Shown here: one piece after another, positions 1 to 12,554 of the stretch
How positions within the stretch are numbered: position 1 is the stretch's first letter
How the letters are laid out: every line of letters begins with the position of its first letter
Source of the DNA: a virus
Taxonomy: Duplodnaviria; Heunggongvirae; Uroviricota; Caudoviricetes
IMG/VR virus record: IMGVR_UViG_2740892211_000014
Length of the DNA: 12,554 nucleotides
Direction: 5' to 3' (one strand)
Position numbers and translations under genes: made by a program
The notes under the pieces: model-generated
Databases searched by the model: none
What the model saw: the letters and a program-made list of their open reading frames with translations, nothing else
Told to the model about the DNA's origin: nothing

Positions 1-291
1 TGCCGCTGCCTGAAGCTTCGCAACGTTAAGCTGATAAACATTCGACGCATTGCGGTTACCCTGGCGACGCGCCTTACGCGTTAACCAGCCTTCTGCTTCC
101 AGCCGTGCGATAGCCGTTCTGACGGTACTCATCCCCGCGCCAATCTGACGGGCAATGGTTTCAATTGATGGCCAGCACACACCTTCGTCATTACTGAAAT
201 CAGCCAGGCGGGCCATAATTGCCACGCTGGATAATTTCATGCCTGATGCAGCGCAACCATCCCATACATAGCCGGTTAATTTAGTGCTCAT
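1..291 (-). CDS. Phage replication-initiation-type winged-HTH protein, N-terminal 97 codons only (gene continues past window start)
   Basis: Reverse-strand ATG at 291-289; open in frame to position 1. Translation MSTKLTGYVWDGCAASGMKLSSVAIMARLADFSNDEGVCWPSIETIARQIGAGMSTVRTAIARLEAEGWLTRKARRQGNRNASNVYQLNV resembles the HTH N-domain of prophage replication proteins (recalled, not searched). Position after cro/cII matches lambda O. Confidence 0.55.
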   Translation of the reverse strand, partial: MSTKLTGYVWDGCAASGMKLSSVAIMARLADFSNDEGVCWPSIETIARQIGAGMSTVRTAIARLEAEGWLTRKARRQGNRNASNVYQLNVAKLQAAA

Positions 292-300
292 GACCGACCT

Positions 301-639
301 CTATTTCCCTGAATTTACGACGAAACTGTTCGAGCGGGCTGAAGCACTCATGCTCATAGCCTTCGCGGAGGTAGATAACACGTTGTGTTTCCGACTCCCA
401 ACGAATGACTCTGACGGGCACTCCGTAGTGATCTTTGAACCAGCGGTTAACTTGTCGCAAAGGACTGTCTCCTTCTGCCGGTTGAAATCACCCACAGCCC
501 ACTCTGCAAAGCTGTGGGTTACAATTTCCCTGTCACCTGGTACATTCACTGCATAGCAATATTCCACCTTCGCTTTTCCACCCGGAACAGGAAGCGCAAT
601 CAGTTGCGAGCGACGGTAGTGTGTTGTTAAACTGTTCAT
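301..639 (-). CDS. Hypothetical protein, possibly frameshifted (see findings)
   Basis: 112-codon ORF whose ATG (639-637) overlaps the stop of the upstream cII-like gene (ATGA coupling). The C-terminal half is serine-rich and looks non-protein-like, while another - strand frame (460-281) reads as better protein. Confidence 0.35.
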
Positions 640-1205
640 GCGTTAGTTTCTCCACAACCAGAAGCAATCGACGCCACGACGCCCGGAGCTGCACACTCGC
701 GGGCGTCATTACTTTCTGAAATGCAAAAAATTTTGTAGACAAGTGCTGCATGCTCCTGCAGCTTCGAAATTGAGAGATACAGCTCGTCGTTAATTGCTGT
801 CTTCTCATGCGGTTCCACTACACCGTCTTCGATTGCTGAACGAATCTGTTTTGAATAACTGCCGATCTGTTCAATGACTTCCAGCAGACGCTGGTTAATA
901 TCGGCGTTGTCCACATCCTCGACGTCAGGAAGAGACACAAAGACGCCATTTGCAGACTGCGCCACAGCATCAGCAATGAAGTGAGTGCCACCAGCACGCT
1001 GTAAAACCATTGCCCATCCCAGCGGGAAAATCTGATCGCCATCTGCACGAAGGCGGTTGAATAAAGCGTTTTCTGTTACATCGAGCCAGTCAGCCGCTTC
1101 AGCGTAACCACCCGGCAACGCCGCGATAGTTTTTCTGACAGCTTTCACGTACCACTCAGGCTGTTTTTCTATTTTCCAGTGATGCTTACCCACAATTAGC
1201 CTCAT
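636..1205 (-). CDS. Phage CII-type regulatory protein (phage 186 CII / CP76-like family)
   Basis: 189-aa ORF immediately downstream of the cro-like gene in the same operon. Spacing of conserved hydrophobic/Gly positions resembles phage 186 CII-family proteins (recalled). No obvious Shine-Dalgarno at the 1205 start, so the start is uncertain. Confidence 0.5.
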
Positions 1206-1236
1206 CGTTCTGTGGTTAAAAAATGAAAGTGTTCTG

Positions 1237-1437
1237 CTAATCTTTCGGATAGATATCCGGTCTTAAGTCAGATTTCGTAATTGCACCTGACGTGCATTGC
1301 TCAAGTTTTTTAGCCAGCACAAAACTGGCTTTTTTATAGCCATTGAAAACCAGCCGTAAGTAGCCAGGTGTTGAGCCAACTTTTCCGGCCAACTCGCCCT
1401 GCTGTTCTTTGGTTAAAGAGTCCCAATACGCTTTCAT
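1237..1437 (-). CDS. Cro-like small DNA-binding regulator (Cro/YdaS-type)
   Basis: Start set at the internal ATG (1437-1435), which has a GGAGG Shine-Dalgarno ~8 nt upstream on the - strand. The 66-aa product MKAYWDSLTKEQQGELAGKVGSTPGYLRLVFNGYKKASFVLAKKLEQCTSGAITKSDLRPDIYPKD is typical of small Cro-like proteins. Divergent from the cI-like gene. The longer 167-aa ORF in the track would run across the operator region. Confidence 0.65.
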   Translation of the reverse strand: MKAYWDSLTKEQQGELAGKVGSTPGYLRLVFNGYKKASFVLAKKLEQCTSGAITKSDLRPDIYPKD

Positions 1438-1443
1438 ACAATA

Positions 1444-1510
1444 TGTACCTCCGGTGTACATGTTACATGATTGAAATGAACCTTCAAGATACTTGTACCT
1501 TAACGGTACA
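1444..1510. promoter_or_regulatory. OR-like operator region between cro-like and cI-like genes
   Basis: Two 17-bp near-palindromes with the same half-sites: TGTACC-TCCGG-TGTACA (1444-1460) and TGTACC-TTAAC-GGTACA (1494-1510, extending to a perfect 8-bp-arm palindrome 1492-1512). A related site lies in the downstream promoter at 2249-2265. Confidence 0.5.
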
Positions 1511-1527
1511 AGGGTTTTAATTTCGTT

Positions 1528-2202
1528 ATGAAAACAATCCATGACATCCGGCGGTCTAACGCCAGAAAACTGAGAGATGGTGTTGGCGGGAATTCTTCCT
1601 TTGCCACTATGATTGATCGCGAGCCAACCCAGACCAGCAGGTTTATGGGAGATGGTGCTACTAAAAATATCGGTGACAGCATGGCACGACACATCGAAAA
1701 ATGTTTCGACCTGCCTGTCGGATGGCTCGATCAAGAACACCAGACAACGAACATCACAAAAAAACCTGATGTTTCAATCACTAATAAACAAATCACATTA
1801 GTCCCTGTCATATCATGGGTACAGGCCGGAGCATGGAAAGAAGTTGGATATTCTGAGGTTGATTTGAGCACAGCAGAAACGTATCCCTGCCCTGTACCCT
1901 GTGGGGAAATGACTTATATCTTGCGGGTGATAGGTGATTCAATGATTGATGAGTACCGCCCGGGAGACATGATTTTTGTCGATCCTGAAGTACCTGCCTG
2001 CCACGGTGACGACGTTATTGCATTGATGCACGATACAGGTGAAACCACCTTCAAAAGGTTGATAGAAGATGGGACACAGCGTTATCTCAAAGCGTTAAAC
2101 CCAAACTGGCCTGAGCCTTACATTAAGATCAACGGTAATTGCTCTATAATTGGTACAGTGATTTTCTCAGGAAAACCAAGAAGATACAAAATCAAAGCCT
2201 AA
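1528..2202 (+). CDS. CI-type phage repressor with C-terminal S24 (LexA-like) autopeptidase domain
   Basis: 224 aa. C-terminal region contains VISWVQAGAW and RVIGDSM ... TFKRL, the Ser/Lys dyad context typical of S24 repressors. N-terminal region resembles the phage CI-repressor HTH domain. Divergent from the cro-like gene across the operator region. Confidence 0.8.
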   Translation: MKTIHDIRRSNARKLRDGVGGNSSFATMIDREPTQTSRFMGDGATKNIGDSMARHIEKCFDLPVGWLDQEHQTTNITKKPDVSITNKQITLVPVISWVQAGAWKEVGYSEVDLSTAETYPCPVPCGEMTYILRVIGDSMIDEYRPGDMIFVDPEVPACHGDDVIALMHDTGETTFKRLIEDGTQRYLKALNPNWPEPYIKINGNCSIIGTVIFSGKPRRYKIKA

Positions 2203-2214
2203 TCAATGTTTATG

Positions 2215-2237
2215 AACCTGCTTCGGCAGGTTTTTTT
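2215..2237 (+). terminator. Rho-independent terminator after the cI-like gene
   Basis: AACCTGC-TTCG-GCAGGTT stem-loop followed by T7 (2231-2237), 13 nt after the cI stop codon. Confidence 0.7.
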
Positions 2238-2241
2238 ATAC

Positions 2242-2269
2242 TTGACAATGTACCTTTGAGATACATAAT
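2242..2269 (+). promoter_or_regulatory. pL-like sigma70 promoter with embedded operator
   Basis: TTGACA (2242-2247), 16-nt spacer, CATAAT (2264-2269). The spacer and -10 overlap TGTACC-TTTGA-GATACA (2249-2265), matching the OR half-site consensus. Points toward the + strand early-left genes. Confidence 0.55.
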
Positions 2270-2395
2270 GAACCCAAGCGAAACAACGAACAGGCAGGAC
2301 GCCCACGAAGTAGCCGCCTGGGGCATATGAAGTCCAGGATGATTCGTTGAGTCATGTTGTGCCACTAGGCACTCATGTTAAAGCAGGTGTATGAA

Positions 2396-2671
2396 ATGAA
2401 AGTCCAGATTTTAAACAATAACTGTGAAGTCGTTTGGTCATACGACATAGCCGCCCCTGTAGATCAGAGCGGCGATAGCTGGACCAATGAGAAACATCAG
2501 ATTATGGCTGGAGTTGTGTTCTCTTTACGCCGTGCTTTGGAACAGGCTGAAGTATTTCCATCAGACCCTGAATGGAAATGGCCTTTTTCTATTTGCCCAA
2601 ATTCGGAGAACACATTTCAGAAAATTGGTCAGAAAGTCGCACTCGAAGAGCATCAGCCAACTGTTTCCTGA
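2396..2671 (+). CDS. Hypothetical small protein, first ORF downstream of the pL-like promoter
   Basis: ATG at 2396 preceded by AGGTG (2385-2389) at 6-nt spacing; an in-frame ATG at 2375 lacks a Shine-Dalgarno. 91 aa, no recognisable family. Its 3' end overlaps the convergent ORF 2589-2834 by 83 nt, so the true stop or the reality of one partner is uncertain. Confidence 0.4.
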   Translation: MKVQILNNNCEVVWSYDIAAPVDQSGDSWTNEKHQIMAGVVFSLRRALEQAEVFPSDPEWKWPFSICPNSENTFQKIGQKVALEEHQPTVS

Positions 2672-2834
2672 TTTTTTCAGGTAACTCGTCGGCATCGCAG
2701 AAACAACAACGCTCGATCATGTTGAAAGCCGATTCGTAGAACTGTTTCTGCTGAGTGTCGCTGAGACAGGAAAAGAGCGACGTTACGATGATTTTATTAA
2801 TTGCATTATCAAGTTCTTTTTCATCAAAAGTCAT
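2589..2834 (-). CDS. Hypothetical 81-aa protein, antisense to the early-left operon
   Basis: ATG (2834-2832) preceded by AAGGAA (2846-2841) at 6-nt spacing. Translation MTFDEKELDNAINKIIVTSLFSCLSDTQQKQFYESAFNMIERCCFCDADELPEKIRKQLADALRVRLSDQFSEMCSPNLGK is protein-like; no family recognised. Confidence 0.45.
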   Translation of the reverse strand: MTFDEKELDNAINKIIVTSLFSCLSDTQQKQFYESAFNMIERCCFCDADELPEKIRKQLADALRVRLSDQFSEMCSPNLGK

Positions 2835-3074
2835 TTGATTTTCCTTTTATGTATACGGGCTTAAAAGGATACCACCGAGCCTGAAGTGGTGAAAAGACAG
2901 GCACATAACAGCTAAGTATTTTCAACCAAAGAGAATCCTTAGCGTTGTGGTGAATGCGGCTCAGCGCACGCGGGTTAAGGTTGAGGCTGACAGTCGACCT
3001 TCTGTGGATACCCACCCGTCTGGTGTGCAACCTTCGCCAGGCACCGGGAGGCACCCGGCACCACAACTTTATGC

Positions 3075-3134
3075 TGTGTGTAGTCCTGGCGGTACCAGTT
3101 TGTACCCTTGCTTCCGGCTGGTACCGCTCTTTTT
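3075..3134 (+). ncRNA. Candidate DicF-like prophage sRNA ending in an intrinsic terminator
   Basis: Perfect 10-bp stem GCGGTACCAG (3089-3098) / CTGGTACCGC (3118-3127) followed by TCTTTTT. TGGCGGTACCAGTTTGTACCC resembles the 3' half of E. coli DicF (recalled as TGGCGGTATCAGTTTTACTCC ... CCGCC-TTTTT). Lies in an ORF-free stretch downstream of the immunity region, as dicF does in Qin. 5' end undefined. Confidence 0.3.
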
Positions 3135-3135
3135 A

Positions 3136-3222
3136 CAAAACAGAGAAGAGCATCACCGGACGACGGGCTCATAACCCAATCCATCCGGGCGGCGGTCACC
3201 GCAGGTGTTCTTCTCTGTTTTG
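3136..3222. repeat. 14-bp perfect inverted repeat flanking a 59-bp GC-rich spacer
   Basis: CAAAACAGAGAAGA (3136-3149) and TCTTCTCTGTTTTG (3209-3222) are exact reverse complements. Starts immediately after the terminator T-run. Spacer contains further short GC stems (CCGGA...CCGGG, CACCGC). Confidence 0.6.
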
Positions 3223-3347
3223 TGGAGAAACTAACCGCCCCTGCGGGGGCATCTATTGAAACGTAATTGCTTAATAATCGCCGGATGGCGAGGGCTTCCT
3301 TTTCCCAAAATTCAGCGCAGTGCAGCGCATATAAAGTGGAGAACGAA

Positions 3348-3884
3348 ATGTCATTTATTAAAACTTTTTCCGGGAAGCATTTTTATTATGACAAGATAAA
3401 TAAAGACGACATCGTTATTAACGATATCGCGGTTTCCCTTTCAAATATCTGTCGCTTTGCTGGTCATCTTTCACACTTCTACAGCGTCGCCCAACATGCG
3501 GTGCTTTGCAGCCAGCTGGTACCGCAGGAGTTTGCTTTTGAAGCGTTAATGCATGATGCAACAGAAGCGTATTGCCAGGACATCCCCGCACCACTGAAAC
3601 GCCTTCTTCCTGACTATAAACGGATGGAAGAAAAAATAGACGCCGTAATCCGTGAGAAATACGGGTTACCCCCGGTTATGAGTACACCCGTGAAATATGC
3701 CGATCTCATCATGCTGGCAACCGAACGCCGCGATCTCGGGCTTGATGATGGCTCTTTCTGGCCTGTGCTGGAAGGTATCCCGGCAACAGAGATATTCAAC
3801 GTGATTCCACTGGCTCCAGGCCATGCCTACGGGATGTTTATGGAACGCTTTAACGAATTATCGGAGTTACACAAATGCGCATGA
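3348..3884 (+). CDS. HD-domain phosphohydrolase (YfbR-like 5'-deoxynucleotidase family)
   Basis: ATG 3348 with GGAGA ~9 nt upstream. 178 aa with the HD signature (H in VAQHAVL, HD in ALMHDATEAY, followed by D in CQDIPAPLK), similar to small prophage HD hydrolases. The upstream 27 codons of the longer ORF are taken as non-coding. Confidence 0.65.
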   Translation: MSFIKTFSGKHFYYDKINKDDIVINDIAVSLSNICRFAGHLSHFYSVAQHAVLCSQLVPQEFAFEALMHDATEAYCQDIPAPLKRLLPDYKRMEEKIDAVIREKYGLPPVMSTPVKYADLIMLATERRDLGLDDGSFWPVLEGIPATEIFNVIPLAPGHAYGMFMERFNELSELHKCA

Positions 3885-4237
3885 ATGTTTTCGAAATGGA
3901 AGGGTTTCTGCGCGGGAAATGTGTACCGCGAGATCTGAAAGTGAATGAAACGGATGCTGAATACCTGGTGCGTAAATTTGATGCGCTTGAAGCTAAATGT
4001 GCAGCACTGGAAAACAAAGTAATACCAGTGTCAGCTGAACTGCCGCCAGCAAATGAAAGTGTTCTGTTATTTGATGCTAACGGAGAAGGCTGGCTGATTG
4101 GCTGGCGTTCTCTCTGGTACACATGGGGGCAAAAAGAAACCGGAGAATGGCAGTGGACATTTCAAGTCGGGGACCTTGAAAACGTCAATATTACTCACTG
4201 GGCAGTAATACCGAAAGCACCGGAGACTAAGAAATGA
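3875..4237 (+). CDS. DUF551-family phage protein
   Basis: 120 aa; start overlaps the upstream gene's end. C-terminal ELPPANESVLLFDANGEGWLIGW ... ITHWAVIPKAPE matches the DUF551 pattern (LPxxxxxVL ... THWxPxPxxP) as recalled. Confidence 0.55.
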   Translation: MRMNVFEMEGFLRGKCVPRDLKVNETDAEYLVRKFDALEAKCAALENKVIPVSAELPPANESVLLFDANGEGWLIGWRSLWYTWGQKETGEWQWTFQVGDLENVNITHWAVIPKAPETKK

Positions 4238-4449
4238 GCGTGATAAAAACTCATACAGGAATTGTTATCACCCGAGACGGTGAAAAGCGGATGAAATTAC
4301 ATTCCACTGAAACGTCCTGGGTTGCCGAACGTTGTGAATCCTACGACAAAAAGACTGGTTACCGTTGGGGTGCACCTAACATGCGTCGCCGTCTGCTACT
4401 GGACAGCATCAGGCCAATAAAACAGGTAGCAACCAGGGAACAAAATTAA
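4234..4449 (+). CDS. Hypothetical small phage protein (71 aa)
   Basis: ATGA start/stop overlap with the upstream gene (translational coupling); same strand and operon as xis/int. No family recognised. Confidence 0.45.
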   Translation: MSVIKTHTGIVITRDGEKRMKLHSTETSWVAERCESYDKKTGYRWGAPNMRRRLLLDSIRPIKQVATREQN

Positions 4450-4508
4450 TTATCAGGACTGGAATTTGATATTACTGCCCGTGTGCAGCGGGCTAAGTGG
4501 AGAAACAT

Positions 4509-4715
4509 ATGCTGAACCTCGATTGTGTTCCAATCTCAACTTATTGCAAAGAAACTGGCGAAACTCCTGAAGCAATAAACAAACGTGTACAGCGCGGTGT
4601 TTGGCGTGAAGGTGTTCAGGTTTTAAAGGTTGAAGGCGTTAAGGAGAGGTGGATTGATCTTAGTGAGGTTGCAAAATGGGCCAGACAAAACTGCTCAAAC
4701 TACCGCGCGGCGTAA
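4509..4715 (+). CDS. xis: Excisionase-like DNA-binding protein
   Basis: ATG 4509 with GTGGAG upstream at 6-nt spacing. 68 aa, MLNLDCVPISTYCKETGETPEAINKRVQRGVWREGVQVLKVEGVKERWIDLSEVAKWA has excisionase-like winged-helix features. 3' end overlaps the int start by 40 nt, as in lambda xis-int. Confidence 0.6.
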   Translation: MLNLDCVPISTYCKETGETPEAINKRVQRGVWREGVQVLKVEGVKERWIDLSEVAKWARQNCSNYRAA

Positions 4716-5848
4716 CAATCAGGAAACACCGCCAGGGCGAAACGATCAATATAACTTTCACCTACAAAGGAGTTAAATGTCGTGAGCCTCTTTCCAATCT
4801 GGAAGTAACACCAAAGAACATTAAATACGCTGAGCGCACACTCGGCGAAATTCATAATAAGATCGAAAGGGGAACATTCATTTATGCGGAATATTTTCCC
4901 CGTTCTGCTCGTTTGAAAATTTTTGGTAATGCTGCTGCAGGCAAAACGGTAAAAATGTACCTGGACGAATACCTTGAAATCTGCGAAACGAGGAAACTTT
5001 CACCATCCACGATCGGTGGTTATAAAAAATGCCGTAGTGCGTTAGCCTCACTTCACATTTGCCCTGCAAGTGAATTAACACCAGCAACCCTGAAAGCGTG
5101 GATTCAAAGCCAGAAAACGACCTTAAAAACCATTCGCAACCAGTTATCTTTCCTGCGGTCAGCACTTGATGAAGCCGTGACCGATGGGGTACTTCAAATT
5201 AACCCCGTATCGTTAGTAACAGCTTCGCGCTACCAAAGTGATAAGTCAGAAGCAGAAAGCAGCTACGTAGTTGATCCGCTATCACCAGCAGAAGTTGATG
5301 CATTACTAGCAGCAGCCGGAAACAAACAATGGGAAAATCTGTTCCGGTTCGCTATACATACAGGCCTGCGTAGTTCTGAATTATGTGCCCTTCGATGGCG
5401 TGATATCGACTTTGTTGGAAAAACTGCCCATGTCCAGAGCGCAAGTGTTGTCGGTGTTATCAAAGGGACAAAGACAAAAGCAGGTACTCGGAAAGTTGAA
5501 CTGACAGAAGAGGCAATGTTGGCGCTGATAAATCAGAAGCCATTTACATTCATGAAGGATGCTACTGTCTTTGAAGATCCAAAGACCAATAAGCCTTGGG
5601 CAAGTGCTGATGCAATTAGGAAAAAAGCATGGGTGCCAACATTGCGAAAAGCAGGTATTCGTTACAGAAACCCATATCAAACCAGGCATACATTCGCCAC
5701 CAGCCATATCAGCCGAGGAGCAAACCTGTTTTGGCTTGCAGCTCAAATGGGGCATAAAGGGCCGGAGATGCTTTTCAGGCACTATGGTTCGTATCTTAAA
5801 GAGTATGATAACTTTACATCGATAAATCATTTGCATAATCATAATTAA
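4676..5848 (+). CDS. int: Phage tyrosine integrase (lambda-Int type with arm-binding N-domain)
   Basis: 390 aa. N-terminal KLPRGVTIRKHRQGETINITFTYKGVKCRE is arm-binding-like. C-terminal domain has the conserved R (FAIHTGLRSSE), the H-x-x-R context (RHTFATSH) and tyrosine in LFRHYGSY. Adjacent to the att repeat. Confidence 0.9.
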   Translation: MGQTKLLKLPRGVTIRKHRQGETINITFTYKGVKCREPLSNLEVTPKNIKYAERTLGEIHNKIERGTFIYAEYFPRSARLKIFGNAAAGKTVKMYLDEYLEICETRKLSPSTIGGYKKCRSALASLHICPASELTPATLKAWIQSQKTTLKTIRNQLSFLRSALDEAVTDGVLQINPVSLVTASRYQSDKSEAESSYVVDPLSPAEVDALLAAAGNKQWENLFRFAIHTGLRSSELCALRWRDIDFVGKTAHVQSASVVGVIKGTKTKAGTRKVELTEEAMLALINQKPFTFMKDATVFEDPKTNKPWASADAIRKKAWVPTLRKAGIRYRNPYQTRHTFATSHISRGANLFWLAAQMGHKGPEMLFRHYGSYLKEYDNFTSINHLHNHN

Positions 5849-5856
5849 TATTTAAT

Positions 5857-5884
5857 AATCCCCGCATTTTTAAAATCGGGGATT
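5857..5884 (+). promoter_or_regulatory. Hairpin between int and the cargo ORF: possible int 3' retroregulatory/terminator structure and/or RBS occluder
   Basis: AATCCCCGCATTTT / AAAATCGGGGATT form a ~13-bp stem with one bulged C and a 1-nt loop. The right arm contains GGGGA (5878-5882), the only Shine-Dalgarno-like element 7 nt upstream of the TTG start at 5890. The downstream U-tract is weak (ATTTAAAG). Confidence 0.4.
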
Positions 5885-5889
5885 TAAAG

Positions 5890-6669
5890 TTGATTACAAT
5901 TACATTCGACAAACTAATCACCTACATATCTTCAGTTGGTACTTTCATTTCAGCAATTGCTGCATTATATGCAATATGGTTAACGATATTTCAAAGAAGG
6001 CTCTCTTATAAACCCAATTTAGTGATAGACACTTTAAATATCAAGATGAATGTTAACGATTTCAACGGTTTTCATGTTGATATCTTACAAGCCCCTACGC
6101 TTCCACAAACAAAATTTTCAAACATAGGATTGGGGGCGGCAATTTCACTTAGATATCATTGGGATTTTAATTATAAAAAAAACATAAATCTATATTTAGA
6201 GTTGTTTTCGAAAAAATTCAAAAAAGAAGATAAATCTTTTACAACCGACTCCCAGTATGGAATATTCAAAATAATAAAAGAAAGAAAAGTATATATGTAC
6301 AATACTTTATCGACACCTTACGATATTGATTTTTCGTTACCATATAGTATAGATAAGAAGTCAAAAAACATTTTTGTACCAACCGCGGCAATTGATATTC
6401 TATTGAATATAGCATATCTTTCACATAGACTTAAATTAGTCGGTTCTTCATCATTCACTGGTCCAAAATTAATTATTGAATATCAAGATATAGAGGGTAA
6501 AACTAAAAAAGTCACTTGGCAAACAAAATTGGAACGTGGAGTGGCACGTTTCAGTGGTGATAATATGGAGGCAGATTTTGCACTACGGTTTACACCTGTA
6601 CCAGAGAAATGGACTACAAAAGGTCTAGAGAAGATACGCAAAAGCGCCGCAAACGCCATGTTCAGATAA
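5890..6669 (+). CDS. Hypothetical membrane-anchored protein, AT-rich cargo (moron) gene between int and att
   Basis: 259-codon ORF with TTG start; first in-frame ATG is codon 53. N-terminal hydrophobic segment ITYISSVGTFISAIAALYAIWLTIF predicts one TM helix before a ~220-aa Lys/Asn/Ile-rich domain. Markedly AT-richer than all flanking genes. No family recognised. Confidence 0.55.
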   Translation: MITITFDKLITYISSVGTFISAIAALYAIWLTIFQRRLSYKPNLVIDTLNIKMNVNDFNGFHVDILQAPTLPQTKFSNIGLGAAISLRYHWDFNYKKNINLYLELFSKKFKKEDKSFTTDSQYGIFKIIKERKVYMYNTLSTPYDIDFSLPYSIDKKSKNIFVPTAAIDILLNIAYLSHRLKLVGSSSFTGPKLIIEYQDIEGKTKKVTWQTKLERGVARFSGDNMEADFALRFTPVPEKWTTKGLEKIRKSAANAMFR

Positions 6670-6698
6670 ATATATAATTAAAACAACAGGTTAATATT

Positions 6699-6734
6699 TT
6701 TCAGACACGGGTTCAACTCCCGCCAGCTCCACCA
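6699..6734 (+). repeat. Diverged copy of the 3' end of the tmRNA gene ssrA (attachment-site repeat; not a full gene)
   Basis: TTTCAGACACGGGTTCAACTCCCGCCAGCTCCACCA matches the recalled ssrA 3' end (TTTCGGACGCGGGTTCAACTCCCGCCAGCTCCACCA) with 2 mismatches at the 5' side. No upstream tmRNA body is present in the window. Confidence 0.6.
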
Positions 6735-6861
6735 ATCATGATTGGACGGTGTAAGGACTACACCAACAAAAACAGGAAGTTATAAGTCTCAGCAGAACAC
6801 CGACCAGACGGTGAGGAGACAAAAAAGGATACGCAACGGAGTCGCGACTCCCTATGACATT

Positions 6862-6888
6862 AAAGCCCGCATCAGCGGGCTTTTTTAT
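6862..6888 (+). terminator. Rho-independent terminator, probably the native terminator downstream of the ancestral ssrA 3' end
   Basis: AAAGCCCGC-ATCA-GCGGGCTTT stem-loop followed by TTTTATT, ~130 nt downstream of the ssrA 3' fragment. Confidence 0.65.
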
Positions 6889-7317
6889 TGGTCCTGACCC
6901 GCCCTGAATAGAATTCATCCAATTACAGTCCAGACATATACAGTATCCCTCAGCTCAGTATCAGCTTCTCGACAAATGGTCACTGTTATTTACCCGTTGC
7001 CAGAAAGAGAATAATTTGCCCCCATAGCCAGCCTTCCCGGAATCTGTATATTCATTAATATTGTTATCGATTCCATCAAGTAACATAGGTTGGATGCGAT
7101 TGATCTTACTCACATTAGTCGACACGGAACTCAGTAAGTTGAACTCTGAAAAAGCAGTTTAAATAGCATTTAAACAAATGCCACCAGTTCGAAAAAGAGT
7201 ATAAGCACACTTAATATATTGTTTTAATTATTCATTTCCTTTCAACCCAATTCTTATCCCTCACATTATTTGTTATTAATTTGTTGTTTTTGATCACAAC
7301 AAGAAAACAATATGTAA

Positions 7318-8394
<1,077 letters not shown>

Positions 8395-8413
8395 GCGCAA
8401 AGGAATTGAGCGG

Positions 8414-9682
8414 ATGTATGATTTTGTGATTATTGGCGGCGGCATCATCGGCATGTCGACCGCCATGCAACTGATTGATGTTTATCCGGATGCCCGCATT
8501 GCGTTGCTGGAAAAAGAGTCCGGCCCGGCCTTTCATCAGACGGGCCACAACAGCGGCGTGATCCATGCCGGGGTCTATTACACGCCCGGTAGCCTGAAGG
8601 CACAGTTTTGCCTGGCGGGAAACCGCGCCACCAAAGCCTTTTGCGATCAAAACGGCATTCGCTATGACAACTGCGGCAAGATGCTGGTCGCCACCTCTGA
8701 ACTCGAAATGGAACGGATGCGCGCGTTGTGGGAACGCACGGCGGCGAACGGTATCGAGCGCGAGTGGTTAAAAGCCGAGGAACTGCGCGAGCGCGAACCG
8801 AATATCACCGGGCTCGGCGGCATTTTTGTGCCGTCCAGCGGCATTGTCAGCTATCGCGAAGTGACGGCGGCGATGGCAAAAATCTTCCAGGCCAGAGGCG
8901 GCGAGATTATTTATAACGCCGAAGTCAGCGCCCTCAGTGAGCATAAAAACGGCGTGGTGATACGTACCCGTCAGGGCGGTGAATATGAAGCATCGACGCT
9001 GATTAGCTGTTCCGGGCTGATGGCTGACCGGCTGGTGAAAATGCTCGGCCTCGAACCGGGCTTTATTATCTGCCCGTTCCGTGGCGAGTATTTCCGCCTT
9101 GCGCCGGAGCATAACCAGATTGTTAACCACCTGATTTACCCCATTCCCGACCCCGCGATGCCATTTTTGGGCGTGCATCTCACCCGCATGATCGATGGCA
9201 GCGTGACCGTCGGGCCAAACGCGGTGCTGGCTTTTAAACGCGAAGGCTATCGCAAGCGCGATTTCTCGTTTAGTGACACGCTGGAGATTTTAGGCTCGTC
9301 GGGGATTCGCCGGGTGCTGCAAAACCATCTACGCTCAGGATTGGGCGAGATGAAAAACTCGCTGTGCAAAAGCGGCTATCTGCGGCTGGTGCAAAAGTAT
9401 TGTCCCCGGCTTTCGTTAAGCGATCTCCAGCCCTGGCCCGCCGGTGTGCGGGCGCAGGCGGTATCGCCGGACGGCAAGCTGATTGACGATTTTCTGTTTG
9501 TCACCACCCCGCGCACGATCCACACCTGCAATGCGCCCTCCCCGGCAGCGACATCAGCAATTCCTATTGGTGCGCATATTGTCAGCAAGGTACAAACGCT
9601 GTTGGCAAGCCAGAGTAACCCCGGACGCACGCTGCGAGCGGCACGTAGTGTGGATGCCTTACACGCCGCATTTAATCAATAA
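8414..9682 (+). CDS. lhgO: L-2-hydroxyglutarate oxidase/dehydrogenase (FAD-dependent)
   Basis: Start at ATG 8414 (MYDFVIIGGGIIGMSTAMQL, Rossmann GxGxxG FAD motif), giving 422 aa as in E. coli LhgO/YgaF. The longer ORF from 8348 overlaps csiD and lacks an RBS. Confidence 0.93.
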   Translation: MYDFVIIGGGIIGMSTAMQLIDVYPDARIALLEKESGPAFHQTGHNSGVIHAGVYYTPGSLKAQFCLAGNRATKAFCDQNGIRYDNCGKMLVATSELEMERMRALWERTAANGIEREWLKAEELREREPNITGLGGIFVPSSGIVSYREVTAAMAKIFQARGGEIIYNAEVSALSEHKNGVVIRTRQGGEYEASTLISCSGLMADRLVKMLGLEPGFIICPFRGEYFRLAPEHNQIVNHLIYPIPDPAMPFLGVHLTRMIDGSVTVGPNAVLAFKREGYRKRDFSFSDTLEILGSSGIRRVLQNHLRSGLGEMKNSLCKSGYLRLVQKYCPRLSLSDLQPWPAGVRAQAVSPDGKLIDDFLFVTTPRTIHTCNAPSPAATSAIPIGAHIVSKVQTLLASQSNPGRTLRAARSVDALHAAFNQ

Positions 9683-9704
9683 CCTTTGAAAACAGGACGT
9701 AACA

Positions 9705-11153
9705 ATGAAACTTAACGACAGTAACTTATTCCGCCAGAACGCGTTGATTAATGGGGAATGGCTGGACGCCAACAATGGCGAGGTCATCGACGTCACCAAT
9801 CCGGCGAACGGCGACAAGCTGGGTAGCGTGCCGAAAATGGGCGCTGATGAAACCCGCGCCGCTATCGACGCCGCCAACCGCGCCCTGCCCGCCTGGCGTG
9901 CGCTCACCGCCAAAGAACGCGCCAACATTCTGCGCAACTGGTTCAATTTGATGATGGAGCATCAGGACGATTTAGCGCGCCTGATGACCCTCGAACAGGG
10001 CAAACCACTGGCGGAAGCGAAAGGCGAAATCAGCTACGCAGCCTCTTTTATTGAGTGGTTTGCCGAAGAAGGCAAACGTATTTATGGCGATACCATTCCC
10101 GGTCATCAGGCCGACAAACGCCTGATTGTTATCAAACAGCCGATTGGCGTTACCGCCGCCATCACGCCGTGGAACTTCCCGGCGGCGATGATTACCCGTA
10201 AAGCCGGTCCGGCGCTGGCGGCAGGCTGCACGATGGTGCTGAAACCTGCCAGTCAGACGCCGTTCTCTGCGCTGGCGCTGGCGGAACTGGCGATTCGCGC
10301 AGGCGTTCCGGCTGGCGTATTTAACGTGGTCACCGGTTCGGCGGGCGCGGTCGGTAACGAACTGACCAGCAATCCGCTGGTGCGCAAGCTGTCGTTTACC
10401 GGCTCGACCGAAATTGGCCGCCAGTTAATGGAACAGTGCGCGAAAGACATCAAGAAAGTGTCGCTGGAGCTGGGCGGCAACGCGCCGTTTATCGTCTTTG
10501 ACGATGCCGATCTCGATAAAGCCGTGGAAGGCGCGCTGGCTTCTAAATTCCGCAACGCCGGGCAAACCTGCGTCTGTGCCAACCGTTTATATGTGCAGGA
10601 CGGCGTGTATGACCGCTTTGCCGAAAAATTACAGCAGGCGGTGAGCAAACTGCACATCGGCGACGGGCTGGAGAAAGGCGTCACCATCGGGCCGCTGATT
10701 GATGAAAAAGCGGTAGCAAAAGTGGAAGAGCATATTGCCGATGCGCTGGAGAAAGGTGCGCGCGTGGTTTGCGGCGGTAAAGCACATGAACGCGGCGGCA
10801 ACTTCTTCCAGCCGACCATTCTGGTGGACGTTCCGGCCAACGCCAAAGTGTCGAAAGAAGAGACGTTCGGCCCCCTTGCCCCGCTATTCCGCTTTAAAGA
10901 TGAAGCCGATGTGATTGCGCAGGCCAATGACACCGAGTTTGGCCTTGCCGCCTATTTCTACGCCCGTGATTTAAGCCGCGTCTTCCGCGTGGGCGAAGCG
11001 CTGGAGTACGGCATCGTCGGCATCAATACCGGCATTATTTCCAATGAAGTGGCCCCGTTCGGCGGCATTAAAGCCTCGGGTCTGGGTCGTGAAGGTTCGA
11101 AGTATGGCATCGAAGATTACTTAGAAATCAAATATATGTGCATCGGTCTTTAA
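9705..11153 (+). CDS. gabD: NADP-dependent succinate-semialdehyde dehydrogenase
   Basis: 482 aa, matches recalled E. coli GabD (MKLNDSNLFRQNALINGEWLDA ...). Aldehyde dehydrogenase motifs present (catalytic Cys in GQTCVCANR, Glu in LELGGNAP). AGGA Shine-Dalgarno upstream. Confidence 0.95.
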   Translation: MKLNDSNLFRQNALINGEWLDANNGEVIDVTNPANGDKLGSVPKMGADETRAAIDAANRALPAWRALTAKERANILRNWFNLMMEHQDDLARLMTLEQGKPLAEAKGEISYAASFIEWFAEEGKRIYGDTIPGHQADKRLIVIKQPIGVTAAITPWNFPAAMITRKAGPALAAGCTMVLKPASQTPFSALALAELAIRAGVPAGVFNVVTGSAGAVGNELTSNPLVRKLSFTGSTEIGRQLMEQCAKDIKKVSLELGGNAPFIVFDDADLDKAVEGALASKFRNAGQTCVCANRLYVQDGVYDRFAEKLQQAVSKLHIGDGLEKGVTIGPLIDEKAVAKVEEHIADALEKGARVVCGGKAHERGGNFFQPTILVDVPANAKVSKEETFGPLAPLFRFKDEADVIAQANDTEFGLAAYFYARDLSRVFRVGEALEYGIVGINTGIISNEVAPFGGIKASGLGREGSKYGIEDYLEIKYMCIGL

Positions 11154-11166
11154 CTGGAGAACGCGA

Positions 11167-12447
11167 ATGAGCAGCAATAAAGAGTTAATGCAGCGCCGCA
11201 GTCAGGCGATTCCCCGTGGCGTTGGGCAAATTCACCCGATTTTCGCTGACCGCGCGGAAAACTGCCGGGTGTGGGACGTTGAAGGCCGTGAGTATCTTGA
11301 TTTCGCGGGCGGGATTGCGGTGCTCAATACCGGGCACCTGCATCCGAAGGTGGTGGCCGCGGTGGAAGCGCAGTTGAAAAAACTGTCGCACACCTGCTTC
11401 CAGGTGCTGGCTTACGAGCCGTATCTGGAGCTGTGCGAGATTATGAATCAGAAGGTGCCGGGCGATTTCGCCAAGAAAACGCTGCTGGTTACGACCGGTT
11501 CCGAAGCGGTGGAAAACGCGGTGAAAATCGCCCGCGCCGCCACCAAACGTAGCGGTACTATCGCCTTTAGCGGTGCGTATCACGGGCGCACGCACTACAC
11601 GCTGGCGCTGACCGGTAAGGTGAACCCATACTCTGCGGGCATGGGACTCATGCCGGGTCATGTTTATCGCGCGCTTTATCCTTGCCCGCTGCACGGCATA
11701 AGCGAGGATGACGCTATCGCCAGCATCCACCGGATCTTCAAAAATGACGCCGCGCCGGAAGATATCGCTGCCATCGTGATTGAGCCCGTTCAGGGCGAAG
11801 GCGGTTTCTACGCCGCGACGCCAGCCTTTATGCAGCGTTTACGCGCGCTGTGTGACGAGCACGGGATCATGCTGATTGCCGATGAAGTGCAGAGCGGCGC
11901 AGGGCGTACCGGCACGCTGTTTGCGATGGAGCAAATGGGCGTGGCACCAGATCTCACCACCTTTGCGAAATCGATCGCAGGCGGCTTCCCGCTGGCGGGC
12001 GTCACCGGTCGCGCCGAGGTGATGGACGCCGTCGCACCAGGCGGGCTGGGCGGCACCTATGCGGGTAACCCGATTGCCTGCGTGGCGGCGCTGGAAGTGT
12101 TGAAGGTGTTCGAGCAGGAAAATCTGCTGCAAAAAGCCAACGTTCTGGGGCAGAAGTTGAAAGATGGATTGCTGGCGATCGCCGAAAAACACACCGAGAT
12201 CGGCGACGTACGCGGCCTGGGAGCGATGATTGCCATCGAGCTGTTTGAAGATGGCGATCACAGCAAACCGGACGCAAAACTCACCGCCGAGATCGTGGCA
12301 CGCGCCCGCGATAAGGGTCTGATTCTTCTCTCCTGCGGCCCGTATTACAACGTGCTGCGCATCCTTGTACCGCTCACCATTGAAGACGCTCAGATCCGTC
12401 AGGGTCTGGAGATCATCAGCCAGTGTTTTGCTGAGGCGAAGCTGTAG
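11167..12447 (+). CDS. gabT: 4-aminobutyrate aminotransferase (PLP-dependent, class III)
   Basis: 426 aa, near-identical to recalled E. coli GabT (MSSNKELMQRRSQAIPRGVGQIHPIFADRAENCRVWDVEGREYLDFAGGIAVLNTGH ...). PLP-lysine context in TTFAKSIAGG. GGAGAA Shine-Dalgarno upstream. Confidence 0.95.
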   Translation: MSSNKELMQRRSQAIPRGVGQIHPIFADRAENCRVWDVEGREYLDFAGGIAVLNTGHLHPKVVAAVEAQLKKLSHTCFQVLAYEPYLELCEIMNQKVPGDFAKKTLLVTTGSEAVENAVKIARAATKRSGTIAFSGAYHGRTHYTLALTGKVNPYSAGMGLMPGHVYRALYPCPLHGISEDDAIASIHRIFKNDAAPEDIAAIVIEPVQGEGGFYAATPAFMQRLRALCDEHGIMLIADEVQSGAGRTGTLFAMEQMGVAPDLTTFAKSIAGGFPLAGVTGRAEVMDAVAPGGLGGTYAGNPIACVAALEVLKVFEQENLLQKANVLGQKLKDGLLAIAEKHTEIGDVRGLGAMIAIELFEDGDHSKPDAKLTAEIVARARDKGLILLSCGPYYNVLRILVPLTIEDAQIRQGLEIISQCFAEAKL

Positions 12448-12554
12448 CACCGCACCATGCCGGAGGCGACGCTTTTGAACTGCACCCCAAATGTTGGACA
12501 TAATCTGACATCTGAAGGTGCAGTTTATGAAACATTCATTTGAAGTAAAACTTG

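Follow-up and report, generated by a model that had tools for sequence, protein, structure and literature searches.

The question raised by this locus is whether the palindrome TGTACC-N5-GGTACA, repeated beside its immunity genes, is the operator of a lambda-like switch. In the 12,554-nucleotide stretch of viral DNA analysed here (the window), an earlier note had listed three 17-bp copies, at 1444-1460, 1494-1510 and 2249-2265, and had read them as the OR and OL of such a switch. The motif occurs at all three positions, with 1, 0 and 1 mismatches, respectively. The first two copies lie inside the 90-bp gap between the cro-like and cI-like genes, and the third, as had been proposed, covers the spacer and the first two -10 bases of a near-consensus pL. 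All three sites are real, but the set was incomplete: the search for further copies that the note had suggested added two weaker, conserved sites, at 1477-1493 and 2269-2285, bringing the total to five. With a probability of about 0.85, these sites are the operators of an e14/SfV-type lambdoid immunity switch, binding by the repressor being the part that we infer.

By nucleotide identity, the locus is an immunity region of the e14/SfV type, comprising ymfT/croE, ymfK/cohE and the early-left promoter. It is 98-99.8% identical to K-12 e14, SfV and many E. coli genomes (98.9% to K-12 e14 over window positions 58-2348 and 98.0% to SfV over 1200-2400), and the SfIV repressor is 100% identical to the repressor of the window. 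Among 5426 complete E. coli genomes, 2148 (about 40%) have ymfK and ymfT annotated under the match. The SfV GenBank record, annotated in 2002, carries a "putative operator region" that corresponds to window positions 1443-1511. The immunity region is already known and its lambdoid mechanism is the textbook one, in DNA for which a putative operator had been recorded before; novelty is low.

From left to right, the leftward cro gene, OR, the rightward cI gene, the terminator and pL follow one another. The cro-like gene (YmfT/CroE type; 1237-1437, minus strand) encodes a 66-residue helix-turn-helix protein with YdaS/HTH_3 matches that falls into phrog_35, transcriptional repressor (E = 3e-15). 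It is divergent from the cI-like gene (YmfK/CohE type; 1528-2202, plus strand), whose product has 224 residues. A CII-like gene (636-1205, minus strand) is found left of cro, and a tyrosine integrase gene (4676-5848) further to the right of the repressor gene. The intrinsic terminator of the repressor gene, a GC-rich hairpin followed by a T-run (2214-2240, plus strand), stands directly upstream of pL; its stem is kept in relatives with compensatory changes, and it is annotated in the SfV and Ayreon records.

The repressor consists of an N-terminal DNA-binding domain (about residues 1-75) and a C-terminal S24 autopeptidase domain (Peptidase_S24, E = 1.5e-26). The C-terminal domain matches that of lambda CI (E = 2e-9), and the alignment includes the lysine of the TFK(K/R)L motif. 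The residues for self-cleavage, Ala100-Gly101, Ser138 and Lys176, are invariant across relatives, within the conserved motifs QAGAW, G[D/E]SM and TFKRL. The N-terminal domain matched no Pfam family, even at E = 5; its profile retrieved the repressor N-terminal domain of PDB entry 5D50 (E = 4.7e-10) in a search of PDB sequences and also matched chains named "phage repressor protein CI". Entry 5D50 is the Rep protein of Salmonella phage SPC32H, which has 199 residues and matches the window repressor in the N-terminal domain, not in the S24 domain. An antirepressor, not self-cleavage, inactivates SPC32H Rep. A single-sequence AlphaFold2 model of the window repressor was set aside (pLDDT 31).

Within the intergenic gap, OR1 (1444-1460) reads TGTACC-TCCGG-TGTACA (TGTACCTCCGGTGTACA), with 1 mismatch. 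OR3 (1494-1510) is a perfect palindrome with no mismatches, TGTACC-TTAAC-GGTACA (TGTACCTTAACGGTACA), and between the two lies the weaker but conserved OR2 (1477-1493), TGAACC-TTCAA-GATACT (TGAACCTTCAAGATACT). On the other side of the repressor gene, OL1 (2249-2265) reads TGTACC-TTTGA-GATACA (TGTACCTTTGAGATACA), again with 1 mismatch, and is followed by the weaker OL2 (2269-2285), TGAACC-CAAGC-GAAACA (TGAACCCAAGCGAAACA). The consensus of the five sites is A-TGTAC(C)-N5-(G)GTACA-T.

Three sites with at most one mismatch were observed, compared with 0.027 expected from base composition in the 12.5-kb window. At up to three mismatches the window holds 11 matches versus 2.9 +/- 1.7 in dinucleotide shuffles, and none of 200 shuffles reached 11. 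An independent, motif-blind repeat finder retrieved the same motif family, and no other repeated symmetric element was found in either control region. In the complete 37-kb genome of SfV, all five matches with at most two mismatches fall in the immunity region, so that no additional copies occur elsewhere in that phage. Six operator strings had no match among the searchable full-text literature. One intragenic match with two mismatches (1893-1909) was set aside as chance: the left half alone matches and encodes an invariant PCPVPCG peptide, and the motif is not kept there in relatives.

The five sites are placed on three predicted promoters. The early-left promoter pL (2242-2269, plus strand) has a -35 element TTGACA at 2242-2247, a 16-bp spacer and a -10 element CATAAT at 2264-2269; the two hexamers together match the consensus at 11 of 12 positions and are invariant in the 17 sequences aligned below, and the record of phage Ayreon has a promoter annotated at the equivalent position. 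OL1 occupies the spacer and reaches two bases into the -10 element, and OL2 runs from its last base across the predicted start, with its centre 20 bp from that of OL1 and a 3-bp spacer between the sites.

In the intergenic gap, conservation points to two further promoters, each matching the consensus at 8 of 12 positions in the window. The PR-like promoter of cro (1460-1487, minus strand) would comprise a -35 element TTGAAG (1487-1482), a 16-bp spacer and a -10 element TAACAT (1465-1460), with a predicted start at about 1452-1455. The TTG of its -35 element (1487-1485) is conserved, and its -10 element reads TAATAT or CATAAT in relatives; PR falls below the promoter-scan threshold in the window because of a rare T-to-C change in this element. 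The PRM-like promoter of the repressor (1493-1528, plus strand) would comprise TTGTAC (1493-1498), a 17-bp spacer and TTTAAT (1516-1521). Here nnTAAT is conserved, while the next 6-7 nucleotides up to the ATG vary in sequence and are constant in length, and the alignment revealed no Shine-Dalgarno sequence before the repressor ATG. This combination indicates a leaderless repressor mRNA starting at or beside the ATG at 1528, as for lambda cI. In K-12 coordinates, PRM is predicted to start at 1,202,933 on the minus strand, PR at about 1,203,006-1,203,009 on the plus strand and pL at about 1,202,185 on the minus strand.

OR1 reaches from the last base of the PR -10 element across the region in which PR transcription is predicted to start, and contains the Shine-Dalgarno sequence of cro (GGAGG, 1452-1448, minus strand). 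OR2 overlaps the PR -35 element and abuts that of PRM, with its centre at -43 from the cI start, and OR3, centred at -26, overlaps the -35 element and spacer of PRM. The OR spacers are 16 and 0 bp, such that OR1 and OR2 lie 33 bp apart centre to centre and OR2 and OR3 abut at 17 bp.

To follow the sites among relatives, we used 16 repressor homologues from other genera, 73-88% identical to the window repressor, found by scanning a single genome of each species. The genera represented are Pseudocitrobacter, Klebsiella, Atlantibacter, Leclercia, Phytobacter, Enterobacter, Pantoea, Trabulsiella, Kluyvera, Limnobaculum, Rahnella, Edwardsiella and others; with the window, the homologues form an alignment of 17 non-redundant sequences from 17 genera or species. 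The motif has the same offsets in all relatives, at -84, -51 and -34 from the repressor ATG, and recurs about 50-90 bp past the stop codon; most relatives have a further copy 20 bp past this downstream site.

In the OR half-sites, 29 of 36 columns are invariant, versus 3 of 39 in the remaining intergenic DNA (Fisher p = 5e-11). By site, invariant half-site columns number 10 of 12 in OR1, 9 of 12 in OR2, 10 of 12 in OR3 and 11 of 12 in OL1, while the central 5 bp of OR3 and OL1 have none (0 of 5 each, 0 of 10 together). The perfect consensus is present at OR3 in 15 of 17 sequences. At OR2, TGAACC is found in 17 of 17, and most relatives have TGAACC-N5-GGTACT, an imperfect form whose retention suggests a site that is weak by design. 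The left half of OL2 is TGTACC in 15 of 17 sequences; its right half is poorly conserved and partly G[A/C]AACA. Pooled half-sites carry about 2 bits of information at T1, G2, T3 and A4 and about 1.5 bits at C5 and C6, with little beyond positions 1-6. Among 119 close IMG/VR copies, it is again mostly the central 5 bp that vary. These data show that selection acts on the half-sites and leaves the central 5 bp free, a pattern typical of operators bound by dimeric helix-turn-helix proteins.

The arrangement suggests how the switch would operate. Dimers of the CI-like repressor (YmfK/CohE) would recognise the 17-bp two-fold symmetric site through the core half-site TGTAC(C), leaving the central 5 bp unread, and the Cro-like protein (YmfT/CroE) probably recognises the same site. 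With OL1 in the pL spacer and -10 element and OL2 over the start site, repressor bound there would exclude RNA polymerase from pL. Occupation of OR1, which lies over the start of PR and the ribosome-binding site of cro, together with OR2, on the PR -35 element, would keep cro and the genes downstream of it off. OR2, abutting the -35 element of the repressor promoter, is in a position for activation of PRM of the lambda CI kind. Since OR3 covers the PRM -35 element and spacer, it would be expected to mediate negative autoregulation or to serve as the target through which Cro switches cI off. Upon DNA damage, RecA-stimulated self-cleavage at Ala100-Gly101 by Ser138/Lys176 would free both pL (a ymfJ-like gene through to xis/int) and PR (cro, the cII-like gene and beyond). 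From sequence we infer which protein binds, where transcription starts, that OR2 activates and in which order the sites fill.

Gene order, repressor architecture, promoter overlap, half-site conservation and co-inheritance of the motif all support the proposal of a lambda-like OR and OL switch. The locus shares with lambda its gene order and logic: the repressor and cro are divergent, and 17-bp two-fold symmetric operators lie on their promoters, with three sites between the divergent PR and PRM. A second cluster, OL1/OL2, lies on pL past the terminator on the cI side, and the repressor joins an N-terminal DNA-binding domain to an S24 domain with an Ala-Gly cleavage site and a Ser/Lys dyad. 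In lambda, OR2 is centred at about -42 from the leaderless cI start and CI activates PRM from there; the middle OR site of the window is centred at -43.

The differences from lambda concern recognition and geometry. Lambda operators are of the TATCACCGCCAGTGGTA type, to which the recognition sequence in the window is unrelated, and the N-terminal domain of the window repressor is not detectably lambda-like by sequence. Clusters of three operators, separated by 3-7 bp and with the strongest site on PR, were not found: the OR spacers measure 16 and 0 bp, where lambda has 7 and 6 bp, two OL sites are recognisable rather than three, and the best consensus site is on PRM (OR3), whereas in lambda it is on PR. 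OL and OR are about 0.8 kb apart, compared with 2.4 kb in lambda. Given the 33-bp distance from OR1 to OR2, the 20-bp distance from OL1 to OL2 and the abutting OR2 and OR3, lambda-style pairwise cooperativity is not obviously transferable.

These differences leave some room, though we consider it doubtful, for a switch wired unlike that of lambda, with tight negative autoregulation, a low repressor level, an order of occupancy reversed relative to lambda and a 34-bp composite formed by OR2 and OR3. Such a composite element is possible since OR3, the most conserved and presumably the strongest site, lies on the repressor -35 element and, without a spacer, abuts the weak OR2 at the activating position. 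Occupancy of its two halves might be mutually exclusive, or might take place on opposite faces of the helix.

The lambda-like operator reading gains further support from more distant phages. The repressor of Pseudomonas phage vB_Pae_BR133a (263 residues) is 59% identical to that of the window over its first 71 residues and different over the rest, and the cro proteins of the two are 33% identical. Despite the different C-terminal part and host genus, the BR133a control region has the motif TGTACC-N5-GGTACA in the three-site layout of the window, with TGTACCTCCTGGGTACA at -85, TGTACCGTCAAGGTTCT at -50 and TGTACATTTCTGGTACA at -34 from the repressor start. In BR133a, an OL-type copy was not found within 600 bp downstream. 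The motif is absent from homologues in Comamonas, Variovorax and Giesbergeria with N-terminal domains 28-37% identical, which have other palindromes or none; the Comamonas homologue has TTAGCC-N3-GGCTAA twice. These comparisons support the view that the motif travels with the repressor N-terminal domain and the cro gene.

Because cro travels along with the repressor N-terminal domain, such comparisons do not distinguish the CI-like from the Cro-like protein as the reader of the sites. The operators could accordingly be read mainly by the Cro-like protein or another phage regulator, with the CI-like repressor recognising something else. In keeping with this, a cro homologue accompanies the motif in the Pseudomonas phage and in every relative where it could be read (15 of the 17 sequences, with L013 and L021 left out), and the most perfect site is OR3, where lambda Cro binds first. 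We nevertheless regard this reading as improbable. The control regions offer the repressor no other repeated symmetric element, pL needs to be held off in the lysogen, and OL1 and OL2 are the only symmetric elements there. To our knowledge, CI and Cro share operators in all characterised lambdoid switches, and by analogy both the CI-like and Cro-like proteins are expected to read the sites here.

Less probable still is that the conserved hexamers are overlapping promoter, ribosome-binding or terminator signals and contain no repressor motif. Constraints of this kind do account for part of the conservation. The left half of OR1 and its TCC are confounded with the Shine-Dalgarno sequence of cro (CCTCC on the plus strand), which explains the invariant TCC in the centre of this site; the centre of OR2 is confounded with the PR -35 element, and the left half of OR3 with the PRM -35 element, for which TTGTAC (1493-1498) would double. 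A scan also marked the OR3 hairpin and T-run (1492-1512) as terminator-like, but the T-run past 1512 is not conserved among relatives, and a terminator at this palindrome was rejected. These signals do not explain a 6+6 symmetric motif at five places with differing local functions. Neither the right half of OR3 nor that of OL1 is a promoter hexamer, but 5 of 6 columns are invariant in each, and TGAACC of OR2 is invariant in the PR spacer though no hexamer lies there.

The response of e14 to DNA damage bears on the operator reading. In e14, intE and ymfJ on the pL side and ymfM on the PR side show late SOS induction, which has been ascribed to the CI-like repressor (PMC11002266; bioRxiv 10.1101/2020.11.19.390815). 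Late induction of genes to either side of the repressor gene is what derepression of the two promoters under operator control would give, and is consistent with a lambda-like switch.

It is hardly credible that the sites are instead host LexA boxes that place e14-type genes under direct SOS control. An SOS box reads CTGT-N8-ACAG, and TGTA...TACA resembles its outer bases; the window sites, however, read TGT-N11-ACA without the flanking C and G, and so do not qualify as LexA boxes. One paper notes that LexA-repressed genes have been said to include intE and ymfJ, but suggests that an SOS box may matter little for them, as both are under the CI-like repressor (PMC11002266); according to the ymfM preprint, the e14 division inhibitor is not LexA-repressed (bioRxiv 10.1101/2020.11.19.390815). 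The motif, moreover, follows the phage repressor N-terminal domain across hosts. The reading of the sites as chance palindromes in AT-rich intergenic DNA, which has the shortness of the motif and nothing more in its favour, is contradicted by the site statistics and the conservation data, and its probability is negligible.

The window copy differs from its known counterparts in location and in two regulatory positions. It adjoins the glaH-lhgO-gabDT genes instead of lying within icd; to the right of the integrase gene the host genes glaH-lhgO-gabD-gabT follow, with about 97% identity to E. coli. Compared with e14 and SfV, it has TAACAT in place of TAATAT in the PR -10 element (A to G at position 1462) and TGAACC in place of TGTACC in OL2 (T to A at position 2271). 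Over positions 1-4600 there are six differences from the closest E. coli relative, and these are the two that fall in regulatory elements. Among IMG/VR copies, the allele at 1462 is present in 1 of 119 and that at 2271 in 0 of 103. The immunity region had been suggested to be intact; the rare substitutions in the PR -10 element and OL2 call for a caveat. If the wiring were unlike that of lambda, they could represent adaptive retuning of a domesticated prophage.

The operator set reveals no new principle. What it provides is a concrete, testable operator consensus for one of the commonest prophage immunity types of E. coli and Shigella, shared by e14, SfV, SfIV, the cdtI phage and several Stx2c phages. 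Prophage excision is under the control of this immunity type, as are SOS-inducible genes, among them the division inhibitor ymfM. The consensus could be used to annotate prophage inducibility and to design immunity-specific reporters.

Downstream of OL2, we also observed a conserved, structured element in roughly the first 65 nucleotides of the pL transcript (about 2286-2348). It had no Rfam match, and blastn detected no similarity between it and the put region of HK022. A sub-threshold Rfam hit to STnc50 over the terminator and pL region (23 bits versus a cut-off of 55) was the sole hit and was dismissed as chance. The leader hairpin has three compensatory pairs in nine sequences, and many phages of different immunity carry the element behind their early-left promoters, where it is not annotated.

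The operator motif of the window, TGTACC-N5-GGTACA, also occurs upstream of the repressor gene of Pseudomonas phage vB_Pae_BR133a, at positions 1116-1183 of locus L152, where it is arranged in the same three-site layout. The repressors of BR133a and the window have only their N-terminal 71 residues in common, with 59% identity. The conservation of motif and layout where the N-terminal domain alone is common indicates that the operators, DNA-binding domain and cro gene have been exchanged across host genera as a module, independently of the C-terminal domain. An OL-type copy of the phage operator was not found directly downstream of the BR133a repressor gene. Two SOS box-like sequences, CTGTATATACA(G/A), lie directly 3' of this gene, at approximately 2025-2090 of L152.

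[quoted passage not shown] The Comamonas repressor is a distant homologue whose N-terminal domain is 28% identical, and its different palindrome is consistent with an altered specificity.

Within the repressor gene of the window, the sequence TGTACCCTGTGGGGAAA at 1893-1909 matches the operator motif with two mismatches and encodes an invariant PCPVPCG peptide. This match is probably due to chance, since it agrees with the motif in the left half only and the motif is not retained at the DNA level in relatives. The palindrome of OR3, the predicted operator at 1494-1510, widens to an 8-bp stem at 1492-1512 (plus strand) that is followed by GGTTTTAATT, and the scan flags it as terminator-like. The T-run is confined to E. 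coli-type sequence and is not kept in relatives, suggesting that the resemblance to a terminator is probably incidental.

Only six differences separate positions 1-4600 of the window from the closest E. coli relative, KSC1031, and two of these, at 1462 and 2271, touch regulatory elements. The first changes TAATAT to TAACAT in the -10 element of PR, the inferred cro promoter, while the second changes TGTACC to TGAACC in the conserved left half of OL2, a predicted operator at the early-left promoter-like element pL. Both alleles are rare among IMG/VR copies (1 of 119 for 1462 and 0 of 103 for 2271), and neither was found in K-12 e14, Ayreon or any of the 16 inter-genus relatives. A post-hoc estimate places the chance of the two regulatory changes at approximately 0.005. 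The switch could be retuned or decaying in the strain that carries the window.

Directly downstream of pL lies a conserved leader element of approximately 62 nt (2286-2348, plus strand), with a small hairpin at 2293-2295/2301-2303 followed by an outer stem at 2306-2309/2343-2346. The inner hairpin of the element, at 2317-2321/2334-2338, shows three compensatory base pairs among the nine sequences compared. Numerous phages of different immunity type also carry the element after their early-left promoters, among them SfII, ST64B, mEp460, mEp237, SEN34, SPN3UB, ZF40 and YeP1, where it is unannotated. No Rfam family matches it, and blast against HK022 24-30.5 kb showed no similarity. The leader may be a cis-acting RNA, such as a put-like antiterminator, of phages without an obvious N gene.

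To the right of the integrase gene (4676-5848), the remainder of the window (5890-12554) extends into the host genes glaH-lhgO-gabD-gabT, which places the prophage insertion beside the gab operon, whereas K-12 e14 is inserted in icd. A 259-aa ORF at 5890-6669 had no match in a Pfam search. The host genes are only ~97% identical to E. coli genomes, and the host may belong to a divergent Escherichia lineage.

Follow-up and report, generated by a model that had tools for sequence, protein, structure and literature searches.

A convergent, 3'-overlapping pair of small genes behind a pL-like promoter in an SfV/e14-like lambdoid prophage

In lambdoid phages the early left operon starts at a repressor-controlled promoter, and in the DNA studied here a small gene on the opposite strand lies in the path of that transcription, overlapping at its 3' end the first gene read from the promoter. 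This layout raises the questions of whether both open reading frames are genes, whether the overlap between them is itself a conserved feature, and what such an arrangement might do for the phage or its host. The window, i.e. the whole 12,554-nt stretch of DNA that was analysed, represents the end of an SfV/e14-like lambdoid prophage adjoining csiD-lhgO-gabD-gabT, and its immunity region includes a cro/ymfT-like gene on the - strand.

The gene pair and its early-left surroundings

The pair is made up of the following features:

2396-2671, + strand: plus gene, 91 aa, ATG at 2396 and TGA at 2669-2671; corresponds to SfV orf33 and phrog_3195
2589-2834, - strand: minus gene, 81 aa, ATG at 2834-2832 and stop at 2591-2589; corresponds to phrog_3311
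2589-2671, both strands: 3' coding overlap of the plus and minus genes, 83 nt

The sequence-only reading of this DNA had placed the two ORFs and their overlap at these positions and had credited each with a plausible Shine-Dalgarno (SD) sequence, and both points hold: AGGTG (2385-2389) lies 6 nt 5' of ATG 2396 and AGGA (2845-2842) 7 nt 5' of ATG 2834, and the SD and start of both ORFs are retained in every diverged homologue. A second in-frame ATG is available to the plus ORF at 2375, but the one at 2396 is preferred because sequence homology to other phages stops at 2394 (the 5' limit) and because the protein starts in all lineages with a conserved MKVQ(I/V)L preceded by its own SD.

Each protein gives a full-length profile match to its PHROG family (phrog_3195, 1-98/98, E=1e-68; phrog_3311, 1-81/81, E=3e-55), and both families carry function-less annotation. 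Both proteins are acidic (pI 4.8 for the plus and 4.7 for the minus protein) and hydrophilic, with GRAVY values of -0.36 (minus protein) and -0.44. The plus protein, with 7 K+R against 12 D+E residues and no arginine-rich motif, does not resemble an N-type antiterminator, so the earlier observation that a non-basic protein takes the N position is borne out. One metagenome gene caller predicts both ORFs. In E. coli, PGAP calls the plus ORF and misses the minus ORF; in one phage record the minus ORF is annotated alone. The Klebsiella, Salmonella and Yersinia homologues of the minus gene carry NCBI annotation, and in those records too the minus ORF stands alone.

The elements on either side of the pair are listed in order along the + (pL) strand:

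1528-2202, + strand: cI-type LexA/S24 repressor, ymfK-like (PGAP "ymfK: LexA family protein"; cI in the SfV record)
2214-2233, + strand: intrinsic terminator of the repressor gene from a terminator scan, an 8-bp stem followed by TTTTTATA
2242-2269, + strand: pL-like sigma-70 promoter directly after the cI terminator, TTGACA-16-CATAAT, 11/12 matches
2276-2395, + strand: conserved leader of the early-left transcript; stem-loop CCUGG..CCAGG at about 2317-2338 (MFE fold)
2922-3136, + strand: STnc100/KilS-like sRNA element (Rfam RF02076) with a strong intrinsic terminator at about 3088-3132

The 3' end of the repressor gene and the region downstream of it match e14 cohE/ymfK, and from the repressor 3' end through terminator, promoter and leader the DNA is that of e14 except for a few substitutions; the same pL promoter precedes e14 ymfJ. 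The repressor terminator is annotated as such in SfV and SfII. An operator-like palindrome, ATGTAC..GATACAT, sits in the promoter spacer (2248-2266) and is related to the palindromes between cI and cro. The leader is common to phages with different first genes, and its stem exists in three compensatory versions, CCUGG/CCAGG in the window, CCCGGU/ACCGGG in e14 and CCAGC/GCUGG in L306, one of the remote lineages discussed below.

The STnc100 family of sRNAs is known to be associated with prophages (bioRxiv 10.64898/2026.05.13.724894), and PasD and KilS are likewise prophage sRNAs. The GC-rich element in the window aligns to the STnc100 model over its full length at 42.1 bits (E=1.7e-7), short of the gathering score of 47, and has sequence in common with KilS of Rac (b4833) and with the "ymfH" region of e14; PGAP annotates a frameshifted pseudogene there. 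Its terminator was located by fold computation. Between the pL-like promoter and this strong terminator, at about 3130, the plus gene is the only ORF, and its product would therefore be the only protein of the (un-antiterminated) immediate-early left transcript. The minus gene lies wholly inside the pL transcript up to the terminator and is thus antisense to the early-left operon, as had been proposed.

The pair was found in 551 of 5426 complete E. coli genomes, with identity never below 97%, so that about one complete E. coli genome in ten carries two genes of which annotation pipelines usually report one, and not always the same one. A profile search covering 1.84 billion representatives returned 20 hits in total, including the remote lineages L306 and L304, and back-translated patterns run against genome contigs detected no relatives. 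The pair is kept together in six deep lineages from prophages of Escherichia, Klebsiella, Salmonella and Yersinia, and a homologue of the plus gene lies opposite every homologue of the minus gene examined (L003, L292, L295, L297-L299, L304 and L306). In L306 the pair again follows a cI-type repressor. In L304 its neighbours are holin and lysozyme genes and no cI/pL region is near, the plus gene being co-directional with these neighbours and the minus gene antisense. The one split copy seen, L169, is a deletion remnant. Such co-inheritance could be a trivial consequence of physical overlap and need not reflect functional coupling.

Coding status of the two frames and of their overlap

Whether one of the two ORFs might be spurious, as the sequence-only reading had allowed, was examined in diverged copies, since polymorphism within E. 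coli is too shallow to decide coding status: it amounts to 7 synonymous and 12 non-synonymous changes in the plus ORF and 6 and 9 in the minus ORF, a weak purifying signal in each case. The "divergent" matches returned by the first two protein searches mostly came from one and the same E. coli DNA carrying frameshifts or indels (e.g. L007), at about 97% nucleotide identity, and such variants were left out as independent lineages. True diverged copies were represented by L003 and, reached through it, by prophages of Klebsiella, Salmonella and Yersinia. The four deepest lineages, with 64-77% nucleotide identity to one another, form the comparison set, and a wider alignment of seven lineages spans the full 439 nt of the pair, both start codons included. 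This alignment has no gaps or indels, and neither ORF is interrupted in any of the seven lineages, even at 64% nucleotide identity.

Outside the overlap, variation among the four deep lineages is maximal at the third codon position of the plus frame on one side and at that of the minus frame on the other:

2396-2588, plus frame: variable/invariant sites at positions 1, 2 and 3 = 31/34, 17/47 and 50/14; p=3.4e-8; pN/pS 0.29
2672-2834, minus frame: variable/invariant sites at positions 1, 2 and 3 = 21/34, 15/39 and 44/10; p=2.4e-8; pN/pS 0.24-0.27

All alternative frames of these two stretches contain stops. Judged from these substitution patterns, both ORFs are genuine protein-coding genes under purifying selection, because each frame has third-position periodicity where the other ORF is absent and the alternative frames are interrupted. 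The suspicion of a spurious ORF is thereby set aside, and conservation of a single frame as coding, named beforehand as the outcome that would speak against a true pair, was not observed outside the overlap. That one ORF is a non-coding artefact of the opposite strand's coding sequence, a notion invited by the disagreement between pipelines (PGAP calling the plus ORF alone, the phage record and NCBI the minus ORF alone), is given practically no credence against a periodicity of its own for each frame (p about 1e-8) and the stops in every alternative frame. Selection on both genes corrects the annotation of this locus.

The overlap itself is a different matter. Its phase is such that the third codon position of each gene is the second position of the other, and the two frames therefore compete directly. 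In the part overlapped in all lineages (2604-2671), pN/pS is 0.64 for the minus frame and 1.46 for the plus frame, and a site-level test shows only a trend favouring the minus frame (p=0.14-0.18). In the adjoining stretch 2672-2761, which lies under longer plus ORFs in other lineages, the minimum numbers of changes per site at the three minus-frame positions are 0.27, 0.27 and 0.77, and pN/pS of the plus frame is 1.43, so that the pattern is plainly that of the minus frame. The tail of the plus ORF thus shows pN/pS values of 1.4-1.5, and its length varies with lineage, the ORF having 91 aa in the window and 107, 122, 127 or 162 aa elsewhere. The plus stop of the window arises from an Ile-Arg codon pair (ATC AGG) of the minus gene.

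Synonymous reshuffling of the minus ORF gives plus ORFs at least as long as those observed at P=0.15-0.87. Because reshuffled minus codons yield equally long plus ORFs, an open plus tail needs no selection, and the idea that selection keeps it open was rejected. The conserved core of the plus protein comprises aa 1 to about 66 (2396 to about 2596), and its end near residue 66, at WPF-S/D, nearly coincides with the stop of the minus ORF. By this comparison, the conserved feature is two cores that meet tail-to-tail without a spacer, not a dual-coding segment. The 83-nt coding overlap looks like a by-product, in which the plus ORF would run into the antisense of the minus gene until a chance stop is reached. 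With an unconstrained plus tail and a stop that shifts between lineages, the overlap does not qualify as a conserved feature per se.

A conserved motif and a slot for antisense cargo

Upstream of the minus gene lies a further conserved element:

2871-2902, - strand: conserved 33-nt motif GCCTGTCTTTTCACCACTTCAGGCTCGGTGGT, 5' of the minus gene; also present upstream of sieB in lambda and of sieB in Rac

The motif was found in 136 phage records, lambda and P22-like phages included, and is nearly always unannotated. When it was used as an anchor in IMG/VR contigs, the pL-proximal DNA beside it fell into 23 cassette classes, 19 of which have a minus-strand ATG at 35-42 nt from the motif. The cargo is diverse, with YmfI-like, zinc-ribbon-like, BssS-like and YdiH-like proteins and many without a match; Pfam scans of the other antisense cargo were mostly empty, the exceptions being BssS-like, YdiH-like and weak Lar or zinc-ribbon matches. 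SieB-like membrane proteins lie on the same side of the motif with longer leaders. The sequences flanking the motif vary on both sides.

What the motif does may be sought at the DNA or at the RNA level. A candidate promoter of the minus gene consists of a -35 element TTCACC (2893-2888), a 16-nt spacer and an extended -10 TGgTATCCT with its hexamer at 2871-2866, with a predicted start near 2859. It matches the consensus at 4/6 plus 4/6 positions with the extended -10 TG, which is below the threshold of a simple promoter scan. TATnnT is kept across most cassette classes, L306 having TATACT, and no good -10 is present at the corresponding place of the motif in lambda and Rac. In RNA, ACCAC/GUGGU and GCCUG/CAGGC are candidate pairings that would form a hairpin or pseudoknot. 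Compensatory variants number two alone, GCCCGG/CCGGGC in Rac and GCCGGG/CCCGGC in the Yersinia lineage L292, and the covariation test was not significant, 145 of 500 shuffles reaching the observed score; a proven RNA pseudoknot was accordingly rejected as a description of the motif. The motif is hence a candidate promoter or, alternatively or additionally, a candidate RNA hairpin or pseudoknot.

The antisense moron STMMW_20121 of ST64B (PMC7067206) was considered as a further occupant of the same slot and rejected, because no cassette is present between the leader and the STnc100-like element of ST64B and the locus tag lies elsewhere.

The position of sieB in lambda can now be seen as a slot of general occurrence with sharp borders, which takes diverse antisense cargo genes beside a conserved motif. 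This broader pattern is the most useful by-product of the analysis, since a motif-bounded slot is a practical place for mining prophages for accessory or defence genes expressed in the lysogen.

Possible roles of the pair and comparison with known systems

Searches for relatives of known function gave little to build on. No significant match to Pfam, NCBIfam, PADLOC or PDB sequences was obtained for either protein, and the AlphaFold2 models (pLDDT 58 and 53) are too poor for a fold search; the low-pLDDT model of the minus protein predicts three helices. Homology to e14 YmfJ/YmfI was tried and rejected, the probabilities in hhalign profile comparisons being below 1%, and the minus protein does not match the YmfI family NF051477 of NCBIfam. 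Nor does this protein, at 81 aa and hydrophilic, have a Pfam match to the SieB family PF14163. On these comparisons the window proteins are not homologous to YmfJ, YmfI, SieB or N.

The interpretation that we prefer, with a probability of roughly 55%, is that the pair forms an excludon-type module of an early gene and a lysogen gene. In the lysogen, the repressor would keep pL off and the minus gene would be transcribed from its own candidate promoter in the 33-nt motif, as is sieB of P22, which is expressed from the prophage (PMC10883804). The minus mRNA would extend antisense across the entire plus gene towards pL, where it could be stopped by a hairpin in the leader (2306-2290) that has a T-rich tail. 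Upon induction, transcription from pL would cross the minus gene and silence it by polymerase collision and double-stranded RNA, following the logic of excludons, and the plus protein would then be the first early product. By analogy of position, the minus protein would most likely be an accessory factor for exclusion or defence that acts in the lysogen, and the plus protein most likely either a partner or antagonist of it in early lytic growth or an independent early accessory protein.

A possible, though rather doubtful, alternative is a self-contained abortive-infection or toxin-antitoxin defence, in which the minus protein harms the cell or blocks phage and the plus protein neutralises it; being made first from pL, the plus protein would spare the prophage's own lytic growth. 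Strict co-inheritance through six deep lineages and two genomic contexts would fit such a system, as would the small size of both proteins. The slot is that of sieB in lambda and Rac, P22 escapes its own SieB via Esc, and the site is a hotspot for very diverse antisense cargo. However, neither protein is similar to toxin, antitoxin or defence models, and the convergent, non-operonic order is atypical of protein-protein toxin-antitoxin pairs. The attributes of a type II toxin-antitoxin or known defence system were thus not found, and those of a type I system are equally missing, both partners being conserved hydrophilic proteins and neither being hydrophobic like type I toxins. Of the earlier suggestion of an antisense moron, toxin-antitoxin-like or exclusion gene, the moron or exclusion part gains from the position of the minus gene in the sieB slot, and the toxin-antitoxin part loses from the empty Pfam, NCBIfam and PADLOC searches.

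It is unlikely that the pair is simply two functionally independent accessory genes placed back to back in a compact phage genome, the plus gene being of an immediate-early host-takeover or anti-restriction type, the minus gene an unrelated moron, and the antisense effects incidental. Partners can indeed be exchanged at this site: in L249 the 105-aa plus gene of L003 faces another antisense gene, and in L222 a ymfJ-like remnant stands with an antisense gene that is not ymfI; moreover, the overlap has no selection signal for the plus frame. Against this, the deletion remnant mentioned above is the sole instance of the pair being split, and in L304 the two genes moved jointly into a different phage region.

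A role of the plus protein as an N-type antiterminator, acting at the leader hairpin and letting transcription pass the terminator at about 3130, would fit the N position of its gene, with no other ORF on the immediate-early left transcript, and the covarying stem-loop of the leader, but the acidic plus protein without an arginine-rich motif, the sharing of promoter, leader and terminator element by e14 and many phages with unrelated first genes, and the location of the L304 pair away from any cI/pL region make it very improbable.

To return to the excludon-type module, it is tempting to go one step further, to a previously unrecognised two-protein exclusion/self-immunity switch that uses the convergent layout as a regulatory device and the 33-nt motif, shared with sieB of lambda and P22, as a portable promoter or RNA element. 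We offer this only tentatively and consider it improbable as it stands. If true, the minus protein would be made in the lysogen only and block incoming phage, and the plus protein, as the sole immediate-early product of pL, would disarm it; the portable motif would define a pan-lambdoid cargo slot, with dozens of unrelated antisense genes at 35-42 nt spacing. In any case, the locus provides a concrete pair for testing phage exclusion or early-lytic function.

The architecture of the locus is already known from lambdoid phages, both protein families within it being uncharacterised. The pair shares the pL position, the convergent 3' ends and the motif with the lambdoid arrangement of a first gene facing an antisense gene in the sieB slot. 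In lambda, N (35438-35037) is likewise the first gene downstream of pL and its 3' end abuts that of sieB (34482-35036), the same layout as in the window, although the plus protein is not N. In Rac, ydaF (of ydaG-ydaF) and sieB overlap by 4 nt and the sRNA KilS follows, so that, as in the window, a KilS/STnc100-type sRNA with a terminator comes next on the pL strand. Lambda and Rac thus have in common with the window a repressor-controlled pL, a first early gene, a convergent antisense gene and the same 33-nt motif. The distance from motif to ATG is 37 nt in the window and about 50-70 nt in lambda and Rac and, unlike SieB, a membrane protein of about 160-190 aa, the minus protein has 81 aa and is predicted to be soluble and helical.

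The e14 element has the same layout, with ymfJ in sense followed by ymfI in antisense, a 63-nt 3' overlap compared with 83 nt in the window, the same motif, and the same downstream element, annotated "ymfH" in e14, but YmfJ and YmfI are unrelated to the window proteins. The ymfJ mRNA of e14 rises late in the SOS response (log2FC 4.8), the YmfJ protein was detected and rises too, and ymfI rises far less than ymfJ (PMC11002266). A list of convergent excludons based on RNA-seq includes both ymfI-ymfJ and sieB-ydaF (PMC12288877). Like excludons, the window pair consists of convergent genes without room for terminators between them; because of this geometry their transcripts would have to overlap, and here, too, expression of the two genes would be reciprocal.

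The early-left leader and the element that ends in a terminator

2276-2395, + strand: early-left leader, with a stem at about 2317-2338
2922-3136, + strand: GC-rich conserved element, with a strong intrinsic terminator at its end (about 3088-3132)

The early-left leader is kept among phages whose first genes differ; it was compared in the window, e14 of E. coli K-12 (L172) and a diverged lineage (L306, 3130-3070, - strand). Compensatory changes give its stem-loop three forms (CCUGG/CCAGG, CCCGGU/ACCGGG and CCAGC/GCUGG), and an invariant GGCAGGACGCCCACGAAGUAGCC lies ahead of the stem. The leader may act as an antitermination site of the nut or put kind, serving read-through of the terminator near 3130. 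The element at 2922-3136, annotated as a frameshifted pseudogene by PGAP and as ymfH in K-12, scores just short of the threshold for STnc100, a family of prophage sRNAs (RF02076; 42.1 bits, threshold 47), and has sequence in common with the Rac sRNA KilS. A 2200-3300 query, which spans this element, matched 2821 of 5426 E. coli genomes, and the gene pair alone 551.

Variable cargo and indels

5890-6669, + strand: ORF of 259 aa, lying between integrase and csiD

No match to this ORF was found in Pfam, NCBIfam or PADLOC. The equivalent integrase-adjacent position in strain KSC1031 holds a gene of the DarT1-associated NADAR antitoxin family, and attachment-site-proximal cargo therefore varies among otherwise near-identical prophages.

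In a 97%-identical copy of the gene pair (L007, 1713-2000), a 1-nt deletion at window-equivalent 2550 shifts the frame of the + ORF and leaves the - ORF intact; two further copies carry single-base indels within the - ORF, at window-equivalent 2791 and 2801. All three could be either assembly errors or real decay.

A 33-nt motif ahead of antisense genes

2871-2902, - sense: 33-nt motif GCCTGTCTTTTCACCACTTCAGGCTCGGTGGT, 5' of the antisense gene

The motif is present in 136 phage records, P22-like phages among them, and the antisense ATG follows it by 35-42 nt in 19 of the 23 classes of cassette on its pL-proximal side. The motif may act as a promoter with an extended -10, as RNA folded into a hairpin or pseudoknot, or in both ways; a covariation test on the motif gave no significance.

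In some prophages, such as L292 from Yersinia (positions 1976 and 2944) and L295 (2071 and 2945), two copies stand about 900 nt apart. Because each copy appears to lie upstream of a gene in antisense orientation, this arrangement suggests tandem cargo slots. The same motif precedes the exclusion gene sieB in lambda (34397-34429) and in Rac (L301, about 2567-2600), just as it precedes the antisense gene of the window.

Follow-up and report, generated by a model that had tools for sequence, protein, structure and literature searches.

A candidate KilS-type small RNA module, joined to an STnc100-related core, in the early-left operon of an e14/SfV/ST64B-like prophage

DicF of the Qin prophage is processed from the dicB operon transcript, and its 5' single-stranded region, UUUCUGGUGACGUU, serves DicF targets other than ftsZ. 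In Rac-type phages the DicF position is held by an element that reads ...ATTGCTGTGTGTAGTCTTGGCGGCATCAGTTTTTT...GCTGATGTCCGCCCCTTTTT... and that in Escherichia coli K-12 is the annotated sRNA KilS (b4833), located just upstream of kilR. KilS is an Hfq-dependent sRNA verified by northern blotting, detected in the wild type and gone in an hfq deletion, which accumulates in stationary phase and is transcribed from a start site of its own (Bar et al. 2021, PMC8175672). RIL-seq gave yncL as its single consistent partner, an RNase E site at position 1418471 is reported in the supplement, and the 'ymfH' region of the e14 prophage was sRNA-like in Hfq RIL-seq (0.113 and 0.094, with 0.103 and 0.119 for dicF) (PMC8175672). 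A third group consists of STnc100 (RF02076) and the PasD prophage sRNAs (bioRxiv 10.64898/2026.05.13.724894), built of a multi-hairpin core (GGUGAAU...CACCGGGAGGCACCCGGCACCA), a single-stranded stretch and a terminator, an architecture also found in the DNA analysed here. DicF, KilS and STnc100/PasD have so far been treated separately, and no paper naming both KilS and DicF was found in the literature library searched.

The window, i.e. the whole 12,554-nt stretch of viral DNA that was analysed (IMG/VR record IMGVR_UViG_2740892211_000014), carries an immunity region of the e14 / SfV / ST64B type. Over the 1 kb compared (2600-3600) it is 100 % identical to a prophage of E. coli KSC1031. Downstream of ymfK lie small ORFs, the RNA region and, from 3348, the yfdR-like genes. 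The original prediction had placed a DicF-like sRNA at 3060-3134; this extent was too short, as the element runs on upstream into a 130-nt core (2940-3071) that had been missed. The features referred to below are the following:

Minus strand: ymfL and the cro-like gene ymfT
1528-2202, plus strand: LexA/cI-like repressor gene ymfK
2214-2237, plus strand: intrinsic terminator after ymfK, GAACCTGCTTCGGCAGGTTTTTTT; the equivalent SfV site is annotated as a rho-independent terminator
2242-2269, plus strand: probable early-left promoter (TTGACA, 16 nt, CATAAT), read from the sequence
2249-2265: operator-like site TGTACCTTTGAGATACA between the promoter hexamers, of presumed regulatory role
2871-2890, plus strand: short stem-loop CCACCGAGCCUGAAGUGGUG, which a terminator scan picks up as a minus-strand hairpin
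2940-3071, plus strand: structured core related to STnc100, with a closing stem GUUGUGGUG / CACCACAAC and a multi-hairpin junction
3063-3071, plus strand: AU-rich linker ACAACUUUA directly 5' of the seed
3072-3085, plus strand: conserved single-stranded seed UGCUGUGUGUAGUC
3088-3134, plus strand: DicF/KilS-type long-loop hairpin with UCUUUUU, alignable with the terminator hairpins of both KilS and DicF
3130-3228, plus strand: element B, an inverted repeat whose arms (3130-3154 with 3204-3228) pair into a helix some 25 bp long
3348-3884, plus strand: gene for a yfdR-like 5'-deoxynucleotidase (KSC1031 annotation; PHROG 318, E 4e-109), the first clear gene downstream of the RNA region
4676-5848: integrase gene

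The placement of the element within the early-left operon was right, because a strong promoter-like sequence with an operator-like site follows the ymfK terminator; this operator-like site resembles two palindromes in the ymfT-ymfK intergenic region (1443-1461 and 1494-1510). The proposed equivalence with the dicF locus is thus upheld: the element lies downstream of a cI-like repressor gene, as dicF does in Qin, where the corresponding layout is dicA, ydfABC, dicF, dicB. An RNA made from the early-left promoter only would be repressed in the lysogen, which weighs against an sRNA reading. A separate transcript is putative, because a consensus scan gave no sigma-70 promoter on the plus strand between 2400 and 3700. 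An internal candidate picked by eye (AAGACA, 17 nt, TATTTT at 2894-2922) agreed at 8 of 12 positions and was rejected, not being conserved in homologues. Between the promoter and the RNA region two convergent ORFs overlap, 2375-2671 (plus strand) and 2589-2834 (minus strand), belonging to families of unknown function (PHROG 3195 and 3311). Should the ORF on the minus strand be genuine, transcription of the early-left operon is antisense to it and the hairpin at 2871-2890 would read as a terminator-like structure on the minus strand, just upstream of that ORF.

The perfect 10-bp stem and U-tract described earlier at 3089-3134 were borne out by pairing and folding. Ten Watson-Crick pairs join G3089-G3098 with C3118-C3127, and the stem reaches 13 bp when G-U pairs are counted (3088-3100 against 3116-3128); the loop has 15 nt and the tail UCUUUUU occupies 3128-3134. 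The segment 3060-3140 folds with -27.2 kcal/mol (z = -3.6 against 200 dinucleotide shuffles). A simple terminator scan made no call here because the loop is longer than 8 nt, and a loop of 15 nt, unusual for an intrinsic terminator, counts against an sRNA module. The structure is probably an intrinsic terminator that doubles as an Hfq-binding module. A riboswitch-like antiterminator pairing between CCUGGCG (3085-3091) and CGCCAGG (3034-3040) is present in the window and was discarded, as it is not kept in phiES15.

The likeness to DicF, given in the original prediction as 13 of the first 14 nt, proved genuine on alignment with the fetched K-12 dicF (Qin, L006 2383-2435). TGGCGGTACCAGTT is identical to dicF at 13 of 14 positions, the common segment being TGGCGGTA(T/C)CAGTTT. 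One shuffle in 3000 reached the local alignment score of 26, which ranked first when 500 segments of this sequence were compared; a slightly longer segment gave z = 6.9. The window contains the DicF-type hairpin, namely GGCGGUAYCAG, a long loop, CCGCC and a U-run, in an early-left operon beside immunity genes. The Rfam covariance model that had been proposed as a check did not give a significant match: no family was found in the window at the gathering threshold, and with permissive settings DicF (RF00039) scored 15.7 bits (E = 1.1 over 600 bases, at 3075-3129) against a gathering cut-off of 48 bits. The same model gave 76.7 bits for DicF itself, 41.1 for the KilS copy of Rac-SA53 and 39.1 for K-12 KilS. 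The window element is tied to DicF because significant alignments form a chain through KilS, from the window to the Rac-SA53 copy (z = 16) and from that copy to DicF (z = 14.7). Of the claim that the element is a diverged DicF family member, what stands is a distant superfamily homology through KilS; the score lies below the Rfam cut-off and the type is that of KilS.

It was further claimed that the RNA would block ftsZ translation. A true DicF orthologue of this kind, inhibiting host cell division, is very improbable, even though TGGCGGTAYCAGTTT and the hairpin architecture are common to the two elements, the operon position is identical and an STnc100-like core adjoins the module in Qin as in the window. 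The sub-threshold Rfam score speaks against it, and so do the parts of DicF that the window lacks: the loop is without the CUCCG anti-Shine-Dalgarno motif, and UUUCUGGUGACGUU is replaced by UGCUGUGUGUAGUCC, the 5' single-stranded region being of the KilS type. Binding to the ftsZ start region, calculated as the cofold energy minus the two self-folds, was -4.3 kcal/mol for the window and -11.1 kcal/mol for DicF, and 66 % of 626 random segments of the window did as well, so that the ftsZ claim proved unfounded. RNAduplex, which allows long loops, did not discriminate and was set aside in favour of the cofold energies. The orthologue reading is already largely refuted: the element is not a DicF orthologue, and ftsZ is not its target by the DicF mode.

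The closest relative is KilS, to the 3' two-thirds of which 3068-3134 is homologous. The two agree at 54 of 71 aligned columns and are identical over the 21 nt of TGCTGTGTGTAGTCCTGGCGG, which spans the seed and the start of the stem; the long-loop hairpin and the U5 tail are homologous, the annotated 3' end of KilS being the U-run that corresponds to the one in the window. The two elements have different loop sequences, and at two stem pairs both partners have changed together (C-G to U-A and U-A to C-G). The Rac-type element aligns over its full length with the window module and with DicF alike. Both KilS and the window module belong to an early-left operon downstream of the repressor and lie beside an STnc100-like core. 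They differ at the 5' side: KilS has its own stem-loop (GUGGGAGUGCGCCUCC...), a mapped promoter and a 98-nt primary transcript, whereas in the window the stem-loop sequence is absent and the 130-nt core takes its place. The order differs as well: KilS precedes the core and kilR, while the window module comes after the core and before element B and the yfdR-type genes. As judged from these alignments, DicF, KilS and the window element form one superfamily in which the window element is of the KilS type and KilS is a sub-threshold DicF relative occupying the DicF position. Rfam appears to hold no KilS family, because the K-12 KilS locus, when searched against Rfam 15 with permissive settings, gave only sub-threshold DicF and STnc100 matches.

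On this basis we consider it likely that 3068-3134 is the 3' module of a prophage-encoded base-pairing sRNA of the KilS type, probably dependent on Hfq. By analogy with KilS, the window copy would be processed, bind Hfq and regulate in trans. The reading draws support from the KilS homology with its compensatory stem changes and z = 16 against the Rac-SA53 copy, from the Hfq dependence of K-12 KilS and from the sRNA-like behaviour in RIL-seq of the e14 'ymfH' region, which is the K-12 homologue of the RNA region of the window. The RNase E site 1418471 falls immediately 5' of the KilS seed. The reading is weakened because complementarity of the seed to yncL was not significant and because both Rfam matches (42.1 bits for STnc100, described below, and 15.7 bits for DicF) are below their cut-offs. 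For yncL the duplex energy gave p ~0.14, the longest run of 12 bp in the 3' UTR p ~0.06 and a run in the 5' UTR p ~0.2.

The seed is identical in K-12 Rac KilS, SfV, e14, phiES15 and LLS, and one base off in ST64B (UGCUGUGUGAAGUC). In IMG/VR viral contigs TGCTGTGTGTAGTC had at least 119 exact matches, a breadth obtained by an exact-match search, so that the invariance of the seed is partly by construction. Among the matches listed, 106 of 119 were followed by a hairpin and a T-run, these hairpins having at least 57 different sequences, and the remaining 13 matches have the look of chance. When 100 viral loci were inspected, the upstream partner of the seed was in 25 loci an STnc100-like core ending exactly at it, as in the window. 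In about 19 it was a 5' stem-loop of the KilS type, and the core came directly after the module. About 10 had a weaker upstream core match and the rest other sequence; in more than half, the core directly adjoins the seed module. No cis target for the seed was found within the 12.5-kb window. An invariant single-stranded 14-mer combined with freely exchanged terminators looks like a trans-acting seed.

These data bear on the main rival explanation, according to which the element is a tL-like terminator or attenuator of the early-left operon that acts in cis only, its conserved flanks serving termination control or processing and no RNA functioning in trans. The hairpin and U-run do sit between the early-left promoter and the yfdR-type genes, the conserved long helix that comes next takes in the U-run and could modulate termination or RNase III processing, and the scan found no independent promoter. 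Exact retention of a 14-nt single-stranded segment while the hairpin is swapped is nevertheless unexpected for a plain terminator, and in K-12 the homologues, KilS and 'ymfH', both behave like sRNAs bound to Hfq. We therefore regard the cis-only explanation as unlikely.

Upstream of the seed, the best Rfam match in the window was STnc100, full-length at 2922-3136, with 42.1 bits (E 8.8e-8) against a cut-off of 47 bits, and the hairpin at 3088-3134 is the terminator of this match. The same sub-threshold match, at 35-41 bits, was found in the same place in SfV, ST64B, Salmonella phage 118970_sal3 and Cronobacter phiES15. The homologous loci were aligned with canonical STnc100 copies that Stx phages and a Klebsiella phage carry in the late operon; in this alignment the closing stem and three hairpins co-vary. 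The core contains the invariant hairpin CCGGG-AGGCA-CCCGG. R1, a covariance model built from this core, scored 126.5 bits at the window and gave more than 80 full-length matches across Enterobacteriaceae. Over 87 distinct sequences 94.6 % of the cells were paired, in comparison to about 48 % in slid controls, and compensatory changes occurred in 19 of 26 pairs. The upstream core is a real structured RNA. The canonical STnc100 copies examined lie in the late operon, with Q or stx on one side and the lysis genes on the other, and have a different 3' single-stranded region and hairpin; the core of the window lies in the early-left operon.

R1 also matched K-12 Qin, with 66.4 bits, in the gap between dicF and dicB (L006 2451-2586). 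DicF has in common with the window the same kind of terminator hairpin, the operon niche and an adjacent core, with homology detectable through KilS; it differs in its 5' single-stranded region, its loop and its complementarity to ftsZ, and in the order, which is dicF, core, dicB in Qin and core followed by module in the window. In K-12 Rac a core separates KilS from kilR (minus strand of L139, about 1395-1260), and in phage P7 one precedes terB in the C1-controlled operon (L136 2501-2616). The Qin, Rac and P7 cores are not annotated as RNA and all score below the Rfam STnc100 cut-off (28-43 bits). In three IMG/VR contigs (L209, L213 and L235) the seed comes about 25 nt after a ...ATACCACCGAGCCTGAAGTGGTGAAAAGACAGGCAA...CAT stem-loop, the counterpart of 2871-2890 in the window, and there is no core between them; this suggests that the 130-nt core is an insertable module.

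The element had been described as lying in an ORF-free stretch, which is not strictly so: three mechanical ORFs (2954-3259, 2947-3174 and 3108-3266) overlap the hairpin region, and public annotation has a 'frameshifted hypothetical protein' or 'ymfH' there. An explanation by coding, in which the stretch is part of a ymfH-like gene of 101 aa (2954-3259) and the hairpin is incidental, can point to the ATG ORF at this place and to the homologous annotations, ymfH in K-12 and 'hypothetical protein' by PGAP. We find it extremely improbable. The open frame differs among window/SfV, e14, ST64B/sal3 and phiES15, PGAP marks the ORF as frameshifted in the identical KSC1031 locus, no PHROG family was found for the 101-aa ORF, and covariation across the region is of the RNA type. 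Because the frame is not conserved and the ORF has no PHROG family, the region is taken as non-coding RNA. The ymfH CDS annotated in K-12 e14 (L002 3048-3359) takes in all three parts, namely core, KilS-like module and element B; the e14 core looks decayed, the invariant CCGGGAGGCACCCGG reading CCGGG-GGCACCCGA. K-12 ymfH is probably a composite non-coding RNA locus and not a protein-coding gene. A literature search on ymfH returned nothing on an RNA.

For the KilS-type sRNA preferred here, the absence of a conserved reading frame and of a PHROG family adds support, as do the exactness of the seed while its flanks vary, the stability of the hairpin and the reality of the core as a structured RNA. 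The module consists of the AU-rich linker, the 14-nt single-stranded seed and the long-loop hairpin with its U-run, the hairpin terminating transcription and being expected to bind Hfq; in the e14 / SfV / ST64B-like lineage it is fused to the 3' side of the 130-nt STnc100-related core. Four steps are proposed. Transcription would start most likely at the repressor-controlled early-left promoter (2242-2269) and possibly also at an internal one, and would end at 3134, giving a primary product built like STnc100, with a length of some 200 nt or more. RNase E would then probably cut in ACAACUUUA|UGCUG to release an RNA of about 65 nt made of seed, hairpin and U-tail. Such a species is held probable by analogy, because KilS is cut by RNase E just 5' of its seed and DicF is processed. 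Finally, this short RNA would bind Hfq and pair with its target. Polymerases reading through the hairpin would continue into element B and the yfdR-type genes.

Element B is thus part of the read-through leader before the first early-left gene. The 5' strand of its helix starts in the U-run of the terminator, the 3' strand ends in GUGGAGAAA, and a small hairpin (3236-3251) follows. The element is kept in SfV, e14, mEp460, ST64B, F1055, LLS and sal3, with four compensatory pairs, and it comes after several different terminator types. An RNase III site is present in the lambda N leader and RNase III takes part in the processing of DicF precursors; by analogy, read-through transcripts may have an RNase III site in element B.

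A further explanation treats the whole leader (2870-3250), with its 5' stem-loop, STnc100-like core, 14-nt segment, terminator and helix swallowing the U-run, as a protein-independent RNA switch, either put-like or a new antitermination/processing device, which also yields a trans-acting sRNA. The core or the segment would modify RNA polymerase or recruit a host factor and so allow read-through on induction, and RNase III cleavage of element B would release both sRNA and mRNA. The put sequences of HK022 are cis-acting antiterminator RNAs located just downstream of the early promoters. They resemble the window in that a structured RNA in the leader of an early operon precedes a terminator, and differ in having two stems and about 70 nt, in comparison to a core of about 130 nt placed some 650 nt from the promoter. 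No N-like antiterminator was identified in the phages concerned. R1 found no significant match over the HK022 genome (the highest score, 13.9 bits with E 0.08, fell outside the immunity region), a search that asks whether HK022 holds a core-like RNA and has antiterminator action outside its scope; a put-like identity was dropped, the similarity not being found in HK022 with R1. The switch is considered decidedly improbable.

With the KilS-type sRNA as the preferred reading, a previously unannotated element would be placed in a defined sRNA family. It is present in 2816 of 5426 complete E. coli genomes, i.e. about half, and also in SfV, SfII and ST64B. DicF, KilS and STnc100/PasD would then become parts of one modular system of lambdoid early operons, and the value of the result comes mainly from this unifying picture, which takes in DicF, KilS, the STnc100-like core and the 'ymfH' misannotation, together with the hyper-conserved seed. 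Retention of 14 nt across dozens of terminators suggests one conserved target, in the host or in the phage, and this question is directly testable in K-12, which carries both KilS and the e14 copy.

Several observations were made on related loci. The core also forms tandem arrays of two to six copies spaced by about 120-260 nt, several of the copies having their own terminator. Such arrays were seen on a plasmid of Pantoea sp. App145 (L069 945-1993) and in loci L055 (3111-4490), L068 (6365-7006), L066 (6388-6732), L095 (2829-3213) and L062 (3440-3788). C4, IsrK and P4-CI were considered as identities for the core and rejected, since these families match elsewhere in SfV, ST64B and mEp460 and not at this element. 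In the right-hand operon of mEp460, SfV and ST64B, close to a gene of the antirepressor type, C4 antisense RNA and IsrK match side by side with scores well above the Rfam cut-offs (L004 323-511, L005 198-386 and L003 407-595, minus strand); no such match occurs in the window. In phage P7 a tRNA-Sec-like match of 46.6 bits, against a cut-off of 47 bits, lies between the tRNA genes and the core (L136 2304-2388).

Follow-up and report, generated by a model that had tools for sequence, protein, structure and literature searches.

The stretch between positions 2835 and 3347 holds two conserved structured RNAs on the plus strand, and is not spacer. Throughout, "the window" means the whole DNA that was analysed, 12,554 nt in length, and all positions are those of the window (Table 1). 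The first RNA is classed as a prophage small RNA of the STnc100/PasD superfamily, from whose other members it diverges, and the second, which we call element 2, follows it directly. The plus strand is assigned because of the T-run of the first RNA's terminator, the strand of the Rfam match and the G-U pairs. In the reading that we consider probable, PL drives the first RNA, which acts as a base-pairing sRNA, and element 2 serves the read-through mRNA as a site of processing or stability. An initial annotation had proposed a processed RNA precursor, an RNase III site or a cis-acting DNA site; the structured non-coding RNA stands (STnc100 match with E 1.1e-7; covarying stems), but the DNA site does not. 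That annotation did not extend to the family of the first RNA, its pseudoknot and its RprA-like stretch, the promoter at 2865-2909, or the composite origin of the region, from which yfdP-yfdQ are absent relative to SfV.

The DNA comprises the immunity region and left arm of an SfV/e14-like E. coli prophage, inserted beside csiD-lhgO-gabDT. Along the plus strand, the features run in the order S24 repressor, terminator, PL-type promoter, leader, 98-aa gene, the stretch, yfdR, several small genes and the integrase. Because the repressor, its terminator and a promoter with an operator copy precede the stretch, and the integrase follows it, the stretch sits inside a repressor-controlled PL-type early-left operon. 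The early-operon setting was thus recognized correctly at the outset, except that the 81-aa gene at the left edge lies on the minus strand and is not an operon member. The yfdR reading frame has a Pfam YfbR-like/HD match below threshold (24.3 bits, against a cut-off of 25.9), and an identical locus bears the annotation yfdR, 5'-deoxynucleotidase. The early description of the stretch as GC-rich holds relative to the flanks (57.4% in 2922-3250 compared with 43-46%; 49.2% for the whole window), but the enrichment is only moderate over 2835-3347 as a whole (51.9%).

Table 1. Positions of the features of the prophage early region in the window.
Feature	Position	Strand	Basis or remark
cI-like Peptidase_S24 repressor	1528-2202		
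Terminator of the repressor	2214-2233		
PL-type promoter	TTGACA 2242-2247, CATAAT 2264-2269	+	11/12 consensus positions matched (promoter scan)
Operator TGTACCTTTGAGATACA	2249-2265		Overlaps PL-type promoter; copy of both operators between cro and cI
Structured leader after PL, conserved	2287-2346	+	9 covarying pairs
98-aa gene	2375-2671	+	phrog_3195
81-aa gene	2589-2834	-	Strong Shine-Dalgarno; phrog_3311 end to end, E 3e-55
Candidate promoter of 81-aa gene	2865-2909	-	Conserved 45-nt block, read by eye
Core of first RNA	2941-3071	+	Rfam RF02076 and 40-member alignment
P1	2944-2952 / 3059-3067	+	
GGUGAAU	2949-2955	+	
P2 hairpin	2956-2971	+	
Pseudoknot	AAGGUUG 2977-2983 / CAACCUU 3028-3034	+	Second strand in P4 loop
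P4	3018-3042	+	
P5, CCGGG-AGGCA-CCCGG	3044-3058	+	
RprA-like stretch UGCUGUGUGUAGUC, candidate seed	3072-3085	+	14 nt identical to E. coli RprA
Intrinsic terminator	3088-3134	+	GGCGGUACCAG ... CUGGUACCGC(U)C, then UUUUU
First RNA (core, tail and terminator)	2941-3134	+	
Element 2, second conserved RNA	3135-3223	+	Directly after T-run
Basal stem of element 2, 20-22 bp	3135-3154 / 3204-3223	+	
Three-way junction of element 2, conserved arm CCGGA...GGGCUCAUAACCC...UCCGG	3156-3188	+	
Variable hairpin of element 2	3189-3202	+	
GGAGAAAC linker and small GC hairpin GCCCCUGCGGGGGC (GCCCC-TGC-GGGGGC, 3237-3250)	3224-3250	+	Joint of missing yfdP-yfdQ
yfdR upstream region, ordinary	3251-3347	+	Equals yfdQ-yfdR intergenic region of SfV (SfV comparison)
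yfdR	3348-3884	+	ATG at 3348; Shine-Dalgarno GGAGAA 3338-3343
Integrase	4676-5848		

The stretch had been treated as a single block, but related phages share differing portions of it, and it is a composite of five parts: the minus-strand promoter, the first RNA, element 2, the joint hairpin and the yfdR upstream region. The window is collinear with SfV from 2201 to 3248 (SfV 2867-3914, 98.3% identity), and window positions 3237-3400 correspond to SfV 5207-5370, so that ∼1.3 kb of SfV is skipped and the match resumes upstream of orf30. SfV orf32 and orf31 (yfdP and yfdQ) are therefore absent here, with the small GC hairpin marking the joint. At the joint position, relatives have hairpins of unrelated, phage-specific sequence ahead of a start codon. 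The segment from 3251 to 3347 is 91% identical to the sequences upstream of the yfdR homologue in SfV, mEp460 and Stx2a_WGPS2. ST64B aligns with window positions 2930-3235 at 77% identity with indels, Stx2 phages and mEp460 have only 3087-3248, and Klebsiella phages have only ∼2865-2910. Among 5426 complete E. coli genomes, 2786 match part or all of the stretch and 668 match most of it; conservation extends to phages of Salmonella, Cronobacter, Citrobacter and Klebsiella.

The stretch is non-coding. Its open reading frames are short and mutually overlapping on both strands, and a Pfam search of these frames gave zero matches, in line with the earlier view that no credible ORF is present. A decayed protein-coding gene whose structure is incidental is very unlikely, even though two kinds of annotation point that way: PGAP places a frameshifted "hypothetical protein" at the equivalent of 2947-3266, and two ORFs match PHROG families with no function assigned in PHROG (the minus-strand ORF 2975-3199 to phrog_3651, E 1.8e-49, and ORF 3108-3266 to phrog_33599). 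PHROG families come from annotated phage ORFs, so that spurious calls over conserved non-coding DNA can enter. In comparisons with ST64B and phiNP, respectively, differences are spread evenly over the three codon positions, both for the minus-strand ORF (11/15/18 and 18/15/21) and for the plus-strand ORF (21/18/14 and 15/19/17), and the alignments over these ORFs have gaps of 1 and 2 nt. Compensatory changes, described below, preserve the helices. A fragment of a decayed gene was the refutation foreseen at the outset, and the region bears no coding signature. The stretch currently passes through annotation pipelines as a "hypothetical protein" or pseudogene, and its identification as RNA removes the spurious ORFs together with the phage protein "families" derived from them.

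At gathering thresholds, Rfam has no match anywhere in the window. In a permissive scan (751-nt search), the STnc100 model (RF02076) matches 2922-3136 on the plus strand over its full length, with 42.1 bits (E 1.1e-7), which falls short of the curated gathering score of 47 bits. Sub-threshold STnc100 scores also occur at the equivalent positions of SfV (39.5), phiES15 (40.6), ST64B (35.1) and a Klebsiella phage (35.0), as well as in the dicF-dicB spacer of the K-12 Qin prophage (34.4). In the literature, STnc100/PasD RNAs figure solely as sRNAs of prophages for which RIL-seq has given targets, and one copy is placed 75 nt downstream of stx2 (PMC12370729; PMC5331693; bioRxiv 10.64898/2026.05.13.724894). 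They are described as Hfq-associated base-pairing sRNAs, PasD having been found via RIL-seq and STnc100 having been detected by northern blot in EHEC (PMC5331693; bioRxiv 10.64898/2026.05.13.724894).

The window element has the fold of STnc100, PasD1 and PasD2 of Salmonella, EHEC and EPEC: P1, GGUGAAU, P2 with its CUNNGCG loop, a P4 hairpin with the pseudoknot of its loop, and the near-invariant ACCGGGAGGCACCCGGCAC hairpin, after which come a tail that varies and a terminator. Like them, it is carried on a lambdoid prophage. It differs in the P2 stem, which is GCGG/CCGC here and CCCC/GGGG in canonical STnc100, and in its location in the early-left operon, the canonical members being found near Q, stx or lysis genes (PMC12370729; bioRxiv 10.64898/2026.05.13.724894). 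Because it also scores below the Rfam threshold, has no visible promoter of its own, and carries an RprA-like stretch in its tail, we class it as a variant rather than as a plain STnc100 member. The assignment would bring together three things so far treated apart, namely the STnc100/PasD RNAs found in pathogens, the K-12 spacer between dicF and dicB, and the early region of SfV/ST64B.

Viral contigs were sampled by pattern scans, which gave ∼180 distinct copies in ∼50 sequence clusters, canonical STnc100 among them. The copies have a common architecture consisting of P1, GGUGAAU, P2, a linker, a variable insert, P4 and P5; in the window, the length of the core is ∼130 nt. P2 has 4 bp and a CUNNGCG loop, usually with one bulged base; P4 is an 8-bp hairpin with a loop of 6-13 nt; and the P5 hairpin, ACC(G/U)GGAGGCACC(C/A)GGCAC, directly abuts the 3' strand of P1. 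In an alignment of 40 sequences (the window and 39 diverse members, with the canonical CCCC type included), P1, P2 and P5 are 93.6% paired, compared with 37-46% for slid controls. Their covariation score is 0.385, against 0.133 in shuffles, and 105 cells have changed on both sides, against 36 in shuffles; for either measure, none of the 500 shuffles is as high. P2 alternates among CCCC/GGGG, GCGG/CCGC (the window type) and CCGG/CCGG. The unpaired nucleotides of GGUGAAU, the CUNNGCG loop and the AGGCA loop are near-invariant across the 40 members, while the 3' tails differ.

P4 and the pseudoknot were scored sequence by sequence with a script, since the MAFFT columns are unreliable in this region (P4 is misaligned). 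In each of 39 members, the P4 loop can pair with the linker at a site a few nucleotides past P2, and the pairing sequences vary between members: CAGUUAA/UUAACUG in Qin, AAGGCUG/CAGCCUU in phiES15, and CCAGUC/GACUGG or AGACUGACA/UGUCAGUCU elsewhere. When each P4 loop in these 39 members is matched with its own linker, the median is 6, compared with 4 for the linkers of other members, and only 5.5% of the cross pairs reach 6. These comparisons of related sequences support the helices and the pseudoknot of the first RNA; stem conservation among homologues had been set as a test of the initial annotation, and the stems covary. The structure line of RF02076 lacks the pseudoknot, and the family now has a pseudoknotted fold that is open to testing. 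It is tempting to compare P5 stacked on P1 with the T arm on the acceptor stem of a tRNA, although this resemblance is speculative. A tRNA-like identity was considered as a candidate and rejected, ARAGORN having found no tRNA or tmRNA gene in the window.

The core is followed, after P1, by UUUA-UGCUGUGUGUAGUC-CU and then by the terminator. The RprA-like stretch is mostly unpaired in the predicted fold, although an outer stem takes its first bases. RprA (RF00034) is a host envelope-stress sRNA, and in RprA, the window, phiES15 and phiNP the 14 nt occupy an equal place just 5' of the terminator; all 14 columns are invariant among these four, and ST64B has one mismatch. The run identical to RprA extends to 19 nt in phiES15, which also has a weak Rfam RprA match (41 bits, E 0.044), while the RprA model has no match in the window at E values up to 10. 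The remainder of RprA is absent from the window, including AACGAAUU, the RprA segment that pairs with rpoS. Among 185 sampled family sequences, the stretch occurs in 32, and 31 of these have a GCGG-type P2; members without it have unrelated tails. The literature search returned nothing on an "RprA-like" phage RNA or on an ST64B sRNA at this place. Duplex prediction with RNAduplex between the seed region and the rpoS leader (-22.7 kcal/mol, against a shuffled mean of -22.9) is uninformative on rpoS as a target, and within the window the only sequence complementary to the seed is found at the seed itself.

The terminator hairpin noted in the initial annotation is present, with T5 directly after it. 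Its minimum free energy fold has a GC-rich 13-bp stem and an unusually long loop, and the terminator scan missed it because the loop exceeds 8 nt. ST64B, phiES15 and phiNP have hairpins of other sequence, with a T-run, at the same position. The 5' half resembles that of DicF, although the score with the DicF model (RF00039, 48 bits required) is not significant (15.7 bits, E 1.4, at 3075-3129). As for the 5' end, many canonical STnc100 members have a sigma-70-like -35/-10 pair just before P1 (read by eye), and about half have a T-run after the tail. On the plus strand between 2835 and 2943 of the window, the scan gave no promoter-like site and the best candidate by eye is weak; since no promoter of its own is predicted here, we infer that the first RNA would be PL-driven, the other possibility being a promoter that escaped the scan.

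Element 2 begins directly after the T-run, and its basal stem accounts for the inverted repeat that was noticed originally (3136-3149 / 3209-3222, with a 59-bp spacer). The repeat is indeed perfect, with uninterrupted pairing over 15 bp (3135-3149 / 3209-3223); at 84% complementarity, the arms can be followed over 25 nt. The segment 3133-3252, which consists of element 2 and the small GC hairpin (this and the P5 stem had also been noted, and both are present), folds at -59.8 kcal/mol with z = -6.9, and none of 200 shuffles is as good. In 13 diverse relatives, RNAalifold predicts 34 pairs, a 20-bp basal stem being retained among them, and compensatory changes occur at 7 of the 34; the consensus of the arm in relatives is CCGGN ... 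GGGCUCAUAACCC ... N'CCGG. Wherever element 2 is found, it lies directly after a T-run and ∼10-50 nt before the start of the next gene, and it is followed by GGAGAAAC, a phage-specific GC hairpin, a Shine-Dalgarno sequence and the next start. Rfam gave nothing above 14.9 bits over element 2. Neither element 2 nor the post-PL leader has a match among the Rfam families, and both are candidate new entries.

These data also bear on two simpler explanations of the structure. One is that the inverted repeats work as DNA, i.e., as an operator, recombination site, origin or cruciform. The perfect 15-bp repeat would suit such a role, and better-than-shuffled folding is seen for either strand (z = -4.3 for the minus strand). 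However, one pair of element 2 is U-G in 12 of the 13 sequences, where the other strand would give A-C, and the conserved U-G and G-U pairs are non-complementary in DNA. Because the U-G pairs hold on the plus strand only, element 2 should act as a plus-strand RNA, and the T-run terminator is likewise found only on that strand. The stem sequences vary with pairing retained, the arms are 59 bp apart with conserved sub-helices between them, and the operator of this phage has another sequence and is located at 2249-2265. A function at the DNA level is thus highly improbable. The other explanation is chance structure in a GC-richer spacer, with which the modest gain of the first RNA alone over shuffles (z = -1.87) would agree. 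It is contradicted by the comparative data, namely the strong covariation and the distribution among E. coli genomes and phages of four other genera, as well as by the z value of element 2, and we regard it as next to impossible. The initial claim that the structure goes beyond spacer is borne out by that z value and by the compensatory changes in relatives.

The criterion used here for an RNase III substrate is a nearly continuous RNA duplex of about 20 bp or longer. Element 2 has 22 consecutive pairs in its minimum free energy fold, 20 of which are conserved in the 13 relatives, and it is a plausible candidate RNase III site, judged solely by the length of its stem. The N leader of phage lambda and sib, downstream of int, are RNase III sites upstream of or beside regulated genes. 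Element 2 is similar to these in being a long duplex of about two turns in an early-left transcript, but it has zero sequence similarity to them, and it has a conserved three-way junction, which to our knowledge is not a feature of the lambda sites. The literature search returned no RNase III sites reported between dicF and dicB.

The reading given at the beginning, which we consider probable, combines these elements as follows. Upon induction, polymerase starting from PL (2242-2269) would transcribe the 98-aa gene and then the core. A fraction of the transcripts would end at 3134 and give rise, with or without a trimming step, to an Hfq-type sRNA in which the RprA-like stretch is exposed and could pair with host mRNAs. 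In the read-through RNA, element 2 would lie in the 5' leader of yfdP/yfdQ (in SfV) or yfdR (here), followed by xis and int. Its duplex might be cut or bound, most likely by RNase III, and cleavage would part the sRNA from the mRNA and set the stability or translation of the latter. If so, a temperate phage would make an RNA with part of the host RprA once its early promoter fires, and induction would then have direct access to the envelope-stress, biofilm or RpoS regulation of the host.

The closest parallel is the Qin prophage of K-12, which yields DicF from a similar operon through termination and processing by RNase III as well as RNase E (bioRxiv 10.1101/2023.04.14.536235). There the same core (∼2450-2590 of the Qin locus) occurs right after DicF, between dicF and dicB. 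Qin and the window are alike in the core, in its position between repressor and early genes, and in having an sRNA with a terminator embedded in the operon. They differ in order, which is sRNA (DicF), core and gene in Qin, but core, seed with terminator and element 2 in the window; the DicF seed is unrelated to the candidate seed of the window. A second parallel is put of HK022, structured RNAs before terminators in early operons of N-less lambdoid phages (PMC9378689). These are ∼70 nt with two stems, and the pseudoknotted fold of the window is different. A put-type antiterminator was rejected as a candidate: a BLAST comparison of the window leader with the immunity region of HK022 was empty, and the putL sequence differs.

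In the Qin and Klebsiella types, the core has neither seed nor terminator. In these, P1 is lengthened to 18-21 bp, and the core ends a few bases before the Shine-Dalgarno sequence of the next gene, which is dicB or a small ORF upstream of kil. Such an arrangement suits a role in cis more than an sRNA that acts in trans, and it raises the possibility that the core serves the early-operon mRNA chiefly in cis. It could then be a signal for processing, stabilise the mRNA, affect translation, or offer a binding site to a protein or to RNA polymerase, and the terminated "sRNA" would be a by-product. The near-invariance of the unpaired core nucleotides is in keeping with this, as is its placement: in all annotated cases the element is encoded on the strand of the operon, with the repressor on one side and early genes (kil, dicB or yfdP) on the other. 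Conservation of the core across the family far exceeds that of the 3' tail, and in typical base-pairing sRNAs this relation runs the opposite way. However, reading by eye gives no support for a riboswitch-like switch, no alternative core-terminator pairing being retained in phiES15 or ST64B, and we know of no partner protein for the core. In addition, many canonical members resemble stand-alone genes, as judged by the by-eye -35/-10 pairs and the T-runs described above, and canonical members have been detected as discrete RNAs (PMC5331693). On balance we hold a mainly cis-acting core to be possible but not likely.

A broader proposal is that the core is itself a functional RNA module, e.g., one that binds a protein or polymerase or processes itself, and that it is used both stand-alone and in early operons just ahead of kil, dicB or yfdP. 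Element 2 and the post-PL leader would then join it in an RNA-only layer of control over early-operon expression, in phages without a recognised N protein. We put this forward tentatively, as rather doubtful at present; if true, STnc100 would share one unrecognised class of cis- or dual-function RNAs with the K-12 intergenic region between dicF and dicB, which is 35 years old.

The remaining part of the composite, at its left edge, is separate from the two RNAs. The 45-nt block at 2865-2909 is read as a putative promoter of the 81-aa gene, directed opposite to the operon. The promoter scan gave no call here; read on the minus strand, the block contains TTCACC, a spacing of 16 nt, and TGgTATCCT, an extended -10 (plus-strand positions 2888-2893 for the -35 and 2866-2874 for the -10). 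It is 95.7% identical in Klebsiella phages that are otherwise unrelated. In the window, the Klebsiella phage and Cronobacter phiES15, the block is located just upstream of the start of a minus-strand ORF, and the ORFs behind it in the Klebsiella phage and phiES15 have good Shine-Dalgarno sequences.

A conserved, structured leader lies just downstream of the PL-type promoter, the promoter of the early-left operon, and we consider it a candidate for an element that allows polymerase to read through the downstream terminator, the intrinsic terminator that follows the pseudoknotted core (part of an RNA of the STnc100/PasD superfamily). Its layout is (A/G)CGAAC-AGGCAGGACGCCCACGAAGUAGCC-[5-bp hairpin, loop GGCAUAUGAAGN]-GAUGAUUCG(U/C), in which the central 25 nt were preset by the search pattern, so that their invariance is uninformative, and 9 of the 15 predicted pairs covary. 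The leader occurs 3' of early promoters of many differing immunity types, in phages of E. coli, Salmonella, Klebsiella, Yersinia and Pectobacterium and as far afield as those of Providencia, and has no match in Rfam.

The slot directly 3' of the leader is filled differently from phage to phage. Many related phages (loci L078, L098, L083 and others) carry AAAAAAGCGCCCUACAGGACGCUUAGCUCUUUAACA, a hairpin and GCUCUUUAACA, an arrangement that we take to match the rrn boxA, with the order as in rrn (boxB, then boxA). At locus L225 the slot holds a stem that resembles stem I of HK022 putL and shows compensatory changes. In ST64B-type phages a different conserved block (GUGUCUUCGGGAGGGGU...) comes next after the leader, together with an additional terminator. 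Because the contents vary in this way, among rrn-like boxes, a putL-like stem and the ST64B-type block, the slot seems to be the home of interchangeable antitermination modules. In the window it is occupied by the 98-aa gene, which overlaps the 81-aa gene (Table). Each of these genes has a full-length match to a PHROG family of unknown function, and the PGAP annotation of an identical locus includes the plus-strand gene only.

Table. Features of the window and of the K-12 Qin prophage
Feature	Location	Strand	Remarks
Conserved structured leader	window 2287-2346	+	starts ~20 nt 3' of PL-type promoter
Convergent overlap, 83 nt	window 2589-2671		98-aa gene plus, 81-aa gene minus
Low-GC segment, 26-39% GC	window 5850-7400		integrase-csiD interval
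259-aa ORF	window 5890-6669		inside low-GC segment
Pseudoknotted core, same as window's	L011 (E. coli K-12 MG1655 Qin) ~2450-2590		dicF-dicB spacer

The Qin copy of the core has an 18-bp outer stem, which starts directly 3' of the DicF terminator and stops ~10 nt 5' of the dicB Shine-Dalgarno. It is unannotated because the spacer scores below the Rfam STnc100 threshold (34.4 bits, E 2.7e-4). Some viral contigs (L240, L134, L248, L235, L247) hold two or three copies of the family spaced over 0.25-1 kb; the tails differ from copy to copy, and these clusters look like STnc100-type genes arrayed in tandem.

In the rightward operon of SfV, ST64B, mEp460 and Stx2a_WGPS2, C4 antisense RNA (~80-84 bits) and IsrK (64-67 bits) lie within or adjoining an "antirepressor/transcriptional regulator" gene. 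The window's gene set in this operon is unlike that of these four phages, and an Rfam scan of the whole window at gathering thresholds gave no match to either RNA.

Between integrase and csiD, the 259-aa ORF has no match in Pfam. In the otherwise identical prophage of strain KSC1031, the integrase is instead adjoined by a DarT/NADAR (DarTG-type) pair.

Follow-up and report, generated by a model that had tools for sequence, protein, structure and literature searches.

Gene X, an AT-rich open reading frame (ORF) located between the integrase gene (int) and the attachment site of an ssrA-integrating prophage, encodes a strong candidate phage-exclusion protein, a function that we infer. In silico, the gene is seen to lie between int and attP, in a slot of variable content, in LLS/phiNP-type lambdoid phages that integrate at ssrA. 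It is also seen to form an autonomous moron module: a predicted promoter of its own lies in the last int codons, a hairpin precedes the ORF, and the ORF overlaps the attP arm sites. The window, meaning the whole stretch of DNA analyzed here, is 12,554 nucleotides in length (IMG/VR record IMGVR_UViG_2740892211_000014). Its relevant features are as follows.

4676..5848, + strand: tyrosine integrase of 390 amino acids, ssrA-specific lambdoid type (Pfam Arm-DNA-bind_2, 5e-23; Phage_integrase, 4e-16)
5831..5836, + strand: TTGCAT, the predicted -35 element for X, located within the coding sequence of int; its Leu codon is conserved in X-type loci only
5854..5859, + strand: predicted -10 element (AATAAT); the final three bases also form the base of the hairpin 5' arm
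5857..5884, + strand: hairpin between the int stop codon and the X start codon (-12.6 kcal/mol, z = -2.8)
5890..6669, + strand: X ORF, a phrog_7259 member (dN/dS 0.21-0.35)
5914..6018, + strand: transmembrane (TM) helix (SSxGTFISAIAALYAIWLTIF) and juxtamembrane QRRLSYKP, codons 9-43, the best-conserved part of X
6019..6666, + strand: predicted cytoplasmic domain, codons 44-259, with a putative Ig-like beta-sandwich core into which two helices are inserted, and a helix at the C-terminus
6634..6650, + strand: tandem arm-type-like repeats of attP (ATACGC-AAAAG-CGCCGC), inside the X ORF and encoding ..IRKSAA..
6710..6734, + strand: att core GGTTCAACTCCCGCCAGCTCCACCA, the 3' end of ssrA (the tmRNA gene); the lone exact match in the window, with 0 expected by chance
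6862..6890, + strand: intrinsic terminator AAAGCCCGC-ATCA-GCGGGCTTT followed by a T-run, found by a terminator scan; the first one 3' of X

The X ORF begins with a TTG codon 41 nucleotides past the integrase stop codon, encodes a product of 259 amino acids, and ends 40 nucleotides short of the att core. Both this ORF and its conspicuous AT-richness were described in a first-pass annotation of the window, and both descriptions hold. The computed GC content of X is 0.323 (GC3 0.273), compared with 0.43 to 0.58 for the other prophage genes of the window (0.44 for int) and 0.54 to 0.59 for the chromosomal genes. X is the most AT-rich 780-nucleotide segment of the whole 12.5 kb, and no segment elsewhere equals it. 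Its homologues have a GC content of 0.30 to 0.36 irrespective of host. The product is rich in Ile, Lys, Leu, and Asn, and has a pI of 9.7. The exact X allele is present in 50 of 5426 complete E. coli genomes (~1%). The annotation had further described X as the sole gene outside core prophage machinery and chromosomal metabolism. This is overstated, as the early-left operon contains yfdP/Q/R-type genes and several hypothetical genes.

The slot between int and the att core was surveyed in 80 phage contigs with integrases at least 91% identical (91-100%). The int-to-core distance ranges from 80 to 2852 nucleotides, and at least 12 cargo architectures are present. The X family occupies 19 slots and known systems occupy 27, namely PD-Lambda-5-like (15), AbiL (6), DarT1-NADAR (4), and CmdTAC (2). 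The others contain uncharacterized cargo (28 of the 80) or are empty, as at locus L067, where the slot is 80 nucleotides in length. Profile matches within the slot are PD-Lambda-5_B (5e-124), AbiLi (4e-101) with AbiLii (3e-29), DarT (2e-13) with NADAR-DarT1 (1.6e-89), and PD-T4-9_C of CmdTAC (8e-35; this system is covered in PMC9519451). The uncharacterized cargo includes DUF4760 and multi-TM proteins, a DUF4325/STAS-like trio, and a ParA-like trio. All slot cargoes are AT-rich, with a GC content of 0.32 to 0.43 versus 0.44 for int. No virulence or envelope-modifying gene was found among the identifiable alternative cargoes, all of which are defense systems. The X locus thus has what is expected of a moron or defense hotspot: a variable slot with conserved flanks, atypical composition, and validated defense systems as alternatives. 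A literature search found no description of this int-attP hotspot or of phrog_7259.

The slot resembles the P2/P4 hotspots (Rousset et al. 2022, PMC9122126; Vassallo et al. 2022, PMC9519451) in its conserved flanks, variable AT-rich content, known and unknown defense systems, and exchanged modules. It differs in phage group (ssrA-integrating lambdoid phages) and in location (int to attP), and unlike in those hotspots the cargo boundary lies inside the 3' end of int and at the attP arm sites. The final ~10 codons of int are part of the cargo module, and the C-terminal tail of the integrase co-varies with cargo type. The closest described counterpart of the locus is in Escherichia phage LLS (PQ299149), whose integrase is 86% identical to that of the window. 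LLS gp31 is 27% identical to X, has the same architecture, belongs to phrog_7259, and is placed in the same way (int, a 41-nucleotide gap with a hairpin, the gene, and the ssrA attP). The LLS paper assigns gp31 no function (PMC12315714).

Exchange of X between phages is visible at synonymous sites. Between the window and locus L085, the dS of X is 0.25 and that of the adjacent int genes is ~2. Across comparisons, the dS of X is 0.25 to 0.62 where that of the flanking int is 1.7 to 2.2. X has therefore moved between phages, since its dS is far below that of the adjacent int. Together with the slot variability (at least 12 cargoes) and the AT-rich cargoes, this exchange demonstrates the separate acquisition and the accessory cargo site that the first-pass annotation had suggested. 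Protein identity between loci is 84 to 92% for the integrase and 25 to 43% for X, and at the protein level the X family evolves at ~10 times the rate of int. This contrast was rejected as a simple sign of recent shared ancestry because the synonymous sites of int are saturated. It arises from a ~10-fold difference in constraint combined with module exchange. Purifying selection is found across the whole X ORF, with dN/dS falling to 0.04-0.2 in the TM part.

A predicted sigma-70-like promoter (TTGCAT-17 nt-AATAAT) spans the int stop codon, and the site in the window was also returned by a generic promoter scan. Of 20 X-type junctions, 19 carry the pattern TTGNNN-17 nt-[AG]ATAA[TC] at positions -58 to -62 relative to the start codon (background 4e-5 per nucleotide), whereas the 12 non-X junctions inspected all lack it. 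No X-type locus departs from the 17-nucleotide spacing. Downstream, the hairpin contains a Shine-Dalgarno (SD)-like GGGGA (5878-5882) in its 3' arm, 7 nucleotides ahead of the TTG codon. The location of the GGGGA inside a strong hairpin had been recognized earlier and is right but understated: the hairpin covaries and is coupled to the conserved promoter, which had been missed. Among 19 distinct junctions, 11 pairs are formed, 10 of which show compensatory double changes. The hairpin was rejected as a classical intrinsic terminator, its T-tract being weak. It was also rejected as an analogue of lambda sib, as it is on the int side of attP and remains linked to int in the prophage.

X is thus predicted in silico to be expressed from signals of its own, a promoter included, and not through the phage operons. 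Transcription of X in the lysogen would start approximately 6 to 9 nucleotides past the -10 hexamer, within the 5' arm of the hairpin. Because of this start position, mRNA from the X promoter could not form the hairpin, and its SD would be free. Read-through transcripts from int would contain the full hairpin, so that the SD would be masked and transcription probably attenuated. X would be made constitutively and at a low level (TTG start), uncoupled from int.

The X protein matches phrog_7259 with an E-value of 2.1e-85 (residues 7-259 to profile positions 6-270 of 277), a PHROG of unassigned function. The family is unnamed and consists of ~125 clusters at 50% identity, nearly all 200 to 325 amino acids in length. 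The full protein, including the ~220-amino-acid domain, has no match in Pfam or NCBIfam, no PADLOC-DB v2.0.0 family at E <= 1, and nothing in a PDB sequence profile search. Pfam searches with 67 family members gave scattered, non-significant single matches only. A profile scan of genome contigs gave no confirmed relative. A 272-amino-acid membrane protein upstream of X in Enterobacter hormaechei was rejected as a paralogue (profile E = 0.02, score 0.1). The earlier statement that the domain can be assigned to no family is borne out for Pfam, NCBIfam, and PADLOC.

A single hydrophobic segment at approximately residues 9 to 34 (Kyte-Doolittle maximum 1.99) is kept across the family and supports the prediction, made in the first-pass annotation, of one N-terminal TM helix. 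Conservation of the TM and juxtamembrane segments is 0.87 and 0.83, versus ~0.5 elsewhere in homologue set A1. In set A2, Q35 never varies, and conservation of R36 and P42 is 90% or higher. Part of this TM conservation could reflect the flanks of recombination instead of function. The domain diverges to 20-40% identity within the family. All 67 homologues follow the positive-inside pattern for an outward N-terminus and a cytoplasmic domain, each with more Lys/Arg after the helix than ahead of it (3.75 versus 0.46). The predicted topology is N-out/C-in: a short tail in the periplasm leads into the single TM helix, and the domain of ~215 amino acids lies in the cytoplasm. The structural model of X is confident (pLDDT 95.5) and resembles an Ig-like sandwich. 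Such sandwiches are more typical of extracytoplasmic proteins, which counts against the predicted cytoplasmic placement of the domain. No close solved relative of the model was found. It contains no recognizable enzyme, nuclease, or glycosyltransferase fold, and no conserved catalytic constellation. A Foldseek search of BFVD with the model returned uncharacterized phage proteins only (TM-scores <0.3).

The reading that we favor, and hold tentatively, is that X, as a prophage-borne moron, shields the lysogen from other phages by acting as an inner-membrane binding protein that blocks genome entry (superinfection exclusion). X would act on the inner face of the inner membrane by binding and not by catalysis. 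The conserved TM and juxtamembrane segment would dock to X itself or to a conserved host membrane partner. The fast-evolving domain would recognize an incoming-phage protein (the tape-measure protein, an ejection protein, or the injection conduit), and this recognition would block genome entry. A superinfection-exclusion or defense role had already been proposed in the first-pass annotation. [quoted passage not shown] The hotspot argument is one of guilt by association, with 28 of the 80 slots containing uncharacterized cargo.

Small prophage membrane-associated proteins that are expressed in the lysogen, often beside int, and block DNA entry of related phages include P22 SieA, HK97 gp15, lactococcal Sie2009, and TP-J34 Ltp. 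X has membrane localization, here a predicted one, in common with the classical Sie proteins (SieA, Imm, gp15, and Sie2009 type). X is larger than these, its domain is predicted to be cytoplasmic, and it shows no sequence or profile similarity to them. A protein identical to that of the window except for I125M (WP_127490476.1) is listed in Table S10 of DefensePredictor (DeWeirdt, Mahoney and Laub, Science 2026, PMC13092281) as a "Predicted novel defense gene", with a mean log-odds of 8.59 and a cut-off of 4. The entry places it in an "uncharacterized cluster", as a prediction only, and gives no anatomy, hotspot, or mechanism such as those described here. The HHblits result given there is DRT1b only, at 6% coverage, and the protein is absent from the table of validated systems in that paper. 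This flag is not fully independent of the context argument because the tool uses neighboring-gene context (integrases).

The topology of X has a counterpart in SNIPE, a membrane-bound nuclease with a periplasmic N-terminus, one TM helix, and the remainder in the cytoplasm, as measured by PhoA-LacZ-alpha fusions (Saxton et al., Nature 2026, PMC13190303). SNIPE works at the inner membrane during phage genome injection, and its binding surfaces are variable (PMC13190303). The two proteins are alike in N-out single-pass topology with a cytoplasmic body, that of X being a prediction. SNIPE has DUF4041 and a GIY-YIG nuclease, and X has neither. As X has no nuclease fold, any action at entry would have to be a block and not a cut. 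A wider claim would be that X is the first of a new class of immune factors, each a single protein without enzymatic activity, in which a conserved N-out TM and juxtamembrane tether bears a hypervariable cytoplasmic Ig-like "receptor" for incoming-phage proteins at the inner membrane face. This factor would reside in a previously undescribed int-attP hotspot, with its own promoter in the 3' end of int, a hairpin switch that sets expression in the lysogen apart from int read-through, and interleaved attP arm sites. We regard this claim as somewhat doubtful.

The same contrast between a conserved TM segment and a domain of 20-40% identity is also the pattern expected of a conserved effector joined to a variable sensor. 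X could then act by abortive infection, in which the domain senses a phage protein and the TM helix oligomerizes, depolarizes or permeabilizes the inner membrane, and kills the cell before progeny are formed. Small residues abound in the helix (S-A-x-A-A-x-x-A), and after it come the invariant Q35 and an R36 that at least 90% of homologues share. The TTG start and masked SD suggest low expression, as with toxic proteins. The Cedecea homologue is flanked by AbiTii upstream and SymE downstream. AbiL, DarT1-NADAR, and CmdTAC, which occupy the same slot, are abortive-infection or toxin-type systems. A lone TM helix that is not joined to an amphipathic or multi-helix effector domain would nevertheless be a weak pore former, the X family matches neither SLATT nor any other TM effector family (a single member reaches E = 0.09 only), and the slot contains no partner antitoxin or regulator. 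We consider abortive infection unlikely.

A role in lysogenic conversion or host fitness outside defense, for example as a membrane-tethered adaptor that alters envelope stress, transport, or colonization, is suggested by the retention of X after prophage decay. In E. hormaechei, X, its promoter, and the hairpin are intact while int is reduced to a 3' fragment. In Cedecea neteri, the ORF is kept beside an int fragment, with the promoter match lost and the hairpin degenerate. Retention in E. hormaechei shows a host benefit, but not which benefit. The lack of defense homology would also fit, as would the fact that morons of int-att slots also encode non-defense functions, such as O-antigen modification in P22/Sf6-type phages. 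This reading is quite unlikely given that every identifiable alternative cargo is a defense system, that rapid protein evolution and exchange between phages are typical of conflict genes, and that X has no enzyme or glycosyltransferase fold.

The 3' end of X runs into the attachment site. The att core of the window is identical to that found 3' of X in LLS (annotated as attP/tmRNA pseudogene) and in other loci. The first-pass annotation had named an att repeat here; the core is present, as a single copy in the window, and its partner copy lies outside. Scans of the window for tRNA, tmRNA, and Rfam families called no gene. Of 14 loci scanned, 11 have the motif MCGCAAAAG precisely at -74 from the core, and these belong to several cargo classes. 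The -74 site reads ACGTAAAAG in locus L092 and has diverged further in LLS and the AbiL locus. The last ~25 codons of X overlap these arm-type repeats, which in X-type loci encode the most conserved C-terminal motif, IRKSY(A). The tail IRKSYADF...NKNR is strongly conserved, at least partly through a DNA constraint (attP arm sites, P arm) and not purely a protein one. That X is an accessory of integration or excision, or an ORF kept merely through this overlap, is highly improbable, since X is dispensable for recombination in that sister phages with the same int and arm sites lack it (the slot of L067 being empty), purifying selection extends across the full ORF, well away from the arm sites, and a membrane anchor is unexpected in a recombination factor. 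Beyond the core, the intrinsic terminator at 6862-6890 is the putative terminator of X. It is within a 186-nucleotide stretch that is 86% identical to the core and P' arm of LLS.

The hotspot between int and the ssrA attP core is compact and easily mined, and is of value independently of X. Approximately one third of its occupants are known systems and approximately one third are unknown operons, which offer further candidates. The promoter within int and the hairpin provide a testable example of a moron insulated from the transcription of its own phage. If X protects against phage, it would add a defense family without a recognizable enzyme and with a fold that has no close PDB relative. In its predicted topology, the domain responsible for recognition would lie at the cytoplasmic side of the membrane, which bears on how phage genomes may be stopped at entry without a nuclease.

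The window is E. coli chromosome carrying one end of a lambdoid prophage. Its integrase (Int) shares 86% identity with the counterpart in temperate coliphage LLS and 92% with the one in Citrobacter phage phiNP. LLS has been grouped with ST64B and phiNP among lambdoid phages, and its integration site was deduced to be the 3' end of ssrA (PMC12315714). The features of the window discussed here are:

1-5848, prophage early-left/immunity end (CII-like gene, cro/cI, yfdP/Q/R-type genes, xis, int)
4676-5848, integrase (Arm-DNA-bind_2 and Phage_integrase domains)
5831-5836, predicted -35 hexamer of X (TTGCAT)
5854-5859, predicted -10 hexamer of X (AATAAT)
5857-5884, hairpin upstream of X
5890-6669, + strand, X, the gene under study
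6710-6734, 25-nt ssrA 3' end (att core)
about 6828, ATACGCAA arm-like motif
6862-6890, terminator
7417 onward, chromosomal genes glaH(csiD)-lhgO-gabD-gabT

The first-pass annotation placed X between int and an att repeat. The core is present, but it occurs only once in the window and its partner lies outside. X had also been described as the only gene that is neither core prophage machinery nor chromosomal metabolism. This does not hold, since the prophage part contains further accessory or hypothetical genes. One of these (3267-3884, early-left operon) is a YfdR-like HD-domain 5'-deoxynucleotidase, another accessory prophage function, with a weak Pfam match (3.7e-05) and the RefSeq annotation yfdR.

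What that annotation said of X itself was borne out. The ORF is real, with a TTG start and a 259-aa product. Its AT content is higher than that of any other 780-nt stretch of the window (GC 0.323, GC3 0.273; GC is 0.43-0.58 in the prophage genes and 0.54-0.59 in the chromosomal genes). The product has one hydrophobic N-terminal helix at residues ~9-34. Outside this transmembrane (TM) helix, no match was found in Pfam, NCBIfam, or PADLOC. The Shine-Dalgarno (SD)-like GGGGA sits in the 3' arm of the hairpin (-12.6 kcal/mol, z = -2.8). In some GenBank records X is a 215-aa protein whose annotated start is past the TM helix (cluster member P0142, 50 contigs). The TM region is conserved across the family, which points to the 259-aa, TTG-start version as the true form.

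X matches phrog_7259 (function unknown) at 2e-85. A word-indexed search gave 21 X clusters, and all organism-named ones are from Enterobacteriaceae (Escherichia, Enterobacter, Cedecea, Klebsiella, and Citrobacter). With an exhaustive HMMER search (E <= 1e-3) the family grew to 125 representative clusters; almost all are 200-325 aa long, and most align over much or all of their length. No significant Pfam match was found in any of the 67 family members scanned. Of 5426 complete E. coli genomes, 50 have the exact window allele, chromosomal in every case. In one IMG/VR locus (L018, 4214-4992) a frameshift divides this allele into ORFs of 98 aa and 155 aa; the copy is a pseudogene or was sequenced wrongly. 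LLS is the only isolated phage with a family member, gp31 (27% identical), in the same place as X in the window: int, a 41-nt gap, gp31, and an annotated attP/tmRNA pseudogene. The order int (391 aa), 37-41-nt gap, X, and ssrA core also occurs in Klebsiella, several metagenomic contigs, and further E. coli prophages.

Decayed prophages in Enterobacter hormaechei and Cedecea neteri keep only a 3' fragment of int. The E. hormaechei remnant retains an intact X promoter, hairpin, and ORF. The C. neteri remnant has an intact ORF, a lost promoter pattern, and a degenerate hairpin; its X neighbors an AbiTii gene and a SymE toxin gene. That X is kept after phage loss speaks for an advantage to the host. 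Several assemblies contain the E. hormaechei allele downstream of differing inserted islands, and these strain-specific mobile elements (integrases, MobA relaxase, HEPN) mark the ssrA locus as a composite island. Directly upstream of the int fragment in E. hormaechei (L007-L010, 6791-7609) is a 272-aa protein with hydrophobic segments at its N- and C-terminus. It has no Pfam match and no detectable relationship to X.

The slot, defined here as the sequence from the int stop to the ssrA core, was compared in 80 IMG/VR loci selected for an integrase with 91-100% identity to that of the window. The check proposed earlier, on whether this slot is a variable cargo site, came out positive: it ranges from 80 to 2852 nt and has at least 12 architectures by ORF clustering. 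X occupies 19 loci, PD-Lambda-5-like systems 15, AbiL six, DarT1-NADAR four, and CmdTAC two; 28 carry unknown cargo, one is empty, and five are truncated. The X cargo recognized by an X-family HMM consists of eight divergent subfamilies, all single genes, and one frameshifted copy. The other identifiable cargo is uniformly defensive. It comprises a 595-aa AAA ATPase with a methyltransferase (PD-Lambda-5_B, 5e-124), AbiLi (4e-101) with AbiLii (3e-29), DarT (2e-13) with a NADAR antitoxin (Pfam NADAR-DarT1, 1.6e-89), and a match to PD-T4-9_C (8e-35), which is CmdTAC (PMC9519451). In phiNP (L097, 4671-6458), a characterized C. rodentium phage, a 595-aa ATPase directly follows int; it matches the ATPase of the PD-Lambda-5-like cargo in position and size, and its sole annotation is 'AAA family ATPase'.

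All cargo classes are AT-rich (GC 0.32-0.43 versus 0.44 for int). Uncharacterized cargoes (L037, L055, L028, L071, L027, and related loci) include a 302-aa DUF4760 multi-TM membrane protein and a 272-aa multi-TM protein with small ORFs. There are also two trios (a TM protein, a DUF4325/STAS-like protein, and a 307-aa protein; a ParA-like ATPase and two unknowns) and a TPR-like pair of 129 aa and 271 aa. These AT-rich cargoes are themselves candidate defense systems.

The RefSeq protein at this locus in NZ_CP018991, WP_127490476.1, differs from the window X only at I125M. It is listed in DefensePredictor Table S10 (Science 2026, PMC13092281) among 1,041 'predicted, uncharacterized' defense clusters of 3,000 E. 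coli genomes, with a mean log-odds of 8.59 (cut-off 4) and a sole 'homology' to DRT1b at 6% coverage. Within the accessible part of that source, the accession does not occur in the table of validated systems. The model takes in neighboring genes, so the flag partly repeats the argument from context.

Between loci, Int is 84-92% identical and X 25-43%. By the Nei-Gojobori method, dN/dS is 0.02-0.04 for int and 0.21-0.35 for X; within X it is 0.04-0.20 over codons 1-43 and 0.22-0.36 over the remaining codons. In comparisons of the window with locus L083 or L085, dS is 0.25-0.62 for X and 1.7-2.2 for the adjacent int. X is thus a selected coding gene, roughly 10-fold less constrained than int, in a module exchanged between phages. 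Diversifying selection at single sites is compatible with a gene-wide dN/dS below 1.

The left boundary of the module falls inside int. The last ~10 int codons vary with cargo type (window 5815-5848, L014-L093), ending, for example, in HLHNHN before X and KKITI before PD-Lambda-5-like cargo, which places the cassette recombination boundary right after the conserved YLKEYD motif. At every X-type junction, a conserved Leu codon TTG in the int tail opens a -35-like hexamer (TTGCAT, TTGAAT, TTGATA, or similar), and [AG]ATAAT follows exactly 17 nt later, just beyond the int stop. Of 20 X junctions, 19 have the pattern 58 to 62 nt upstream of the start codon (background 4e-5 per nt), the exception being the degenerate Cedecea remnant; none of the 12 non-X junctions examined has it.

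The hairpin base is made up of the final three nucleotides of the -10 hexamer. The consensus hairpin from 19 distinct junctions comprises 11 pairs. Compensatory double changes occur in 10 of these, and no more than two of the 19 sequences break the outer eight. A purine-rich SD-like element is always in the 3' arm, 6-9 nt before the start codon. A transcript from the X promoter, starting at about 5865-5868, would lack the 5' arm and leave the SD free; an int read-through transcript would contain the complete hairpin and mask it. X would thereby be expressed in the lysogen and insulated from int expression.

At the right boundary, a scan of 14 loci found MCGCAAAAG precisely 74 nt upstream of the core in 11, which represent several cargo classes. 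Another locus carries a close variant at -74, and the versions in LLS and an AbiL-type locus diverge further. The motif is part of a tandem nnnCGC-AAAAG-nnnCGC, with repeats 58-80 nt before the core. Their fixed position, their repetition, and the Arm-DNA-bind domain of Int make these repeats probable arm-type Int sites of this phage group, apparently nowhere annotated so far. In X-type loci the repeats are within the coding sequence, where their translation is the conserved C-terminal IRKSY(A) (IRKSAA at 6634-6650 in the window), so conservation there is partly a DNA constraint.

A similar ATACGCAA motif lies ~118 nt past the core in LLS and the window. It and the terminator fall within 6708-6892, the core plus ~160 nt rightward, which is 86% identical to the LLS core and P' arm. 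This makes the junction resemble P-core-P' (attP-like) more than P-core-chromosome. It may be an attL arm left by an earlier LLS-type prophage, or the phage may carry a copy of the native ssrA downstream/terminator region. The ssrA genes of Cedecea and E. hormaechei are also followed by similar sequence.

In a close alignment of X, 20 of 30 invariant positions are within residues 8-42, and mean conservation is 0.87 in the TM helix, 0.83 in the juxtamembrane motif, and ~0.5 elsewhere. Residues invariant or near-invariant in 67-97 distant members (Q35, R36, P42, N78, G80, G82, A84, W91, P164, and D200) look like turn or packing positions rather than a catalytic set. Lys/Arg residues are more numerous in the 15 residues after the helix than before it in 67 of 67 homologues (means 3.75 and 0.46), and the positive-inside rule predicts an N-out/C-in topology that puts the domain in the cytoplasm. 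AF2 modeled the full-length protein with a pLDDT of 81; a domain-only model (97 sequences) has a pLDDT of 95.5 and pTM of 0.88. The modeled domain looks like a beta-sandwich core with two helices and a C-terminal helix, without a close solved relative or recognizable enzyme fold. A BFVD structure search returned only uncharacterized phage proteins with low TM-scores. SNIPE, an N-out single-pass protein with cytoplasmic domains, has been shown in experiments to act at the injection site by contacting ManYZ and tape-measure proteins (Nature 2026, PMC13190303). The predicted topology of X is the same, but X has none of the SNIPE domains.

By sequence comparison, X is a cargo (moron) gene, the slot is a hotspot, and the module has the anatomy described. 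X probably has a role in defense, for which the hotspot content, retention after prophage decay, fast evolution and exchange, defense neighbors, and machine-learning flag together argue strongly. X may block phage genome entry by binding, a reading tentatively favored because the domain lacks an enzyme signature and would be tethered where phage DNA and ejection proteins emerge. Less likely is abortive infection through the TM helix. A conserved TM helix with a variable domain fits either mechanism. The benefit to the host could instead be a fitness function outside defense, which is unlikely. A recombination-accessory factor is highly improbable.

Neither prophage hotspots nor membrane exclusion proteins are novel, and this protein had already been picked out by a computational defense screen. 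No description of this compact int-att hotspot was found in literature searches, and as far as these go it is new. Also new are the X family, which has no characterized relative, and a specific, testable regulatory architecture.

Follow-up and report, generated by a model that had tools for sequence, protein, structure and literature searches.

The hairpin that lies between the integrase gene (int) and the cargo gene of this lambdoid prophage appears to be a functional RNA structure of the plus strand that sequesters the only Shine–Dalgarno sequence (SD) of the cargo gene, and it most likely serves fold-back inhibition of read-through RNA, a reading that we favour with middling confidence on the basis of sequence comparison and computed folding. 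In the scheme that we propose, RNA entering from int, whether from the early-left operon or from int transcripts, would carry both arms of the hairpin, would fold, and would leave the cargo gene translationally silent. The cargo gene would also have its own sigma-70-type promoter, TTGCAT-17-AATAAT, and the mRNA made from it, starting at about 5864–5868, would lack the 5′ arm and present a free ribosome binding site (RBS). The block would be bypassed by this internal transcription start, probably not by opening of the structure, and the cargo would be expressed from the repressed prophage while being insulated from strong lytic or int transcription. Occlusion of the RBS by the hairpin is probably limited to int read-through transcripts; we infer the promoter activity, the start position, the translational effect and the reason for insulation from the features described below.

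The window, which is the whole stretch of 12,554 nucleotides that was analysed, is Escherichia coli chromosome with a lambdoid prophage that has yfdP/Q/R-like early genes and is integrated at ssrA. The early-left operon carries xis and int at its end, int being the last gene. The features that delimit the cargo slot are the following:

4676–5848, plus strand: int, a tyrosine integrase of 390 amino acids (open reading frame; Pfam domains Arm-DNA-bind_2 and Phage_integrase; RefSeq annotation)

5810–5830, no strand: left boundary of the cargo module, within the final 13 or so codons of int, where backbone homology to prophages with other cargo stops

5890–6669, plus strand: cargo gene, with a TTG start, encoding 259 amino acids, phrog_7259, about 30% GC (open reading frame)

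6699–6734, plus strand: attR core, the 3′ end of ssrA (T-arm and acceptor strand of tmRNA), at the right end of the prophage (Rfam tmRNA 3′ fragment)

6862–6883, plus strand: ssrA terminator, a canonical intrinsic terminator with a 9-bp GC stem followed by TTTTTTATT (terminator scan; tail score −4.27)

The presence of a 3′ fragment of ssrA downstream of the open reading frame indicates that the prophage sits in ssrA and that the open reading frame is a cargo gene between int and attR. Positions 6699–7000 match at about 98% the annotated ssrA 3′ ends, together with their downstream flank, in other E. coli. The related integrase of phage LLS targets the 3′ end of ssrA (PMC12315714), and the annotated attP of LLS falls in a stretch homologous to the attR core of the window. 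On the left side, megablast matches to other int genes stop at position 5809 and the backbone homology ends at about 5809–5825; when it is aligned with the AAA-ATPase, DarTG and phiNP loci, the sequence diverges past the residues EYD(N/G)xTS. The GC content of the cargo module is 0.29–0.31, compared with about 0.45 in int. The junction is present in 50 of 5426 complete E. coli genomes, each with at least 99% identity, and no relatives were found among species-representative genomes. In prophages with a close int the same slot holds either an AAA-ATPase gene, with a Dam methylase after it in L002, or DarTG encoded on the other strand.

Phage morons are units made of a promoter, a gene and a terminator, inserted between genes (PMC3594210). 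The cargo module resembles them in its deviant base composition, in its presence or absence among related phages, and in that a promoter of its own would be expected for expression from a repressed prophage. It differs from them in that the promoter-like motif, which is conserved, lies inside the tail of int, the RBS is masked by a structure, and the terminator scan found no terminator within the module or between the stop of the cargo gene (6669) and the att core (6699). The nearest good terminator, and the first one past the cargo in the prophage state, is that of ssrA at 6862–6883, beyond which lie the host genes glaH-lhgO-gabDT. The position is a demanding one for an accessory gene adjacent to att, which needs to be expressed in the lysogen and yet stands at the end of the most strongly transcribed lytic early operon.

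The cargo protein combines an N-terminal transmembrane helix with an Ig-like beta-sandwich and belongs to a fast-evolving family. Its TTG start, which the sequence-only reading had proposed with the ATG at codon 53 as the competing possibility, is upheld here. The 21 homologues (40–95% identity) can be aligned from their first residues, and residues 7–42, which form the transmembrane helix, are the best-conserved part of the protein among them; the TTG start is therefore genuine, and a start at codon 53 is ruled out by the fact that the N-terminal 42 residues are the most conserved. An in-frame TTG, GTG or ATG lies 4–7 nt past the stem of the hairpin in all 28 loci that we compared, and the PGAP annotation has the same TTG start.

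The int stop codon TAA occupies 5846–5848 and int is separated from the cargo gene by 41 nt. Most of this interval is taken up by the sequence AATCCCCG-C-ATTT-TTA-AAAT-CGGGGATT (5857–5884), which is predicted to fold into a hairpin of 8 bp plus 4 bp with a bulged C at 5865 and a loop of 3 nt (−11.9 kcal/mol). Its arms are:

5857–5869, plus strand: 5′ arm, with AATCCCCG at 5857–5864, the bulged C5865 and ATTT at 5866–5869 (folding, covariation)

5873–5884, plus strand: 3′ arm, with AAAT at 5873–5876 and CGGGGATT at 5877–5884; it holds the SD GGGGA (folding)

A stem of about 13 bp starting 9 nt after the int stop had been described from the sequence alone; the hairpin is real, but it has 12 bp and starts after 8 intervening nt. 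Its stability stood up to the folding of the 61 nt from 5840 to 5900, which gave −16.4 kcal/mol compared with −6.3 ± 2.5 kcal/mol for shuffled sequences (z = −4.0), none of 200 shuffles being as stable. GGGGA had also been placed correctly, inside the 3′ arm and 7 nt upstream of the TTG: this SD occupies 5878–5882, and after 7 nt it is followed by the TTG at 5890–5892. The stem has a GC-rich core, CCCCG/CGGGG. A perfect inverted repeat of 8 bp is by itself not rare in 12.5 kb, and the window contains few hairpin-capable repeats of this size; the significance of the hairpin comes from its conservation and not from the size of the repeat. Rfam searches, whether of the whole window or local, gave nothing near a gathering score.

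The 28 loci that we compared fall into three subfamilies, of which subfamily 1 comprises 21 loci with homologues, 19 of them distinct. In subfamily 1 the junction upstream of the hairpin can be aligned without gaps. In a MAFFT alignment of the 19 distinct loci, 85.6% of the cells of an 11-pair structure are paired, compared with 76.7 ± 1.6% in shuffles and at most 55.5% when the partners are slid, and the observed pairing or covariation score was reached by 0 of 500 shuffles. Several stem pairs show double changes from C-G to U-A, and the core of the hairpin is recovered by RNAalifold. Hairpin energies range from −11.4 to −20.6 kcal/mol in the subfamily-1 loci with an intact int. When the window is compared with L010, whose cargo gene is at a dS of 0.62, all the nucleotides of the stem are identical and only the loop differs.

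The hairpin recurs outside subfamily 1. A tblastn search identified gp31 of the isolated phage LLS, which is 27% identical to the cargo protein and occupies the same slot between int and attP (ssrA); there the hairpin has a perfect stem of 11 bp with a different sequence, AATTCCTGCCT/AGGCAGGAATT. Since a covariance model built on subfamily 1 did not retrieve the LLS-like subfamily, the subfamilies were compared after each locus had been folded with the −10 hexamer as the fixed reference point. The hairpins of the LLS relatives and of the third subfamily (L044) have energies of −10.3 to −17.2 kcal/mol, and in the three subfamilies the pairs at offsets 5–13 from the −10 hexamer stay CG, UA, GC, AU or GU. 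The conserved helix is of 9–13 bp, with a hairpin length of about 27–30 nt and a variable spacing of the arms. The compensatory changes and the recurrence in three subfamilies indicate that the structure is under selection, and on this comparative evidence the hairpin is kept by selection across cargo proteins down to 27% identity.

The GGGGA inside the 3′ arm is the sole SD of the cargo gene, and no other purine-rich SD lies between stem and start in any locus. In the window the pairing of the SD with the anti-SD is worth −5.7 kcal/mol, compared with −11.9 kcal/mol for the hairpin; in most hairpin-bearing loci the SD pairing amounts to −4 to −7 kcal/mol, L022 being an exception with −11.0 kcal/mol and a hairpin of −20.6 kcal/mol, whereas the hairpins themselves reach −10 to −21 kcal/mol. 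Because the hairpin far outweighs SD:anti-SD pairing, RNA that contains both arms should be translated poorly. De Smit and van Duin reportedly established a quantitative rule that relates hairpin stability to translation. The structure thus shares with generic RBS-sequestering hairpins a functional SD placed in a stem far more stable than its pairing with the anti-SD, and evolutionary maintenance, but it shows no indication of a trans-acting opener such as a ligand, temperature, a small RNA or a protein.

What gives the hairpin its likely logic is a promoter-like motif that overlaps its 5′ arm and that the sequence-only reading had missed. The two hexamers are:

5831–5836, plus strand: −35-like hexamer TTGCAT, which codes for Leu-His in the tail of int (conserved TTG)

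5854–5859, plus strand: −10-like hexamer AATAAT, the same in all loci apart from GATAAT in L044; its final three nucleotides double as the base of the 5′ arm (invariance, promoter scan)

The spacing between the two hexamers is exactly 17 nt in every locus that has the motif. All subfamily-1 loci except L025 have TTGCA(T/A), 17 nt and an invariant AATAAT; the LLS-like loci have TTGAAG, TTGAAC or TTGAAA, 17 nt and AATAAT, and L044 has TTGATA, 17 nt and GATAAT. The Leu codon TTG is unchanged in 14 of 14 subfamily-1 loci with an intact int, four other Leu codons within the 120 nt before it show synonymous variation, and the TTG is absent from int tails joined to other cargo. The window contains the pattern TTG-N20-RATAAT a single time (0.33 expected), and 40 of the 44 loci that were fetched have it at the homologous place, the exceptions being three loci with other cargo and L025. 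The last of these counts against the model, since it has lost the −35 (TTTCAC) and still has an intact cargo gene. The 17-nt spacing stays fixed even though the int stop shifts, lying 5, 8 or 11 nt before the stem. A consensus promoter scan also flags the motif. Two features speak against a promoter: the −35 is conserved only as TTG, itself an int codon, and the T expected at −12 is missing from AATAAT. The motif starts ahead of the hairpin and runs into it, the reverse of a layout with a terminator followed by a promoter. We found no published transcription-start data for ST131.

The distance from a −10 hexamer to the transcription start is usually about 7 nt. The predicted start of the cargo mRNA therefore lies at about 5864–5868 (offset about 12), because the −10-like hexamer overlaps the base of the 5′ arm; in all subfamilies this is the 3′ extremity of that arm, and an mRNA beginning there would be unable to fold into the hairpin. 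For the SD and start region, the computed opening cost amounts to 10–22 kcal/mol on a long RNA, compared with 2–9 kcal/mol on RNA beginning at the predicted transcription start. The predicted short transcript of LLS is unstructured (z = +1.4), but in that of the window the SD can still pair weakly with codons 8–11 (−8.3 kcal/mol), a point against the model.

Loci in which int is damaged are informative about the role of the hairpin. Int has been truncated in three independent lineages, represented by L014/L017/L026, by L025 and by L030. In two of these int-less remnants the hairpin is destroyed (−3.8 kcal/mol in L025 and −0.5 kcal/mol in L030) and the SD is stronger, with GGAGA (−7.4 kcal/mol) in L025 and GGAGG (−10.2 kcal/mol) in L030, compared with −5.7 kcal/mol in the nearest relatives with an intact int. 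Their cargo open reading frames are full-length and have dN/dS values of 0.17–0.23, which denote purifying selection. L014 and L017 have a mismatch in the centre of the stem, whereas L026 and L040, which count against the model, combine a damaged int with an intact hairpin. That the hairpin has gone from remnants without the upstream operon is in line with the fold-back model, and the behaviour of L025 and L030 suggests that the cargo gene does without the hairpin, which would matter only beside the upstream phage operon.

These remnants also bear on the idea, put forward in the sequence-only reading, that the RBS is occluded because a toxic gene needs it. In its general form, this explanation holds that the hairpin is present on every cargo mRNA and damps expression constitutively, either keeping a toxic membrane protein at a very low level or opening on a signal. 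Several properties agree with it: the SD is occluded, the start codon is weak (TTG or GTG in 15 of the 19 distinct subfamily-1 loci), the hairpin is conserved with covariation, and the cargo gene encodes a membrane protein whose family evolves fast. However, two independent int-less remnants have lost the hairpin and gained a better SD with a cargo gene that is still under purifying selection, which argues against the view that a toxic gene inherently requires occlusion; ATG is the start codon in the second and third subfamilies; a hairpin of −12 to −20 kcal/mol that nothing opens would allow almost no protein to be made; and the fixed register of TTG-17-AATAAT with the 5′ arm would be left unexplained. 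We therefore consider constitutive damping improbable, and we prefer fold-back inhibition of the read-through RNA.

The hairpin had also been likened to a terminator and to the lambda sib/tI region, an analogy that does not survive inspection of the sequence. On the plus strand the stem is followed by TTTAAAGTTG, in which there is no U-tract; none of the 21 subfamily-1 loci that were scored has a T-tract 3′ of the stem, the sequence being A-rich instead, and no T-run after the stem is visible in subfamilies 2 and 3. The plus-strand tail scores of the 21 loci, calculated in the manner of TransTermHP, are −1.5 to −2.9, whereas the ssrA terminator scores −4.3 and the hairpin that lies past int in L002, with the AAA-ATPase variant, scores −4.1, and the terminator scan of the window did not call the hairpin. 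Because no T-tract follows, the hairpin is a poor intrinsic terminator, and an efficient plus-strand terminator is ruled out by this lack and by the poor tail scores. In lambda, retroregulation of int by tI/sib depends on an RNA structure distal to int whose effect is set by the promoter of the transcript (PMC2951348). By analogy, the structure described here is also distal to int and would differ in its effect with the promoter of origin of the RNA. The defining features of sib are nevertheless absent: sib lies beyond attP and is parted from int in the prophage, includes a long RNase III substrate and a true terminator, and controls int, whereas this hairpin (5857–5884) is on the int side of the att core (6699–6734), remains linked to int in the prophage, and has a conserved helix of 9–13 bp, too short for RNase III, when a helix of about 20 bp or more would be expected. 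A sib-like RNase III site is thus excluded.

A weaker form of this idea is that the hairpin is an element of the 3′ end of the int mRNA, which either terminates transcription weakly or holds back 3′ exonucleases and so stabilizes the message, and that its overlap with the SD is a by-product of a compact junction. The hairpin lies 5–11 nt past the int stop, outside the terminating ribosome, it decays once int is lost, and a GC hairpin also directly follows the stop where the same int is joined to other cargo modules. The last point is weakened by the DarTG variant, where the hairpin more plausibly terminates the convergent darTG operon (minus-strand tail score −5.0). The U-tract is missing in the 21 subfamily-1 loci, with none visible in the other two subfamilies, and neither the constant geometry from SD to start nor the fixed register with the −10-like hexamer would be explained. 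We think it unlikely that the hairpin is primarily such an element. Stabilization of the 3′ end of the int mRNA explains the link between hairpin and int as well as fold-back inhibition does, and the two roles may coexist.

The link of the hairpin with int could alternatively reflect translational coupling: ribosomes finishing int would unwind the stem and uncover the SD, which would make synthesis of the cargo protein strictly dependent on translation of Int. In favour of this, no more than 41 nt separate the two genes, the hairpin depends on int, and in the window an AU-rich extension of the stem joins the surroundings of the int stop to those of the TTG start. This extension is not conserved, however, and the int stop neither abuts the stem nor lies within it, its distance varying between 5, 8 and 11 nt. 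The helicase site of the ribosome is located about +11 from the P site, and a terminating ribosome would open at most 1–3 A-U pairs and none of the G-C core. As the stop is 5–11 nt upstream at a variable distance and the terminating ribosome barely reaches the stem, coupling is very unlikely to account for the hairpin.

It is also conceivable that the repeat works at the DNA level or on the minus strand, either as a palindromic operator over the promoter or as a terminator for antisense RNA that comes out of the AT-rich cargo gene. In support, the promoter-like motif and the inverted repeat share part of their sequence, the minus-strand tails (ATTATT...) score −2.5 to −4.2, better than those of the plus strand, and three loci have a better fold on the minus strand; assignment of the strand by wobble pairs gave 10 G-U and 6 A-C cells, which is not significant. 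Against an operator, the arms covary and the length varies (about 27–30 nt) with no DNA-binding protein that varies alongside, and the arm motif is not repeated elsewhere in the window. Against a minus-strand terminator, the minus-strand hairpins are weak in some loci with an intact int (for example −4.5 kcal/mol in L031 and −8.8 kcal/mol in L019), and no gene on that strand needs a terminator. We regard a role of this kind as very remote, and the plus-strand RNA remains the level at which we interpret the structure. An operator of the immunity region can be dismissed, since the arm motif has 10 matches in the window compared with 10.5 expected, and so can a core-type binding site of Int, because the arms covary while Int (83–95% identical across loci) and its ssrA target stay constant.

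The arrangement that we propose has a precedent in insertion sequences. According to the account given in PMC13181058, which cites Davis, Simons and Kleckner (1985), in IS10/Tn10 only outside transcripts contain the 5′ complement of the RBS, so that they fold and the RBS is sequestered; the inverted repeat of IS10 spans its own transcription start, and its own mRNA, which lacks the 5′ arm, is translatable. Similarly, the 5′ arm in the window lies between the −10 hexamer and the predicted transcription start, and the SD is in the 3′ arm. Unlike in IS10, the gene concerned is not a transposase gene but a prophage cargo gene at the int–attP junction, the outside transcription would be that of the phage itself, from the early-left operon or int, and the candidate promoter lies inside the 3′ end of int. 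IS50 behaves like IS10 in fold-back protection. IS200 has one stem-loop that halts incoming transcripts and another that covers the RBS (PMC3196728). As in IS200, the cargo gene would be shielded from read-through, but with a single hairpin that has no U-tract in place of two structures of which the first is a terminator. By analogy with these elements, the cargo gene may represent a known mechanism of insulation in a new setting, that of a prophage cargo gene at the int junction, and since IS10, IS50 and IS200 already provide examples of RBS masking confined to read-through RNA, the advance is an incremental one.

A more specific version of the model is offered tentatively. The junction may form a built-in isoform switch, by which a membrane-anchored, Ig-like, fast-evolving exclusion or defence protein would be made from the repressed prophage only and would be silenced on the abundant lytic early-left RNA, shielding the phage from its own cargo. 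If such a switch operates, fold-back inhibition of the IS10 type would extend to prophage accessory genes as a general principle of insulation. If the proposed mechanism is true, it would provide phages with a compact way to separate lysogenic and lytic regimes, and its signature (TTG-17-RATAAT, a pyrimidine-rich arm, a loop and a purine-rich arm with the SD) could be searched for in other cargo hotspots. For annotation, our observations support the TTG start for a family of uncharacterized membrane proteins, and they also caution that a GC hairpin following int is not automatically a terminator.

Comparison with three related loci (L002, L003 and L004) indicates that the interval between int and attP (window 5810-6698) is an exchangeable cargo slot. 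The other cargo found after related int genes in these loci is either an AAA-ATPase or, on the opposite strand, DarT-DarG; in L002 the AAA-ATPase is accompanied behind int by a Dam methylase, and in L004, the Citrobacter phage phiNP locus, the cargo is also an AAA-ATPase. The boundary of the cargo swap falls within the last ~13 codons of int, so each cargo module supplies its own Int C-terminal tail.

Alignments A2 and A4 show that, in the family of the window's cargo protein (gene at 5890-6669), residues 7-42, which form an N-terminal transmembrane segment, are almost invariant, and the predicted model of the protein contains an Ig-like beta-sandwich. The remainder of the protein falls to 27-45% identity, whereas the adjacent Int retains 83-95%, and such a divergent cargo beside a well-kept Int is a pattern typical of arms-race proteins. 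The cargo gene is still intact in remnants in which int is truncated (L025 and L026): in Cedecea neteri (L025) it adjoins AbiTii and SymE-toxin genes, and in Enterobacter hormaechei (L026/L027) it lies, at locus L026, immediately 3' of smpB, where ssrA is expected. In a further locus, L023, another integrase lies after the cargo gene, as does a SIR2 gene. The surroundings of the cargo in L025, L026/L027 and L023 are defence-island-like.

At the int-cargo junction, the Shine-Dalgarno stretch GGGGAUU (5878-5884) of the window clade can alternatively pair with AAUCACC in cargo codons 8-11, within 5913-5922, with an energy of -8.3 kcal/mol computed on the predicted short transcript, the cargo's own mRNA. 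Just 5' of the -35-like hexamer lies ATAAAT (5823-5828; offsets -32 to -27 relative to the -10-like AATAAT), that is, the rare Ile codon ATA followed by an AAx codon, and this pair is nearly invariant in nucleotides across the 14 int-intact loci of subfamily 1, the first of three cargo subfamilies. It may be a UP-like element rich in A/T, or it may reflect nothing more than composition bias.

Three features flank the int-cargo pair:
4497-4715, xis-like ORF of 72 aa, overlapping the int start (4676) by ~40 nt
6659-6734, ssrA/tmRNA 3' fragment (T-arm and acceptor strand), the attR mark of the prophage
6862-6883, canonical terminator (the ssrA terminator), just 3' of the ssrA fragment

In the lysogen, the ssrA terminator is the first good terminator 3' of the cargo gene. 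The xis-like overlap recurs in related loci, where a 68-aa ORF overlaps int, and this arrangement fits co-transcription of xis and int. Within the prophage early region, 2922-3136 (+) matches the gammaproteobacterial sRNA family STnc100 at 42.1 bits (E=1.8e-6), under the gathering score of 47.

Follow-up and report, generated by a model that had tools for sequence, protein, structure and literature searches.

The window, as the whole stretch of 12,554 nucleotides analysed here is called (IMG/VR virus record IMGVR_UViG_2740892211_000014), starts inside a prophage whose early genes end in an excisionase, an integrase and a cargo gene. These are followed by the 3' end of ssrA, the tmRNA gene, and then by a trailer, a predicted terminator and the chromosomal genes glaH(csiD)-lhgO-gabD-gabT, in this order. 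The features of the locus are as follows.

4509-4715, plus strand: excisionase gene (recombination directionality factor), overlapping the start of int; phrog_2917, E 7.7e-44
4676-5848, plus strand: tyrosine integrase of 390 aa with an N-terminal arm-binding domain (heterobivalent, lambda-like)
5890-6669, plus strand: accessory (cargo) gene between int and att; phrog_7259 (function unknown), E 2.1e-85
6670-6707, plus strand: phage-derived P arm beside the core, the same in the attR of the related lysogen R12 and, further upstream, unlike ssrA
6699-6734, plus strand: displaced 3' fragment of ssrA (attR repeat), undamaged, CGCCAGCTCCACCA
6707-6711/6719-6723, plus strand: T stem within the ssrA fragment, with the T loop at 6712-6718
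6724-6730, plus strand: acceptor strand within the ssrA fragment, followed by ACCA at 6731-6734
6708-6758: block of 51 bp identical in the attR of the window and the attL of R12
6735-6889, plus strand: native 3' trailer of ssrA with four conserved hairpins, the same as at the empty site
6862-6889, plus strand: predicted intrinsic terminator of the native ssrA unit (hairpin 4 of the trailer), downstream of int and the cargo gene in the lysogen
6890-7416: native ssrA-glaH intergenic DNA, of which only about 7219-7416 is common to K-12-like genomes
7417-8394, plus strand: glaH (csiD), the first conserved chromosomal gene past the junction

Positions 6699-6734 correspond to the last 36 nt of E. 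coli ssrA (ssrA positions 328-363) and end in CCA; they read TTTCAGACACGGGTTCAACTCCCGCCAGCTCCACCA, compared with TTTCGGACGCGGGTTCAACTCCCGCCAGCTCCACCA at the 3' end of ssrA, the mismatches lying solely at 6703 and 6707. The first-pass annotation of this DNA had described a 36-nt ssrA-like segment with mismatches on its 5' side and an identical 3' core, which was borne out. The 25-mer at 6710-6734 has no second copy in the window, even with three mismatches allowed, no match to it was obtained in any of 200 shuffled sequences, and the Rfam tmRNA model recognised 6690-6734 as a 5'-truncated match (model positions 329-374, 33.8 bits, E 2.4e-12). A chance match is therefore ruled out. A search of the window with ARAGORN did not find a complete tmRNA gene, as expected for a fragment of 36 nt. 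The final nine nucleotides of the P arm (6699-6707, TTTCAGACA) mimic ssrA and bear both mismatches, which lie on the phage side of the crossover.

Comparison with an island-free strain defined the limit of the island. In strain Trh52 (E. coli O84:H7), smpB and ssrA are followed by a stretch of 682 nt matching window positions 6735-7416 at 682 of 682 positions, and then by glaH. An intact ssrA running uninterrupted into the downstream DNA of the window was found in 709 of the 5426 complete E. coli genomes, using a query made up of 200 nt from the 3' end of ssrA and 366 nt of the DNA that follows, and requiring at least 80% coverage in one piece. The same order is present in Escherichia whittamii, with identities of 99.4% for ssrA, 91.7% for the trailer, 84.9% for the remaining intergenic DNA and 94.4% for glaH. 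Since both the empty-site strains and E. whittamii match, the DNA from 6735 onwards, including the terminator, is the native ancestral flank of ssrA. The earlier suggestion that this is the ancestral ssrA terminator holds, as ssrA leads directly into it in Trh52, in the 708 other genomes and in E. whittamii.

The position of the boundary has to be refined in two respects. The first-pass annotation had placed the beginning of the chromosome after the terminator; a boundary does exist here, but native DNA begins inside the ssrA fragment, and everything from 6735 onwards is that of the empty-site strains. It had also described conserved chromosome straight after the boundary, which is correct from about 7219 onwards but not for 6735-7218, a segment present in only about 1100 of the 5426 complete genomes. 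Nearly all E. coli share only the last 200 nt or so before glaH (about 7219-7416), and in K-12-like genomes an unrelated trailer, which derives from the cryptic prophage CP4-57, comes after ssrA. The order ssrA-trailer-glaH thus represents an ancestral arrangement that has been lost in K-12.

An alternative would be that the trailer and terminator at 6735-6889 were brought in by the phage as its P' arm. Phages of this kind, such as the free phage LLS, do carry a very similar trailer and terminator; however, the allele in the window is the one found directly after ssrA in prophage-free strains and differs at about 20 positions from that of attL and LLS, which refutes this explanation and leaves it very unlikely.

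As the window starts inside the prophage, attL and the intact ssrA were read from the related lysogens R12 and Ecol_AZ146; the closest matches to the whole window are 97-98% identical. In R12, an intact ssrA with the orientation of the fragment is located about 41 kb upstream of it, and one complete prophage lies between the two. This prophage carries, in order, genes for restriction-modification, an invertase, tail, head, terminase, lysis, Q, replication, immunity, yfdP/Q/R-like proteins, Xis, Int and the cargo protein. The 25-nt core, GGTTCAACTCCCGCCAGCTCCACCA, occurs at just two places in R12, in ssrA and in the fragment. The same layout extends over about 45 kb in Ecol_AZ146, whose junction matches that of the window at 98.7%, a level like that of O25b:H4-ST131 strains among the matches listed. 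The tail modules of the two lysogens differ, being sheathed in R12 and lambda-like in Ecol_AZ146. The proposed location of int and the cargo gene at the end distal to the intact ssrA was thus confirmed in both lysogens, where ssrA lies upstream in the same orientation. The junction of cargo gene, fragment and native flank was found in at least 156 complete genomes of E. coli, including those of ST131 strains. The ssrA of the R12 lysogen is identical to that of the empty site at 363 of 363 positions.

A type II restriction endonuclease and a DNA cytosine methyltransferase are encoded directly inside attL, beside the phage-supplied terminator of ssrA. These genes (L002 20317-21525 and 18849-20282; L109 4923-7599) are present in both lysogens despite their differing tails.

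An alignment of the attR of the window, the attR and attL of R12, the attB of Trh52 and the attP of phage LLS revealed the reciprocal pattern expected of site-specific integration. In attR, bases left of 6708 are of the phage type and those to the right are native; in the attL of R12, native ssrA lies on the left and phage-type bases appear from 6759, these variants being common to the attP of LLS. The four sites therefore align as B-O-B' (attB), B-O-P' (attL), P-O-B' (attR) and P-O-P' (attP of the free phage), and the earlier interpretation of the segment as an att repeat left by integration into ssrA was upheld. The differences between attL and attR are at 6703, at 6707 and then at 6759. Since the two are identical over the 51 bp from 6708 to 6758, strand exchange must have taken place within this block. 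The first difference between the attP of LLS and attB is at 6748; assuming the same crossover for phage LLS, the block would be reduced to 6708-6747.

The 51-bp block starts one base into the T stem. This stem (6708-6711/6719-6722), with the T loop (6712-6718) between its strands, could serve as the inverted-repeat core typical of the T-loop/junction class, one of the classes of tDNA integration sites (PMC4383910). Within the tRNA-like domain, the T loop or the T stem is the most probable place of strand exchange.

The repeat shared by attL and attR is much longer than the 36 nt given in the first-pass annotation. It measures about 190 nt, comprising the end of ssrA and a stretch of about 155 nt from the CCA to the T run of the terminator, and thus runs through the whole trailer and terminator. 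The phage copy of this stretch is 87.5% identical to the native one in the attL of R12 and 83.1% identical in LLS; the phage-type allele is GGAGCCGCGGCTC, with the loop TTAT. A search for integrase arm-type repeats common to the P arm and the trailer in the window and in LLS yielded just short two-copy matches. These were the 9-mer GATACGCAA, found at 6633-6641 (3' end of the cargo gene, P arm) and 6828-6836 (trailer), and GTCTCAG.AGGAC in LLS; they were rejected as candidate arm sites, since the two phages have no common repeat, and are probably due to chance.

Taken together, these data support, with a probability of about 0.93, the conclusion that the junction is an ordinary attR of a lambda-like prophage in E. 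coli ssrA, with the native end of the gene and its terminator leading into the chromosome. It is a standard member of a well-described class, and its int-att module has already been described for phage LLS. The course of integration may be reconstructed as follows. The attP would lie just 3' of the xis-int-cargo genes and consist of a mimic of the last 36 nt or so of ssrA together with a diverged copy of about 155 nt of the trailer and terminator. The arm-binding tyrosine integrase would exchange strands within the 51-bp stretch (6708-6758) that is identical between phage and host. The host retains a full ssrA, whose 3' end, trailer and terminator come from the phage after integration; this is attL, located some 41-45 kb upstream in the related lysogens. 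The original end of ssrA, with its trailer and terminator, is moved to the far side of the prophage and joined to the 9-nt phage mimic with its two mismatches (attR), where the displaced native terminator could now stop transcription leaving int and the cargo gene.

The integrase matches the Pfam families Arm-DNA-bind_2 (5.4e-23), Phage_integrase (3.6e-16) and Phage_int_SAM_5, and phrog_1 in PHROGs. It is 100% identical to its counterpart in strain C1, 99.2% identical to that of R12 and 86% identical to the integrase of phage LLS, whereas the excisionase is 88% identical to LLS gp33, annotated as a putative excisionase. At all 16 loci compared that have an integrase of this type (65-100% identity), int is located 0.25-2.4 kb upstream of the trailer and on the same strand; after integration, it therefore always adjoins the displaced fragment, at a distance from the intact ssrA. 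No free phage with this exact int-cargo module or an identical integrase was found in the phage collection, the best integrase match being that of Citrobacter phage phiNP, with 84% nucleotide identity.

The cargo protein is 27% identical (E 1e-22) to LLS gp31, encoded at the same position. It has no match in Pfam or PADLOC, and in PHROGs it belongs to a family of unknown function; the gene may be an accessory gene expressed during lysogeny. The N-terminal stretch aligned to LLS gp31 (residues ~10-34) looks mostly hydrophobic.

Escherichia phage LLS (GenBank PQ299149; PMC12315714) has the same arrangement of yfdQ/yfdR-like genes, xis, int, an unknown gene, an ssrA-like attP, a trailer and a terminator, but it differs in having its own P arm and its own mismatches to ssrA. 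Its att site is annotated as 'tmRNA pseudogene/attP', and its authors deduced that the phage inserts at the 3' end of ssrA; they gave an identity of just 29 bp, leaving the trailer copy undescribed (PMC12315714, Genome Res 2025).

The module resembles that of phage lambda in the overlap of xis with int, the transcription of int towards attP and the arm-binding integrase. In lambda, the sib/tI region, a structured RNA with a terminator, lies beyond att relative to int, to which the layout in the window can be likened. Unlike lambda, the phage in the window targets an RNA gene, and its attP mimics the end of the gene and the trailer. Retroregulation of the lambda type, in which sib is separated from int, is not expected here because the integrated int again has a near-identical trailer downstream.

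The first-pass annotation had compared the site with that of CP4-57 in K-12. The target gene is indeed ssrA, but the elements are not akin: the integrases are unrelated (E 0.013 over 86 aa between the window integrase and IntA, without meaningful similarity), int lies at the opposite end and the fragment is undamaged. Both elements enter the 3' end of ssrA and supply the end of the gene and a terminator. However, the int of CP4-57, encoding the P4-type integrase IntA, adjoins the intact ssrA, while that of the window is at the end with the displaced fragment, and the CP4-57 trailer is not homologous to that of the window. The displaced fragment of CP4-57 lacks T357, so that its excision inactivates tmRNA (PMC10107115). 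Descent of the junction from a P4-like element of the CP4-57 type, such as left its remnant in K-12, could be considered on account of the common target gene and the frequency of P4-type integrases at ssrA (PMC10107115, Table 1), but such an origin is refuted and hardly credible. In addition to the differences just mentioned, the element is a full tailed prophage with no P4-family integrase beside the intact ssrA, and its fragment reads CGCCAGCTCCACCA, without a CGCCAGC-CCACCA-like deletion and free of the delta-T357 damage listed for all six elements with P4 integrases (PMC10107115, Table 1).

Several ssrA islands, including CP4-57, have fragments with a small deletion that yields inactive tmRNA upon excision, and both damaged and undamaged classes have been tabulated (PMC10107115, Table 1). 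Since the displaced fragment in the window is undamaged, excision of the prophage should restore wild-type ssrA; unlike CP4-57, this prophage is thus predicted to be able to leave without harming tmRNA. Damaged ssrA fragments (GCCAG-----CC or GCCAGC-CCACC), located ahead of the same trailer, also occur in some IMG/VR contigs (L007, L067, L093 and L046) with integrases 97-98% identical to that of the window, whereas those of the window, R12 and L034 are undamaged. Damage to the fragment is thus not linked to the type of integrase, as near-identical integrases are accompanied by fragments of both kinds.

Tandem or composite islands had also been suggested for this site, which would place another island between ssrA and the element, or between the fragment and glaH. 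Such arrays do occur at ssrA, and Islander gives 125 tandem arrays among its 3919 islands. An example is strain C1 (L005 22735-27780), whose integrase and cargo protein are 100% identical to those of the window. There, the fragment leads into a trailer like that of CP4-57 and on to a second island, with a P4-type integrase (48% identity to IntA), a serine recombinase, a fragment of ParB and ISKpn26, before glaH is reached. This tandem array has lost the native trailer, and the right flank of C1 differs from that of the window despite the complete identity of the integrase and cargo proteins. In the window, however, the fragment is followed by the 682 nt of the empty site and glaH; no integrase was found between 6735 and glaH, and the window contains only one ssrA fragment. 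A single complete prophage fills the interval in both R12 and Ecol_AZ146, and the core is present no more than twice. A tandem array is not needed to explain the position of int, because this integrase family always places int beside the displaced fragment, a layout constant at 16 of 16 loci and in the free phage LLS. The suggestion was therefore not supported, and an array at this junction appears improbable.

A single lambda-like prophage at ssrA fits a general principle, according to which a regenerated tDNA and a displaced fragment mark the ends of an island (PMC4383910). As in the tDNA islands of the Islander database (Hudson, Lau and Williams 2015, PMC4383910, where Williams 2003, 'Traffic at the tmRNA gene', is cited), an island with a tyrosine integrase lies between a regenerated gene and a 3' fragment in the same orientation, and the crossover would fall into the same class, the T loop or the T/acceptor junction. 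The fragment reaches the exact 3' end of the gene in the orientation of the gene, which agrees with that in R12 and Ecol_AZ146; the tyrosine integrase is encoded inside the element, attB is unoccupied in other strains and the attP core is present in the free phage LLS. Compared with the Islander islands, attP and attB have far more in common than the gene fragment, their homology of about 190 nt reaching to the end of the terminator. The assignment fixes the right limit of the prophage in the at least 156 complete E. coli genomes, which is its value for annotation.

The structured trailer of ssrA, copied by many phages, is a modest lead beyond the routine. Its hairpins 1 to 3, which precede the terminator, are located as follows.

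6748-6753/6759-6764, plus strand: hairpin 1, loop AGGAC
6786-6790/6816-6820, enclosing 6798-6802/6809-6813, plus strand: hairpin 2
6838-6842/6847-6851, plus strand: hairpin 3

The predicted terminator has a stem of nine pairs (6862-6870/6875-6883), six of them G-C, with a 4-nt loop, followed by the T run TTTTTTATT. The hairpin, the T run, its place after ssrA and the covariation of the stem, one pair of which changes from G-C to A-U in 8 of 41 sequences, indicate that 6862-6889 is probably a Rho-independent terminator. The terminator loop (6871-6874) reads ATCA in the window and Trh52, and the reverse complement TGAT in the attR of R12, Ecol_276 and many viral contigs, a hairpin-loop inversion polymorphism that leaves the stem unaltered.

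Trailers were collected by the exact 22-mer at 6799-6820, giving 41 distinct, mutually related sequences, in which 97.4% of the cells of the four hairpins (five helices) are paired, compared with 41-50% in slid controls. Six pairs show compensatory changes on both sides, including 6748/6764 (G-C to A-U in 13 sequences), 6752/6760 (U-A, C-G or A-U) and 6842/6847 (C-G to U-A). The first hairpin given by RNAalifold was replaced by a hand-drawn one showing covariation. G-U pairs form only on the plus (ssrA-sense) strand, and the single-sequence fold of the trailer has a z-score of -4.1. Rfam searches of the whole window, and a sensitive search of 6690-6910, returned no family for the trailer, only weak matches driven by the terminator. 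The 22-mer is present in 91 viral contigs and in representative genomes of 10 species, including E. albertii, E. ruysiae, E. whittamii, two Citrobacter species and Pseudenterobacter, and the trailer was found beside several kinds of ssrA-like fragment and at least two unrelated integrase types. Its unpaired stretches, containing GGA motifs, are nearly invariant; the enrichment of the six conserved GGA motifs is weak, as 140 of 5000 shuffled sequences also reach six. A minus-strand ORF of 60 aa (6736-6918) spanning the trailer and terminator was rejected as a coding sequence: it has no Pfam match, and the compensatory changes and plus-strand G-U pairs favour an RNA.

The safe reading of these data is that the trailer and terminator form a conserved structured module, copied by phages in order to rebuild the whole ssrA transcription unit upon integration. 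One could further hypothesise that the trailer (6735-6889) is a functional structured RNA, co-transcribed with tmRNA and freed by 3' processing, of which ssrA-targeting phages, with integrases of at least two unrelated types, would carry a copy in order not to destroy it. The compensatory hairpins, the ssrA-sense G-U pairs, the near-invariant unpaired GGA stretches the wide occurrence and the lack of an Rfam family all argue for such a function. On the other hand, K-12 and C1 work with an unrelated, shorter trailer, collection by an exact 22-mer inflates the apparent conservation, the GGA enrichment is weak, and repeated integration and excision of phages could spread and homogenise the segment without any function. 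A functional RNA is a tentative proposal, considerably less probable than its absence. Possible roles would be those of a small RNA, a sponge for protein or RNA, or a platform for the processing of pre-tmRNA; the 3' external transcribed spacer of the glyW-cysT-leuZ tRNA operon offers a comparison case for a trailer-derived RNA or sponge. If functional, the trailer would be a new RNA element on a universally studied gene and would explain why the phages carry about 190 nt of host-like sequence.

A separate observation concerns the early region of the prophage, where R12 has an intact yfdQ and the ORFs of the window look broken. Positions 2922-3136 (plus strand) match the Rfam family STnc100, a gammaproteobacterial small RNA, with a score of 42.1 bits (E 1.8e-6), below the gathering score of 47.
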